Below are positions 1 through 64,000 of a DNA stretch of 64,000 nucleotides, piece after piece. The stretch spans positions 1 to 64,000 of the forward strand of contig CAUYUJ010000053.1 in the NCBI GenBank assembly GCA_963575745.1. The letters run 5' to 3'. Below the pieces are notes generated by a model. That model worked only from the letters and a program-made list of their open reading frames with translations. It was not told where the DNA came from and searched no databases. A program made the position numbers and the translations under genes. This DNA comes from Prorocentrum cordatum (Eukaryota). Position 1 is the stretch's first letter; each line of letters begins with the position of its first letter.

Positions 1-232
1 CTCCTCCTCCTCCTCCTCCTCCTCCTCCTCCTCCTCTTTGTCCTCCTACCCCTCCAACCTTCCCTCCCCCCTCCCTCCTTCCCTCCCCTCCCCTCCCCTT
101 CCTCGGCCCTCGCTCCTCGAGGCCCGCTCCTCCTCGACCACCTCCCCCCCCCGCCCCCGAGAGAGCGGCGGCTGCGCGCCGACCCGCGGCGCGCGCGCCC
201 CCGGAGCCCCGCGCGCGCCAGGGGCCTCCGAG

Positions 233-364
233 CCCCTGACCTTCCAGCAGGGCTAAGAAATAGCACCAGGACGGCAACGTCCTGATTCCTGTAGAGGTCT
301 GAGACGGTCCAGATAGATCTATAGGTCTGGAGTGCTATTTTTTAGCACTCTGGAAGGTCCGGGG
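233..364. mobile_element. MITE-like family A (about 130 bp, TIR CCCTGACCTTCCAG); second copy inverted at 9291-9423
   Basis: Terminal inverted repeats and a shared internal sequence between the two copies. Confidence 0.7.
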
Positions 365-457
365 CGCCCCTGCCCCCCCCCCCGCAGCGCGCGGTGGGGG
401 GGGGGGGGCAGGGGCGAAGGGGGGGGGGGGCGGAGCGGCGCGGCCTGGCCGGCAGAG

Positions 458-520
458 GTCTGCGACTTCGGCCTGGCGCGCGGGGACATGTGCGACGTGG
501 ACGGGGAGGAGGAGGGCCAG
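458..520 (+). CDS. MAP kinase (TEY type) exon: VCDFGLARGDMCDVDGEEEGQ (subdomain VII); upstream exons lie outside the window
   Basis: DFGLAR motif; AG|G acceptor at 456-457; GA donor after CAG at 520 (alternative in-frame GA donor after 529); phase 0 join to 4954. Confidence 0.85.
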
Positions 521-733
521 GAGCCTCAGGAGGGGAAGAGAGAGTGGCATGAGCATAAAGACTCGGAGGTCCGCGCGGATTTCTCGGATCGGCGCTGGGG
601 CCCCCCGGCGGCGCCTCCGGCGCCGCCCCTGTCGCGCTCCGCGCGCCAGGGAGGGGGGTCCAGCGCCGATCTGAGAAATCCGCGCGGACCTCCGAGTTTT
701 TATGTTTATGCCACCTTTTGTTCCCCTACTCAA

Positions 734-960
734 GCAGCGGCGAAGCGTCCTGGCTCGCCTGGAGCCCTACCAAGCCGTGTTCTACCTTCTGTGGTTTCCA
801 CGAGCTGCTCTCAGAGCACTTCTGGCGGGGCCTGTCTTGTTTTACCGCATCGGGCTTAAGTTCTAAGAGCATTGTTTTTGTGATTCGAGCATTTTTGGGT
901 TCTGAGATTATTTCGTGGTAGGAGTATAGAAAATGCCGGGACGGTCGGTCCCTGCTCATG
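734..960 (+). repeat. Dispersed about 230-bp repeat; second copy about 43558-43786
   Basis: Colinear similarity from GGCGAAGCGTCCTGGC to GGGACGGTCGGTCCCTGC. Confidence 0.7.
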
Positions 961-1849
961 GAGCAGGGCTCGCTTCCAGCCCCCCGATCCGACCCCGACC
1001 TCGGCCTCGACCTCGATGGCCTCCGATTCCGGAGCGGTTCGGCTCGCGATTCCGCTGTGGCCTTCGGCTTTCCGCGGGAGGCAGACTTTTTCGCAACGAT
1101 CCGATGCTTCCCGCGTCGGCTTCCGTTTTTTGCTGGCTTGATTCATGTCGACCGCCTATCCGACTTATCGGCTCGATTCGGGGCTCTCCCGCAGGGGTCC
1201 CGGCGGCCAGGTCTCCTTGCGGGGGCGCCCACGAGAGGGGCGGGCAGGAGTCGGGGGGGTCGATGTGATGGCCAGGACCAGCAGGTCTCCCGTATGTCTC
1301 GTGGCCCCCTCCTCTTCTTCTTTCCGCCCGACCCTCGGCCCACCCCCCCTCGCCTGGGCGCGCCCCTCGGGCCCAGCTTTGCGACCCCCCCCTCTCTTGG
1401 ACGCCCCTCCCTCTTGGACGCGCCCGGCCCCTGCGTCCTCCCCCCCCTCCTTTACGTCGGGCCTGTCCCCCTACTGGGGGATCTTCGACGAAAAATAGAA
1501 ACAATACCGCAAAAAATCCCCCGGGCCGCGCGCCTCAGTTCCGCGGTGCTTGCTCGACTTGCTCCAGTTCGTCCCTGCGCGCGAGGCGAAGCCGCGGTCG
1601 CCAAACATCGCCATGCCAATGTGCATATTAAAAGACGTTCCCCAAACAGTGGCTGCACTTCGGGATTCTATTTCTGTTCTGGGGAGCCTGTCCGTGTCTG
1701 TGGACTGGCGGTTACGTGGCCGCCGTCGCCGCCTCGTCGCCGCCTCGTCGCCGCCTCGTCGCCGCCCGTCGTCTGGGCCGTATCTTCGGTCTTGCGGCTA
1801 TGTGGCCGCCGTCGCCGCCCCGTCGCCGCCTCGTTCTCAACCTAGGCCC

Positions 1850-2385
1850 TAGATTGCGCAACGTAGACTGCACCGCGTAGGTCGCACCACAAAGAGTGCA
1901 CAACATATATTGCACCACCTAGGGTGCACTTCGTAGCTTGCAAACCATGGTCAACCCCGCGTAACTTGCACCGCGCGGATTGGACAACACAGATTGCACC
2001 ACATAGAGCGCACAATACATATTGCACTACATCGATTGCACTACATATTTTGCACCGCGTAGGGTGCACAGCATAGGCTGCACCACATATATTGCACCAC
2101 CTAGGCTCGACCACATCAGTTGCACAACATATATTGAACCGCATAGACTGAGGCACATGGATTGCGCAATATATGTTGCGCCACATCAGAGGCGCAACAT
2201 ACAATTTGCTATATACATTGCACCACGTAGATTGCAGCACATCGAGTGCACGACATACTGCACCGCATCGGTTGCACCACGTATATTACACACTTTGTAG
2301 CTTGCGCAACATGTATTGAGACGCGTAGATTGCACCACACGAGTTGCACCACATGAGTTGCAGCACGTAGAGTGCGCAACATATA
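1850..2385. repeat. Degenerate minisatellite (about 21-bp GATTGCACCACATA-type unit); related tract about 3670-3825
   Basis: Recurrent TTGCACCAC motif. Confidence 0.75.
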
Positions 2386-2619
2386 TTCTTTCTTCTGAAG
2401 AGAGATCGGTTCTACCACCCTCCCCCCCCGGGTTTAAAGACCCTCGGGAACCGATGCAAAACACGTCGGATTCTGACCCTATGTCCATCTGACCGGTGAA
2501 TTCATACTATCCCAGCCAGGCTGGTATCGCCCCACCGCCATTTTCTGCAACAAATCATATGCGCGCACACTTGCTTATCAAAAAGCGCAAAGTTTTCAAT
2601 CGCCCATTGCAAAAAAACA

Positions 2620-2995
2620 GGGACGAAGTGCAGCGCGCATGCCGAAATCCTTCAAACATTTCCGGTTTCGAAAGGATTTCAAATTCGAGTGTCCAACTAA
2701 CCATATAACACACAGGGTTTCGCAACACGGACTTTCAACAAATGTACATATGCGCGCGCGCTCTTGCGAATTCTTAAGAAAGCCATTGTCTTTTACAGAT
2801 TTCAGAAAATGCTGCCAAACGGGCTTCACGCGCGCGCACGTCGAAATAGTTCGAACGCCCTTGCGCGCGTGCAGCTGCGAGGATCGTATGCAAACAAGAA
2901 AGGGCGAAGCGCACGCAAACGCGTCGTCGCGCGCGCATGCCGAAATCCTTCAGACACTCTCCGTTTCAGAAGGATTTTAAAATCGAGTGTCCATT

Positions 2996-3038
<43 letters not shown>

Positions 3039-3192
3039 CGCACGGTTTCGCAACACAGGGTTTCAACAAAAGCGTGCGCGCGCTGTTGCAAATTCTTAAG
3101 AAAACCACAATTTTCAACATGTCCATAACACGTTTTTTAAACGGGCTTCGCGCGCGCATGTCGAAATCGTTCGAACGCCCTTGCGCGCGTGC
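2620..3192. repeat. Diverged tandem duplication, period about 300 bp
   Basis: GCCGAAATCCTTCA...TCGAGTGTCCA and GTTCGAACGCCCTTGCGCGCGTGC each occur twice about 300 bp apart. Confidence 0.7.
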
Positions 3193-3893
3193 TGGGGTGA
3201 TACGGTCCGTTTCAAATAATACCATGCGAGCCACTCTCACGCGTCTGCCGCGCGCGTATGTCGAATTCCTTGCAGAGCCTTCATCGCCGACGCGAAGACG
3301 CCGTCACCGTCGCCGGCGTGATCGGTATCAGCGCCGTCACTGGCCGTGCCGTCGTCGCTGTCAGCATCGTCACCAATGGCGCTATTACCATCATCCTCGT
3401 GTCTACGATTGTCGACGTTGCCATGATACCGCACCCGCCCAAGTCGCCGACTCGCACTCACGTGCCCGCCTGGATGTGCTGAGCGGTCAGCACCACAGCG
3501 GCCGCGGCGGTCGCGCCAAACTACCTGGCCGTTGCGCGCGCATGCGCGGGCTGGCGCGGCCGCAGAGATCCACCAGCCAGCGCCAAGCACTCATCGCAAT
3601 CGCCGCCGCATGAGGTTTGCAAACCAACTTGCGGGTGGGTGGGTGGGATGTTTGCACGAGCAATGGAGTGGACAACTCACTGCGAACAGAATTAGTTGCA
3701 TCACAGAGATTGCACTCACTGCGAACAGAATTAGTTGCATCACAGAGATTGCACCACATAGGCCGCACCACTTATATGGCTCAACCTCGATGATTGCGCC
3801 ACATAGGTTGCACAGCATCGATTGCTAAAAACGCAATGTTTGGGGTCCGCGTCGGCGAGCATGTACATACTCACGCATATATGTATGTATGTA

Positions 3894-3948
<55 letters not shown>

Positions 3949-4953
3949 GTGTGTATGTATGTATGTATGTATATATATATATATAGATATCGATGTGTGT
4001 GTGCTTGCAGGAGAGTGCGTGTGCGCGCTCTCGTGATTCTGTGCAAAGTTCCGGGAATGTATGTAGACAGGCGGGAATGGATCATGCTCGGAGGGGGACA
4101 GTGAACACATGTGGAGTGGTTGGGAGGCGGAGGAGCATACCAGAATCGTTATTCGATATTGTTCTGAAGAAAACCTTTTGGGGAAGGCGCGTGCTGACTG
4201 ACATTCGAGGCACTTGTAAAGCAGGTGTCTTGGGAGATATATGAGCCTGAACGTCCGTACCAATGATCAGTACCAGGCTATGTCTGAGCATAAATGGAGT
4301 GCCACTGGCTAGCTTCGGACAGACCAGTGGTCCTGAATGTGTGTCCACCCTGTAGTTGTTTCTTGTCTGTAGCTCAGTCTACGTGAGAGAGTAGCGTTCC
4401 GCTGGAAGGTCTGAGCTCGTACGTGACTCGATTGGGAGCAAGCGGCGAGTGATGCTCACGAAGCCAGTTACGCTTTCTAGCTATAGCAACGCTGCCTTAA
4501 TATTGTATATGCTCGCCAGGCGCAGTACTCCTCGGTATCACATGCCACTCATTGGGCGATGTCAGGTTCGCTGCGAGCATGCAGTCGCCTCTCTTCAAGA
4601 CGAAGTTGGGAGGCCGTGTGGCCCAGGCTTGACCATTTGGGCAACAATGACTTGTGCTCGAAGATCTCCTATCTTAGTGAGGACTGCCCATGCACAGCGT
4701 GTGCGGTAGGTTCGCGTCGTGTCGACTGGCGGCGACCCCCCGCCGGCGTTCAACGTTGAACGCCGCCGGCGATCCAGAGTCGGTCGATGTTGAACGATCT
4801 GACGTTTCGGACACGGCCGATCGTTCAAGGTTGGACGAGCCCCGCGGTGCCAGAAACCAACGCCGAAGTCGGCGCCACACGAACCTGCTGCAAAGAGGGC
4901 TGTCGCGTCTGCAGAGTGTCGTGGGCCTGATTTCAATCACTTGCTGGCTGCAG

Positions 4954-4991
4954 GAGTGCGGCGTGCTCACCGAGTACGTGGTCACGCGCTG
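4954..4991 (+). CDS. MAP kinase exon: ECGVLTEYVVTR(W), activation loop TEY
   Basis: TEYVVTRW MAPK signature; CAG|G acceptor, TG|GT donor; phase 2 join to 6069 rebuilds TGG. Confidence 0.92.
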
Positions 4992-6068
4992 GTGCCGAAG
5001 CTCAGAGGGGGGATCCTGGCGAATGACCCAGCACTATATTGCTGCGGCTGAGGAAAGTAGTGCTCCGCGAGAGGTTCGGAGCTCGGGCAGCGCGGTTCGG
5101 GGGCACGAGACCGTCGGACGGGCTCCCCTCGGGGCCACGCAGCGTGTGAGGGACGTGCCAAAATCAACGGGGGGACGCCATGCGGTCCCTGCCACTGGGG
5201 CCTCCTTGGGAGTTCCCTCTTGGGCCAAGACACGTGTGATTGGTGTGCCGAACTGTGAATGATGATTGTTATGATGAGGATGATCACGAGGGAGATGAGA
5301 AGGAGCAGGAGGGTGATGAGGAGGAATGAGAAGCGCGGCGCGGCGGAGTCAAACCGAGACTCAACACAGGAGGATTGGGAAACAGATTGGAGGATAGTGT
5401 GCAAAGCGGTGCTATGAATGATTTGAACGGATGTGATGCCACGTTGACGAATTGTCGGGATTCCGCGATCATTTGCGCATGGCATCTGGCAATTAATGCA
5501 CATGCGATGACGACAATGGAATAGCCCGCGCGGTTTGAGCTCGTCGTCTTTATCACGGTTGTGGTGCAGCAGTATTGTCAAGATGTCAAGATGCCATGCG
5601 ATATTATGCAGACAGGAAGTGTCGAGGAGTCGTTTTTACCCGACACGGTCGTGAGGCTCAGTCCAAGCACAGACAGGGGTGCCCATGCAGGCGGACACGA
5701 ATATACATGCTTAACATGTTTAGGCAGAGAGGCATCTCCGGATGGGCACAGAAACTCGGCGGCGAGCAGGGGGGGGGAAGTGAGAAGGAGGAGGCCTGGT
5801 CAGAAGGCGGCGGGGCTTCTCAGAAGCACTCGCGCCTTCCGAGAAGTTTTCCGTGTCTCCGGGGCAGCTTCTTGTGCCGGCCCAAAGGCCTTCTGAGCCT
5901 TCTGAGAAGGCCCGCCCTTTCTGACTCCCCCCCCCGGGCTCGCCGCCGAGAGAGGGACAGGGCATGCGAGGCTGGAGGCACGACGAGGTTTGGATGCTGA
6001 CGGGAGGTTTGATGCGTGAGTCCACTGTGACCGCCACCTCACAGATCGCCGCCCCCCGCCGCCCCGAG

Positions 6069-6104
6069 GTACCGCGCGCCTGAGGTGATGCTTCTGCCCA
6101 AGCA
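6069..6104 (+). CDS. MAP kinase exon: (W)YRAPEVMLLPK(Q), subdomain VIII
   Basis: YRAPE motif; AG|G acceptor, CA|GT donor; in-frame with both neighbouring exons. Confidence 0.92.
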
Positions 6105-6463
6105 GTGCCCCAGCAGCGCTGACGTCGCCAGATATAGAGAAGGCCCAGCCAGCATGGTCGCCAGGCTTGATGTGAGCGAGGAGTTGGGTGGGGCAGCGCG
6201 GGTCGGAGCTGCGATTGGGGCAGGGAGAGCCGAGGCAGCGGAAGTGAAAAGAGAGAGAGAGAGAGACAGAAACATATAGTAAGCGATCTATTTATATATG
6301 CACACATACATGCATATTTTTCGTGTCTATAGCGAGTACACGTAATGCAAACATGTATGCATGGCCACAACTATATATACACATATTGTAGGTATTTTGG
6401 ATACACACACATATATATATACATATAGATATGTTCCTGATTGTGTGTAGATACCCACGTGCG

Positions 6464-6511
<48 letters not shown>

Positions 6512-7825
6512 TATGTATAATGGCGTTCGGCCCGCTTGGGGAGGAAGACTCAAATTTTCGATTCGCGTTCCCCCTCTTTGGCCCTTTTTGGGGCTGTCTT
6601 TGAGCCCTCTTGGGCCATCGTGGGCGCCTCTGGGGCGTCTTGGAACCCTTTGGGGTATGTTGGGGCCCTCCTGGGCGCCTCTTGGGCCATCTTGGGGCGG
6701 TTTTGGGGGCCTCTTGGGCCGTCTTCGAGCGTCGGAAGCCAATGATTTTGCCCCCTCGGGGCCCTCTCGGCAAGGCTCTTGGAGCTCCCTCCAAGCGGCT
6801 CGAAGGCTTCTTGTGTCTTCTTGGGGCCATCTGGGGCGTCTTGGCCGATCGTGCGGCGATTCGGGACCCTCTTGGGCCGTCTGGGCTGCCCTTTTGGCCC
6901 GCCCGGGGGCCCTCTTACACCCGAACGCGTCATGCGAGAAGTCGCCACGCGCGCCAGAGGGCACGCGACAAGCCCTGGCAGATGTGGCAATGGGGGGTCC
7001 TCAGGACCGAGGCCTGAGTATTAAGAGGTTCGGCGAGGGGCGGGGCGGGGGCGGCGGCGAGGGCGGCCGCCGGAACCGCGAGGAACGCTCTGTCCTCTTT
7101 GGCTGAATGGATGCTGTTGCTACTCGGCAGAAGGAGGTGCGGGGTTTAAGGGAGGGCGCCTCCGGTTCGCAACCACCCCCTGGGACCCACCCGCCCCCAG
7201 CTGACGAGCTTCCGGCTGACCCCCCCGGGCGGAAACCGGCGAAGCGGGAACCGTGGGTCCCCGGCGTCGATCCCCAGCTTCTCGTCCCCGTGGCCGCCGT
7301 GGTCGCGCTCGGGATTTTTACGACGGCTGGAGTTGGTTGGCCCCCATGGTTCGGCAGTTTCAGGCCAAGGGCCAGGCCCCTACAGTCGGGGCCCTGAAGA
7401 AGGAACCCTTTTTCGTTGGGGAGGGGCTCCGTGTTCCTTGATTGTTTCACAGCTTGCTTTAGGTTTTGCTTAGGTATTCGATGGGAAATCGAACGTTAAC
7501 TGATGGGAAAAAGGGGCCTCGTTCCTTCTTTAGCGTCCCCCACTGTACTGACGCTGAGCTCCGCGAAATGGTCAGAGCTTTGTCTGACAAGCTTGGCGTC
7601 CAGCCCTCCTTTGCCCCTGCCCCCGCCGGCCATGGCGGACAAGGGGGCCGGGGCGGCTCGGGGGGGCCTCCCCTGCTTCCAGCCTCGTGAAGCCGGCGGA
7701 GGGTCCCCTGCGGAAGGCGGTGGAGGTTCGGGCGGGGTGGCCGACGCTGCTGCTCTGTCCTGGGCTGGGCTCGTCGCTCGCGGCGGCAGCCGGGGTCCCT
7801 CCCGAGCGACGGGGGAAGTCCAGTT

Positions 7826-8512
7826 GTGGGCTCCACCCTGGGGGGCGCGGTCATCACGACTGTCGCTTCGGCCCTGGGCTGCGCGGCTTCTGGCCCAATG
7901 GTTTTGCTTGCCACGGCGCCTGAAGAAGTCGAGAAAGATAGGCTTTGGGCGAGGGCCGCAAGTAAAGCGGCTACTGTCGTCTACGTGCACAGCGGCGGAG
8001 AATCTGAAGTGATGCTCCAAGGTGAATGGGGCCCCCGTTCCGGACGGGCCACCATCGAGAAAGTTGGTGACAACGCCCCCACGGTGGAAGTGAGGAAGCC
8101 GGTGCGGGACGACACGGGGTCGGTGGAAGTCAAGGTTCTCCAGGCTCTCCGCCTAACTGCGGTTAAGGAGTACGCCTCCCCTGAGCTCTGGGCGTCGTGC
8201 TCGTCCAAGCTGGAGCGGCTCGTGAATCTGGCTTTGCCCCAGGGGATCCGTGCCAGCTCAGTCCGCACTCACGCTTGCACTGTGTACCCCACCGAAGTTA
8301 CTTGCCTCATCACAGTGCGGCAGGAAAGTATCTTGTCGTGTCTCTCGGCTGAGCTGCCCAGGGGGGTCTGTCTGAACACCCACACCCGAGGGCGAGAAAG
8401 TAGAGCGGGGGATCACACCCCTCGTTGGGTCATCCGGCCCCGGGAGCAGGAATCGAGGGCCCACTGGGACTCGGTGGGGCGTCCCAGTTGTTGTGTGGCG
8501 TGGGCCCCTTGA
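7826..8512 (+). pseudogene. Possible retroelement ORF1-like fragment in MAPK intron
   Basis: Normal-complexity 228-aa open frame in an intron (LRLTAVKEYASPELW...PRWV); no diagnostic motif, so the assignment is inference. Confidence 0.3.
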
Positions 8513-8562
8513 GGATCTCGGCCCCGTCCCCTGGGCCGGCTCCTCCCGAGTGGTTCCTTGAC

Positions 8563-8751
8563 TAGGGGAACAAAAAGTGGCATCAACATAAAAACTCGGA
8601 GGTCCGCGCGGATTTCTCGGATCGGCGCTGGTGCCCCCCGGCGGCGCCTCCCTGGCGCGCTCCGCGCGCCAGGGAAGGGGGTCCAGCGCCGATCCGAGAA
8701 ATCCGCGCGGACCCCCGAGTTTTTATGTTTGTGTAACTTTTTGTTCCCCTA
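8563..8751. mobile_element. MITE-like family B (about 190-200 bp fold-back, about 65-70 bp TIR); other copies 531-728, 11908-12108, about 39130-39328
   Basis: TAGGGGAACA...CTCGGAGGTCCGCGCGGATTTCTCGGATCGGCG and its reverse complement; TA at the ends. Confidence 0.8.
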
Positions 8752-10667
8752 TTGATGGCCGCGGGGCCCCAGGGCTGGGAGAAACGGCTCCATGTCGACG
8801 GCGTTCCAGAGGCAGCCGTTTTACGATGCTTCCTGCTGCGATGGGGGTCTTGAGGCGCCCGCTTCCATCCTCCTAACTCCTGGCCCCCTGAGGTCCGCGG
8901 CATCACGAACACAAGTGCAGCATGGAGGGAAAGCACTGCCATAGCCCTCGGCCCACCCTTCTGTATCGGGAGGGAGGGAAACACAGACACAACCGATCGT
9001 CGACTCCCAGGGAGATCTGGGGAGATATGGGAAGTGGGGAGGAAGACAAGAGCCAAGAGAATAGGGGAAACTGTGGGGGACCCTGTGATTTGTGTCTGTC
9101 TATTTGTGTGGTGTCCCTGCAGGGCCCCCGCACTGCCGTGTGTGTCCCTCGACCCGCGAGCACGCCCGCGAGGGTCCGCGGCCGGCCGCGCGACGCGACT
9201 GGCCCGGTGCTCGGGGAGATCCCTCCCGGTCTCCCAGTGATGCCCAGCTTGCCCTCTGCGTTTCGGGGGCGGCAAAGAGGGGGGGGAGGACCCTGACCTT
9301 CCAGAGTGCTAGAACGTAGCACTCCTCCAGACCTACAGATCTATCTGGACTGCCTCAAGCCTCGACAGGAATTGGGACGTCGACGTCCTGGTGCTATTTT
9401 CCAGCCCTCCTGGAAGGTCAGGGGACCAGGGGGGGTGGATATCATGGCGGGGACCACGATACTTCCCCAGATTTCATGGCGCCTCTTCTCATTTCGTTGC
9501 GTCCCTGGCCCCCCCGCTGGGCCGCGCACATGCCGCCGGTCATGGTTTGCACCCCCCCCTCTTGGACACCCCCCTCTTGGCCGATCCCGAGCGTTATTCG
9601 GGGGCTCCCAAACGGGGTGGTGACCACACCGTGCGGTGAGTCGGTGGGGGTTCGGTGTCGCCGCACGGTTTTGGGGCTCGAGGCCCTCTCCGAGGACGTC
9701 TCGGGCGACGGGGTCTCTGGGGTCGCAAGGCCGTGCGGTGACGGACCGTGCGGTGAGGTCTCTTGGGGCTCCGAGGTCACCGCACGGTCTGTCACCGCAC
9801 CGTTTCGGGACTCCAAAGTTTTCGCTGGCGCTGGGTCTCGAATTCGAAACTGTTTGAAACAGACTGTTTTTTTTTACCCTCGCGATCACGGGCGTGACGG
9901 GGGGGGAGTGGGGGTGCTGGCGCGTCGCGCCACGGTTCGTACCTGCGCCGTCGGGACTGCCTATAGGACTGGCTGGTTCCTGGACGGCGCCGGCGCGAAT
10001 CGTGACGTGACCATGAGGGGGGAGGGGAGGGTCAGGAGGGAAAATCACACACACACACACCGACACAATTAGTCGTCGATTCCCCACAAGGTATGGGAAA
10101 ATATTGGAAGTGAGGGGGAATACGAAAGTCCAATGAAAATGTGGAAATATTGGCAATTCCTGGGATTTGTGTGTATTTACTTGTGTGTCCCTGGGCACCT
10201 TCAGAGGGGGGGAGGCGTGGCCGGTCACGGACGTGATCGCGAACAACCAACAGTTAGCGGGCGAAGGACGGTACAACATACACTTCCCGTCACCGGGGGC
10301 GCCCGGGCGGCTGGAAGGTTTATGTCTTGCCGTGCCACCGTGAGGGTATAAACTTTCCAGCCGCCCTGGGACAGGCGCCCCCGACAGCGACAAAGTTTAT
10401 GTTATGCCGTTATACCGTTCTTCGCCCGTTAAAGAAACGGGCTCTTCTTGGCTGCGGTCCCCGGAAGTCTCGACCCATTCTCCAGGACTGGTTTTTCATC
10501 CCGAGTCGTGTTTTGACGGTCCCGGGACCCGGCGAGGGCCCCGAAGGGGCCGAATTTTGCGAAAAACCGGTGTTTTGATTTCTTCAATGCGTTGGATCTC
10601 TGGGGACGTGATCGCGAACAACCAAAAACGGGCTCTTCTTGGCTGCGCGTGCGCGCCCTCCGTGGAG

Positions 10668-10731
10668 GTACACAGTGTCCCTGGACCTGTGGGCGCTCGG
10701 CTGCATCCTCGGGGAGATGCTGGGGCGCAAG
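10668..10731 (+). CDS. MAP kinase exon: (Q)YTVSLDLWALGCILGEMLGRK, subdomain IX
   Basis: DxWxxGCI kinase motif; AG|G acceptor, AAG|GC donor. Confidence 0.92.
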
Positions 10732-12261
10732 GCTCCTCGGGCCGGAGGTCGAGGCTCGAACTGCAAGGTCAGGGTTAGGTCGGGCATGTCCCTCTGCAGG
10801 AGGAGTATGCAAAAATAGTCACAAATAGTCTGGGGACGATCTTTATGTGTATATATATATATACACATATATTTACAAGACTGCAGTACGCTTCGCGCCA
10901 TGCACCTTGGTCCTTGAAATTTGGCATGCAGGCGGAATGGCAGGAAAGTCAAGCCGACAATTTAGCGATAACTCCTGTTTGCCTTTTCCGGCATCGCCGC
11001 TATAAAGATGCTATTCGTTATCCTTCCTCCATGCTTATTGTTCTTTATTTTCGCCATACCCTGCGCATTCTCCCCATCCTCCTCAGCTCTTTTTTGCGGA
11101 GGCTCCTCCTTGGAGAGCCTCTAGGGGCCTCACAAAAGTTGTTTCGGGCTTTCTTAAGGCCTTCTGGAGGCCTCCTGGGCGTATTCTGGGGGCCTCCAGG
11201 GGCTTCCTGGGGCCACCCTGCCTCCAACCGCCGTCTCCCTGAACGACCGAATCACGATTTGGAATTCTTCGGAGGGTGTCTTTGGGCCATCTTGGGCCGC
11301 CATGGGGCTCTCTGAGCGCCATCTTGGACCCGTGTTGTGCTGTTTTGGGGTTCTCTTGGACTGCCTGCAAGCCCTTTCGGATGGTTGTGGGGCGATTTGG
11401 GAGCCTCCCAGGCGGCTTCGGACGCCCAGAAGACCGCCGTCTTGGAGCGTCGGGAAGCCGAAAAGAGGAGAACCTCCAAATACACCAAAACCTACAGAAA
11501 ATCAATGATTTTTGCCTCGGGGGGCCTTCTTGGGAGTGCTCTTGGAGGCCTCTTTGGGGCCGTCCTGGAGGCCTCTTGGGCCATCTTGAGCTCACGTCGG
11601 TCACTCTTGGAGCGCTCTTGTGCTGTCTTGGGGGTCTTTGGGACGTCTCCGATGACCCCCCTGATCGCCCTAAGTGTGCTGGGAAGGCTTGGCAAAACGC
11701 CTTGCGAGGCCCGGTGGCCGCTTCCAGGCCCGTTCGGAGGGCCCCAAAGCCCCAGGTCCCGGGAGTCCGGTTTTGGTGTGGGGGGGGGGGACGGGTTTTC
11801 CCCCCGCCCGGGCTTATAAAAATATAAGAAGAGGAATATGTTTGACCATTATATAGTTAATATTTCGTCGCAAATCCCTCTATAGGGGGACAGGCCCGAC
11901 CTAAGGTTAGGGGAACGAATAATGACATAAACATAGAAGCTCGGAGGTCCGCGCGGATTTCTCGCATCGGCGGCGAATAACCCCCCTGGCGGCGTCTCTG
12001 GCGCCGCCCCCGGCGCGCTCCGCGCGCCAGGGAGGGGTGTCCAGCGCCGATCCGAGAAATTCGCGCGGACCTCCGAGTTGTTATGTTTATGTCATTCTTC
12101 GTTCCCTAGAGGTGTTAGTGTGTTGTTCACAGCCATTATGTGGTGTTGGATCCTCGTTTCGAGGAGACGGCGCCCCGCGTCGCCTCACTCTTGCCTTTCT
12201 CCTCCTCTGCTCCCCTCCTTGCTTCTGCCATATCCCTCATGTACTTGCTGCCAGCATCATC

Positions 12262-12313
<52 letters not shown>

Positions 12314-14526
12314 GCATCAGCATCAGCATCATCATCATCACCATCATTATCATCACCATCATCATCACCATCATCATCATCATCATCATCACCGCCATCA
12401 TCATCAACAGCATCTTTTCAGCAGCATCATCATCGGCAGCATCATCATCGTCATCGTCATCGTCATCGTCATCATTATTATTATCATCATCATCATCATC
12501 ATCATTATCATCATCATCATCACCATCGTCATCGTCATCGTCATTGCCATCGTCAGATCTCGGCACCGTGCTGTATTCATTGCAGACACCAGGATGCCGC
12601 AAGTCTGCGGATTTTGGATCCTCGCCTGTTCCGCCCCACCGAAATCCACAACGCATCCAGCGCGGTGAGGCGCCCGTTTGTATGCTCGCCCACTGGCGAG
12701 GGGCTGGTCGGGGGTCCAGTGATGTCGTTCCTTTTCGAGCTTCTTCTCTTTCCTTCTTCTTCATCTTCTTCTTCTTTTTCCCCTTGGACCCTCGCTGCAT
12801 CACTGTCGTCAGCACGCTGTCCATCTGGCAGCATTCGACAGCCGGCTCCCAGCAGAGCCGGTGGGGGTCTGCCGTCTGGCGGGTCCGGACCTCTGGCCGG
12901 TTGCCCTTCTCCGATCCGCGGGCCCCAGAGCTCTCGCGCCCATCCCCTGTGGCCGGTTCATGCTCCCGAATCGCTGTCAGCCAGGAGGGACGGAAACACA
13001 CAGACACAATTCATCGTCGATTCCCCGGAAAATAAAGGAAAACATGCGAAGTGGGAGGGAAGACAGAAACCCAGAAAATATGGTAAACAATAGGGGACGC
13101 CTGTTATGTTGTGTGTATTTGTCTGTGTGTTTGTGGGCCCCTTCAGTCAGATCATCAGATGGGCCCGCCCCGAGGCCCGAAGTCGGCCCTCAGGTGGGTC
13201 GAGATACGGGATGACGCCGCGATTGAGCAAGCTCAGTTCGCCAAGTGCTTCGGCGGCCTTGAGATCCGAAGGCGCGAATACCTTACAGCATCGTGGCAAA
13301 CCACGGCCGGAGCCCTCGATCCCGTCGATCCCACCTGTCTACGGCCGCCCTCGAGCCGGGTCGCTGCGCATGGTCCCCAGGGGCCCGGCATCGGGCGAGA
13401 ACCCCCGGTGCGAGAAAACTGCGACGCACAGATCTCGGGGGCGGCATAGAGGGGGGGGGGATGACTAGGGGGGGGGATATCATTCCGAGCACAGTATTAT
13501 ATGACTACCACCACCAAGATCGAGAATAATCTACGGGCGGTGGTGGTGTGTAAAAATTGGCCTCGTAATCATGGCGGGGGCCACGATCTCCCCCCAGATG
13601 TCATGGCGCCTCCTCTTACTTCACTATGTCCCCGGCCCCTCCCCGTGGCCCGCGCGCGTGCCGCCGCGCACGTGCCCCCCCCCCCCCCCCTCCTCTTCCT
13701 CCTTCCTCCTCCTCCTCCTCCTCCTCCTCCTCCTCCTCCTCCTCTCCTCCTCCTCCTCCCCCTCCCCCCCCTCCTCCTCCTCTCCTCCTCCTCTCCTCCT
13801 CCTCCTCCTCCTCCCTCCTCCCTCCTCCTCCTCCTCCTCCTCCCCTCCTCCCCCTCTCCCCCTTCTCCTCTCCTCCCCCTCTCCTCCTCCTCCTCCTCCT
13901 CCTCCTCCTCCTCCTCCTCCTCCTCCTCCTCCTCCTTCTCCTCCTCCCCCTCCTCCTCCCCCTCCTCTCCTCTCCTCCTCCTCCTCCTCCTCTTCCTCCT
14001 CCTCCTCCTCCTCCTCCTAGGGTATGTTCACTCCTCCTCCTCCTCCTCCTCCTCCTCCTCCTCCTCCTCCCTTTCCTCCTCCCTCGGGCACCAGCTACTC
14101 GAATAGAATTCGCAGGGGCCTCTCCCCGAAGCCAGGGAAACCCTGGCCCATCTCACCCCGTGCTGAAGGGAGGGAGTTTTTGGCGGGGCAGGGAGTGGCC
14201 GATCCCTTCCGTAGGAGTCCCTCTAAGAAGACCCTTAAAGCAAGTATGCTGTGGGCCACCCCCACAGGGGGGTGTTGTTAGCCAGCTGTGTCAGCGATGC
14301 TGACTGGCACCGACCCGATCTCCCGATCTCCTCCTCCTCCTCCTCCTCCTCTTCGTCGTCCTCCTCCTCCTCTTCGTCGTCCTCCTCCTCCTCCTCTTCG
14401 TCGTCCTCCTCCTCCTCCTCTTCGTCGTCCTCCTCCTCCTCCACCTCCTACCCCCCTCCACCTTCTGGTGGCCGTGGTGGAACACAGGTCCATCACATGG
14501 GGCGCGGCGGCCGGCCACACGCGGAG

Positions 14527-14601
14527 GCCCTCTTCCCCGGCAAGAACCACGTGGACATGATGACGCGGATCTCGCAGGTGCTGGGCTCCCCCGCGGAGCA
14601 G
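14527..14601 (+). CDS. MAP kinase exon: ALFPGKNHVDMMTRISQVLGSPAEQ, subdomain X
   Basis: LFPG...I..VLGSP CMGC/MAPK motif; AG|G acceptor, CAG|GA donor. Confidence 0.9.
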
Positions 14602-16045
14602 GAGCGCTCGGTCCGCGCCGCGGCCTGGCGCGCGTGCGCGGGCCTTCTCGGCGGGGGCGAGCCTGCTCGTCCCAGGCCGCCGACGTCGAGCACTTTGCGG
14701 CATCGTTTAACCAATCCCTATCCCCATGCCCATCCCCCTGGGGACCCCCACCAGATTACCGCCCCACTTGGGGAGACACCCCTCGAGACCCGAAGGGGAC
14801 GACCTATGTCCCCATCTAGGGGGGTAGATCGGCCAGCGAACGGGGCCCAGGCCACGCCGCTGGGGATGGGGATCGGTTAAACGATATTCAGGTTTCCAGA
14901 CGTGGCCCCCAGTCGGCTACACGTAAGAGTGACCCTCGGCCAGAGTGACCTTTAGTGTTGGCCCTAATGGGGTCGGACAGATTTTCTTGAGGAGTGCGCT
15001 CGGCCTCGTGTCGGCGCACGCTGCACCAGTCTGCGATCGCATCAGAACCCGCTTGATTCAGGGTGCTCTCTGGAAGGGGTCGAGAGGTCTGGGCCAGACC
15101 TCTCTCGACCCCTTCCAGAGAGCCGTTTTTTATCATGTCCCGGGTCGTTCTCTGTTGGCGGCCCGAGGCGGACCCTTGGAGGCAGAAGGTTCAGGAGGCG
15201 TGCCGTCAGGGCCCGAGGCTCTCCTCCGGTGTTTTTTTGGGGGATTCGGCCTCCTCGGGAGGCGTCCTGGCCTGATCATCCGTATCCTGGGAGCCTCTTG
15301 GCGCCTCGTGGTGGGGCCTTCTTGGGGGCTGGTGGATGATTCTTGAGACAGAGCTGAACCATCTTGGCGGCCGTGATTGCCTTCCTGGGCCGTTCTGGGG
15401 TTTCTTGGGCAGCTTAGGATCTGATCTGCGCATCCCCGGCGCAATCATGACCCAGCAGGTTGTCCCGGATGTCAGTCATTATTCCACATATCCAAGACGT
15501 GCGCAGCGCCAACATGTGTTGGCCGCGCGGCGCATGGCAGAGGAAATCGGCAGCGAGCGAGGGGGGGAAGTGAGAAGGAGAAGGAAGGCGGCGGGGCTTC
15601 GCAGAAACCCTCGCGCCTTCTGATCCGTTTTTTTTGTTTGTTTTCGGGGAAGGCTCAGCAAACTTCTCAGAAGGCCGGGGGACTTCCGGACCTTCTGAGA
15701 AGGCCTTGTTCTTCTCAGGTTTACCCTCGAGGAGCTGATCTCCTGGGCCTCCCAGATGGGGTCCGAGCAGGCGGGGTCGGAGGATCCCTCCGCGTCGCCG
15801 ATGCAGAGGCCGGGCTGCTCGATGTGGAGCCCGAGTTTCTCCACGCCGACGCCGCAGAGGCATCGCCGATGCACCGACGATGCGGCGCAGTCCTCCGACC
15901 CCCTCTCCGACCCCCTCTGGGAGGCCTCGGATCGGGTTCGCCCCGCTTCTCCGGCGGAGGCCAGCGTGAGCAGAACAGGGGGTGCGGCTCCGTTGACGGA
16001 AGGCCGGCGGAGGCTGGCGGAAGCAAGGGGTGTCTCGATTCCACG

Positions 16046-16210
16046 TAAGAGTGACCCTTCGCCGGAGTGACCTTTGGTGCGGGCCCACTGGGGTCGCCCG
16101 ATCGCCGAAGGCGATGCGATAGTAGCGTCTTGTGCTCTTGGGGATGGCCCCCCCCGCGGCACCCCCGAAAGCCGCGCACCAAAGGTCACTCTTGCCTACG
16201 GTCACTCTTC
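16046..16210. mobile_element. MITE-like family F (TIR AAGAGTGACC...AGTGACCTTTGGTGCG); copies 53881-54045, about 41061-41422, partial about 14924 and about 62355
   Basis: Doubled AGTGACC motif at the left and GGTCACT at the right in several copies. Confidence 0.7.
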
Positions 16211-16305
16211 CGAGGCGGGAATTCATCCATATCCACCGCCTGGAGGGTCAGTTTGTCGGAGCCTCGGCAGGCGGTGGACATGGACATATTCGGCCCCCCG
16301 GTGGC

Positions 16306-16377
<72 letters not shown>

Positions 16378-16983
16378 GCATACCCACCGCCCGCTGGGGC
16401 ACCAGGACGTCGGTTCCCAGGCGGAGGATCTGGATGAATTCCCGCCTCGCAGCTCTGACGTGTAGCCGAGTGTCCGAGGCCCCGCCCGCCTGTGCCCTGT
16501 CTCCCCAATGAGAGCTGTGCGCAGCCCGCTTAGCTTTCGTCGGAAGAGGTCCGCTCTCGCCCCGCAGACCAAAAAAGTGTAGCCGAGTGCCCCCCAATCA
16601 GAGCTGTTCCGGGGGCTGCCGGGGGCGGCCCCTGCGGGCGTGCGGCAGCGGGTCGATGTGCACCACCCCCGGGGGTCTCTTGGAGCCAGCGGTCGGGAGG
16701 AAGAGCGTTCTGGGTTCCGGCCAGGTCTGGGGCCCTTCCTCCTCCTCCTCCTCCTCCTCCTCCTCCTCCCTCCTCCTCCTCCTCCTCCTCTCCTTTCCTC
16801 CTCCTCCTCCTCCTCCTTCTCCTCCTCCCTTTCCTCCTCCTCCTCCTCCTCCTCCTCCTCCTCCTCCCCCTCCTCCTCCGCCTCCTCCTCCAGAGGCACT
16901 CGCGTCCCCCGCTGTCGACTCCTCGAATGACGCCGACGTCGAGCGTGCCTCCCCGCGCGCATGTCGTGCGCTGGGTGACGCAG

Positions 16984-17034
16984 GAGTTGAATTGGCTGCC
17001 CAAGACTACCGACGCGTATAACTTCATGCGCAAG
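16984..17034 (+). CDS. MAP kinase exon: ELNWLPKTTDAYNFMRK (MAPK insert)
   Basis: Phase 0 at both ends; GCAG|GAG at both ends of the preceding intron; AAG|GC donor; fits the MAPK insert position. Confidence 0.8.
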
Positions 17035-17719
17035 GCCCTACATCCCAACGCACGTATGCCACATGCTTCTGAACACTGCTTCGAGTATGCCTCCTCTGCG
17101 CTCCTTCCTCAGTTTTTTCCCAGCGATCTGCGTTTCCATATTTTCAGGGGCCAGATTTGATACCAGGAGTGGCTTCCTCTTCCTCTCTCACACTCGGTTT
17201 CACTATTGCCCTGGACGTCGTTCTTTCGGTATGTCTGTATATCTCCAGCTATGACCTTATCCATCCATGTCCTACACATGTCCCCAATCGCCCCTGGTCC
17301 CACTTCAGTGCCTCTCTCTCTATGTTTTCTCTCTCTCTCTCTCGACGTATTGTTAGATGCATGAATATGTATATAGTGCTGGGTTGTCCCTGTGAGCTCA
17401 AGGCGATTTCAATGAACAGTGTCACCCGTGCACCTTTGATAACCGTGTCTATATATATATATACATACATATATATACATATGTATATACATGATATGTA
17501 TGTATGTGTGTATAGTTGTTGTGTTATTACTGTGCCCCTCTGCAAATTATTGTGGATGTTGGTTCTACGAACCTCTCGCATATGTAGTACAGGAGGTACG
17601 TGTTGGGAAGGCCTTACGGCTGGTGTCGCCGACCCTGAAGGCAGACGACGACCACGACGGCGGCGTCAGCGGCGACGACGACGCTGACATGGGGCAGAGT
17701 CCTCAGTGATGCGTCGCGG

Positions 17720-18270
17720 GGCCTCTTCGGAGCGCGCTCGTAGGCCTCTGGGGGGCAGTTTGGGGGCCTCTTGGGAGCCTCTTGGGGGTCCCTTCGGGCT
17801 TTCTGGGGGCCCCTTGGAGGCCTCTGGGGGCCTCGTGGGGGCCTCTTGGGGGCCTCTAGGGGCCGGCTCGAAATATGCGTTCGGGCTCCCGTGTAGCAGC
17901 TTCTTGGAGGGGGCCTCTTGGGCCGTCTGGGAGAAAGATGGGCGTCTTGGGGCCCTCTTGGGTCGTTTTGGGGCCGCCTTGGAAACCTATATGGGGGCCT
18001 CGTGTGCCCGTCTTGGTGGCATCTTGGGCCGTCTTGGGGCGTCGGGAAGCCGAAGAGGCGAGAGAGCCAGAAGCTGGCAGACACCAACACAGTCACTCAT
18101 TCTGCCTGTTGGGGCCCTCTTGGTGTGCTCTTGGAGGCTTCTTCGAGCGTCTTGGCCGCTTGGGCTGTCAGGAGGCCATCGTTGGCGTCTTGGACCGATT
18201 GTTCGGCGTTTCGGGGCCCTCTTGGACCGTCTTAGGGGCCTCTTGGGCAGTCTTGGGGCGGTCCCAAGAT
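17720..18270. repeat. GGGGCCTCTTGG-rich dispersed repeat; related tracts about 6570-6920, 11110-11700, 15240-15420, 48640-48930 (inverted)
   Basis: Shared TCTTGGG(C/G) periodic motif and GCGTCGGGAAGCC core. Confidence 0.7.
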
Positions 18271-18524
18271 TTGCCTGGGAAGGGTGGTATTCTGACCCAG
18301 GACCCCCCCGGGACTCCCCCTCCAGGACCCCCCTCGTGACCCCCTCCACTTTCCCCCCGGGACCGCCACCCCCCCCCGCCCTTCTGGGAGGAAGGGATGA
18401 CGTTGCTGAATTTCGCTTTGGTTTCGCTCTGGCTGGCTCGCTTGAGGAGAAGGGCGCAGTGAAAGGGGGGGGGGAGCGCGACGAGCCCAGGGAAAGGGGG
18501 GTCAACCGCACCGCGACGGCGACC

Positions 18525-18604
<80 letters not shown>

Positions 18605-21600
18605 TCAAACAGAACCGCGTCTTCCACACGCCGACACGATCGGTGGACTTGTCGTTTTGAGTTTGCTCCAGTTTAGTTGGTAGCGCAGGAGGATCGAGGT
18701 CATACATAACACCAATTCCCTTACTCAGACAGTCGCGTTTCATATCATACGTGTCTTGCCGAAGCATCTGTTCGCCTGACGCATCATTCCCATACCATTT
18801 GCAGTACTGTATACTGTATTGATATGCCTTGTTTGGGTATGGTGTCAGCTAGGCTCGCCATTCTAGTGGTTGCCTGGACGAAGTCGACAGAAGCTCGAGT
18901 ATATGTTCAATTAGTTGCGCGCTTGATCCGCTACGTTCTCATGCATTGAGGTTCCAGATGGTTCGTCAGCCTGGTCTTTTTGAAATTTGTTGTCTTGCCC
19001 GCTCCAGTACGTGTGGCTCATGCTGATATTGTCCGCTGGTGCACGCATCTGTCTATTTCACTCGCACTCGTTAGCATGCATGAATATCGACTCCCCTGTC
19101 CTTCGTTGTGTACTGTGTTTGCCCCCTCGTGATTGCTGTGGACTGGTGTGCCCCAGCTTCCCTCTCCCCTTGGGCGGACCCGTGGTGAGTTTTTTGTTGT
19201 TGAGCCTCCCCCACTCGTCTTGCCCTGTGTGGGCCCCGGAAACGGCAGAGCCGTTTTTTCACCGTTTCTAAAAAATGTCCCTTGAAAATGGAAACGGCAA
19301 AAAAACGGCGACCAGAAACGGCAAAGAAACGGTTCCAGGATTGGAACCGGAGCTGGATCCGGTAAAAAAACGGCGACGGAACCGGTGATAAAACGGCGTC
19401 GGAACCGGCAAAAAACCGGCAAAACGGAACGGGTAAAAAAACGGCCCTGTCGTTTCCAGGGCCCACTAAGGTCTTGCCCCGCCCCGCGTGTTTGCCGCTG
19501 CTGCTGCGAGGCCAGAGGAGATGCGACGGTGGGGGCGTGCGTCGAGGCATGTGCCCGGGAGGCTTCGGATCCCGGAGGAGCCCTTTTTTCCGGATGGCTG
19601 CGGCGGTGATGCCCATGGCCCGTCCACGATTGGAGCTCCACTGACTTCCAGACCCTGGATTCCTGTTCTTCGGTAGCAAATCGATCATCAGCAGTTAAGA
19701 AGTTGGGATTGAGAGAACGTGTGAGAAGCAGCGTTCTGGCAGCCCGAGCAGGGCGCGCTCCGGCGCACGCCGGCCTTCGACCTTCGACCTTCGGTAGCAA
19801 ATCATGGGAGCCTTGTGTACCCTCTTAATTCCGTTTTCAGCGTCGATTCGCGTTTGGCAGTCGATGAGGCAGCGCCGATGTAACGCCGGTGAGCGTCGAC
19901 GTAGCGTCGACAGGCGTCGATTGGCGTCAAGCCAGCAAGATTGTGTGGGAGGCTCTCATGAGTTGCCACCGAACGTATCCAATGGCTCTTTACCTTTTTG
20001 ATGTTCCAACCTATTTTAGCCTTTATCACCAGAAAAGAAGTTCGAGCGCCAGGAAAAAGGACCGAAACTCCAGTGTTTTCACGCGTCAGGCCCTGGGAGA
20101 CACTCGCCCGACACTGCTTCGACACTCTTTCGACATTCTCTCGACACCTCTCCGGGTGCTCGAGATGATTTCTGGGACGTGGTCCTTATTACCGATGGGA
20201 GCAACATAACTTTACAGTGCCGTTTTTAATACATGCTCCGCGTGCGGATCATGTATTAGACATGCAGGGATTTAGTATTAAAGACAACGATGAGTTTTTG
20301 CATACACGTATTCATAATTTTATCATGTATTGAAACATCCTATATTTTTAAACATCCTATGTGTTAAAAACTGCCCTGTAAACCTATGGGGCGCTCGGGC
20401 CGAAGACTGTAACCCTGCTCCAGCTGGCGCGCCCGCTGCAGCGATCGAGCGCCGAGCGGCCGCCCCCCTGGCGTCGCCCCGCGCCGTGCTCTTGGCGGGC
20501 TTCTCTCCCGCGGGGCCACCTCGTCGCCACCGCTGGTCGGGTATGGCCAGGACCCCGGGTAAGGGGACCCGGTTAGTGGTAGGGCCCTGGGGCCCTTCAA
20601 TTGGCCAGATTCACTAAACCAGGTTTGCCGTAACTGGCGTTTTTTCGGGTGACGGCAGTTCCGGTTAGTGGAAATGGGACGGGGGGGCGCCCCCGGTACA
20701 GATCACTTAACCAGGTTCCACTAAACCCAGTTCTACCAACGCCCGAGCTGGGCTCGGATCGACACCACGGCCCCGAGAATCCAACTCGGTGGCGAGCGAG
20801 GGGGGAAGCGAGATGGGGAAGGCCCCCTTAGGAGGCGGCGGGACTTCTCAGAAGCCCTCGCGCCGTCCGAGGTTTCTTTTCCTGTGGCGTCCTCGGGGAA
20901 GGCTTGGAAAACTGCTTCTCCCTCGCACTTCCCCCCCCCTCCGCTCGCCGCCGACCAACGGGACCTGGCCGACCGGCACGGGCGAGCCAGGGGCAGCAGT
21001 CACCGGAGGATGGGTTTTTGGCCCCATGGGGGCCGAGAGCCCATCCCGCGCGCGCACGGCGCCTTCCCTGGTGGTGCCGCTGACAGGGTTGCCAAGGTCG
21101 CCGCGAGCCTTGGCAGCCAACCCAACCTCGCTGAAGTAGAGAAGTATCAGTACGACATTACTCTGCTTAAGAAGTACCTTCGACATGTTGCCAAAGCCTT
21201 CGTAGAGTGGCCCGCAATAGCTCCGCGTAGGAACACGGCGCTGGCCAAGCCTGTTAAGAGCCTCTCCCTTCCCGCTGTGGTGCCTGCTCACCGGTGTGGC
21301 GCGTCGCACCTAAAGGGTCCGGCTTGAATAAGGAACACCTGCTGGGCCCGGTCGTTCCTGGGGTTTGCATGAGTTCCGCTGCCTTTTTGGCGGCGGGGCC
21401 CCCTGGCGTTTCTTCAGATGTGCTAGATCCACTTGGGAAAAAGGGGCTCCGTTCCTTATTCATCGCTCCTTAGGACAGGCCGAATACGGTACCACGCGAG
21501 CACTTGAGTGGCATGTGGTTGAGCTCTCCGGGAAGCCGCGATTCTGTGATGCGTGTCGTGGATGCTCTTTCGTCTCTTTTTAAATTGCTTCTGCGCTGCG

Positions 21601-21605
21601 CTCAG

Positions 21606-21655
21606 GTGTGCCCCAAGAGCGACGGGATGTCCCTGGCGGCGCTCTATCCAAGCGC
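21606..21655 (+). CDS. MAP kinase exon: VCPKSDGMSLAALYPS(A)
   Basis: CAG|G acceptor; GC|GT donor; L..LYP.AS pattern preceding subdomain XI; phase 2 join to 36998. Confidence 0.8.
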
Positions 21656-22856
21656 GTCCGAACTGCCAGCGCGCTCACTCTGGCAACCCTCTGAGATTGC
21701 ATGTGCGTTTTTGTTGATTGTCGTACCGTGGCCAGATGGATTTGTTCTGGGTTGCCTGATTTGCGCTACTGGTGATCAGAAGGTTTGCTGTCAGGTGGCC
21801 TCGTCCATGAAGCCCCCCCCCTCTCCAGACCTCCACTGAACAAACGAGGCCGCAACAGTTCATGCGGTTCCGTACGATTAAGACCTCGGAGTCGGCAGCG
21901 TTTAGCTAGCTCGTCCACGGATCATTCGGTGGGCGGCTTGTATTGACTGCAAGGGGGTTCTTATCATGCCATATCGCTCAAGCTACACTTGCCCTTGGCG
22001 TGATGACACAGTTGGGCCGTCACCCGTTAACAATGTGTTGAGTATGTTCAGGCAGTAGTGGGTAAATACCAGTGGTGCGGTGACGTCTGGAGCTGTTTCT
22101 GTCGCGTGGATGTTGGTGTTTGGGTCACATGGTCGAGGGCTGTTCGCTGAAGGCGCATTGCAGTGCACACGGCTGAACTGCGCATCCAGTTAACATTTCC
22201 AGTGCAATTCCCACTGCAGGGTGGCTTGGCTGAAAGCCACCTCAAGGGGAACTTGACGGGTGACACTGCATGGTGGGCTTGTTTTCCACCACCACCAGAA
22301 GTAGGAGGTGGAAGGGGGCCCTCCTGCTCCTCCTCCTGCTCCTCCTGCTCCTCCTGCTCCTCCTCCTCCTCCTCTTCATCCTCCACCTCCTTCCCCCCTC
22401 CAACTTGTGGTGGTGGTGGAAAACAGGCCCATCACTGCACCCTGTGATGACAGGTTAGCCTCTTCGTGCGACCATGCTTGACCGTAATCCTCGCGATCAT
22501 CACACTCCCTCGTCCGCCGACCTCCTCGCCGTGCCGCCGCGCGCGCGCCAGACTGCGCGGATGCGGGGCAGAGGGAGAAGAGAGAGGGGACGAGCATGAG
22601 GAGCACGAGGACGAGGAGGACGAGGAGGTAAAGAGAAGGAGGGAGGGAGTAGGAGGAGTCGAGGAGGATGGAGAGGATATGGGATGGGGAAGGATGGAGG
22701 GATGGGACGAGGGATGGAAGGAGGGAGGAAGAGGAGCAAGCGTATCAGGAGGAGGAGGAGGAGGAGGAGGTGGGGAACGAGGAGAGCAGAAGTCCTGATC
22801 CTTCTCATCCTCATCATCATCACCACCATCACCATCACCATCACCACCAGCATCAC

Positions 22857-22903
<47 letters not shown>

Positions 22904-23318
22904 CCATCACCATCACCATCACCATCACCATCATCACCATCGTCATCATTTATTTTCATCATACTCATTATCATCATCATCATCATCATCATCGTCATCA
23001 TTATCATCACCATCATCATCATCACCATCACCAGTTAGTATCATCACCATCATCCTTACCATCGCCATTTATCATTATCATCATCATCACCATCATCATC
23101 ACCACCGTCATCATCATCGCCCCCCTACAACACTTCCGCTGGCGTCCCCGCGCCGCGGCCGCTGCTCCCCCTTGCCCTGCCACCGACCCCGCGAGGTGCC
23201 GGGGGATTCTCGCACTTCTTAGCCCAGCGCGCGCGCTCGCGGGACTTCGGACGACCTTCGGTTTGGCCCGGTCCGCGACGCTCGAAATTGTGTGTCTGCG
23301 CGCATGCGTGTGTGTGTG

Positions 23319-23388
<70 letters not shown>

Positions 23389-24372
23389 TGTGTGCGTGTG
23401 TGTGCGTGTGTGTGTGTGTGTGTGCGTGTGTGCTTCTACGGGCTCGCCCCAGGAGCCGCGGCCCCTTCCGCTCCGGGTCTCCCGCCCCTCCTCGGGCTGG
23501 CCCAGCAGAGCCTCGGCGCCGCCCCGCTGGCTCCGGGCCACCCTCGCTCTGGTGGGTGGCCCCTTGTAAGGAGCCGCACTCTCTACACCGACGCTTTTTC
23601 CGGCCCCGCACGGAAACTCGCACAGGAGAGTGGAGCCTGGCGTATACGGAATCCTGCTGTGTACTCGTGTCGTTGCCTCCCCGGGAAAGCGGGGAAGCAT
23701 CTAAGCCACACCGCCCCGACGTCGTTCGTCCCCGACCCTCAAGAAAGCCCTGGGACTCAAAAAAACGGCCCGCCACTGGTGGTGTATGTGCTCCTGTCGC
23801 GGACCTTGGCCCGCCCACTGCTTACCAGCCTGGAACATATCCCTATCCCTATGCTGGGCACCTCCTCATCACGATGCCAATCTTAGGGATTCCCTTATTT
23901 TTTGAGGGCGAATCCCCAAGATTGTCATCGCCCTTTGGATAGGGATACGTTCGAGGCTGGTAAACTGCGTCGTGGCCCTCTCTGCCCCGCCCGTGGGCGG
24001 CCCCGCCCGGGGCCCTCCCCTCGCGCCGGCTCTCCGCTGCGTCGCTGCCTCTCCGCTCTCCGCTCGGGCTGCCTGCCGACAGGGCCAGCCTCCGGCGGCG
24101 GCGCTCGACCGCCGGACCCGGCCCTGGGGACCGTTCTACAGAACTTAACCCTAGGCCTCCTAGCAGTAGTCTAGTCCCGCGGCAGGCCCCCCCCTCCTCC
24201 TCCTCCTCCTCCTCCTCCTCCTCCTCCTCCTCCTCCTCCTCCTCCTCCTCCTCCTCCTTTTGCGCTGCTCAGCGCGACGGCGGCGGCATTTTCGGGTTTC
24301 ACCCTGGCTCGGTTTGCGAGCATGGCGCCTGTGTCACCTGGTCCGATGCTGGGGCGCAGGAGAAGAAAAAAA

Positions 24373-24633
24373 AGGCCTCCTAGATGGGGTCGGAGTAGAT
24401 GGGGTCGGAGGATCGCGCCGCATCGCCGATGCACTGGCGATGCCTCGGCGATGCCTCGGCGATGCGGCTCGACGTGGGGCCCAATTTTCTCCACGCCGAC
24501 GTCGCGGATGCATCGCCGACGCCGCCACCGCATCGCCGATGCATCGGCGACGCATCGGCAACACATCGCCGATGTATCGGCGATGCGGCGCGATCCTTCG
24601 ACCCCATCTACTCCGACCCCATCTAGGAGGCCT
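24373..24633. mobile_element. MITE-like family E (about 55-bp TIR AGGCCTCCTAGATGGGGTCGGAG...); diverged copy about 15746-15927
   Basis: Near-perfect inverted termini; interior GCATCGCCGAT repeats. Confidence 0.75.
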
Positions 24634-24891
24634 CTAATAACGAGGGCACCCTGGCCTGGACACTTCCGGGGCTCACTTCGAAGCCTCCGATTCGCTTCGG
24701 TTCGATCTCGAGGGCCTCCGATTCCGGTTCGGTTCGACTGCGGATTCCGATCTGGATTCCGATCCCTCAGTGGAGGCCTGCCAGCCCGCCGATGTCTGCC
24801 GAGCCGACTTCTCCCGGCGTGGCTGCCGATTCCCGCCGAGTCGATGCGTGTCGATCGCCGCTCTCACTTGTGCTGGGTCCTCCTGCCCGTC

Positions 24892-25046
24892 TAGGGGGCC
24901 ACATGCGAACCCTACCCCATACCCCCCACGATTCCTGAGGGGGAGGGTGGGGCTCACTTCGCTCGGGAGCTCCCGAACGACGTGAACCCCACCCTCCCCC
25001 TCAGAACTCGTGGGGGGTAGGGGTAGGGTTCGCATGTGGCCCCCTA
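24892..25046. mobile_element. MITE-like family D (TIR TAGGGGGCCACATGCGAACC); second copy 43398-43522
   Basis: Long TIR, TA ends, two copies. Confidence 0.75.
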
Positions 25047-25675
25047 GAAGGGCAGGGATTTAGTATAAAAAAACAACGATGAGTTCATGATGCATCTATT
25101 TTTAAACTTAATCATGTATTAAACATCCAATATTTTTAAACATCCTATTATTAAAAAACTGCCCTGTGGGGTGGCCAGGCCAGCCCCCCTTGGTGCGGCA
25201 CACGCTGGCGCTCCGCCTCGCAGGCGCGCGGGCGTCGGGGCCCACGCCGGCCTGTGCCGTTTCTCCACGCCCACTCTCTGGCACGTCGGCTCCTGTTGCC
25301 CGCCTGCTGGAGGCCCCTCCCTGGGGCTTCCTCTCGCGCTGGCATCCCGTCGTCGCTGGCTTGGCATCGCTCGGACGTGTGTGTGTGTTTCCTTCGGGGA
25401 GGACCATCGAGGAGCATCCTTGATCATCTGGCGACAAAGCCACGCACGAAACCAACAACAAAAACAGGGAATGGACGTCCGAGCGATGGCCCGCTGGGGC
25501 ATTTTTGCCACTGGCTTGGCTCTCGCCGCTCCTCCGCGCTCCGGCGTCGGCATGCGGCCTATGGCGCGTTTCCGGTGCTCCTGCGCAGGCTCCCGGGGGG
25601 TAGGGGCGTACAGCCCCGCACTCCTTTGTCTGTCGCTAACGGGCCAGCTGCCTGGCTACTATTCAGGAGGGGAAA

Positions 25676-25812
25676 AAACACACAGACACAATTAATCGTC
25701 GATTCCCAGGAAAATATGGGAAAATATGGGAATTGGGGGAGAAGACAAAAACCCAGAAAATATGGGAAAATATGGGGACTGATTTTATTTGTGTGTATTT
25801 ATTTGTGTGTCC
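25676..25812. repeat. Dispersed about 140-bp family G (CACAGACACAATTAATCGTCGATTCCC...TTGTGTGTCC); copies about 8979, 10043, 12993, 44017
   Basis: Five recognisable copies in the same orientation. Confidence 0.75.
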
Positions 25813-26439
25813 TAATTTCCCTTTAACTATACGCCCAGCCTCCAGTCCCCAGCCAGATCGAGGCGTTCCACTGAAGGCCTCGCTTTTCAAGGAACGAAGG
25901 AGTCGTCCTCTCTTCCTCGGCGGAAGGCGGCGGAAGGGCGGCGGAGGCCCGCCGAAGTAGAACGAGGGCGCCTCCGCCCGCGGAAGACCGGCGGAAGCTG
26001 GCAGAAGCAAACGCACAGTTCGCCCCCAAGAGATGGATGGCAACATTTTCGGGTTCAGGGGTTCCGGATCGGCGCAAGTGTATCTGCGCCCTACTGGGGC
26101 CAGGGTGCCTGCGCGGTGCCGCCCTGCTGCGGGTCCTTGGGTCTGGTCTCGCTGCCTGGCGCTCTGGCCCGCCCGCTGCTCTCCTCCTCCTCCTCCTCCT
26201 CCTCCTCCTCCTCCTCCTCCTCCTCCTCCTCCTCCTCCTCCTCCTCCTCCCCTTCCTCTTCCTCCTCCTCCTCCTCCTCCTCCTCCTCCTCCTCCTCCTC
26301 CTCCTCAGGTCGTTGGATCGAGGTTAGGACACAGACCGACCGTACCTCCTGTGCAACTGTACACCAGCGTCTCGCGCCCCCTCACCGGCAGGCCCTAGAG
26401 ACAAAGGGGTCTGCGGGACCCCGATGGTTCTCGTCTTCT

Positions 26440-27180
26440 TTCTCTGCGTCACCATGCGGACACGCTATTGCAACCCAATGGAAACCAGCAGTTTCGAACG
26501 ACTAAAAGACATCAGCTGCGAGTGGCGAAGTGGGAATGTTATACTACTCAGTGGCACGTGTAGGTGGGCAGGACCAGAACCGTCTCAGAGAAACAGACTG
26601 CCCTACAACGACGTCCTGCAGTTCGGGACGAAACAAGGGAAATGGACCAATTGTATTGGCCACGCCCTGGGACTGACTGTTGTGCGAGACGTTTGCCATC
26701 CACCCGCGTCGCTGCAGGGGAGAGTAACAGGGGTACGACTAGCCACCAAACAGTTCGACTACGCCTTACTCACTTGTTAGTGCGCACCAGCGCTGGCAGA
26801 AGCCATACGCACGTGATTGGAGGCCAGATTCGACAGACTGGGTTGTCGTACGAATATTATTGTGACGGGGGGCGATATAAACAACGAGTTTGGATGTCAG
26901 AGGGAATACAACGGGGGGTAGTGTGCAGCAGTGGACCGACAGTAGGCCCTCAGTCGCCCAAGCTGGAAAACCAGAATGGACATAGTTTCCGAGGGCTATG
27001 TGCGGATAGCGGCTTAAGTATAGTCACTACTCACTACAACATAGGTCTGAGTTACTACGTACACTCGGGCCACACCAGCAGGGTAGACCACATTGCGATC
27101 CCGATTGGTTTAGTAGAGCAAGTCGTATGTTGCAACGCACTCCGCAATGCGGGTGAGAGACTACAGCAGATTGTGACTAG
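26440..27180 (+). pseudogene. Degenerate APE-type endonuclease fragment of a different, older LINE
   Basis: Across frames: VILLSGT, IIVTGGDINNEFG (GDxN), ENQNG..FR, TSRVDHIAIP; stops and frameshifts; no RT follows. Confidence 0.65.
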
Positions 27181-27729
27181 AGCCAGTACGCAAGCAGCTA
27201 GGGGCCAAAACAACAGCAACCAGCGCGCGTGGAGCTCGGCAAGAGATGGCATCGCCCTGAAACTACGACGATCTATATTACTACTCATTGGGAAGCAGGG
27301 CATGGGCTACTTGGAGCGGGGGCAGCCAACGTGCCGCGAAGGGGGCGACCCAACGACGGGAACAGAGCGGAACCCCACATGTGCCAGAAAAACAACTACG
27401 GTTCCTCCCCCTGGTAGGGAGTCAAACAAAGTCGCCCCCCCTCTGCTACATAACTACCGGGGGCCCGCGACGCAACGGCCCCAGGGAACCACTCGAGGCC
27501 CAAAGGGGGGGCCGCAACATCGAGCCTTACAAGGACAGGAGTGTAGGATAATGAGGACCACCACAAGGAACCTACCAACACTAAGGGAAACCAGACGAAG
27601 ATCGATGGCGCAGGAGAGCCAGTCCCGACAACCACTACGGCCTCTTTTACCGTGCCTGTTTTGGCTGACTCAACCAGCGAGCGAGCTTTCGTGTCGCGCG
27701 GCAGCGGTTGCAACCAGCGCCCACCTGCG

Positions 27730-28428
27730 ATGGCAGATGCCTCCCCGACGCAGCTCGACAGTCCAGCGGCGTGGCCCGAAGAGGAGGACAACGACGACAA
27801 GGCCGTGCTGATCCAGAAGCCACGCGCGCGCGGAGGTCATCTGCAGCATGTCTTCGGTAGCATAGAGTATGGGCTCAACGCGGCGCGCGCGAGCCAGCAA
27901 GCGACGGCGCTCGTCTACGCCTCCAACCAGGACAAGACGACGAAGCTCATCGACCAGTTGCAGATGCAGGAGGAGCGCATCACCATCAGCCTGGGCCGCA
28001 TCGCGCGCGATCGCTGCCTCAACCCGCGCGAAGAGATGGAGCGGGCGCAGTGCATCGAGGTCACGAAGGACCAGCTGGAGAAGGTGAAGGAAACCTTGAA
28101 GATGGCGAGGGCCCCCCGCGCATGCCTCTCCGACACCTCTCGTCGCGCATGGGGCCCGTTTCCGTGGGGGGCGGACAGGAGTCGCCGCCAGAATGGCGAG
28201 CTCGATGCGGGTCTGCACCGCATGGTCGAAGGGGCCTCAGGGGCACGGCTACGACGTGGTGGAGGCTCCACAGGCCCGACGGGCTCCAGAGCAAGCGACG
28301 ACGTTCCAGCCGAGGGCCCCGTGCACAGCGCCGTCGAAGTCGCTCAAGGGATGGAAGACGCACTGCAAGACGATCGCGGAGGCGGAGATGAGAGTGGTGA
28401 GCGCTCCAGGCGCCAGGAGCAGCAGTGA
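27730..28428 (+). pseudogene. Intronless coding-like segment with coiled coil (retrocopy or TE ORF1 remnant), function unknown
   Basis: Strong G/C third-position bias over about 27780-28110 (KTTKLIDQLQMQEERITISL...KDQLEKVKETLKM); degenerate SL-like sequence about 60-80 nt upstream of the ATG. Confidence 0.4.
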
Positions 28429-29381
28429 CGTCCGCTTGACTGACCCAGAGATCGCGGCCAAGGCAGGCTGGGGGCTCGGCCTCGGCCTGATGGGGTGAGG
28501 AGCAGACAGCAGCGCAGCGCAGATTTTTCTCAACGCAGTGGCATTCGCAGCCGCGGCAGCAGCACGTGTGCAGGCGGCACCGCAGATTTCTTTCAATGCA
28601 ATGGCAGTCGCAGTCATTGCAGCAGCGCGTGCAGGAGCAGTATCCTTTGTGGCAGTGTCATCCAGCCTACTTGCTGCCAGTGAGCAGCCATCCATAAGAC
28701 GCTAGGCCACCAATCTTCTTCTTTGTTTGCCATGCAGAGATTTTTGTGGTTGCGAAAGAGGGTGGTGGGGGGGGGGAGAGTGAAGGGGAAGGGGGGAGGG
28801 GGATGCGTGGGGAGGTCCTCAGAGTCGGCGGCCCGCCAGCAGGGCAGCCGCCGACTCCTCTGGTCTCATGAGTAGGGTTCGCAGGAGCCCCTGCAGCGGG
28901 GCAGCCCCTCGGCGCGGCCCGCAACATAGCTGCAGCAGCGCGAGGAGCCCGCCCCAGGCAGTCTCTCGGGCCGGCGAGCGTTCGGCTCTGGGGGCAGCTT
29001 CCATATCAATCCCCGGGTGCCCGCCCTCAGCTTTGTCCAGTCTGAAGCACAATGGACCCCCCACGGCCTTTACCTTTACCTTAACCTCTTCCTCCTCCTT
29101 CTTTTCCTCGGCGTCCTCCCCCTCCCGCTTGCGCGATCCGCAGCCGAACACCCCCGTCGTCGACGCGGTGCTCAGCGCCTTTCCGACGGCCCGAGCGAGC
29201 GAAATTGCTCGAGCCCAAATGGCTGAGGCAGTACAGGGAAAAGGGGACAGGGATGGCGAGGAGGAGGAGGAGGAGGAGGAGGAGGTGGACGAGGAGGAAA
29301 GGAGGAGGAGGAGGAGGTGGACGAGGAGGAGGAGGAAGAGGAGGAGGAGGAGGATCATGCTGATGATGACGATGATGATGC

Positions 29382-29414
<33 letters not shown>

Positions 29415-29534
29415 GGAGGAGGAGGAGGAGGAGGAGGAGGAGGAGGAGGAGGAGGATGGGGGAGGAAAGGGGGAGAGGGAGGAGAAGGAGGAGGAGGAGG
29501 AGGAGGAGAGGAGGAGGTGGAGTTGGAGGAGGAG

Positions 29535-29566
<32 letters not shown>

Positions 29567-29992
29567 GGGGGAGGAGGAGGGGGAGGAGGAGGAGGAGGAG
29601 GAGGAGGAAAAGGGGTAATTATGATGATGAGGAGGAGGACAAATATGACGAACAATAATATGAATAATGAGAATGGTCAGGTGAATCAGACGACTAAGCA
29701 TCATAATATTAATCTTCATAATAGGACCAACGAGAATAATAATAACACGGCTAAGTTTTTTTTTGTCAGCGATCCCCTGGGGGCCTGAACGGTTTTGAAA
29801 CAGCACGTCGGCCACGATGGCCGAAGACCAGCTCACCCGCTGAGCACGTCTGACGTACAGCCCAGCAGATGAGGGACAGCGGGCGGGACAGGGGACAGAT
29901 GAGGCCCCAGATTTAGCCACCCGCCATCCACAAAATCTGGTCACGGTGCGTCGCCCAAAGGCGCGGCAACGGGCCGTGCCACCGCCGACGCT

Positions 29993-32900
29993 TCACGGGC
30001 CTGAATGCGTGCCAGGAGCGCCGCCATACCTGCCGTTTCGATCAGCCCTGACGGCGAGAGCGGCAGGCTGACATCTGGCGGCGGTGGCCTCTGAGACTCG
30101 TAGCAAAAGAAAGCCACGCCTCGCCTCGAGGATCACCGTGCGATTGTCACGATAGTGAGGATAGAGGCCAGCAGAGATCCTCCTCAGCACGGTAGTGCCA
30201 CCCGCCAGTCGGCGCTGAAGGCACTCCTTGCCGAGCATATGACAGCGCGCAGAGGAGTACGCTCCGCACATGGAGCAAAAGAAAAGGGTGAGCCTCCGCT
30301 CACCTTTGCTTACAATGCAATGCGCCAACGAGTGCCCCAAGGACCGATCCAGGACACCACGCCACAGCTTGCTGGGTCCTTTGCATCCCAACATGGGGCG
30401 CGCATCCCGATCAGTGGACATACAAAGGCAATGCAAACATCTGGCGCAGCCCTGACTTATTTCCTGCCAGGAATGCCAACCTCCCGATTTAAAAAACTTA
30501 GCCCTCGGTCCCAAGGGCCGACGCTCAAACTTTTCGGGAGGAAAGGTGGCAAGCACGGTGCCCGCCACCCTAGCAGCGAAAGCCAACAAATCACACTTCC
30601 TGTCCACCTCCGTACGTTCGTGCACACTGGGTTGGGGATGGAGGAGGGGAGTTTGCTTGGCAAGGGCGTCGGCTTTCAAGTTGCCTATACCAATCCGTTT
30701 CTCGTGCGCTGGCAGAGCGTCCAGAACAGCGCGCGCACGGTGCGCAGGTGTGTGGTGCACCGACGGGATGGGGAACTTCTCATGGAGCAGGGCACCTTTC
30801 CGAAGACCAGCATAACGATGTTTATGAAAAACCTGGTGCTCCCTCGTCGCCACACAGATGCGCACCACATTCATGCAATCGGTGTGGCGGTCTCCGCCGT
30901 TGCTCTGAAACATCGGGAGGAGGGCCATGCAAAGGTGCTCCGCAGCTTGGGAGGTCTGGGGGAGGACCGACAGAACAGTATCTTTGGCGTACGCAATAAT
31001 AGTGTCGCCCTCCCCCAAGAAAACCCAGGAGTAAGCCGCTCTGGACAACTCCCTAACGGTATGCCGATAGGCCGAGCCGTCCATGACGACATCGCAACCC
31101 GAGAGGTCCACAGAGCCCCAATCAATAATATCCCCTTCAGGAGAGTACAGGATGGGTTGAGTGGCCGAGGACGGAGGAGGGTAGGGTGCTCTTTTTGGAC
31201 TCATCAAAGAACAAACGGTCCTGACTTTCAAGAGCTTCGTCCAGCCATTCAACAGGAGAGTCATCAGTAACACTTTTACGGGCGGCGACGGTGTCAGGGT
31301 GAAGGCACTGCCAAACGCGGTGCCGCACTCTGTCGGGCATCCCGCACTTCGGGCAAAGTCCGTCGCACGAGTATCCAGCGGCCTGAGCCCTCGCTCTGGT
31401 CCAAATCCTTTTGTAAAACACACTCAGCGCCACATACTTCTGCTGAGGGTTGAATTTCCTTCCCTTGGGGCCCAGCAAGGTTTTCAGGGGATCAGAACCG
31501 TCGGCTCCAGGGGCGTCCTGACATAAAACCCGTTCATGTTTTCGTTGGACCGCCAACTGCAACATGTGCGCTAACATAGCGGGCGAGGTGTATCCCAAGT
31601 GCACCTCTCGACCGTAGTCGTCCTCAAACGTAAGGGGGGTCACCGACTTCCACCCGATCCTAGCCAGCGACAGGTGCATGCGCTGCAGAGGTCCTCGTGA
31701 CGAGCGCCACGTGACCTTGTCATCAAAGGGGACAGAACGCCACAAATGAGCAATCTCCTTGATATTATACCTAGGGACTGACGGGGTGGTGAGAGCCAGC
31801 CACGCGATCGACGCCCACTGCAGGGCTGGCGCCACAGACGGCCTCCACATCGGGTCTCCAAGGATCACCAGACGCGCCTGGAGGGAGCACCCTCGGTGCC
31901 TAGGGGGGTGCGACGACAACAGCACACGTTGAGCCACCTGGAGCTCGCCCTGACTCATCCCCACAACCGACGAGCCGAAACTGGCCGCAGGCAACACTCC
32001 GCACGTATAGCTCTTTCCCATGCGAGATTTTTTGCGGGGAAGGGCCGAGCGATATCGCATCAAAACCTTATGCCTCTTCTTCATGTGGGAAAACCTCTGT
32101 TTTCTTTTCCACAGACCATGTTTAGCACCTCGGGTCTGACCTGGTGCGAAATCCGTGCCGAGGGAGACCGCGCTGTTCGTGACCTTGCCCGCCAGCTGCC
32201 CGAGGTGCCTAGCAATCTTCTGGGCGAGGGTGCGGCTGCCGGCAAAGGTGCTGACCTTGTCGGGCTGAATGCCGACGCGCAGCTCATCCCTAAACAGGAC
32301 GTACAGGCAAGCAGCCGCCTGAGTGATAGTGGCCAGGACCTCTTGCTCAGAGCCCGACGCTGTGACGCTATCATCATCGACGTGCGACGACTAATCGACG
32401 CTGGGGTTGTCTTCAACAAACTTGTCAAAGGCTTCGATGCTGTAAACTCGAACCATGATATCATTGAAGATATCTCCCGCGGGAAGACCAGACCTGGCGA
32501 AATAAGGCTGGGCCCCGTAGTGGGCCCCCCAAACGAAGCAAACGGGGGCCCCTCCAATAGTTAAACGTCGTTTTGACAATGACCTCGTTAATACCGTAAC
32601 GTAACGCTCTATCCTTGAGAAGGGCTAAATCAAATGACTCGTAGTACTTCGTCCCATCCCATATTATGCCCCCCGTTTCCTGAGACTCGAAGTGGGCCAT
32701 CTCGGCCTGGACGGCCTGGTGCCGCGCGGCACTCTCAGCACTGCGGCCAGGGCCAAACGCCCAGTAGCTGCGAGGGTAGTTCGCGTTGAAATCCACAATC
32801 AGAGGTCTCCGTAAACGTTCCCAGACCCGGACGGGGCCGGCGCGCAGCAAGATGGGTCGAAGGCCTTCCTGGGGTTTTTCCAAAAGAGGGAAAAGCAGCC

Positions 32901-34722
32901 AGAACAGTTGTTTGGGAAAGAGGCCCAGGGACTCAATCGCTTGGACTAACGCCCCAAACGTGTCAAGGGCATCGTCCGAAACCAAAACCAACGCGAGCTG
33001 TCTCGGGTGCAGTCCATCGAGGGACTGCGAAGTCAGGTGCGAAAAACTGCTGGACGCGCTTCTAATCTCGGCCGCCGTCGGCCTAGGGAGGTGCTCCCGA
33101 TCAGGAACACACACCTCGGGTGGTATGTGCGACGCGTGCCAAAACTCGGACAGGGATTTGCCTTCAGCCTCAAGCAGCTCTTGAGGGGAGTTAGAAAAAC
33201 AACCATGATGATTTTGCACGACGGTCGGGGTCCACCTCTGCTTGAGTTTCGTGAGCCTGTGCATGGCCCTCGCTCCCCCAGAAAGAGCTTTCTCCTGCCA
33301 TTGATCCCAACTATCCTGCTGAACCTTCGCGACGGCCTTGCGCGCCTCGTCCAGGCCGTCGCCCCAAGACGACAGAAACTCCTGACACTGCTCAATCCAG
33401 CTATCGAGGCCATCATCGAGCGTAAAAGAACGAGCCAAAGTGCGCGCCTGAGCGAGGGTCGCGTCGAGTCTAACATTCTGCCCCTCACCGGGGCATGGTA
33501 ACATAAGAAGCTGTTGGATCTGGTGGCTCGCATCCTCAGACAAACGCTGGACCTGGGCTTGGTCCGTGGGATCGGTTTCCTGGGCCGCCCTTCGAAATCG
33601 AGCTGGCACCCCAATGGTTTCAGACAAATGTTGGGCCAGCCAGATCCATCCGACGTGCTGCTCACGGAGGCTACAGGCCTTGGGTTTAGCAAACATCGGG
33701 GCCCACCGAGCTCTCAAGAGGTCCCCTTTGTGTCCTTTGCTTCTAACCTCCACTCCCGTGAAAGCCTCGAGCTCAAGCTCGAGCGTGTTGGAAAAATACT
33801 TCCAGGCAACAGTGAGAAGTTCCCACGCCTCGCCGATGGGGCGAGTGAGAGCCGCAGCAGCAGCGTCCTCAGCAATGGTACGGCTGAGGGTCCAGTCCTG
33901 GGGTCTGGGGGTCGGCCCGAAAGGCAGCTCCGTCGGGAGTCTTTGATGCGACCGATACATCAGCTGATGGCACCGAACGGCATCGGAACGCAACGCGAGG
34001 CACACGGGCCTGTGAGGGCGATGAGTCCAGGACATGTCAGCCTCAACCTTATCACAGGCGCGTGCGAAGCACGTGCTCGCTAAAAAGTAGTCGACAGTGG
34101 TGAGGCTTCCTGGGGACAAGCAGGTCTTCTGCGTTGGCACAAACAGGGCCCCTTCAACTCGACGGGGAAGTCCCGTGGAGTCAACCAGATGTGCGTCGAG
34201 GTTCCAGTCTCCCCCCACAACGTACATATGCTTCCCCGTGAGCCTCTCTCCTAATTGCCTCAGAAGGGAGAGATTGAACGCGCGCAACCCAGTCCCCGAC
34301 TTAAAGTAGCACGAAAACACGCGCAGGGGCGGCCATCCAGGCAAGTCGACAATCACATGGATGATACGCCCCTCGGCAACGATCCCGGGAGCATCCGACG
34401 GCCATCGCAGGCCAATGTGCGTGCGGACGAAAACTCCGGCCCCCGCTCGAGGTCTCCCAGATTCACCAGCAGGGGAGGGGGAACGCAGCATTTTCCATCC
34501 CAAGCTGGCCGCTGAGGCAGCTCTTTCACCCTCACGGTCCTCGAGAGTCCCGATCTCCTGCGCCAGCAGGACGAGCGCCGATGTCGAGCAGAGCCTCTCA
34601 CGCAAAGTCGGCCAGCAATTGCCATTGTAGGTCTCGAAGCTTTCGCCCAAGCCAGCAAGCGAGGACGAGTCAAGCGAGTCGGGGGGAGGCGGAGGTGGAG
34701 CAGGAACTCCGTATTCAGACAT
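29993..34722 (-). pseudogene. LINE ORF2 (APE endonuclease, reverse transcriptase, CCHC finger, RNase H, Cys-rich tail), disrupted
   Basis: APE: TYNG, LLAQE, GGDWN, VDYFL, HRPV. RT: LLEKPQEGLRPI, WDGTKYYESFD, GLPAGD, SHVDD. CPKCGMPDRVRHRVWQC. RNase H: MDGS, QTSQAAE, HTDC, PAH, GNLKADALAK. Frameshifts near 32525-32530 (homopolymer) and about 31200; in-frame TAG at 32391-32393. Confidence 0.9.
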
Positions 34723-34753
34723 GGGCAAGCCGCAACACCGTGGGAGCCAAGGG

Positions 34754-35833
34754 CTACCCCACGCGCGGCTTCTTGCACAGCCTGCTACCGAACTTCTCAA
34801 TGCACTCACGCTTGTCAATCCGTATGGCTGCATTGAAAATCTCCTCGACCATGTCTTCGTCAAGATCCTCATCATGCTCGAAACCTGGTGTCGGCTGTTG
34901 TTGTGCCTCGGCCGCACCATCTCCGCTGGCGGCCGATGCATCACTAGGAGCCCCATGACCAGGCACACCAGCATCTTCGGATTTGAAAGGCGATGATGCC
35001 GTTGCCGTAGGTGATGCCTTCGCCTGGGAGGCCGCCAGCAGCTCCGCGAACTTCTTGAACGTGTCGGACTGGAGCATTTCCTTGATCTGCGCTTGCTCAC
35101 TCGACGCAGCCAGCACCTCAGGATCGACCTCCAAATCCACGACGGGCATGCCAGACAACGTACGAATGAGGTCCCGATTGAGGAGCTCGATCTCGCGGTC
35201 CGTAGCAGCAACTTGTGCCCGCATGCCATCGATCTTTTCTTGAGCACTCGCGATGAAGCGTAGCTGCTCCTCGATCTGGTGCTCAAGTCTCTGCTCTTTG
35301 CCTTTAGCACTTGCCAAGCGATGACCCACATTAGTATGCTGAGTGAGCTGGGGCTTGGTCTGATGCAATTCGCGACGTACGGCCTCCAGCTTGATCTCGA
35401 GCTCAGCCTTGGCACCTTTGCCCGGCTCACCCAGCTTCTCACAGTGCGACATGGCCACCTCGAGCTGCTTGATGTTGTCGCGCAGCTCCTGCTCCTTGGA
35501 ATCCTTGGGCGGTTCCTTAGCAGGGTGGCTGGCCACAGAGACAGGGGATAGGTTACCTCCTCCTGCCAACTTGTCAAACCTGCGCTGGAGCTCGTCCAGC
35601 CTCTTCTGTAGTTTGTCGTCACGACCACCCCTACCGCCACGAGGTAGACCAGCCCGCTGACGATGCTGCTGGCCGCGCGCATGAAGCCCGGCTGCACGGC
35701 GCACCTCGAGCGGTGCCTTCTTCCCGCATCTGCAAATGATCCTGGACGCCCAGTTGGTGTTGCGACCACATGAGCACGCCCAGGTGGGCATCCTTGGCCC
35801 AGGGAGGACCTCAGCGCCATCTCCATCGGTCAT
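34754..35833 (-). CDS. LINE ORF1 (359 aa from the first ATG): N-terminal RanBP2-like zinc finger, RGG box, coiled coil
   Basis: WACSCGRNTNWASRIICRC; PRGGRGGR; heptad-rich LQKRLDELQRR...IEEQLRFIASAQEKID; open frame ending 32 nt before the ORF2 ATG. Confidence 0.8.
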   Translation of the reverse strand: MTDGDGAEVLPGPRMPTWACSCGRNTNWASRIICRCGKKAPLEVRRAAGLHARGQQHRQRAGLPRGGRGGRDDKLQKRLDELQRRFDKLAGGGNLSPVSVASHPAKEPPKDSKEQELRDNIKQLEVAMSHCEKLGEPGKGAKAELEIKLEAVRRELHQTKPQLTQHTNVGHRLASAKGKEQRLEHQIEEQLRFIASAQEKIDGMRAQVAATDREIELLNRDLIRTLSGMPVVDLEVDPEVLAASSEQAQIKEMLQSDTFKKFAELLAASQAKASPTATASSPFKSEDAGVPGHGAPSDASAASGDGAAEAQQQPTPGFEHDEDLDEDMVEEIFNAAIRIDKRECIEKFGSRLCKKPRVG

Positions 35834-35953
35834 GAGAGCCTGTAGGCTTGGATGAATGTGTGGGTTGAGATCCCACGAACTGAAGGTTGGAACGGGGCTC
35901 GCAGCAGCGACTGCCGCTCTGAAGACTGCTGCTGCAAGCTCAGGAATCAACAC

Positions 35954-36025
35954 CTGAGCCAGAACGGCTAGGACTTGAGCCAAAATGGCTTGAGCCAAAA
36001 TGGGTTGAGCCAAAATGGCTACGGA
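35954..36025 (-). other. Dinoflagellate spliced leader plus three tandem SL relics at the LINE 5' end
   Basis: Minus strand reads TCCGTAGCCATTTTGGCTCAAC (21/22 to DCCGTAGCCATTTTGGCTCAAG), CCATTTTGGCTCAAG, CCATTTTGGCTCAAG, TCCTAGCCGTTCTGGCTCAG. Confidence 0.95.
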
Positions 36026-36700
36026 ACACGGCTAAGAATACTAATAAGATCAAGGAGGATAACCATACTATTACACATGGGAAGAATACGATTAATACTG
36101 ACATAGGCAATACTGAAAAGACAAAACATCATATCGCTATACATAGTAATATGAACACTAGTAGGAAAACAAAGACAGCTAGTAACACGAGTAAGCCGAA
36201 TACTACATATAAGACTAATGAGAATACTACCGATCCGAATAACAATACTAATGGTACGTATATCAATAAGAACAATATCGCTAGTACTACGAATAATATT
36301 TTATTCGTACCACGAAATGCAAGGATCAGAAGACGAAGCGTACTAATACGATGACAAAGAAACCACGACGACTAATCACACTACTGATAACAACAGGAAC
36401 TCTACTTAAAATAAGACTAATACTAATACTACTAATAATACGGGTAAGAAAAATAAGAGGAATCCAACTAACAATAACAACCGTAATACTAATAATAACC
36501 ATGCCAATGATAGGACACATACAACTAGAATACTAAAACGCATACTTAGACGAATCATACTACTATTCATACGAATAATAAGACGAAAGAGGAGGAGGAG
36601 GAGGAGGAGGAGGAAGAGGAGGAGGAGGAGGAGGAGGAGGAGGAGGAGGAGGGAGGAGGGGGAGGAGGAGGAGGAGGAGGAGGAGGAGGAGGAGGAGGAG

Positions 36701-36731
<31 letters not shown>

Positions 36732-36997
36732 GAGGAGGAGGAGGAGCAGCAGGAGGAGGAGGAGGAAGAGGAGGAAGAGGAGGAGGAGGAGGAGGACGAG
36801 GAGGAGAGGAGGAGGGGAGGGGGAGGGGGAGGAGGAGGAGGAGGAGGAGGAGGAGGAGGAGAGGAGGAGGAGGAGGAGGAGGAGGAGGAGGAGGAGAGGA
36901 AGAGGAGGACGAGGAAAAGGAGGAGGAGGAGGAGGACGAGGAGGAGGAGGAGGAACCAGGGAAGCAAAACAGACCCCCCCCCCCCCCCTCCGCGGAG

Positions 36998-37070
36998 GTC
37001 CAGGCAGTGCCTCGATTTCCTGAAACAGCTCCTGCGCTGGGACCCCTCGAGGCGACCAACGGCCGCGGAG
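36998..37070 (+). CDS. MAP kinase exon: (A)SRQCLDFLKQLLRWDPSRRPTAAE, subdomain XI
   Basis: LD.L..LL..DP..R.TA motif; AG|GTCC acceptor mirrors donor GC|GTCC; GAG|GC donor. Confidence 0.88.
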
Positions 37071-37254
37071 GCGCGCCGCCGCCCAGGGGTGGGAACCGCG
37101 GCTCCCGCGTCCTTCACTCGCCGACTCTCGGGGGTGGTGTCCTTTCCGCCTCCTCCGCGGGGGTGGTGTCCTTTTCCGCCTACTCTAGTGGGAAATTGGT
37201 GGCATACGATGACACCAGGACTACAGGACGTTCAATCCAGACTGTACCAGAGTA

Positions 37255-37357
37255 CCAGTGCTACTGCTGCGGCTACCGCTGCTACTATTAGTGCTGATGC
37301 AGTGACCGCAGTACTGAAGTAGTACTGCGGCCCCTACTACTACTACTACTACTACTG

Positions 37358-37392
<35 letters not shown>

Positions 37393-37444
37393 GCTACTGC
37401 TACTACTACTACTACTACTACTACTACTCCTGCTGCTGCTGCTG

Positions 37445-37485
<41 letters not shown>

Positions 37486-37666
37486 GCTACTACTACTACT
37501 GCTGCTGCTACTACTACTACTACTGCGACCACGGCTACTACTACTACTACTACTACTACTGCTACTGCTACCGCTATTATTAGTACTACTACTGCCTACT
37601 ACTACTACTACTACGACTACTACTACTACTCCTCCTACTACGACTACTACTACGACTACTACTACG

Positions 37667-37707
<41 letters not shown>

Positions 37708-38366
37708 CACTACTGCTACTACTACTGCTACTACTACTGATACTACTGCTGCTCTACTACTATCACTACTACTGCTGCTACTACTACAACTACTACTACT
37801 ACTACTAATATTTTTGTAGACTACTACTAGTACTAGTACTAGTACTTCTACTGCTGCTGCTACAACTACTGCTACTACTACTCTCATTCGCATTCTTATA
37901 ACCACTACTACCACTACTACTATTGCTACTGCCACCCCTGCTGCTACAACTACTACTACCACTACCCCAATTACTACTATTATTACTACTACTACTACTG
38001 CCACTGCTACTACTACCACTACTACTAGTAGTCGTAGTAGTAGTATTGGTACTACTACTACTACTACTACTACTATTACTACTACTACTACTACACATAC
38101 TATTACGATTACTATTACTATTACTACTACGATTACTATTACTACTACTACTACTACTACTATTACTACTACTACTACAACTACTATCACTACTACTACA
38201 ACTACTACCGCGACTAATTCTGCTGTAATTCTTCTTCTACTACTCCTACTACCACTACTACTACGACTATGGTGGCTACTAGTATTACGACGACGACTAC
38301 TACTACTGCTACTACGACTATTATTTATACTACTACTACTAATACTACTACTCCCATTACTGCTAT

Positions 38367-38404
<38 letters not shown>

Positions 38405-38411
38405 ATAATAT

Positions 38412-38442
<31 letters not shown>

Positions 38443-38666
38443 TGTGCTACCACCGTTACTACTACCACTACTCCTACTAGTACCACCACTACTACAACAA
38501 CATCAACTACTACTACTATTCATAGTACCACTGCTGCTACGATTTCTAGTTCTACTAATACTACTAGTTGTACCACTGCTGCTGCTGCTACTACTCCTAC
38601 TACTACTTCTACTGCCATTACTACTAATATTACTACTATTACTACTACCACCAGTACTATTACTAT

Positions 38667-38699
<33 letters not shown>

Positions 38700-38700
38700 G

Positions 38701-38737
<37 letters not shown>

Positions 38738-38745
38738 TTACTACG

Positions 38746-38779
<34 letters not shown>

Positions 38780-38784
38780 GACGG

Positions 38785-38874
<90 letters not shown>

Positions 38875-38990
38875 GTACTACTACTGCGACTACTACTACT
38901 TCTACGACGACTACTACTACTACTACTACTACTACTATTTCTGCTACTACGACTACGACTACTGATGCTGACACTCGGACTGCTACTACA
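37255..38990. repeat. Degenerate (CTA)n microsatellite
   Basis: Direct inspection. Confidence 0.95.
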
Positions 38991-39401
38991 GCGTTCCTGG
39001 CACGCGCTGCCGTTCGACACACCCCGCACGCGTCCGTTGGCGCTGCTTATTGACACAGTGCGAACGGCGGGCTGGGGGGGGGCCTGAGGAATCGTAGGCA
39101 CCTGCGGCCGGCGTGGCTCGCGACATCGAAGGAAAAACGACTGCACTAACATTAGCGTTTGGAGCTCCGCGCGGATTCCTTGGATCTGCACCGAGCCCCC
39201 TTTGGCGGTGCCTCCGGCGCCGCCCCCGGCGCGCTCCGTGCGCCAGGGCGGAGGGGGGCCAGCGCAGATGAAAGAAATCCGCGCAGAGCTCCGAAAGTTC
39301 ATGTACATGAAATGTTTGGTTCTTCTACGACAGATGCGGCGGGTGACCTTGAGACCTGTGCATCGCATCTTTTCACACTGGGCGTGTTCACCTGGTTTCA
39401 G

Positions 39402-40930
39402 GCCCCTGTTGCCTGAGACATCCTCGCAGGTCGAGATGCAGTGGCCTGAGGTGGTCCGGCCCGTTTCGCCTGAGACACCCTCGCATGTCTGGGCTCAGAG
39501 GGAGGATACGGGCAGGGAGGAGAGGAGAGGAGGGAGGAGGAGAGAGGCGGGAGGGAGGGAGGAGAGAGAGAGGAGAGGAGAGGAGGGAGGAGGAGAGAGG
39601 CGGGAGGGGGAGAGATGAGAGGAGGGAGGAGAGGAGAGGAAGAGAGAGAGAAGAGAGGAGGGAGGCGGGGACGGGCCCAAGCGACGAATCTGAGCACGCT
39701 TGCAGTGTCGAAGTGTGCTACGGGAGCGGTGCACGCGGCCCTGGCAAGGGGGAGCAGGTGGGCAGCCGGAACCGAGGTGCGAGCAGTAGTTGTTAGTAAG
39801 GGATTCTCAGGCGGGAGCGCGATGCCTGAGTAATTTTGGAGGCGATCTCCAGTAAGGGGAGAAATGTGAGGGTGATGAGGAGAACCAGTAGGACGAGGAG
39901 TGGCGAGGATAACCAGGAGAAAGAACAGTGTCAGGAGGGGGAGGTGGAGGAGGAGGAGGCGAAAGTGGAGAGGGAAGAACAAGAAAGACGAGGAGGAACA
40001 ACCAGAGCAAAAGAGAGTAGATGGAGTAACGTAGTAGGAAAGGGCGTGTGAAGGGGGAAGGGCGAGAAAGAGGATGGCGACGAGGAGGAGGAGGAGAAGG
40101 AGGAGGAGGAGGACGACGACGACAACAATGATGACGACGAGGGTGCAGGCCGATCAGGGGCAGAAGGATGATAATTCGGAGGACGCGCGGGCAGCATCTC
40201 GAGAGCCGCCCCAGCTCCAGACACGCAGTGCTGGGGTACTAGGCTCCAGCTCTGAGGCTCTACCATGCTGCGTGCTTCTCGGCGTTGAGCGAGTGGGGGA
40301 GGTGAGAAGGAGAAGAAGGCCTTCTCAGAAGCTTCGGAAGCCCCCTGGCCTTCGGAGAAGTTTTTAAGCCGCCTTCCTCGAAGACGCCCAGAGCTTCTCA
40401 GAAGGCCGGCGGGCTTCTGAGAAGCCCCGCCGCCTTCTGAGACGGCCTTCTCCCTCACCGCATCGAGAAGGAGGATGAGGCGGAGGAGGAGGAGGAGGAG
40501 GAGGAGGAGGAGGAGGAGGAGGAGGAGGAGGAGCAATAGGAGGAGAAGGAGGAGCGCACGTAAATTAGGAGGAGGAGGAGGAAGAGGAGGAGGAGGAGGA
40601 GGAGGAGGAGGAGGAGGAGGAGGAGGAGGAGGAGGAGCTTCTCACTTCCACCCCTCGCTCGCCGCCGGCCTTCGTCACGACGTCGGACCTCCGGGGAGAC
40701 CGAGGACCGGCGGGCGGCGCTGCCCCCTTTCGACAGACACGTGGCCCCGGCGGGGCCCGGCACACGGTGGCGCCCGGGCGGCCGGGAGAGGAGCGCCGGC
40801 CGCCTCTCCCTGCCGTGGGCAGGACAAGGCGGGCAGGCGGCGGCGCAAGGGCAAGGCCACCTCCAGCCCTGTTGTGGCGGCGGCGGGCCTGGCAGTGAGC
40901 CTGGGGAGCGAGCACCTGCGGTGTAGCTGA
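39402..40930 (+). CDS. Candidate chain of four 3' exons (39402-39504, 39665-39757, 40149-40256, 40823-40930) encoding a low-complexity C-terminus ending ...GSEHLRCS*
   Basis: Unique-sequence islands between repeats, each with an AG|G acceptor and GA/GT/GC donors, joining in phase 0; no homology motif; parent gene unknown. Confidence 0.35.
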
Positions 40931-42252
40931 CGCATCACCTCTCGGTCCACAGCCCGTCCACACGCTCACACACACACCCTGTTGTCAACCCGCACAGGAA
41001 GGATGGGCAACCTTCCCAAAGGTGCCCTGCCGGGTATAGCCAGGGCCTCGACTATAGACTTAAGAGTGACCTTTCGCCGGAGTGACCTCTGTTGGGCCTG
41101 GCGAACGGGGGGGACAGGGAAAGGGGGGGTTACGAAATTTGCTGCATGCAGCTGGTTTCGGCCCCACCGAGGGGCCCAGTCCTCGATACATAGCCGCCTC
41201 CGGCGCCGGGAGGCGCCAGGAAAATCAGCTACGTGAGTAGATTCTCAACCCCCCCCTTTGCTATCCCCCCCTTTCGCCCGGCCCGACTTTGGTGCGGGCA
41301 CAATGGGGTTCCCCGATCGCCGAGCGCGATGCGACAGTAGCGCCTTGCGCGCCCGTGTTTGGCCCCCCCGCGGCCCCCCAGAGGCCGCGCACCAGAGGTC
41401 ACTCTTACCCGGGGTCACTCTTGCGTGCAGCCGAGGACCCCAGGCAAGGGGACAATAGAGCCCTGCAGCCCCCAAATGGGTCAGAATCACTGAACCAGGT
41501 CTGCCGTAGCTGGTGTTTTCCGGGTGACGGTAATTCCGGCTAGTGGAATGGGACGGGGGGGGGGCGTCCCTGGTACAGATCACTAAACCAGGTCCCGCGA
41601 AACCCAGTTCTGCCAACGCCCGACCCTTGCATCCTTGCCCCCTCGGTCCATCCTTGCCGACTTTCGCTGGCCAACCTCGTTCGAAGAACATTCACATGGG
41701 CCTCCAGGGCCCTTACATCCTTACGGCGCATCCTCATGATACGGGTCGGCTGTATGCGCGGCTCCACGGAGGGGGCACTAGAGGCTGGGGACTTGGCCGC
41801 CAGCCGCATTAGGCATCTCGTTTCTCGGGGCTCAGGGGGCGGGGGTCCATGCAAGCGGGCGTCAGCCAGAGCGCCAGATCTTGCAGGATCCCTGCAGAGC
41901 CAGGGCTGCACTGACCCGGGCTTGCGCGCAGGATCCTGCAGGATTTTGCAGGATCCTGTAGGGCCCGACTGACCTGGGCTTGAATTGACCCGGGTCGTCA
42001 GTAGATCCCCGAGCTTCTTTCTCCCGCCCTCAGTTTCAACGAGAAGGGGGGGATAGGCATAGGGGGGGATGCATCAATCCCCAATCGCCCAGTGATCGCC
42101 GACAGGGGCCCGATGATCCCCAGCCTGACCAGGAACGAGAGGATTCGCTATCGGGGGCCCCGCCGATCTATCGGCGATGTATCGCCGACTCCAGGTCGAC
42201 GTTTCCCCCCCCCCCCCCCCCCCTGTGATTATCCCCTCCCATCGTTGCCCCT

Positions 42253-42433
42253 TACAGTCGGGGCGCTGAAGAAGGATCACTTTTCGTTCGGGAGGGGCTC
42301 CGTGTTCTGTAGTTGCTTTACAGTGCTCCTTGGGTTTTCCTGAGGTTTTCCACGGAACATCGGAGTTTAACTTATGGGAAAAAAGGGGCCTCGTTCCTTA
42401 TTTGGGATTCCTTGGGTCAACGCCCCGACTGTA
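42253..42433. mobile_element. MITE-like family C (TIR TACAGTCGGGG); second copy 7381-7547, partial about 21310-21480
   Basis: TACAGTCGGGGCG...CGCCCCGACTGTA; shared interior GGGGCTCCGTGTT and GGGAAAAAGGGGCCTCGTTCCTT. Confidence 0.75.
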
Positions 42434-45418
42434 CTCCCTCCCTCTGGTCTCCGTCCTGCTCCTCGTCTTGCTGCCCCTCCGTGGCGGGTGCCCCCCTCAG
42501 CGGGGAGGCTGGCAGTTGTCAGCATCCGCGCGCTGGCTTCACGGGAGAAGAAAACTTTGAGGCTGGGGGGGTGGCGGCTGCAACGCGGATAGCCCAGGGT
42601 TCGTTTCTAATTATTCGAGAGTTCTTTGATTTTTTGGGGGCCGAGATCCTTTCGTTTCTAACTGTTCTGCCCTGGGCCTCTTCCTGGCCACCAGGGGGCC
42701 AGGAAGAGCCAGAAACGAGCACACTTAGAAATGGGCACGATTAGAAATGAACGACGTTTAGTTTTTTTTTTTTGTCCGAAGTCGGAAACTGGAACATGTA
42801 CATTACCAGTGGCGGGCTGTCTCTCAACCCCACGACTTTTCGAGGGACGGGGACGACGTTGGGGTGGTGTGGTGTTCACTTTGTTCCCCGATGGCCCGGG
42901 GAAACAGCGAAACGTGTATACACCAGGATCCCGTACACACCGGGATCCGATCTCCAGTGCAAATTTCAATGCAAGGCCGGGAAAACGCGTCGGTGTATAG
43001 CTCAGGAGCCTTGAGACGGGGGTCAATGCAAACGGGGGTCAGCCAGGGCGCCAGATCCTGCAGGATCCTGCGAAGACCCCCTCTGGCTGACCCGGGTTAG
43101 CGAGCCGCTCGAGGCCGCGAGGCGGCCGCGCATATTAGCTGACCCAGGTTCGCGAAGATCTGCGTTGCAGTTTTTTTTTTTTCCTGCATTGCAGTTTTTG
43201 GCTTCCTGCTGACCCGGGTTTGGATTGACCCAGGTCAGAAGATCCCCGAATAGCGTTTGGCTCCCTGCGAAGTGCTCCGCCGCCCCAGGGTCCCCTCCGG
43301 GCGCCCCGGCGGCCGCGGGGCCGTCGGGGCACGGCCCCGGCACGGAGAGCCGGTTCCGGGGACAGCCTCGGGGGGCTGGGGCTAGGGGGCCAGGGCCAGG
43401 GGGCCACGTGCGAACCCCACCCCTACCCTCCTCGATTTCTGAGGGGGAGGGTGGGGTTCACTTCGTGCTCTCCCTCTCAGAAATCGAGGAGGGTAGGGGT
43501 AGGGTTCGCACGTGGCCCCCTAGGGGCCCATCTGCCTCGCGCCAACCAGGGGGGTCGAGCAGTGGCGAAGCGTCCTGGCGTGCCTAGAGGCCTACCGAGC
43601 ACTGTTCCAAGAACCGCTCGTGGTCTCCACGAGGTGTTCTCAGGAATAGTTCTGGCTGGGGCTGTCTCGTTTTACCACATCGGGTTTATGTTCTAAGAAC
43701 ATCGTTTTTGTTCTTGGGGCTTTTTTGGGTTCTAAGAACATTTCATGGTATGGCTAGAGAAATACAGGGACGGTCGGTCCCTGCCCAAGCTACCGGTGCT
43801 CCTGGCCCAGTGGTGCCCTCAGCTTTGCGCTCCACTCTTGGAGCCATGCCCAAGCTACCGGTGCTCCTGGCCCAGTGGTGCCCTCAGCTTTGCGCTCCAC
43901 TCTTGGAGCCCCTGGGTCCCCCGGGGCCTCGTGAGGGGGCACTCTGGAGGCCGTGGGGGCCTGGGAGATCCTGGGATCACCTCTGGCCAGGGGCACTTCC
44001 AGCAACACTCGGGAGAGAAACAAACACAGACACAATTAATCGTCGATTCCCAGGACAATATGGGAAAATATGGGAAGTGGGGGGGAAGACAAAAACCGAG
44101 AAAATATATGAAAATATTGGGAATCTGGTTTTTGTGTGTATTTACTTGTGTGTCCCAGGGCCCCTTCAAACACCCGAGCCAGGGGGCCAGGGGGGGGGGA
44201 CTACATGTCTCTTGGGGCTCCCCTGGCGCTTCCATCGCCTCGCTGTTGGACCAGGTGCTGCTTCGGTGCAACGAGCTGGCCCCCGTAACGAACTGGGCTG
44301 GAATGTGTTCGGTGTGCTTGTTTGAACGGAAGCAGCATTGTCCGGAGGAGGAGGGAGGGAGGGAGGGAGGGAGGGAGGGATGGAGGGAAGGAGGGAGGGA
44401 GGGAGGGAGGGAGGGATGGAGGGAGGGAGGGAGGGAGGGAGGGAGGGAGGAGGAGGAGGAGGAGGAGGAGGAGGATTGGGAGCGGGCAGGGGTGCCAGGA
44501 GTGTGGCTCCTGCAGCTTGGGGGCGGAAAGGGGCTCCCCGCCTCGACCCCCCTGGATCCCCCTCCTCCTCCCGCTTTCCTGCGCTTTCTTCTTCTCTTCT
44601 CCTGCGCTGGGACGAAGAGAATTGAGCTTTGGGTGCCTTGAGAGGCCTTTCCAGCCGTACCTCTGGCGTTGGGATTTGTTCGATCCCCGCGTTCTCCTTG
44701 ATTTCGGCCTTCCGGGGCCGATTCGTGCCCGAGGACCATCAGCAACAAAGAACCGGGACAAAAAGCAGCCCCGTGGGAAAGGGTCGAAAACTCCAGGTCA
44801 GGGAGACGAGTATCGGGTTGTGAGGATGGGGTTGGGAGATATGAGGATATCTTTACCCGTAGGCGGCCGAAGGTATCGTTGATTGCATCGGGATGTCATT
44901 GTTCATGCCCTTCATCCTCCCAACCCCTTCCTCCCAACACGGTAATTGTTCTCCTCGCCAGTGGATAAGAAGGAAGGGGAGGACGAGCAACAGCACCAAA
45001 CACAGCAGCGGCAGTGACAGCGACAGCGACGGCGGCAGGCGGAATGCATCGGGCTGGACTGGAGTGCCCGTGTTACGTTGCATCTTCGGGGGACTTCGCC
45101 TGTTCCAAGCATTGGTGTCTTTTCTTGTGTCCGACGCGGGCTCGATGTGGACTCGACGCGGATCTGGCGTGGGTCCGACGCGGATTCGACGTGGATTCGA
45201 CGCGTATTTGACGAGCCCGATATTCATTCGACACGGATTCGACGCGGATAGGGGCGCGACGGGATAGACAAGGTCCCCCCGAACACAACATAACCCGTGT
45301 CGAAGGCTGTGTTCTCGGTCCTTGTCCGCTGCTTCTCGGCTCGGAGGTCGCCTCGGATGGCGGCGACCCGAGTGCGCCGCGACACAAACGGCAGCAGGTG
45401 CGGTGGGAGAGGCAACCC

Positions 45419-46396
45419 ATGAGCACATTCGGAGCCGAGGCCCACAAGAGCCTCGCGGCTTTGGTTGCGCCCGCGGTGCCAGCCACCTCCGCGCCGAGCG
45501 CGCAGCCGAGCGCGAGGGATGTCGCGGAGAGGCTGTGCGACCTGTTCCTGTGCTTCCCCTGTGCAGTGTGGGAGGGTGTGCAGTGGCGGGTGCTGGTTCG
45601 AAAGTACGAGGAGCGGTACTCCACGAGGCTGGACGTCGCCGCGCTGGGGCACTCCACGCCAGTCGCAGCGGCCACCGTGCTGCTCTGGAACGTCCTCGGG
45701 TCGGTGGACTCCGACGACGAAGCCAACCCGCTGCTGCGCATCGACGACGCCGTCGCCCTCATTCCCAAGCCTGGCAGGCTGGGGTGTTGGCCTTCCCTGT
45801 ACCACGCCCTGCACGAGATAGCGCGGCGGCACGGAGAGAAGGGGCTGCTCCTCTCACGGCTGAAGCCGCTGCTCCTCCGCTACTGGCACGCGGGCTTCGA
45901 CGAGAGCGGCCACGGCTTCATGAGCAGCGACGGGTCGACCTCGAAGTCCAGGAAGATGAAGCACCTCGTCCAGGACGTGCGCAGGTGGCGCAACGAGCGC
46001 CTGGCCTGGCGGGAGGCCCGCGGCCTGAGGCCGACGCCGGTGGACGAGGCGCTGGCGCCGTGCCTGGAGCTGAGCCCCTCCGACAGCCACAACGACCTGG
46101 TGCTCCGCTGCACGCCGCGCCGCCTCCCCGCGCTCGAGGCCGTGCACGGGGCCCCGGGGCGCGCGGGGGGCTGCGCGGGGGCCGCCCTCGACGACCCCTT
46201 CGACGACCCCTTCGAGCCGCCCCCGGAGGCCGGGCCCTGGAGGGCGCGGCGCGGCTCGGCGCGGCAGGGCGCCTGCCCCAGCACGGCGGGCCTCAGCACC
46301 TCCGCGGGCAGCGAGTTCGGCGCGGCCTCGGCCTCGGCGTCGGCCTCGTGCTGCGCCACGCCCCGGCTGGCGAGCGGGGCGGCCACGCCGGCGCAG
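45419..46396 (+). CDS. Exon 1 (326 aa) of a probable tandem LOTUS/OST-HTH-like domain protein
   Basis: ATG 45419, strong GC3 bias; two segments resembling LOTUS winged helices (VQWRVLVRKYEERYSTRLDVAALGH; GLLLSRLKPLLLRYWHAGFDESGHGF...KMKHLV); CAG|GC donor. The domain call is pattern recognition only. Confidence 0.8.
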
Positions 46397-46594
46397 GCGC
46401 AGGGCGACGGGATTCATGCACAGGCATGTGGTGTGTTCGTATGCGCACACGGACACCTAGCGATCACATAGTCGTTTCTTATATAGATATGTGCTGTATG
46501 TATGTATGTATGTATGTATGTATGTATGTATGTATGTATGTATGGATGGATGGATGGATGGATGGATGGATGGATGGATGGATGGATGGATGTA

Positions 46595-46631
<37 letters not shown>

Positions 46632-47166
46632 GTATGTATGTATGTATGTACGTACGTACGTATGTATGTATGCCTGCATGCATGCATGTATGCATGTATG
46701 TGTGCATGCATGCATGTATATGCATGTACATGTATGTATGTATGTATGTATGTAGGTATGTATGTTTGTATGCATGTATGCATGTATGCAGGTATGTCTG
46801 TATACATGTATGCAGGTGTGTATGTATGTATGAATGTATGTATGTATGTATGTATGCATGCATGTATGTATGTATGTATGTATGTATGTATGCGTGTATA
46901 TCTGTATGTATGTATGTATGTATGTATGTATGTATGGATGTAGGTATGTATGTATGTATATATAGGTGTATGTGTGTATGCATGTATGTATGCATGCATA
47001 TACATATATATATATATATATGTGTGTATGCATGCATGTATGCATGCATGTATGCATGCATGTATGCATGTATGTATGCATGTATGCATGTATGCATGTA
47101 TGCATGCACGCATACATGTATACATGTATGTTTGTATGCATGCATGCATGCACGCATGCATGCATG

Positions 47167-47200
<34 letters not shown>

Positions 47201-47391
47201 TGTATGTATGTATGTATGTATGTGTGTACGTTTGTATGTATGTATGTATGTATGTATGTATGTATGTATGCAGGTATGTATGCATGCATGCATGCATGTA
47301 TGTATGTATGTATATATGTATGTATGTATGTATGTATGCATGTTTTGTATGTGTGCATGCATGTATGTATGGCTGTAGGTCTGTCAATGTG

Positions 47392-49117
47392 TATACGGGG
47401 GGATGAACCGATAGCACAAAAAAACATTCAGAGCAGATAGCACCGCATGGCCCTCAAGACCCTTAACCGCGCGAATTCAGATAGCACTCGTGTCCTCTCT
47501 GAGGGCAGACCATAGGGAGAACGCGGAGGGGACAAACAGATAGCACACGCCCGAAAGGAGGTTGGACGGGGTGGCGGCGGCTCCGCGGCTGCGAGGATGT
47601 CCCGAGCGGCGGTGCCGCGGTTGTGAGGGTGTCTCGAGCGACGGCGCCGCGGTTGCGAGGATGCTCCGAGCGGCGGCGCTGCGGTTGTGAGGTCTCGGGC
47701 GGCGGCGCCGCGGACGTGCGGATGTCTCGAGCGGCGGCGCCGCGTATGCGAGGATGCCCCGAGCGGCGGCGCCGCGGTTTGAGGGTGTCCCGAGCGGCGA
47801 CTCCGCGGTTGCGAGGATGTCCCGAGCGGCGGCTCCATCCCGCCCCCCCGCCGTGCCTCCTCTTGGGCGTGTGCTATCTGTCTGGCGCAGGGTCTGAGGG
47901 AGACAATGATGCGATTAAGTCCTAGTGAGTTGCGGCGGCGGCCCCGCGGTTGCGAGGATGTCTCGAGCGGCGGCACCGCGGCTGCGAGGATGTCCCGAGC
48001 GCCGGTGCCGCGGTTGTGAGGTCTCGGGCGGCGGCGCCGCGGACGTGAGGGTGTCTCGAGCGGCGGCGCCATCCCGCCCCCCCCCGCCCTGCTCCGAGCG
48101 ATTTCGCGATGCCCCGAGGGGAAAGGGTGCACCAGGCAAATAGCACACTGCCCCGAGGGGGGGACGCCCTCGCTCCTCCTCCTCGTCGTCGACGTCGTCG
48201 TCCTCCTCCTCCTCCTCCTCCTCATCGCTCCTCCTCCTCCTCCTCCTTTTCTTGTTGCTCCTCGTGCTGCCCCCCCTCCTCCTCCTCATCGCTCCTCCTC
48301 CTTCTCCTCCTCCTCCTCCTCCTCCTCGTCCTCCTTTTCCTGTTGCTCCTCGTGTTGCCCCCCCTCCTCACTCGACGCGGGGCAGGAGCCGCCCACAATG
48401 TTTTTTCATGAGGATGGTATCCCCCCTCGTGCTCCTCGTCCTCCTGCTTCTCGCGTGCTCCTCGTGATCCTCCTCCTCTTCCTCATCCTAGTCCTCTTTT
48501 TCCTCCTCCTCCTCCTCCGCCTCCTCCTCGGCTCCAAACAAAGATAGAGACCCACGAAACAGCAGCACGTCTGTAAGAGGGAGAGGGGGGCAGCATCCGA
48601 ACGTGGGCCAGAGAGCCCAAAAGCGTTTTTCAGGGCGTCACTCACTGAGCTCACTAAGGCCCCAGGGGTCGCCCCCGGGATGCAGAATACGCTTCAAGAG
48701 GCCCCCGGGGCCGCCAAGACGCTCCCAAGATGTCCCAAATGGCCTACGTCAACAAAACTATCAAGAGACATCCGAAAAGACTCCGAGAAGCATCCAAGAG
48801 GCCTGCATACGTACGCATCCAATGACTACGCGGACGCTGGCCGTGCACGGGGCGCGGGGCGAAAGCCAACATGGCCCTCATGACTGCCCGAGAGGTTCCA
48901 AAAACGGCCCAAGAGGGTTCCGAGACGACCCCCTTCCCACGGGCGCACCAGGCAGATAGCGCACGCCCCGACTGGGGGGAAACATTCTAAGACGCGCTGA
49001 AGGGGGCCAGACAGATAACACACCGAACGGGGGTTGTTTCCCCACGCGCGCGGGCCAGGCAGCTGGCACACGCAACGGACGACTTTTACAAGTGCTATTT
49101 GAACGTCCCCCCGTATA
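47392..49117. mobile_element. Non-autonomous TIR element (about 1.7 kb) inserted in a TATG microsatellite
   Basis: TATACGGGGGGATGAACCGATAGCAC versus GTGCTATTTGAACGTCCCCCCGTATA; repeated internal ATAGCAC motifs; internal about 30-bp tandem repeat 47575-48070. Confidence 0.65.
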
Positions 49118-49908
49118 TGTATGCATGTATGCGTGCATGTATGCATGCATGTATGTACGTATGTATGTAGGTAGGTAGGTATTTTGGCGCGCCATTTGTT
49201 CTGACGCGCGGCCTTCCGTCTTCGAGAGGGCGCCTCGACCACCAGCGCAAACGCCGTCCCGGACGCAATGTTTGCCGTGGGTGTGCCGCGGTCACGGCTT
49301 CGTGTACTTGGACGCGTTTGAAACAAACGTCGCAGCGACAGACAGACATTCGTCGATATACAGTTTATGATACCGGAGAAAAGCCCCACTCATAGTCTTT
49401 TTAGGGCTGTAGGGCTATAGGGTTATAGGGTTATACAGGCTATAGGGCTATATGGGCTATTGGGCTATAGGGCTATAGGGCAATAGTGCTACAGGGCTAT
49501 AGGGCTGTAGGAGGGCTATTGGGCTATAGGGCTATACGGCTATATGGCTATGTGGCTATAGGGCTATAGGGCGATGGAGCACCAGGGCAGCCGGGCACCC
49601 GGGCACCCCTGGGCACCTCTGGGCACCCCAGGGCACCTCCGGGCACCCCTGGGCAACTCCAGGCACCTGCGGGCATTTGCGGGCACCTCCTGGCACCCCA
49701 CCCGGGCACCCGGGCACCCGGGCACCCATGGGCACCCAGGCACCCGGGCGTGCGGCGAAAATCGGCGGCAAACCTAATCTTACCATATGAATCCGCTAGG
49801 ACCCCTACAGAGGCAAGCTCTGATTTGGGAATATATATATGTGTGTATATGTATATATAAGCATTGACATAACATGTGTGTATGTCTGTCTGTCTGTCTG
49901 TCCCTCTC

Positions 49909-49945
<37 letters not shown>

Positions 49946-50581
49946 ATGCATGCATGCATGCATGCATGTATGAATGATTGTATGCATGCATGCATGCATG
50001 CATGCATGCATGCATGCATGCATGCATGTATGTATGTATGTACGTATGTATGCATGTATGTATGTATGTATGTATGTATGTATGTATATATGTATGTATG
50101 TATGTATGTATGAATGTAATGTCTGTAATGTATGTATGTATGTATGTATGTATGTATGTATGTATGTATGTATGTATGTATGTATGTATGTATGTATTAT
50201 GTATGTATGCATGTATGTATATATGCATATATGTATGTATGTTTGTATGTATGCATGTATGCATGTATGCATGTATGTATGTATGTCTGTATGTATGTAT
50301 GTCTATATGTCTGTCTGTCTGTCTGTCTGTCTGTATGTATGTATGCATGTATGCATGCATGCATGTATGTATGTATGTATGTATGTATGTATGTATGTAG
50401 GTTTGTATGTAGGTTTGTATGTATGCATGCATGCATGCATGCATGTATGTATGTATGTATGCATGCATGTATGTATGTATGTATGTATGTATGTATGTAT
50501 GTATCTATGCATGTATGTATGCATGTATGTATGTATGTATGTATGTATGTATGTATGTATGTATGTATGTGTGTTTGTATG

Positions 50582-51789
50582 TAATGCAGGGAAGCGATTT
50601 AAACAACCGCCTCCCCCCCGGACCCCCCAAAATGATTGAGTGGGGCGGACTAATAGAATTCAGCCGCCGGAAACTGTTTTTTAAATCGTCCGCCCCCCGT
50701 CGTTTGCTTTTGCCCCTTTGGGGGGACATATTTTCTATTCGTTCTCCTTCGCTCGCTTGATCACCCGCGGCCGCGGGGGAGGATTGCGGAGGGGGGACGG
50801 GGTAATTAGGGAAGGGGTTTTCGAAGAGGCGCTTGATCACCCTCGTCCTTGCGGACGGCCGCCGGTCGTCCTTGCGGACGGCCGCGGCGATTGGGAGGTG
50901 GGGGATGAGGAGGAGGAGGAGGAGGAGGAGGAGGAGGAGGAGGAGGAGGAGGAGGAGGGGGAGGAGGGGGGAGGACAAACTAGGTGCGCTCGCGTCATAT
51001 ATGACAGCCTACCCCTCCCTCCCATCCCTTACCATGGCGTAGATCCCCTCTCTACTCGCACAGTTGGATGTCGAGCAGGGCAATGATCCCGAAAGGGTAC
51101 GCGATGCAGTGTAGAGCACGGCATGGCAGGGCGTTGAAAGAGCACCGCAAAGCGTAGTATGTCACAGCATGGCGTGGCGTGGCGTAGTGCAGAATTGCAT
51201 CACAAATCTTTGCAACGCAAAGCATGGCATCGCACAGCGGCCCCGAACATGACATTGCATAGCATGGCGTTCAATATCAAAACGTAGCATGGCAGAGCAC
51301 GACGTGGCACGACGTGGCACGTCGCGAGACAGCGAGAGGGTCGCCCTCGTCCTTGCTGACGGGGGGGAGGGGGAGGACGAACAGGAGGAGAACGAGGAGG
51401 AAGCGGAGAAAAAGGAGGAGGAGGAGGACGAGGAGGAGAAGGACGAGGAGGAGGAGGAGGAGGAGGAGGAGGAGGACGAGGGAGGAGGAGGAGGAAGAGG
51501 AGGAGGAGGAAGGAGGAGGAGAGAGGAGGAGGACGAGGAGGAGGCGGAGGAGGAGGAGGAGGAAGGAGGACGAGCTCGCCCTGAAAAATCACCCCGTCCA
51601 CCCCCCCGGCCCCCGCGCCCTGGATCGCCACCCCGTGCCCCCCCCCCCCTGGCCTTCCAGGCGACCCGGACTTGTCAGCCCCCCGTCTGCCTGCACTGCC
51701 CCCCCGCTATTGCGGGGGCGAGGAGGCCCGCGAAGCAATTTTTTTAATCGTCCGCCACAAAAAGTTGTTTAAATCGTTGCCTTTCATTA
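50582..51789. mobile_element. Non-autonomous TIR element (about 1.2 kb) inserted in a TATG microsatellite
   Basis: TAATGCAGGGAAGCGATTTAAACAAC versus GTTGTTTAAATCGTTGCCTTTCATTA (22/26 inverted match); TATG arrays on both sides. Confidence 0.65.
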
Positions 51790-52266
51790 TGTCTGTTTGT
51801 ATGTCTGTCTGTCTGTATGTATGTATGCACGTCTGTATGCATGTACGTATGTATGTAAGAGTGTATGTATGTAAATAGGTTTGCATGTACGTACATACGT
51901 ACGTACGTGGGTGCGTATGTATGTGTATATGTACGTATGTGTGTATGTATATATGTATGCATGCATGCAAGTTTGTATGCGTGTATGTATGTATGTTTGT
52001 ATGCATGCATGTATGTATGTATGTATGTATGTATGTATGCATGCATGCATGCATGCATGCATGTATGTATGCATGCATGCATGCATGCATGCATGCATGC
52101 ATGTATGCATGCATGCATGTATGTATGTGTGTATGTATAGGTGTATGCATGTACATGTATGTATATGTATGTCTGTATGTCTGTATGCATGTATGTATGT
52201 ATGTATGTATGTATGTATGTATGTATGTATGTATGTATGTATGTATGTATGTATGTATGTATTTAC

Positions 52267-52301
<35 letters not shown>

Positions 52302-52318
52302 GGTCTCGTCGCCCAGAG

Positions 52319-52468
52319 GCGGCGGCGGCACTGCTGCCGCACGAGGGCATCGCGCTGCTGCCGCTGTGGTGGTCGCTGGCGCCCTCCGCGCCGCAGTTCT
52401 CGGTGATCCCGCAGGGCATCGTGCAGAGCATCCGCTCCCAGTTCGAGCCGCCGGGGTGGCGGGGCTGA
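52319..52468 (+). CDS. Exon 2 (terminal) of the same gene: AAAALLPHEGIALLPLWW...VIPQGIVQSIRSQFEPPGWRG*
   Basis: GAG|GCG acceptor mirrors donor CAG|GCG; phase 0; GC3-rich; TGA at 52466-52468. Confidence 0.72.
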   Translation, partial: AAAALLPHEGIALLPLWWSLAPSAPQFSVIPQGIVQSIRSQFEPPGWRG

Positions 52469-54519
52469 GGCGCGCGTTTCTCCCGAGCACGCACGAGGGT
52501 GCTCTCGTGTGCGCGCATGGCCTCCCGCGACGGCCCCCCCGCGCGGACCTCCTGCGCCTGGCGCTGCGCACCCCGCCCCTCCTCCTCCGCCTCCCTCCTC
52601 CTCCTCCTCCTCCTCCTCCTTCTCCTCCTCTCCTCCCTCCTCCTCCTCCTCCTCCTCCTCCTCCTTTTCTCCTCCTCCTCCTCCTCCTCCTCCTCCTCCT
52701 CCTCCTCCTCCTCTACCTCCTCCCCCTCCACCTCCTCCCCCTCCACATCTTCCTCCTCCTCCCCCCGCCCCCTCCCCGGCGCCGAGAGCGCGCCGGAAGC
52801 GGCGCCCGCGGTGCCGGCGGGGGCGCGGGGAGGAAGGCCTGGCACCGTCCCGAGAAGTCCGCTTTGGGCCTCCGAAGGCGCACGCTTTCAGAGGCGACGA
52901 CAGGGGCGAAGGGCCCAGGGGAGAGCAATGCACGCATTCGGGGGCGCCGATGATCCATGCCTTCGCCGAGGCTCCCGGGCGAATGCGTGTAGTGCCCGCC
53001 CCAGGGCTGTTCGCCCCTGGCGGGCTCCCAGGCCGCCAGTTGTAGCATCGCGCCGCGGTGTGGAAGCGCGGCCTCCGCAGGCATGAGGCTAGCAGGGCAG
53101 TCCAACAGTGTCGCGGTCTGCGATGGAGGGAAGGCAACCTCTTCAGGCGCACCTGCCGTAATTACCTCTGACGATCTGACCTCCTCGCGGCGTCGGCCCC
53201 TCGGACCTCTCGGCCGTGTCCCAGGACGTGATTGTTCGTCCTGGGCCGGTGTTATTCGAGGAGGAGGAGGAGGAGGAGGAGGAGGAGGAGGAGGAGGAGG
53301 AGGAGGAGGAGGAGGTAGAGTAGGAGGAGGAGGAGGAGGAGGAGGAGGAGGAGGAGGAGGAGGAGGAGGAGGAGGAGGAGAAGGTGCTGCTGGAAGTGCC
53401 CTGGGCCCAAGGTGCCCCCAGGATTTCCAAGTACTGTATCCCGCCACGGCCTCCAGAGCACCCCGCACGAGGCCCAGAGGGCCCGGGGGTCCCCAAGTGA
53501 CCGACTAGCTGGGAGCGCCTTGGGCCAGGGGCGCCTCGAGAAACCCTCGACTGTTTGACGGCCCCCCAGGCCCCCAGGGCCACCATCTCGGCGATCGACG
53601 CTCGATCCGTTCCCTTGCCGCTGGCCTCCGCTCTGGGCGCCAGGTGGAGCGCAGCCTCCCAGGCAAGGAGTTGATCCATGTAGTCAACATTGAATGTAAA
53701 GATGAGCGACTCTCCAAGGCTTCCTTTGCATCCTTCCCCTCCGGCCCATCCTTGGCCGCTTTCGTCGACCGCGCCCCGCTCGAAAAGTGTGGGCATGGCC
53801 TTCCAGGGCCCTTGCATCCTTAACGTGTATCCTCGCTATCAGTTCTGATTGTGTATCCCCGCATTCCCCTCGGTTATAAGTAAGAGTGACCCTTCGCCGG
53901 AGTGACCTTGGTGCGGGCCCATCGGTGTCCCTCCGATCGCCGAGCACGATGCGGTAGCCGCCGCGTCTTTCGCGCTCGGGTTTGGTCCCCACGCGGCCCC
54001 CAAAAAGCCGCGCACCAAAGGTCACTCTCACCCAGGGTCACTCTTGCGTGTAGTCGATCCCCGAGGTTCATTTTGCTTCCTTACACGGTTCTTCCCCAGG
54101 GGTTCCCCAGTTTTGTTTCCGTGCAGTGACCTCCAGGTCTCGGGGTCCCCGCTCTTGTTATATTTGCCTTCTCTCCTCGGGTTTCCCCGCCTTGTTCCTT
54201 GCCTGGGTTCCTCGGGTTCTCCAGTATTGGCATCGCAAAGCAATGCCGAGCAATTCCAAGCAATACAAAACAATGCCAATCCATGCAAAGCAATGCCACG
54301 CAAAGCCAGGCCGTGCCACCCAATGCTGAGCAGTTCAAAGCAATGCCAGGCAATGCCAAGCAACGCCAAGCATTGCAAAGCAATGCCAGGCAATGTCGAG
54401 CACGGCCAATCAATGTCAGCAATGCCAAGCAACGCCGCAGCGCCAAACATGACGCCCATGCAGTGGAAAGTTTTCCCCTCATTGGGGTCGCGCCCGGTTC
54501 ATGATTGTTGAGTATGTTC

Positions 54520-55620
54520 TGGGTGCTCTCATCTCGACGTCGGCTGCATGCTCTACGAAGCCGATGTTCCCACTCGAGCGTGGGCTTGCTTCCCAAATGC
54601 AGTTGTGGAAGCCCGACCTACGACGACAACGGCTTCCGCTCGACGTGTTCTCACAATTTAGCCCGGGGCGCCGTGGCCAGAGAGCCCCAAAACTCAGCAG
54701 CGGCGCTCTCGACCGACTTCCTCCTAATTCGGACACGTTTTTCCAATGCCCAGCTGCGACGGCGACAGCTCCTTTTCGATACGTCGTCGCAGTGGAGCTC
54801 TTGCCCGAGACTGCCTCGCAGTCCGCTCTGGTTGGTGAGGGCCCAGCTGCGACGACGACGGCTGCCGCTCGATACTTCTCTTCGCTTTACTCCCACGCGC
54901 CCGGTCAGATGCGCCCGCGGCACCCTGGCTCAACGCAACGCTTCCTCGCGACTCAGCCGCGTTGGTGAAGGCCCAACTGTGACGACAAGGGCTTTGTCTC
55001 GACACGTCCTCGCAGTCTGCTACTCCGAGATGCCTTGGTCAGAGGACGCCCCCACTCTCAGGACTGGCGCTCTCGCCCGACACCCTCTTACAGTTTAATC
55101 AAGGCGGTGAGGGCCCAACTGCGACGACAACGGCTCCCGCTATAGATGACCTGCAAGTTGTTCCGAGGCGCCTTGGTCGCAGAGGTCCCCAAATTCAATC
55201 GCGGCGCTCTCGACAGAGACGTCCTCTTAATTTGTTCAAGCCTGTGAAGGCCAAACTGCGACAACTGCTCCCACTTTATATTTTCTTCCGAGGCGACTTT
55301 GTTTGAGAGGTCCCCTAATTCAGACATCGTGCTCTCGACATAGACGTTATTCTTATTCATCCAAGTTGGTAAAGGCCCAACTTCAACAACGGCCCCCGTT
55401 CGATACATCCACGTAATCTGCTCCAAGGCTGCCTTGCGATGTACATTCTCCAACTATGGAGTGGCGCTCTCGCCCGAGACCTCCTCGCAAGGCGAAGCCC
55501 TAGCTACGACGACACCGGCGCCAGCTCGGTACCTCCTCACATTTCATTCTGAGACGCCCTGGAGGGTCCCAAGCTCAGGAACGGCGCTCCCTCCAGAGTC
55601 ATCCTCGCAGTTCGGTCCAG
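54520..55620. repeat. Degenerate tandem repeat, unit about 120-140 bp
   Basis: Recurrent GGCCCAACTGCGACGAC and GGCGCTCTCGAC motifs. Confidence 0.65.
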
Positions 55621-56438
55621 ATGGTTAGTTGCTCGCGGGCGCGATAGCTCGCATGACGGCCATGACGGCGGAGTGCGCACATGCAGTGCACTGCTGGATG
55701 TTCCTCCCGCCCTCATGAACGGGGTTGGTTCGTAAACTTGGCGGGGGAGGGGGGGGGGAGAGGGAGAAACGAATGAAGTCAATTCAGCGTGTCAGATCAT
55801 ATTTTTGTGAGATGGCCGCCGTCAATGTTGTTGGCGTTGTCGTCGCCGCCGCCACCTTTCGTCGTCGTCATGGCCGCCACCGTGGCTGCTGCTACTGCCA
55901 GCATTGCTGCAACAATCGCTGATCACTGCTGCTACTACCATGCCCGCGTCCGCCACGTTACCTCTACCCCGCCACGCCCCTCTCCCCCCGTGACGGCGTG
56001 GGTAGGCCGTGCGGATTTGCCCACTAGGGCTGCAGGTGTAATTCTTTACAGGGGGAGGAGGAGAAGGAGGAGGAGGAGGAGGAGGAGGAGGAGGAGGAGG
56101 AGAAGGAGGAGCAGGAGGAGGAGATGCGCGGCGCTGCGGATTCGAAACGAGGATCCACCTCAACGCAGGAGGCTCTGGGCAGAGGGCCCCGACTCTGCAC
56201 AGGAGGGCCGGAATCAAGTCGTGGGAGGGCTGGGCTCAACGGCAGGAGGGGCAGGGTGTTGGATGAGGCTTGGGGATCTGAGATCGGCCCACACGTGCGA
56301 GGAAGCACCGAGGGCCAGGCATTTCGTAATTTTTCACGGATTGCAGGCTTCTGGCTTTGCGATAGTGCTCGCCGCTTCCCCCGCGTCAGCATCCAGCATA
56401 GTGAGGGTGCTCTTTTGTCGGTCTCTCAGACCAGGTGC

Positions 56439-56487
56439 CTTCTCCTCGAACTTCCTTTTGACGGCCGCTAGTAGTTGCCAGTGACAC
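56439..56487 (-). CDS. Candidate exon of the minus-strand gene: CHWQLLAAVKRKFEEK
   Basis: CAG|G acceptor, AAG|GC donor; phase-compatible with the 62969 donor. Confidence 0.3.
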
Positions 56488-57441
56488 CTGAGAGTAGTGA
56501 GGCAGGGTTGGAATGACTTAGGCTGACGGCCGACGTTTCTTTCCAGGATGGAGCTACATGTGCGATCTGGGACTTGGACTGATGGCCTTGAGGTTCATTG
56601 GGTCTAGGCTTTTGCCCCGTCGCAAGTAGCCTTTACCCCACCTCTGCGCCCCCCCGCAGCGTGGAACGACCTGCACCGTCCGGGCTCTGGGCTGCTCCAC
56701 CCATGCGGTGTCAGAAACCGCGCCCCGTGGCGCGAGCCCGCCGCAGAGTGCCGAGGGCACACCGCGGCCCCCGCAGACTTCCCGACGCCGCGAGCCTTTC
56801 AGCGAAGGGGCTCCCGGAGGTATGGACCTGCCCCCCCATGCCGGGCTCTGCGTCCCGAGTCGATGCTCGACAGGGTCGTCCCAGGGCCCGGCGAGGGCCC
56901 CCTGACGCCGGACGCTGAGAGCCCTGCCGTCTTGAGTTTTTTTCGAGGCGGTGGACGAAGTTTGGGTCGTGCCTCGCCCCCTCGGACGTGTGGATCTCCG
57001 AGGATCCGGGGCCGAAGCGGGTCGAAAGGGGGAGGAGGAGGAGGAGGAGGGGGAGGAGGAGGAGGAGGAGGAGGAGGAGGAGGAGGAGGAGGAGGAGGAG
57101 GAGGAGGAGGAGGAGGAGTAGGAGTAGGAGTAGGAGTAGGAGTAGGAGTAGGAGTAGGAGTCAAGCTAGCCAGCTCGAGCGAGTCAAGCATGGCATGCCC
57201 AGTCCCACCCGCCCTCCCACAACATAAGAAGCAAAGCTGGCACAACTGGGGGCCGAAGTCACACCGGCCAGCCGGTTTGGTACAGCTGATGCGGCCGCGA
57301 TGGCGGTTGCCGACGGGAACTGGCGAGCGCGTGTTGAATGCCGCGCACGCATTGCCAGACGAGTCGAGAATGGCCCGGTACACCGCAGGAAGCCAGAGGT
57401 GGCCGGAGGAAGCCCGACGGTCTGACAGGACACCCCAAAGC

Positions 57442-57822
57442 ATTTTTGTGAAAAAGCATTGGGTTTTTGATGTTTTTATGTTGAAATGCTTGCAAACACA
57501 CGGTGTTCGGTAGGATTCTGACATGAACGCGCGAGTGTGCTCTTTGTGGTATTTTTTGCACAGGATTCGCGGCCTGGGTGCATGACAGAGCATCGCGAGT
57601 GCACCGCGCGATGACGTGAAATCGCTGGATTTGACAGAATTCTTAAGATTCCTATGGTTTTCCTATGATTTCAGCAAGAGAGCCCGGGCGGGAAATTTGT
57701 ACAATTTTTGTGAAAAAGCATTGGGTTTTTGATGTTTTTATGTTGAAATGCTTGCAAACACACGGTGTTCGGTAGGATTCTGACATGAACGCGCGCGTGT
57801 GCTCTTTGTGGTATTTTTTGCA
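57442..57822. repeat. Near-identical about 120-bp direct repeat pair (about 57442-57560 and 57704-57822)
   Basis: TTTTTGTGAAAAAGCATTGGG...GTGGTATTTTTTGCA twice, one visible substitution. Confidence 0.85.
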
Positions 57823-58849
57823 ATGGATTATCGCCGTGGACGACAGGACGTCCATGTCGAGAGGAAAAAATAAGAAAAATGTTGATTTTGTATTGTTTTT
57901 TACAGGTTAGGATGGGACCACCCGGATGCGCCCGCTATCTGCCGGCCTGAGGGGGGAGTAGGAGTATATTCTAATAAGGAATAAGGATAGGAATAGGAGT
58001 AGGAGTAGGAGGAGGAGGAGGAGGAGGAGGGAGGAGGAGGAGGAGGAGGAGGAGGAGGAGGAGGAGGAGGAGGAGGAGGAGGAGGAGGAGGAGGAGGAGG
58101 AGGAAAAGGAGAAGGAGGGATGGAGGAGGAAGAGGGGGAGGGTGAGGAGGGGGGAGAAGAGGAGGGAGGAGGAGGAGATGATGAGGTGGAGGATGATGAG
58201 GAGGAGGAAGATGAGGAGGTTGAGGATGAGGAGTAGGAGGAGGAATATCGAGGAGGAGGAGGAGGAGGAGGAGCAGGGGGCGGAGGAGGAGGAGGAGGAG
58301 GAGGAGGAGGAGCAGGAGGAGGAGGAGGAGGAGGAGGAGGAGGAGGAGGAGGAGGAGGAGGAGGAGGAGGTGCATGAGGCCCGCGTCGCGCAGCCCCGCG
58401 GACGGGGCGCGAGTAGCGCTCCTGCGCTGGGAGGGGCCGGCCCGCTCCCGGCCTGTTTTTGCCGTGGCGCCCTGCGGGCGCTGCGGCGTGTTCCGGGGCG
58501 CCCTCTCGCCGCGCAGGGCTCGGCGCGCGTTATGGGGACAGGCCGCTGGCGTAAAAGAGCAAGGAGCGAGGAGGATCATCCGGCGCTTAACGCTTGGGCG
58601 CTTGTCGGACGATCCGCAGAAATCTGTGAGAACCTGATGGCGTCTGGGAGAATTCGGAACAATCTGGAAGAATCTGGGACATTTCAGAAGAATCTAGAAG
58701 AATATGGAAGAATCGATCATCACCACCACCACCATCATCATCCTCCTCCTCCTCCTTCTCCTTCTCCTCCTTCTCCTCCTCCTCATCCTCATCCTCATCC
58801 TCATCCTCCTCCTCCTCATCATCATCATCATCACCATCATCATCATCAG

Positions 58850-58890
<41 letters not shown>

Positions 58891-60344
58891 CCCCTCTTCC
58901 TCCTCCTCCTCCTCGTCCTCTTTCTCCTCCTCCTGTTGGCTCCAGTTGGCTCATTAGCTGTCCGCTACCGCTGAGCGATAAGGCAGCCCAAAAACAGTAC
59001 AGAGGGCAAGTGAAGAGATGGGGTTCAGGCGGGGCCAGCCGACCAACCCGCAGGAACCTACCATCCGAGCGGAACGGACCACCCGAAGCTCGCCACCGAG
59101 CAGGGGTCCCCTCCATTCCTGAGCATCCCGATGGTGAGTCGGGGTCGGCTGCCCAAGCCCACCACGGACCGCTGCGCGCCCACAAGCTCCTGCGGTGAAG
59201 AGCTTGAGGAAAAAACGCAAACAAGTGTCAGGCAGCAGAGAGCAAGACAGCTGGGGGGAACAAGCCTCACTGCCTAAACGGTTTTCGAGCTGCGTCCGCC
59301 CCGCAGGGCTCAGATAACGACACCCCCAGTGCCGCCCCGATAAGCCACCCGAGGGGCGCCACTCCCTCGGGCGACCGCACACCCCCACGCACGCCAGGGC
59401 GGGGACCCCTGGCCGTGGGAAGGATGGGTGTGGATCCGCCATGAGCCCCCCGCAGGGGACCCCCCACCCGCCCAGGCACCCGCGGCGTACGGGCCGGGCC
59501 ACCGCAAGGGGTGGGAAACGTGGCGACGAGGGAACGACACGACAGACGACGACAGCGACGGCGACGACACGACGGGGAAGACGGACCCCCCAGCCACGAC
59601 TCCCACGGGGGACACCTGGCTGGGTAGCCAGGCTCCCGTGGGAGGCCGCGTGGCCGGGGGCCCCCCCGGGAAGGAGACCCCGCTTTGGGGGCCGTCCCGG
59701 GCGCGGGGGCTTTTCCCCCGAAGGCCCGGCGGTCCCCGCCTCCGCCAGGGGGCGCTTTGGCCCGACACCCCACTTATGGGGGTGCCCCTCCGGGGCCTCT
59801 TTTTCTCCTCCTCCTCCTCCTCCTCCTCCTCCTCCCCCTCTTCGTCCTCCTCCTCCTTTTCCGCCTCCTCCTCCCCCTCCTCCTTCTCCCCCTGCTCCTC
59901 CCCCTCCTCCTCCTCCTCTTCTTGCTCCTGCTCCTCCTCCTCCTGCTCCTCCTCTTCCTCCTCCTCCTCCTCCTCTTCCTCTACCTCCTCTTCCTCCTCT
60001 TCCTCTTTCTCCTCCTCCTCTAATGCGGACAATGACTAATCCAAAGAGTAAGACTAATAATAAGAGTCTATTAAGCACACTGCAACCACGAATGCGAAAC
60101 AACACAGAACAAATAACAGACACGTAACAGAAACAGAGACAGACACAATGGATCATGATACTAATGCGAAGCGACAATTAAAAAAGGGCGAGACAAATGA
60201 TGAGCATACGTAAGAAGCATATGAACGAAAGTACGAGTACGAATGCGACTAGAACTATTAAACCCTAAACCCAAAACCCTAAATTTCTAATCCTATAATT
60301 ATTAAACCATGATTACCATAAAACCGGTCCGTATGCAAACCGGC

Positions 60345-60860
60345 CCCATCTATTGCAAAAAATAGCATTTCCTGAGCATGCGTGCAGAATCTCATGTATT
60401 TTACACTACAAAGTGCCCGGCCCCCGTTGCGACCCCGCTCCATCTATGGCAAAAAATAGCATTTGCTGAGCATGCGTGCAGAACCTCTTGTATTTTACAA
60501 GACAAAGTGCCCGACCCACGTTGCGACCCGGCTCCATCTATTGCAAAAAATACAATTTCCTGAGCATGCGCGCAGAATCTCTTGTATTTTAGATGACAAA
60601 GTGCCCGACCCACGTTGCGACCCCGCTCCATCTACTGCAAAAAATAGCATGTCCTGCGCATGCGCGCAGAATCTCGTGTATTTTACAATACAAAGTGCGA
60701 CCCCGTTATGTACACCGGCTCCATCTACTGCACAAAAGAGCACTTCCTGCGCATGCGTGCAGAATCTCTCGTACTTTACACTACAAAGTGCGTTCCGTTG
60801 CGAGCCGATCCACCTATTCCCAAAAATAGCCTTTGCTGCGCATGCGTGCAGAATCTCCTC
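60345..60860. repeat. Satellite, about 94-bp unit, 5-6 copies
   Basis: CCATCTA..GCAAAAAATAGCATT...GCATGCGTGCAGAATCTC...ACAAAGTGC repeated. Confidence 0.9.
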
Positions 60861-60920
60861 CGCCCGACCCGACTCTTTCCGCCCGTTAGAGCACTCGCGT
60901 GCCAACTGGATCGCACATCA

Positions 60921-60951
<31 letters not shown>

Positions 60952-61084
60952 TCGTCGACGCTGTATTCGATGCGGTTATAACGAGGGGAGAGATGATCTT
61001 TATGGTGGGGTGGCTTGCGGGTGGGAGTGACGGCCACCGCAGGTGGGTTTGCGGTCAAGGTGTACTCGTGGCCACGCCTAGTAG

Positions 61085-61113
61085 ACCCTAAACCCTAAAC
61101 CCTAAACCCGAAA
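61085..61113 (-). repeat. Short interstitial telomere-like (TTTAGGG)n tract; another at 60259-60283
   Basis: CCCTAAA x3-4. Confidence 0.6.
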
Positions 61114-62968
61114 TTCCGAAGCATGTAGACACGTTTGGATAAAGAACAACATGGTTACATGTCTTGGGAGGCCCTTTAAAACATCACAGACATTTAAACA
61201 ACAATTGAGACACATTTGAATACGCCTGGAATAACTTTGGCTAATTTTGAATGGGCTCAATCCGTTCCAGAGAATGAAAGGCAATTTTGAGATCAAAGGT
61301 ATGCCCATACATGGTACAGAAATCTGGATAAGTTCATCGAATGTAGATAAATGTGGACCAGTCAGGTACATGTAGAAATTATGGATAGTTGTAGGTCAAT
61401 TTGGCTAACTGTAGATAAATGTGGACACGTTGAATCGCTCTAGATACATGCAGATAAACTGAAGCACGTTCAGAACACTGAGAACAAGCGAATTCAAGAT
61501 CTACTAACGTTTGGTTGCTATATATCGCGTTATATGAGTCTTGCGTACATATATATATATGTATACATGTAGCCAAACATCTTTAGATATTTCTGGACTA
61601 ATTTTGGTTATTCGGATTTGTTTCAGATCGTATCCAAATAATCAGATCCAGATAGTGATATAATGGTCCAGATTTAGAATCAGATCATATAGATCACAGC
61701 CAGAAATTCAGATCCAGATAAGGCCGACCCCGTTCGAAAAGCGTCAGCATGAGCTTCCAAGGCCCATGCGTCCTTACCGCGCATCCTGATGCGCGTAGAC
61801 TGTAGATCTTTGGCCCTGTTCAGTCCTTTGGTGGCCTGCGGACAGCGCGACACGGCCACACCGCGGCAGCAGCCGGCTGACAGGATCGGTTCCGCCAGTC
61901 CTGACGCCGATCACAGTTGGGACGTCTTCGTGCGCACATCCGCACGATGCGGGGTGCGAAAAATGGGAACCCGGCAGGTGTCGTCTTCTCAGAAGTCAAC
62001 ACCCGCAAGCCATGTTGACACGTAGGTGCCATTGGCAGCGTCAGGTCGTTCTGGCACAGATGAGTTCGGTGACATGCGCGCTTTTTGACTCATGTTCCGC
62101 TGCCAACAGCATCTGGCACTGTCAGGCGTTCAGAGCGGGCTCAGGCGGGTTCGCATCCCAAGTTGAGATTGACCCAGCGGTAGCAATTTCGATTTCGCTC
62201 GCTGAGAGTTGTTCACCAGCCCCACCGCGGCTGTCGCAGCACGCGAGTGGGAGTAGAAGCAGGCATGCTGCAAACCGTTTGCTGTATGTCCGCCGAGACA
62301 TCATCCCGGGTCTGCGAGGTGTCGATGGTCCGGCCCACACCTCTCGACTAGACTTAAAAGTGACCTTTCGCCAGAGTGACCTTTGGTCAGTTGAGCGGAA
62401 GATCGGGACAAATCGGAACCAGAGATTCTGGGAGAGTTCCAGAGAAAAATAGAACGCCGATTTGTGGAGCGTAGCGCGCGCATTCGCAGAAGTTCCCAAA
62501 GAGTGTTCGAGGGCTTGAGGAGCCCAAGTAACACATGGGCGTTCAATTAAACTGTTGAGCGTGGGCAGAAAATCTGGTGCGCACGAGCATTGTGAGCGGG
62601 TGCGCGGCTTGCGCGGGGGGCGCAGTAGGTTTGCGTTTCAGGGATTTCGGCGCTGGCCAATGCGCTGATTGAGGGCCCGAAAATGCGTCGCACATATTAC
62701 GCCTGTGGCGCCATGGAGGCCGCATTTGCGGTTGCAGTTGGGCGGGCGCCCCGCCGCGCGCACCGTGGCGACAGCTCTCTTGGGCGCCCGCCCGCCGCCG
62801 TGGACGTAGTGGACCCAGCTAGTCTCTCGGTCGGCGCGCGGCGGGTCGGCAGCCGCGACGCTGGCGGCCTGAAAATGCTTCGAAAGTGTTTCTCCCCGAG
62901 CCCGGGGCTATTGTACGTTTTCGGTGGCACGCGCAGCTCGGAGAAAAATCGCCTTGTCCGTCGGCGGC

Positions 62969-63073
62969 CAGTTGGATGTCGTCGCGCAGAAGTACCGGCG
63001 GATGGCGCGGTCCACGCTCAGCGCAGAGAGCGTGTCCATGAGCGTGGACTCGTCGAGGGGCAGGAGGAAGGAC
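62969..63073 (-). CDS. Internal exon of an unidentified minus-strand gene: SFLLPLDESTLMDTLSALSVDRAIRRYFCATTSN(W)
   Basis: Nearly all codons end in G/C; AG|G acceptor, TG|GC donor; 105 nt. Confidence 0.6.
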
Positions 63074-64000
63074 CTCGCGGTCGGGACCATTGCGGCCCGC
63101 GATGTCCACGGCCCCCACCCTGGGCGCGCGAGGACCTGCTGGGCGCCGCCGCAGCGCGATTTCAGAGAATCTCGGAACCATAAATCCGGGCGCGCCAAAT
63201 TTCGCGGGCCGAAGAACTTTCAGAGAGTTTCGGCCAGCTCCGAGGTTTTGGGTTCATGGGAACGTTTCGCGCGGGGTGGCTAGTTCAGAGATTTTCAGAG
63301 ATTCTCAGAGAAGTTCGGACGCCAGAATTTGGCGCGCCCCGGTTTCTGGTTCTGTGAATCTCTGAAAAGCGGTTCCTTAGGTTTTACCGGGTCTCCAGGC
63401 GTCCTACTGTCAGCCAGAGACGAGCGATTGGCTGGCGCCGCGCCCGATGCTTCCGGAGTTGCGAACTCGGTCTTCGATTCCCTGGGGCCCGCGGGCCCTT
63501 GGGCCAATCGCGAGGTCGCCGAGGCCCCCAGGCGGTTGCGCGCGATTGTCTCGGAAACCAGAGTTGGGCATCCATGGTGGACGCCCGCGCGCACGCGCTA
63601 GGTGTCCGCGAGATTGTTCGGCGGCGGATCTTGCATGGCGCGGGCACTTTCCACAGACTTTCCGGGGTGTTCTCTACGGTTATTTCGGCGCGCTTCGGTA
63701 ACCTTGGGGCGGCGCGGGGAAGTCGCCTGGCCGCGCGCGGGATATTTTTTCCAATGCCTTCTTGGGCATTATCGCCGTGTTGCGTGGCCGAAGAGGTCAC
63801 AGAGCAACGCGCTGTTTGACATGTTCGTGTTTTTTTCGTTGCGTTGGTTGCGTGATTGTTTTGGCGGTCCGCCTCCTTGGGGCCCCCTTGGGGCCTGAAA
63901 TTTGTTTTGTTGACGTCGGGCCTTCTGGAGTGAAAGGCGCTCGGCGCTGAATTCCCTCAGGCGTGCGCGTGGCCAAATACGCGCCGTGGCTTCATCCGCG

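What the first reader, a model, noticed from the sequence alone, without database searches (positions are those of the whole stretch)
35954..36036. LINE capped by a spliced leader plus stacked SL relics: a trans-splicing-dependent retrotransposon with a built-in cycle counter
Seen: the element's 5' end abuts the TSD and reads TCCGTAGCCATTTTGGCTCAAC (36025-36004, 21/22 to DinoSL), then CCATTTTGGCTCAAG twice (36003-35989, 35988-35974), then a decayed near-full SL TCCTAGCCGTTCTGGCTCAG (35973-35954). The two 15-mers are exactly the part of the SL downstream of its internal AG. Established: dinoflagellate mRNAs receive the 22-nt SL by trans-splicing, and tandem relic SLs of this form are known from recycled host retrogenes. 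Inference: here the carrier is an autonomous-type LINE. Each inserted copy would bring an SL whose AG is the acceptor for the next trans-splicing event, regenerating a capped, complete 5' end without necessarily needing an internal promoter and adding 15 nt per generation. This copy would record up to four SL additions, with the innermost the most decayed.
Basis: partly seen in the sequence, partly recalled or inferred. Interest (0 to 1): 0.92.

Follow-up and report, generated by a model that had tools for sequence, protein, structure and literature searches.

The report
LINE retrotransposon capped by spliced leaders
A 6.3-kb jumping gene (LINE) in a dinoflagellate genome begins exactly with the host's 22-base spliced leader followed by three older leader remnants, which shows that it was copied from trans-spliced messenger RNA more than once and hints that such elements may borrow the host's RNA processing instead of carrying their own promoter.

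Summary
On the minus strand an 11-bp target-site duplication (36036-36026) abuts a full DinoSL (36025-36004, 21/22). Two exact 15-mers and a decayed near-full SL follow. The same 11-mer recurs after an A9 tail at 29755-29745, so the SL array lies inside the inserted DNA.

The insert is an ORF1 + ORF2 (APE-type endonuclease, reverse transcriptase) non-LTR retrotransposon. It belongs to a large multi-copy family. This copy carries two frameshifts.

The pattern is not unique. Of 19 metagenome loci with tandem SL relics and at least 2 kb downstream, 5 carry EN/RT domains on the same strand. A sixth is a near-identical copy with one SL unit fewer.

- **Shown:** SL-capped LINE mRNA was retrotransposed, and integrated SLs were re-spliced at their internal AG.
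- **Inferred only:** the element needs no promoter, and units count cycles one for one. Tandem-SL donor genes are a published rival.
- **Missing:** no RNA data and no host genome could be used.

Six full-text searches found no explicit description of SL-capped LINEs. I rate it a new variant of a known kind, interest about 0.6.

The parts
36026..36036 (-). 5' copy of the target-site duplication, CTTAGCCGTGT
   Evidence: Identical 11-mer at 29745-29755 directly after the poly(A).
36004..36025 (-). Outermost unit: full-length spliced leader TCCGTAGCCATTTTGGCTCAAC (21/22 to DinoSL)
   Evidence: It starts at the first base after the TSD.
35989..36003 (-). Relic SL, exact 15-mer CCATTTTGGCTCAAG (SL minus its first 7 bases)
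   Evidence: 0 mismatches.
35974..35988 (-). Relic SL, second exact 15-mer
   Evidence: 0 mismatches.
35954..35973 (-). Innermost unit: decayed near-full SL, TCCTAGCCGTTCTGGCTCAG
   Evidence: Two substitutions and two 1-nt deletions against the 22-mer (hand alignment).
35834..35953 (-). Rest of the 5' UTR
   Evidence: Lies between the SL array and the ORF1 ATG.
34754..35833 (-). ORF1, 359 codons plus stop: N-terminal Cys-rich CxC...CxC motif, then a Lys/Glu-rich stretch that I read as coiled coil
   Evidence: Three relatives found: 56% identity over the full length, 89% over half the length (a source names that one Prorocentrum cordatum), and 27%. No Pfam family above cutoff.
32461..34722 (-). 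ORF2 part a, from ATG 34722: APE-type endonuclease and the N-terminal part of the RT
   Evidence: Exo_endo_phos E 0.003, below cutoff on its own. Aligns to EN and RT of P0006. 2374 library hits. Relatives carry Exo_endo_phos and RVT_1 above cutoff. Frame map.
31209..32546 (-). ORF2 part b, in another frame: C-terminal part of the RT with HVDD (YVDD in P0006)
   Evidence: Frame change near 32500-32530. Other copies differ by one base at 32525 (table 4).
29993..31183 (-). ORF2 part c, in a third frame: C-terminal region shared with the full-length relatives
   Evidence: P0009, P0010, P0011, P0017 and P0019 align here. No Pfam family.
29765..29992 (-). 3' UTR
29756..29764 (-). Poly(A) tail, A9
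29745..29755 (-). 3' copy of the target-site duplication, CTTAGCCGTGT

Best explanation
Window 29756-36025 (minus strand, 6.27 kb) is one insertion of a non-LTR (LINE) retrotransposon of a dinoflagellate. It was made by target-primed reverse transcription of a full-length, polyadenylated element mRNA whose 5' end carried the host's trans-spliced leader.

The copied SL contains an internal AG (TCCGTAG|CC...). A transcript that reads into a new copy can therefore be trans-spliced at that AG. The result is a fresh SL in front of a 15-nt relic. Repeating this loop built the array: SL, 15-mer, 15-mer, old decayed SL.

Shown by sequence:
1. The SL sits at the exact 5' end, inside the TSDs.
2. A poly(A) tail and an 11-bp TSD are present.
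3. The relics have exactly the length that re-splicing at the SL's AG predicts.
4. The insert encodes ORF1 and EN-RT.

Inferred:
- New copies are transcribed by read-through from host transcription, or from the T-rich SL relic acting as a promoter element, as Song et al. proposed for retrogenes.
- The element therefore needs no promoter of its own.
- Each unit stands for one cycle.

This particular copy is no longer coding-competent because ORF2 has two frameshifts.
For: - **Anatomy:** searches give TSD, SL array, ORFs, A9 and TSD. One search shows the SL matches exceed chance: 4 found, 0.11 expected, 0 of 100 shuffles reached 4.
- **LINE identity of ORF2:**
  - The open frame is collinear with P0006, which carries RVT_1 and Exo_endo_phos.
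  - An exhaustive search gave 2374 hits at E<=1e-3 and 172 at E<=1e-30.
  - Of 8 relatives scanned, 5 have Exo_endo_phos and 4 have RVT_1 above cutoff. Three have no family.
  - Six full-length relatives align along the element in three frames.
- **Multi-copy family of mixed age:** 572 contigs of run X1 lie on it. By identity they split 96 at 99%+, 195 at 95-99%, 151 at 90-95% and 130 below 90%.
- **Generality:** 117 metagenome loci hold two tandem 15-mers, and 19 of them have at least 2 kb downstream. Same-strand domains are:
  - L035: RVT_1 59.5 bits, Exo_endo_phos_2 27.8 bits.
  - L043: Exo_endo_phos 28.1 bits.
  - L055: Exo_endo_phos 27.7 bits, RVT_1 47.6 bits.
  - L069: Exo_endo_phos 25.3 bits, RVT_1 53.7 bits.
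  - L049: RVT_1 24.4 bits, below cutoff.
  - L077: matches L049 over about 250 nt with one mismatch, but has one SL unit fewer.
- **Junctions in other loci:** in L043 and L055 a full SL starts right at a simple-repeat flank. L035 and L049 end in A16 and A10.
Against: - No RNA run holds the element, so SL-capped element transcripts were not seen.
- The window's genome is not held. SL counts of sister copies in the same genome could not be collected.
- ORF2 has two frame changes. This copy may have been dead on arrival, that is, mobilised in trans.
- The innermost unit is a near-full SL, not a 15-mer. The simple loop does not predict that. It needs an acceptor AG immediately upstream of an earlier integrated SL.
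- In L049 versus L077 the extra unit is internal, which fits slippage or independent additions better than simple nesting.
- LINE loci do not clearly carry more units than other loci: 3 of 6 against 20 of 111 have 3 or more. The numbers are small and I ran no test.
- A preprint on Symbiodinium found no functional overlap between DinoSL-relict genes and RT genes, and called the two processes independent (10.1101/783902, passages).
Confidence: 0.85

Rival explanations
1. The array is not a cycle counter. Several units were added in one trans-splicing event from a 'tandem-SL' donor gene whose exon already holds partial SLs. The copy would then record perhaps two events: an old decayed SL, and a recent block of three.
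For: PMC6616646 (passages) reports SL genes with 2 or 3 SL units in Fugacium. It states this alternative reading of tandem SLs in transcripts. In the window the three outer units are almost perfect (1 change in 52 nt) and the inner one is decayed (4 changes in 22), which fits two events.
Against: - Counts of DinoSL relicts per gene in two Symbiodinium genomes fall steeply: 7,452, 1,009, 91, 7... (PMC5585692 table). That is what repeated independent events would give.
- L049 and L077 differ by one unit although otherwise near-identical.
- Relic spacing differs within L049 (15 and 16 nt), which suggests separate events.
Confidence: 0.2
2. The SL units were added during reverse transcription. The RT switched template from the capped 5' end of the LINE RNA to other SL-bearing RNAs, as happens for U6-L1 chimeras in mammals (recalled). 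They would not then come from repeated trans-splicing.
For: Template switching at 5' ends is a known property of LINE RTs (recalled, not tested here). It could place a full SL inside the array.
Against: Two relics end and begin exactly at the SL's AG|CC and ...AAG boundaries. That is the splice signature. A jump would be expected to carry on into the body or intron of the other RNA, and no such sequence lies between the units.
Confidence: 0.05
3. The SL array belongs to the target, for example a relic in front of a host retrogene or a degenerate SL RNA gene. A 5'-truncated LINE merely landed beside it, or the LINE targets SL genes as SLACS/CRE/NeSL elements do.
For: The TSD and the innermost unit share the 7-mer TAGCCGT. 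Another SL-like relic lies about 530 nt beyond the 3' end.
Against: - The array lies between the two TSD copies, and the rebuilt empty site has no SL.
- The element has a complete ORF1 and 5' UTR, so it is not 5'-truncated.
- The endonuclease is APE-type, not the restriction-like type of SL-gene-specific LINEs.
- CTTAG(C/T)CGT recurs in the AT-rich flank, so the shared 7-mer is probably part of the target's own degenerate repeat.
Confidence: 0.03
4. Assembly artefact: a chimeric join of an SL-rich read with a LINE copy.
For: SL-bearing sequence is extremely abundant. Depth is 2693 in the SL bin against 13-88 elsewhere in X1. No listed contig bridges the junction.
Against: A chimera would not produce matching 11-bp TSDs 6.3 kb apart with a poly(A) at the right place. 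The same architecture occurs in independent metagenome contigs L043, L055 and L049.
Confidence: 0.03

Closest known systems
Dinoflagellate retrogenes with relic DinoSL ('recycled processed cDNAs'). Slamovits & Keeling 2008 is known to me only through citations. I read passages of Jaeckisch 2011 (PMC3229502), Song 2017 (PMC5585692), Stephens 2020 (PMC7245778) and PMC12014239.
   Same: DNA-encoded SL at the 5' end. Truncated relics CCATTTTGGCTCAAG in tandem, with inner units more decayed. Read as repeated retroposition of trans-spliced mRNA.
   Different: There the cargo is a host gene and the RT source is unknown. PMC6050394 favours Ty1/copia; Song 2017 presumes LINEs. Here the cargo is the RT-encoding LINE itself, with TSD and poly(A), so the tag marks the element's own replication cycles. 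Song 2017 noted only that the GO term 'RNA-dependent DNA replication' is enriched among relict-bearing genes.
Trypanosomatid L1Tc/ingi LINEs with the Pr77 internal promoter (PMC1874656 and PMC8190864, abstracts seen in the listing)
   Same: LINEs living in a host where mRNAs are made by polycistronic transcription and SL trans-splicing.
   Different: By those abstracts Pr77 drives abundant unspliced transcripts, so the element bypasses the SL. The element here carries the SL and relics, so its mRNA passed through trans-splicing.
SL-gene-specific LINEs: SLACS, CZAR, CRE1/2, NeSL-1 (recalled, no paper read)
   Same: A LINE physically joined to SL sequence.
   Different: Those insert at a fixed site inside SL RNA genes and use a restriction-like endonuclease. 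Here the target is AT-rich low-complexity DNA, the 3' flank has no SL, and the EN is APE-type. L049 may have a restriction-like C-terminus (motif recalled, not tested), but it too carries 15-mer relics.
Tandem-SL and SL-like genes of Fugacium kawagutii (PMC6616646, passages)
   Same: Tandem full and partial SLs encoded in DNA.
   Different: Those are short loci of 103-292 bp, read as SL RNA genes or pseudogenes. Here the array is the 5' end of a 6.3-kb TSD-flanked protein-coding retroelement.

Membership tests
Non-LTR (LINE) retrotransposon, APE type | Reverse transcriptase domain | tested here: met
   The window's ORF2 pieces gave no RVT_1 hit of their own. They align to the RT of P0006, including HVDD against YVDD. 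Relatives at E 1e-99 to 1e-109 carry RVT_1 above cutoff. The RT is split by a frameshift in this copy.
Non-LTR (LINE) retrotransposon, APE type | Apurinic-like endonuclease N-terminal to the RT | tested here: met
   Exo_endo_phos at 17.8 bits is below the 24.5 cutoff on its own. The region aligns to EN of P0006 at 28% over 251 aa. 5 of 8 relatives are above cutoff.
Non-LTR (LINE) retrotransposon, APE type | Poly(A) or A-rich 3' end and target-site duplication, no LTRs | tested here: met
   A9 plus an 11/11 TSD. One search listed no long terminal direct repeats for the element, apart from the flank's low complexity.
Non-LTR (LINE) retrotransposon, APE type | Multi-copy, with copies of different ages | tested here: met
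   572 contigs at 85-100% identity in X1. Relatives also occur in three metagenome runs.
Non-LTR (LINE) retrotransposon, APE type | Intact ORFs (an autonomous copy) | tested here: not met
   ORF1 is open. ORF2 needs two frame changes. The family is autonomous-type, but this copy is not.
Dinoflagellate SL-relic retrocopy | DNA-encoded DinoSL at the 5' end, followed by relics truncated at the SL's internal AG | tested here: met
SL-gene-specific LINE (SLACS/CRE/NeSL kind) | Insertion at a fixed site within an SL RNA gene, with SL gene sequence on both sides | tested here: not met
   The 3' flank and TSD are AT-rich non-SL sequence. No SL RNA or other Rfam family was found in the window. I did not check whether Rfam holds a DinoSL model.
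LINE with an internal promoter (L1 5' UTR, Pr77) | Transcription start at the element's first base, driven from inside the element | not testable with these tools
   No RNA holder was listed.

The most novel reading that the evidence does not exclude
Dinoflagellate LINEs of several clades may be promoter-less parasites of the host's trans-splicing system. Under this reading, every full-length insertion brings its own acceptor (the AG inside the copied SL) and perhaps a T-rich promoter element. Any read-through transcript would then be turned into a capped, complete, translatable element mRNA. The SL array would be a heritable tally of replication cycles that lets element genealogies be read directly. 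The same machinery, acting in trans, would be the long-sought source of the thousands of SL-tagged host retrogenes.
Probability: 0.35. Interest if true: 0.85.

Novelty: new variant of a known kind. Interest (0 to 1): 0.6.

Why it matters
Two open questions in dinoflagellate genomics become testable.

1. **Which reverse transcriptase makes the very many SL-tagged retrogenes?** The papers I read leave this open or favour LTR elements (PMC6050394, PMC5585692). An EN-RT LINE whose own copies show SL, poly(A) and TSD demonstrates LINE-type integration of SL-capped, polyadenylated mRNA. That makes LINEs concrete candidates.

2. **How does a LINE stay transcribed when almost no promoters are known and transcription runs through long one-directional gene arrays?** The relic SL offers a portable splice acceptor, which may replace the internal promoter that LINEs elsewhere need.

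The SL tally may also give a rare internal record of the number of retrotransposition cycles in a lineage.

Tried and rejected
- **Own genome:** not held, so sister copies could not be collected.
- **RNA evidence:** no RNA holder listed.
- **Contigs of four DNA runs:**
  - They are short. The SL bin is swamped by SL-bearing sequence from everywhere, and the loose-end consensuses agree only 0.36-0.6.
  - Neither the junction nor the SL counts of other copies could be read.
  - Bins without cover in X2-X4 are not used.
- **ORF1 as a probe in metagenome contigs:** 107 pattern matches, none confirmed.
- **Tandem 30-mer in viral contigs:** 0 matches.
- **Earlier scan notes:** nothing.
- **Orientation of neighbouring host genes:** Pfam on 56 window ORFs of 220 aa or more gave no family above cutoff, only low-complexity sub-threshold hits. 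Co-orientation with host transcription could not be tested.
- **5' UTR homology between the window and L043:** beyond the SL units the alignment is weak, so I make no claim of a shared ancestral SL.
- **TSDs for L035 and L049:** none convincing.
- **Unit counts, LINE against other loci:** no clear difference.
- **Census coverage:** of the 53 ORFs listed, 32 went to Pfam and 5. The 16 left out were other frames, some overlapping the scanned ORFs, at 9 loci (L003, L036, L043, L049, L055, L056, L064, L070, L077). L008 and L029 had no same-strand ORF of 150 aa or more.
- **Slamovits & Keeling 2008:** not held.

Full report
**1. The observation**

Read on the minus strand, the sequence is:
- CTTAGCCGTGT, 36036-36026
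- TCCGTAGCCATTTTGGCTCAAC, 36025-36004
- CCATTTTGGCTCAAG, 36003-35989
- CCATTTTGGCTCAAG, 35988-35974
- TCCTAGCCGTTCTGGCTCAG, 35973-35954

The 5' UTR follows, then an ATG at 35833.

The first unit is 21/22 to the dinoflagellate spliced leader DCCGTAGCCATTTTGGCTCAAG, as printed in PMC7245778. The two 15-mers are the SL without its first seven bases, that is, the part after the internal AG. The last unit is a near-full SL with two substitutions and two single-base deletions (my hand alignment).

The 15-mer with up to two mismatches occurs 4 times in the window against 0.11 expected. None of 100 shuffles reached 4. A scan with the 21-mer found only these units and one further decayed SL-like site at 29208-29228.

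**2. Limits of the insert**

At the other end the minus strand reads ...GCTGAC, A9 (29764-29756), CTTAGCCGTGT (29755-29745), TATTATT....

- The 11-mer is identical to the one in front of the SL.
- Both flanks are the same kind of AT-rich, degenerate low-complexity DNA, bordered by (GAG)n on either side.
- The insert is therefore 29756-36025, 6.27 kb. The SL array lies inside the duplication, and the rebuilt empty site holds no SL.

**3. What the insert encodes**

*ORF1.* It runs 35833-34754 (359 codons). It has an N-terminal Cys-rich motif and a Lys/Glu-rich stretch that I read as coiled coil. It has three relatives in the protein collection, and a source names one of them Prorocentrum cordatum.

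*ORF2.* It starts at ATG 34722, 31 nt after the ORF1 stop.
- On its own it gives only a sub-threshold Exo_endo_phos hit and no RVT_1.
- It is collinear with P0006, which carries Exo_endo_phos and RVT_1. The endonuclease, the N-terminal RT and the RT core (HVDD against YVDD) all align.
- An exhaustive profile-free search found 2374 proteins at E<=1e-3 and 172 at E<=1e-30.
- Of 8 relatives scanned, 5 carry Exo_endo_phos and 4 carry RVT_1 above Pfam's cutoffs. Three carry nothing.
- Six full-length relatives of 1329-1942 aa align along the element in three successive frames. The frame changes lie near 32500-32530 and 31185-31210.

So the family is an autonomous-type, APE-class non-LTR retrotransposon, and this copy is broken twice. 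I did not assign a LINE clade.

*Other copies.* Contigs of a DNA run lie on the element 572 times, at 85-100% identity. Marine metagenome runs hold relatives. About half of the depth at 32525 lacks one base there. That variant coincides with the first frame change, so it is not shared by all copies.

**4. Is it a one-off?**

No. I scanned metagenome contigs for two tandem 15-mers. Nineteen of the loci have at least 2 kb downstream of the array.

| Locus | Same-strand domains downstream |
|---|---|
| L035 | RVT_1 59.5 bits, Exo_endo_phos_2 27.8 bits |
| L043 | Exo_endo_phos 28.1 bits |
| L055 | Exo_endo_phos 27.7 bits, RVT_1 47.6 bits |
| L069 | Exo_endo_phos 25.3 bits, RVT_1 53.7 bits, after a long ORF1 |
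| L049 | 1730-aa ORF with RVT_1 at 24.4 bits, below cutoff |

- L077 is the same element as L049 over about 250 nt, with one mismatch.
- L003 has RNase H/RVT_3 with DnaJ.
- L068 has an ORF1-like zinc motif.
- L044 is an ordinary host-type gene of the DHH family.
- The others gave no family.
- L035 and L055 are not detectably related to the window's family, so several LINE lineages show the pattern.
- In L043 and L055 a complete SL begins right at a simple-repeat flank.
- L035 and L049 end in A16 and A10.
- L049 has five units and L077 four, so unit number varies between near-identical copies. The extra unit is internal, not outermost.

**5. Mechanism**

Shown by sequence:
- An element mRNA carrying the SL at its 5' end and a poly(A) at its 3' end was reverse-transcribed and integrated with an 11-bp duplication.
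- Earlier in the lineage, integrated SLs were used at least twice as trans-splice acceptors at their internal AG, which gives the two exact 15-mers.

Inferred:
- New copies are transcribed from outside or from the SL relic's T-rich core. Song et al. proposed the retained TTTT/TTTG motif as a promoter element of retrogenes (PMC5585692, abstract and passages).
- The element needs no promoter of its own.
- Units equal cycles.

Points that do not fit the simple loop:
- The innermost unit is full-length, which needs an AG directly upstream of an earlier copy. The same layout, 15-mers followed by a full SL, occurs in 3 of the 117 loci: L022, L060 and L096.
- The outer three units are far fresher than the inner one.
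- Tandem-SL donor genes are described in Fugacium and could add several units at once (PMC6616646).

**6. What is known**

- Relic SLs in host retrogenes and their reading as repeated recycling are well established (PMC3229502, PMC5585692, PMC7245778, PMC12014239; passages read).
- The RT source is treated as unknown. LINEs are presumed in PMC5585692, and Ty1/copia is favoured in PMC6050394.
- Song et al. noted enrichment of 'RNA-dependent DNA replication' among relict-bearing genes.
- A Symbiodinium preprint found no functional overlap between relict-bearing genes and RT genes, and called the two processes independent.
- Six full-text searches and the passages read found no description of LINEs whose copies begin with SL arrays.
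- Supplementary tables of those papers were not opened and may list such genes.
- In trypanosomatids, the other great SL system, L1Tc/ingi use the internal Pr77 promoter and give unspliced transcripts (abstracts). That is the opposite solution.

**7. Verdict**

This is a LINE retrotransposed from SL-capped mRNA, with relics of earlier rounds. The 'trans-splicing-dependent' and 'cycle counter' parts remain plausible inferences with a published rival.

It is a new variant of a known kind, and it recurs across dinoflagellate LINE lineages. It gives a concrete handle on who makes dinoflagellate retrogenes. Interest is about 0.6.

Noticed in passing
window 29208-29228 (-): A further decayed SL-like site, CCTCAGCCATTTGGGCTCGAG, with 4 mismatches to the 21-mer. 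My rough estimate is about 0.015 such sites expected by chance in the window. It lies about 530 nt beyond the LINE's 3' end, on the same strand, just past the (CTC)n tract. It may mark a relict-bearing host retrocopy co-oriented with the LINE.
   Followed up: partly
window 36037-38999 and 29230-29744: The insertion site is an AT-rich island inside long trinucleotide-type low complexity: (GAG)n at 36580-36940 and 29230-29620, and (ACT/GCT)n at 37250-39000. No Pfam family reached its cutoff in any of 56 long ORFs scanned across the window.
   Followed up: partly
L049 (oriented 259-5448) and L077: A 1730-aa single ORF behind a five-unit SL array. It has a weak RVT_1 hit and a C-terminal Cys/His cluster followed by a PD...D-like stretch, which recalls the restriction-like endonuclease of R2/CRE-type LINEs (motif recalled, not tested). 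It is inserted in a roughly 17-nt satellite.
   Followed up: partly
L069 7261-10866: The ORF1 of this SL-capped LINE is 1202 aa and gives a weak OTU-like cysteine protease hit (18.5 bits, below cutoff).
   Followed up: no
L022, L060, L096, L043 and window 35954-35973: A full-length, partly decayed SL sits directly behind truncated 15-mer relics. The simple 'splice at the internal AG' model does not predict this order.
   Followed up: partly
L005 2-106: A contig that starts with seven tandem 15-mer relics, the longest array among the 117 loci.
   Followed up: no
L003 4857-6821: An ORF combining a DnaJ domain with RNase H/RVT_3, downstream of a tandem relic array on the same strand.
   Followed up: no
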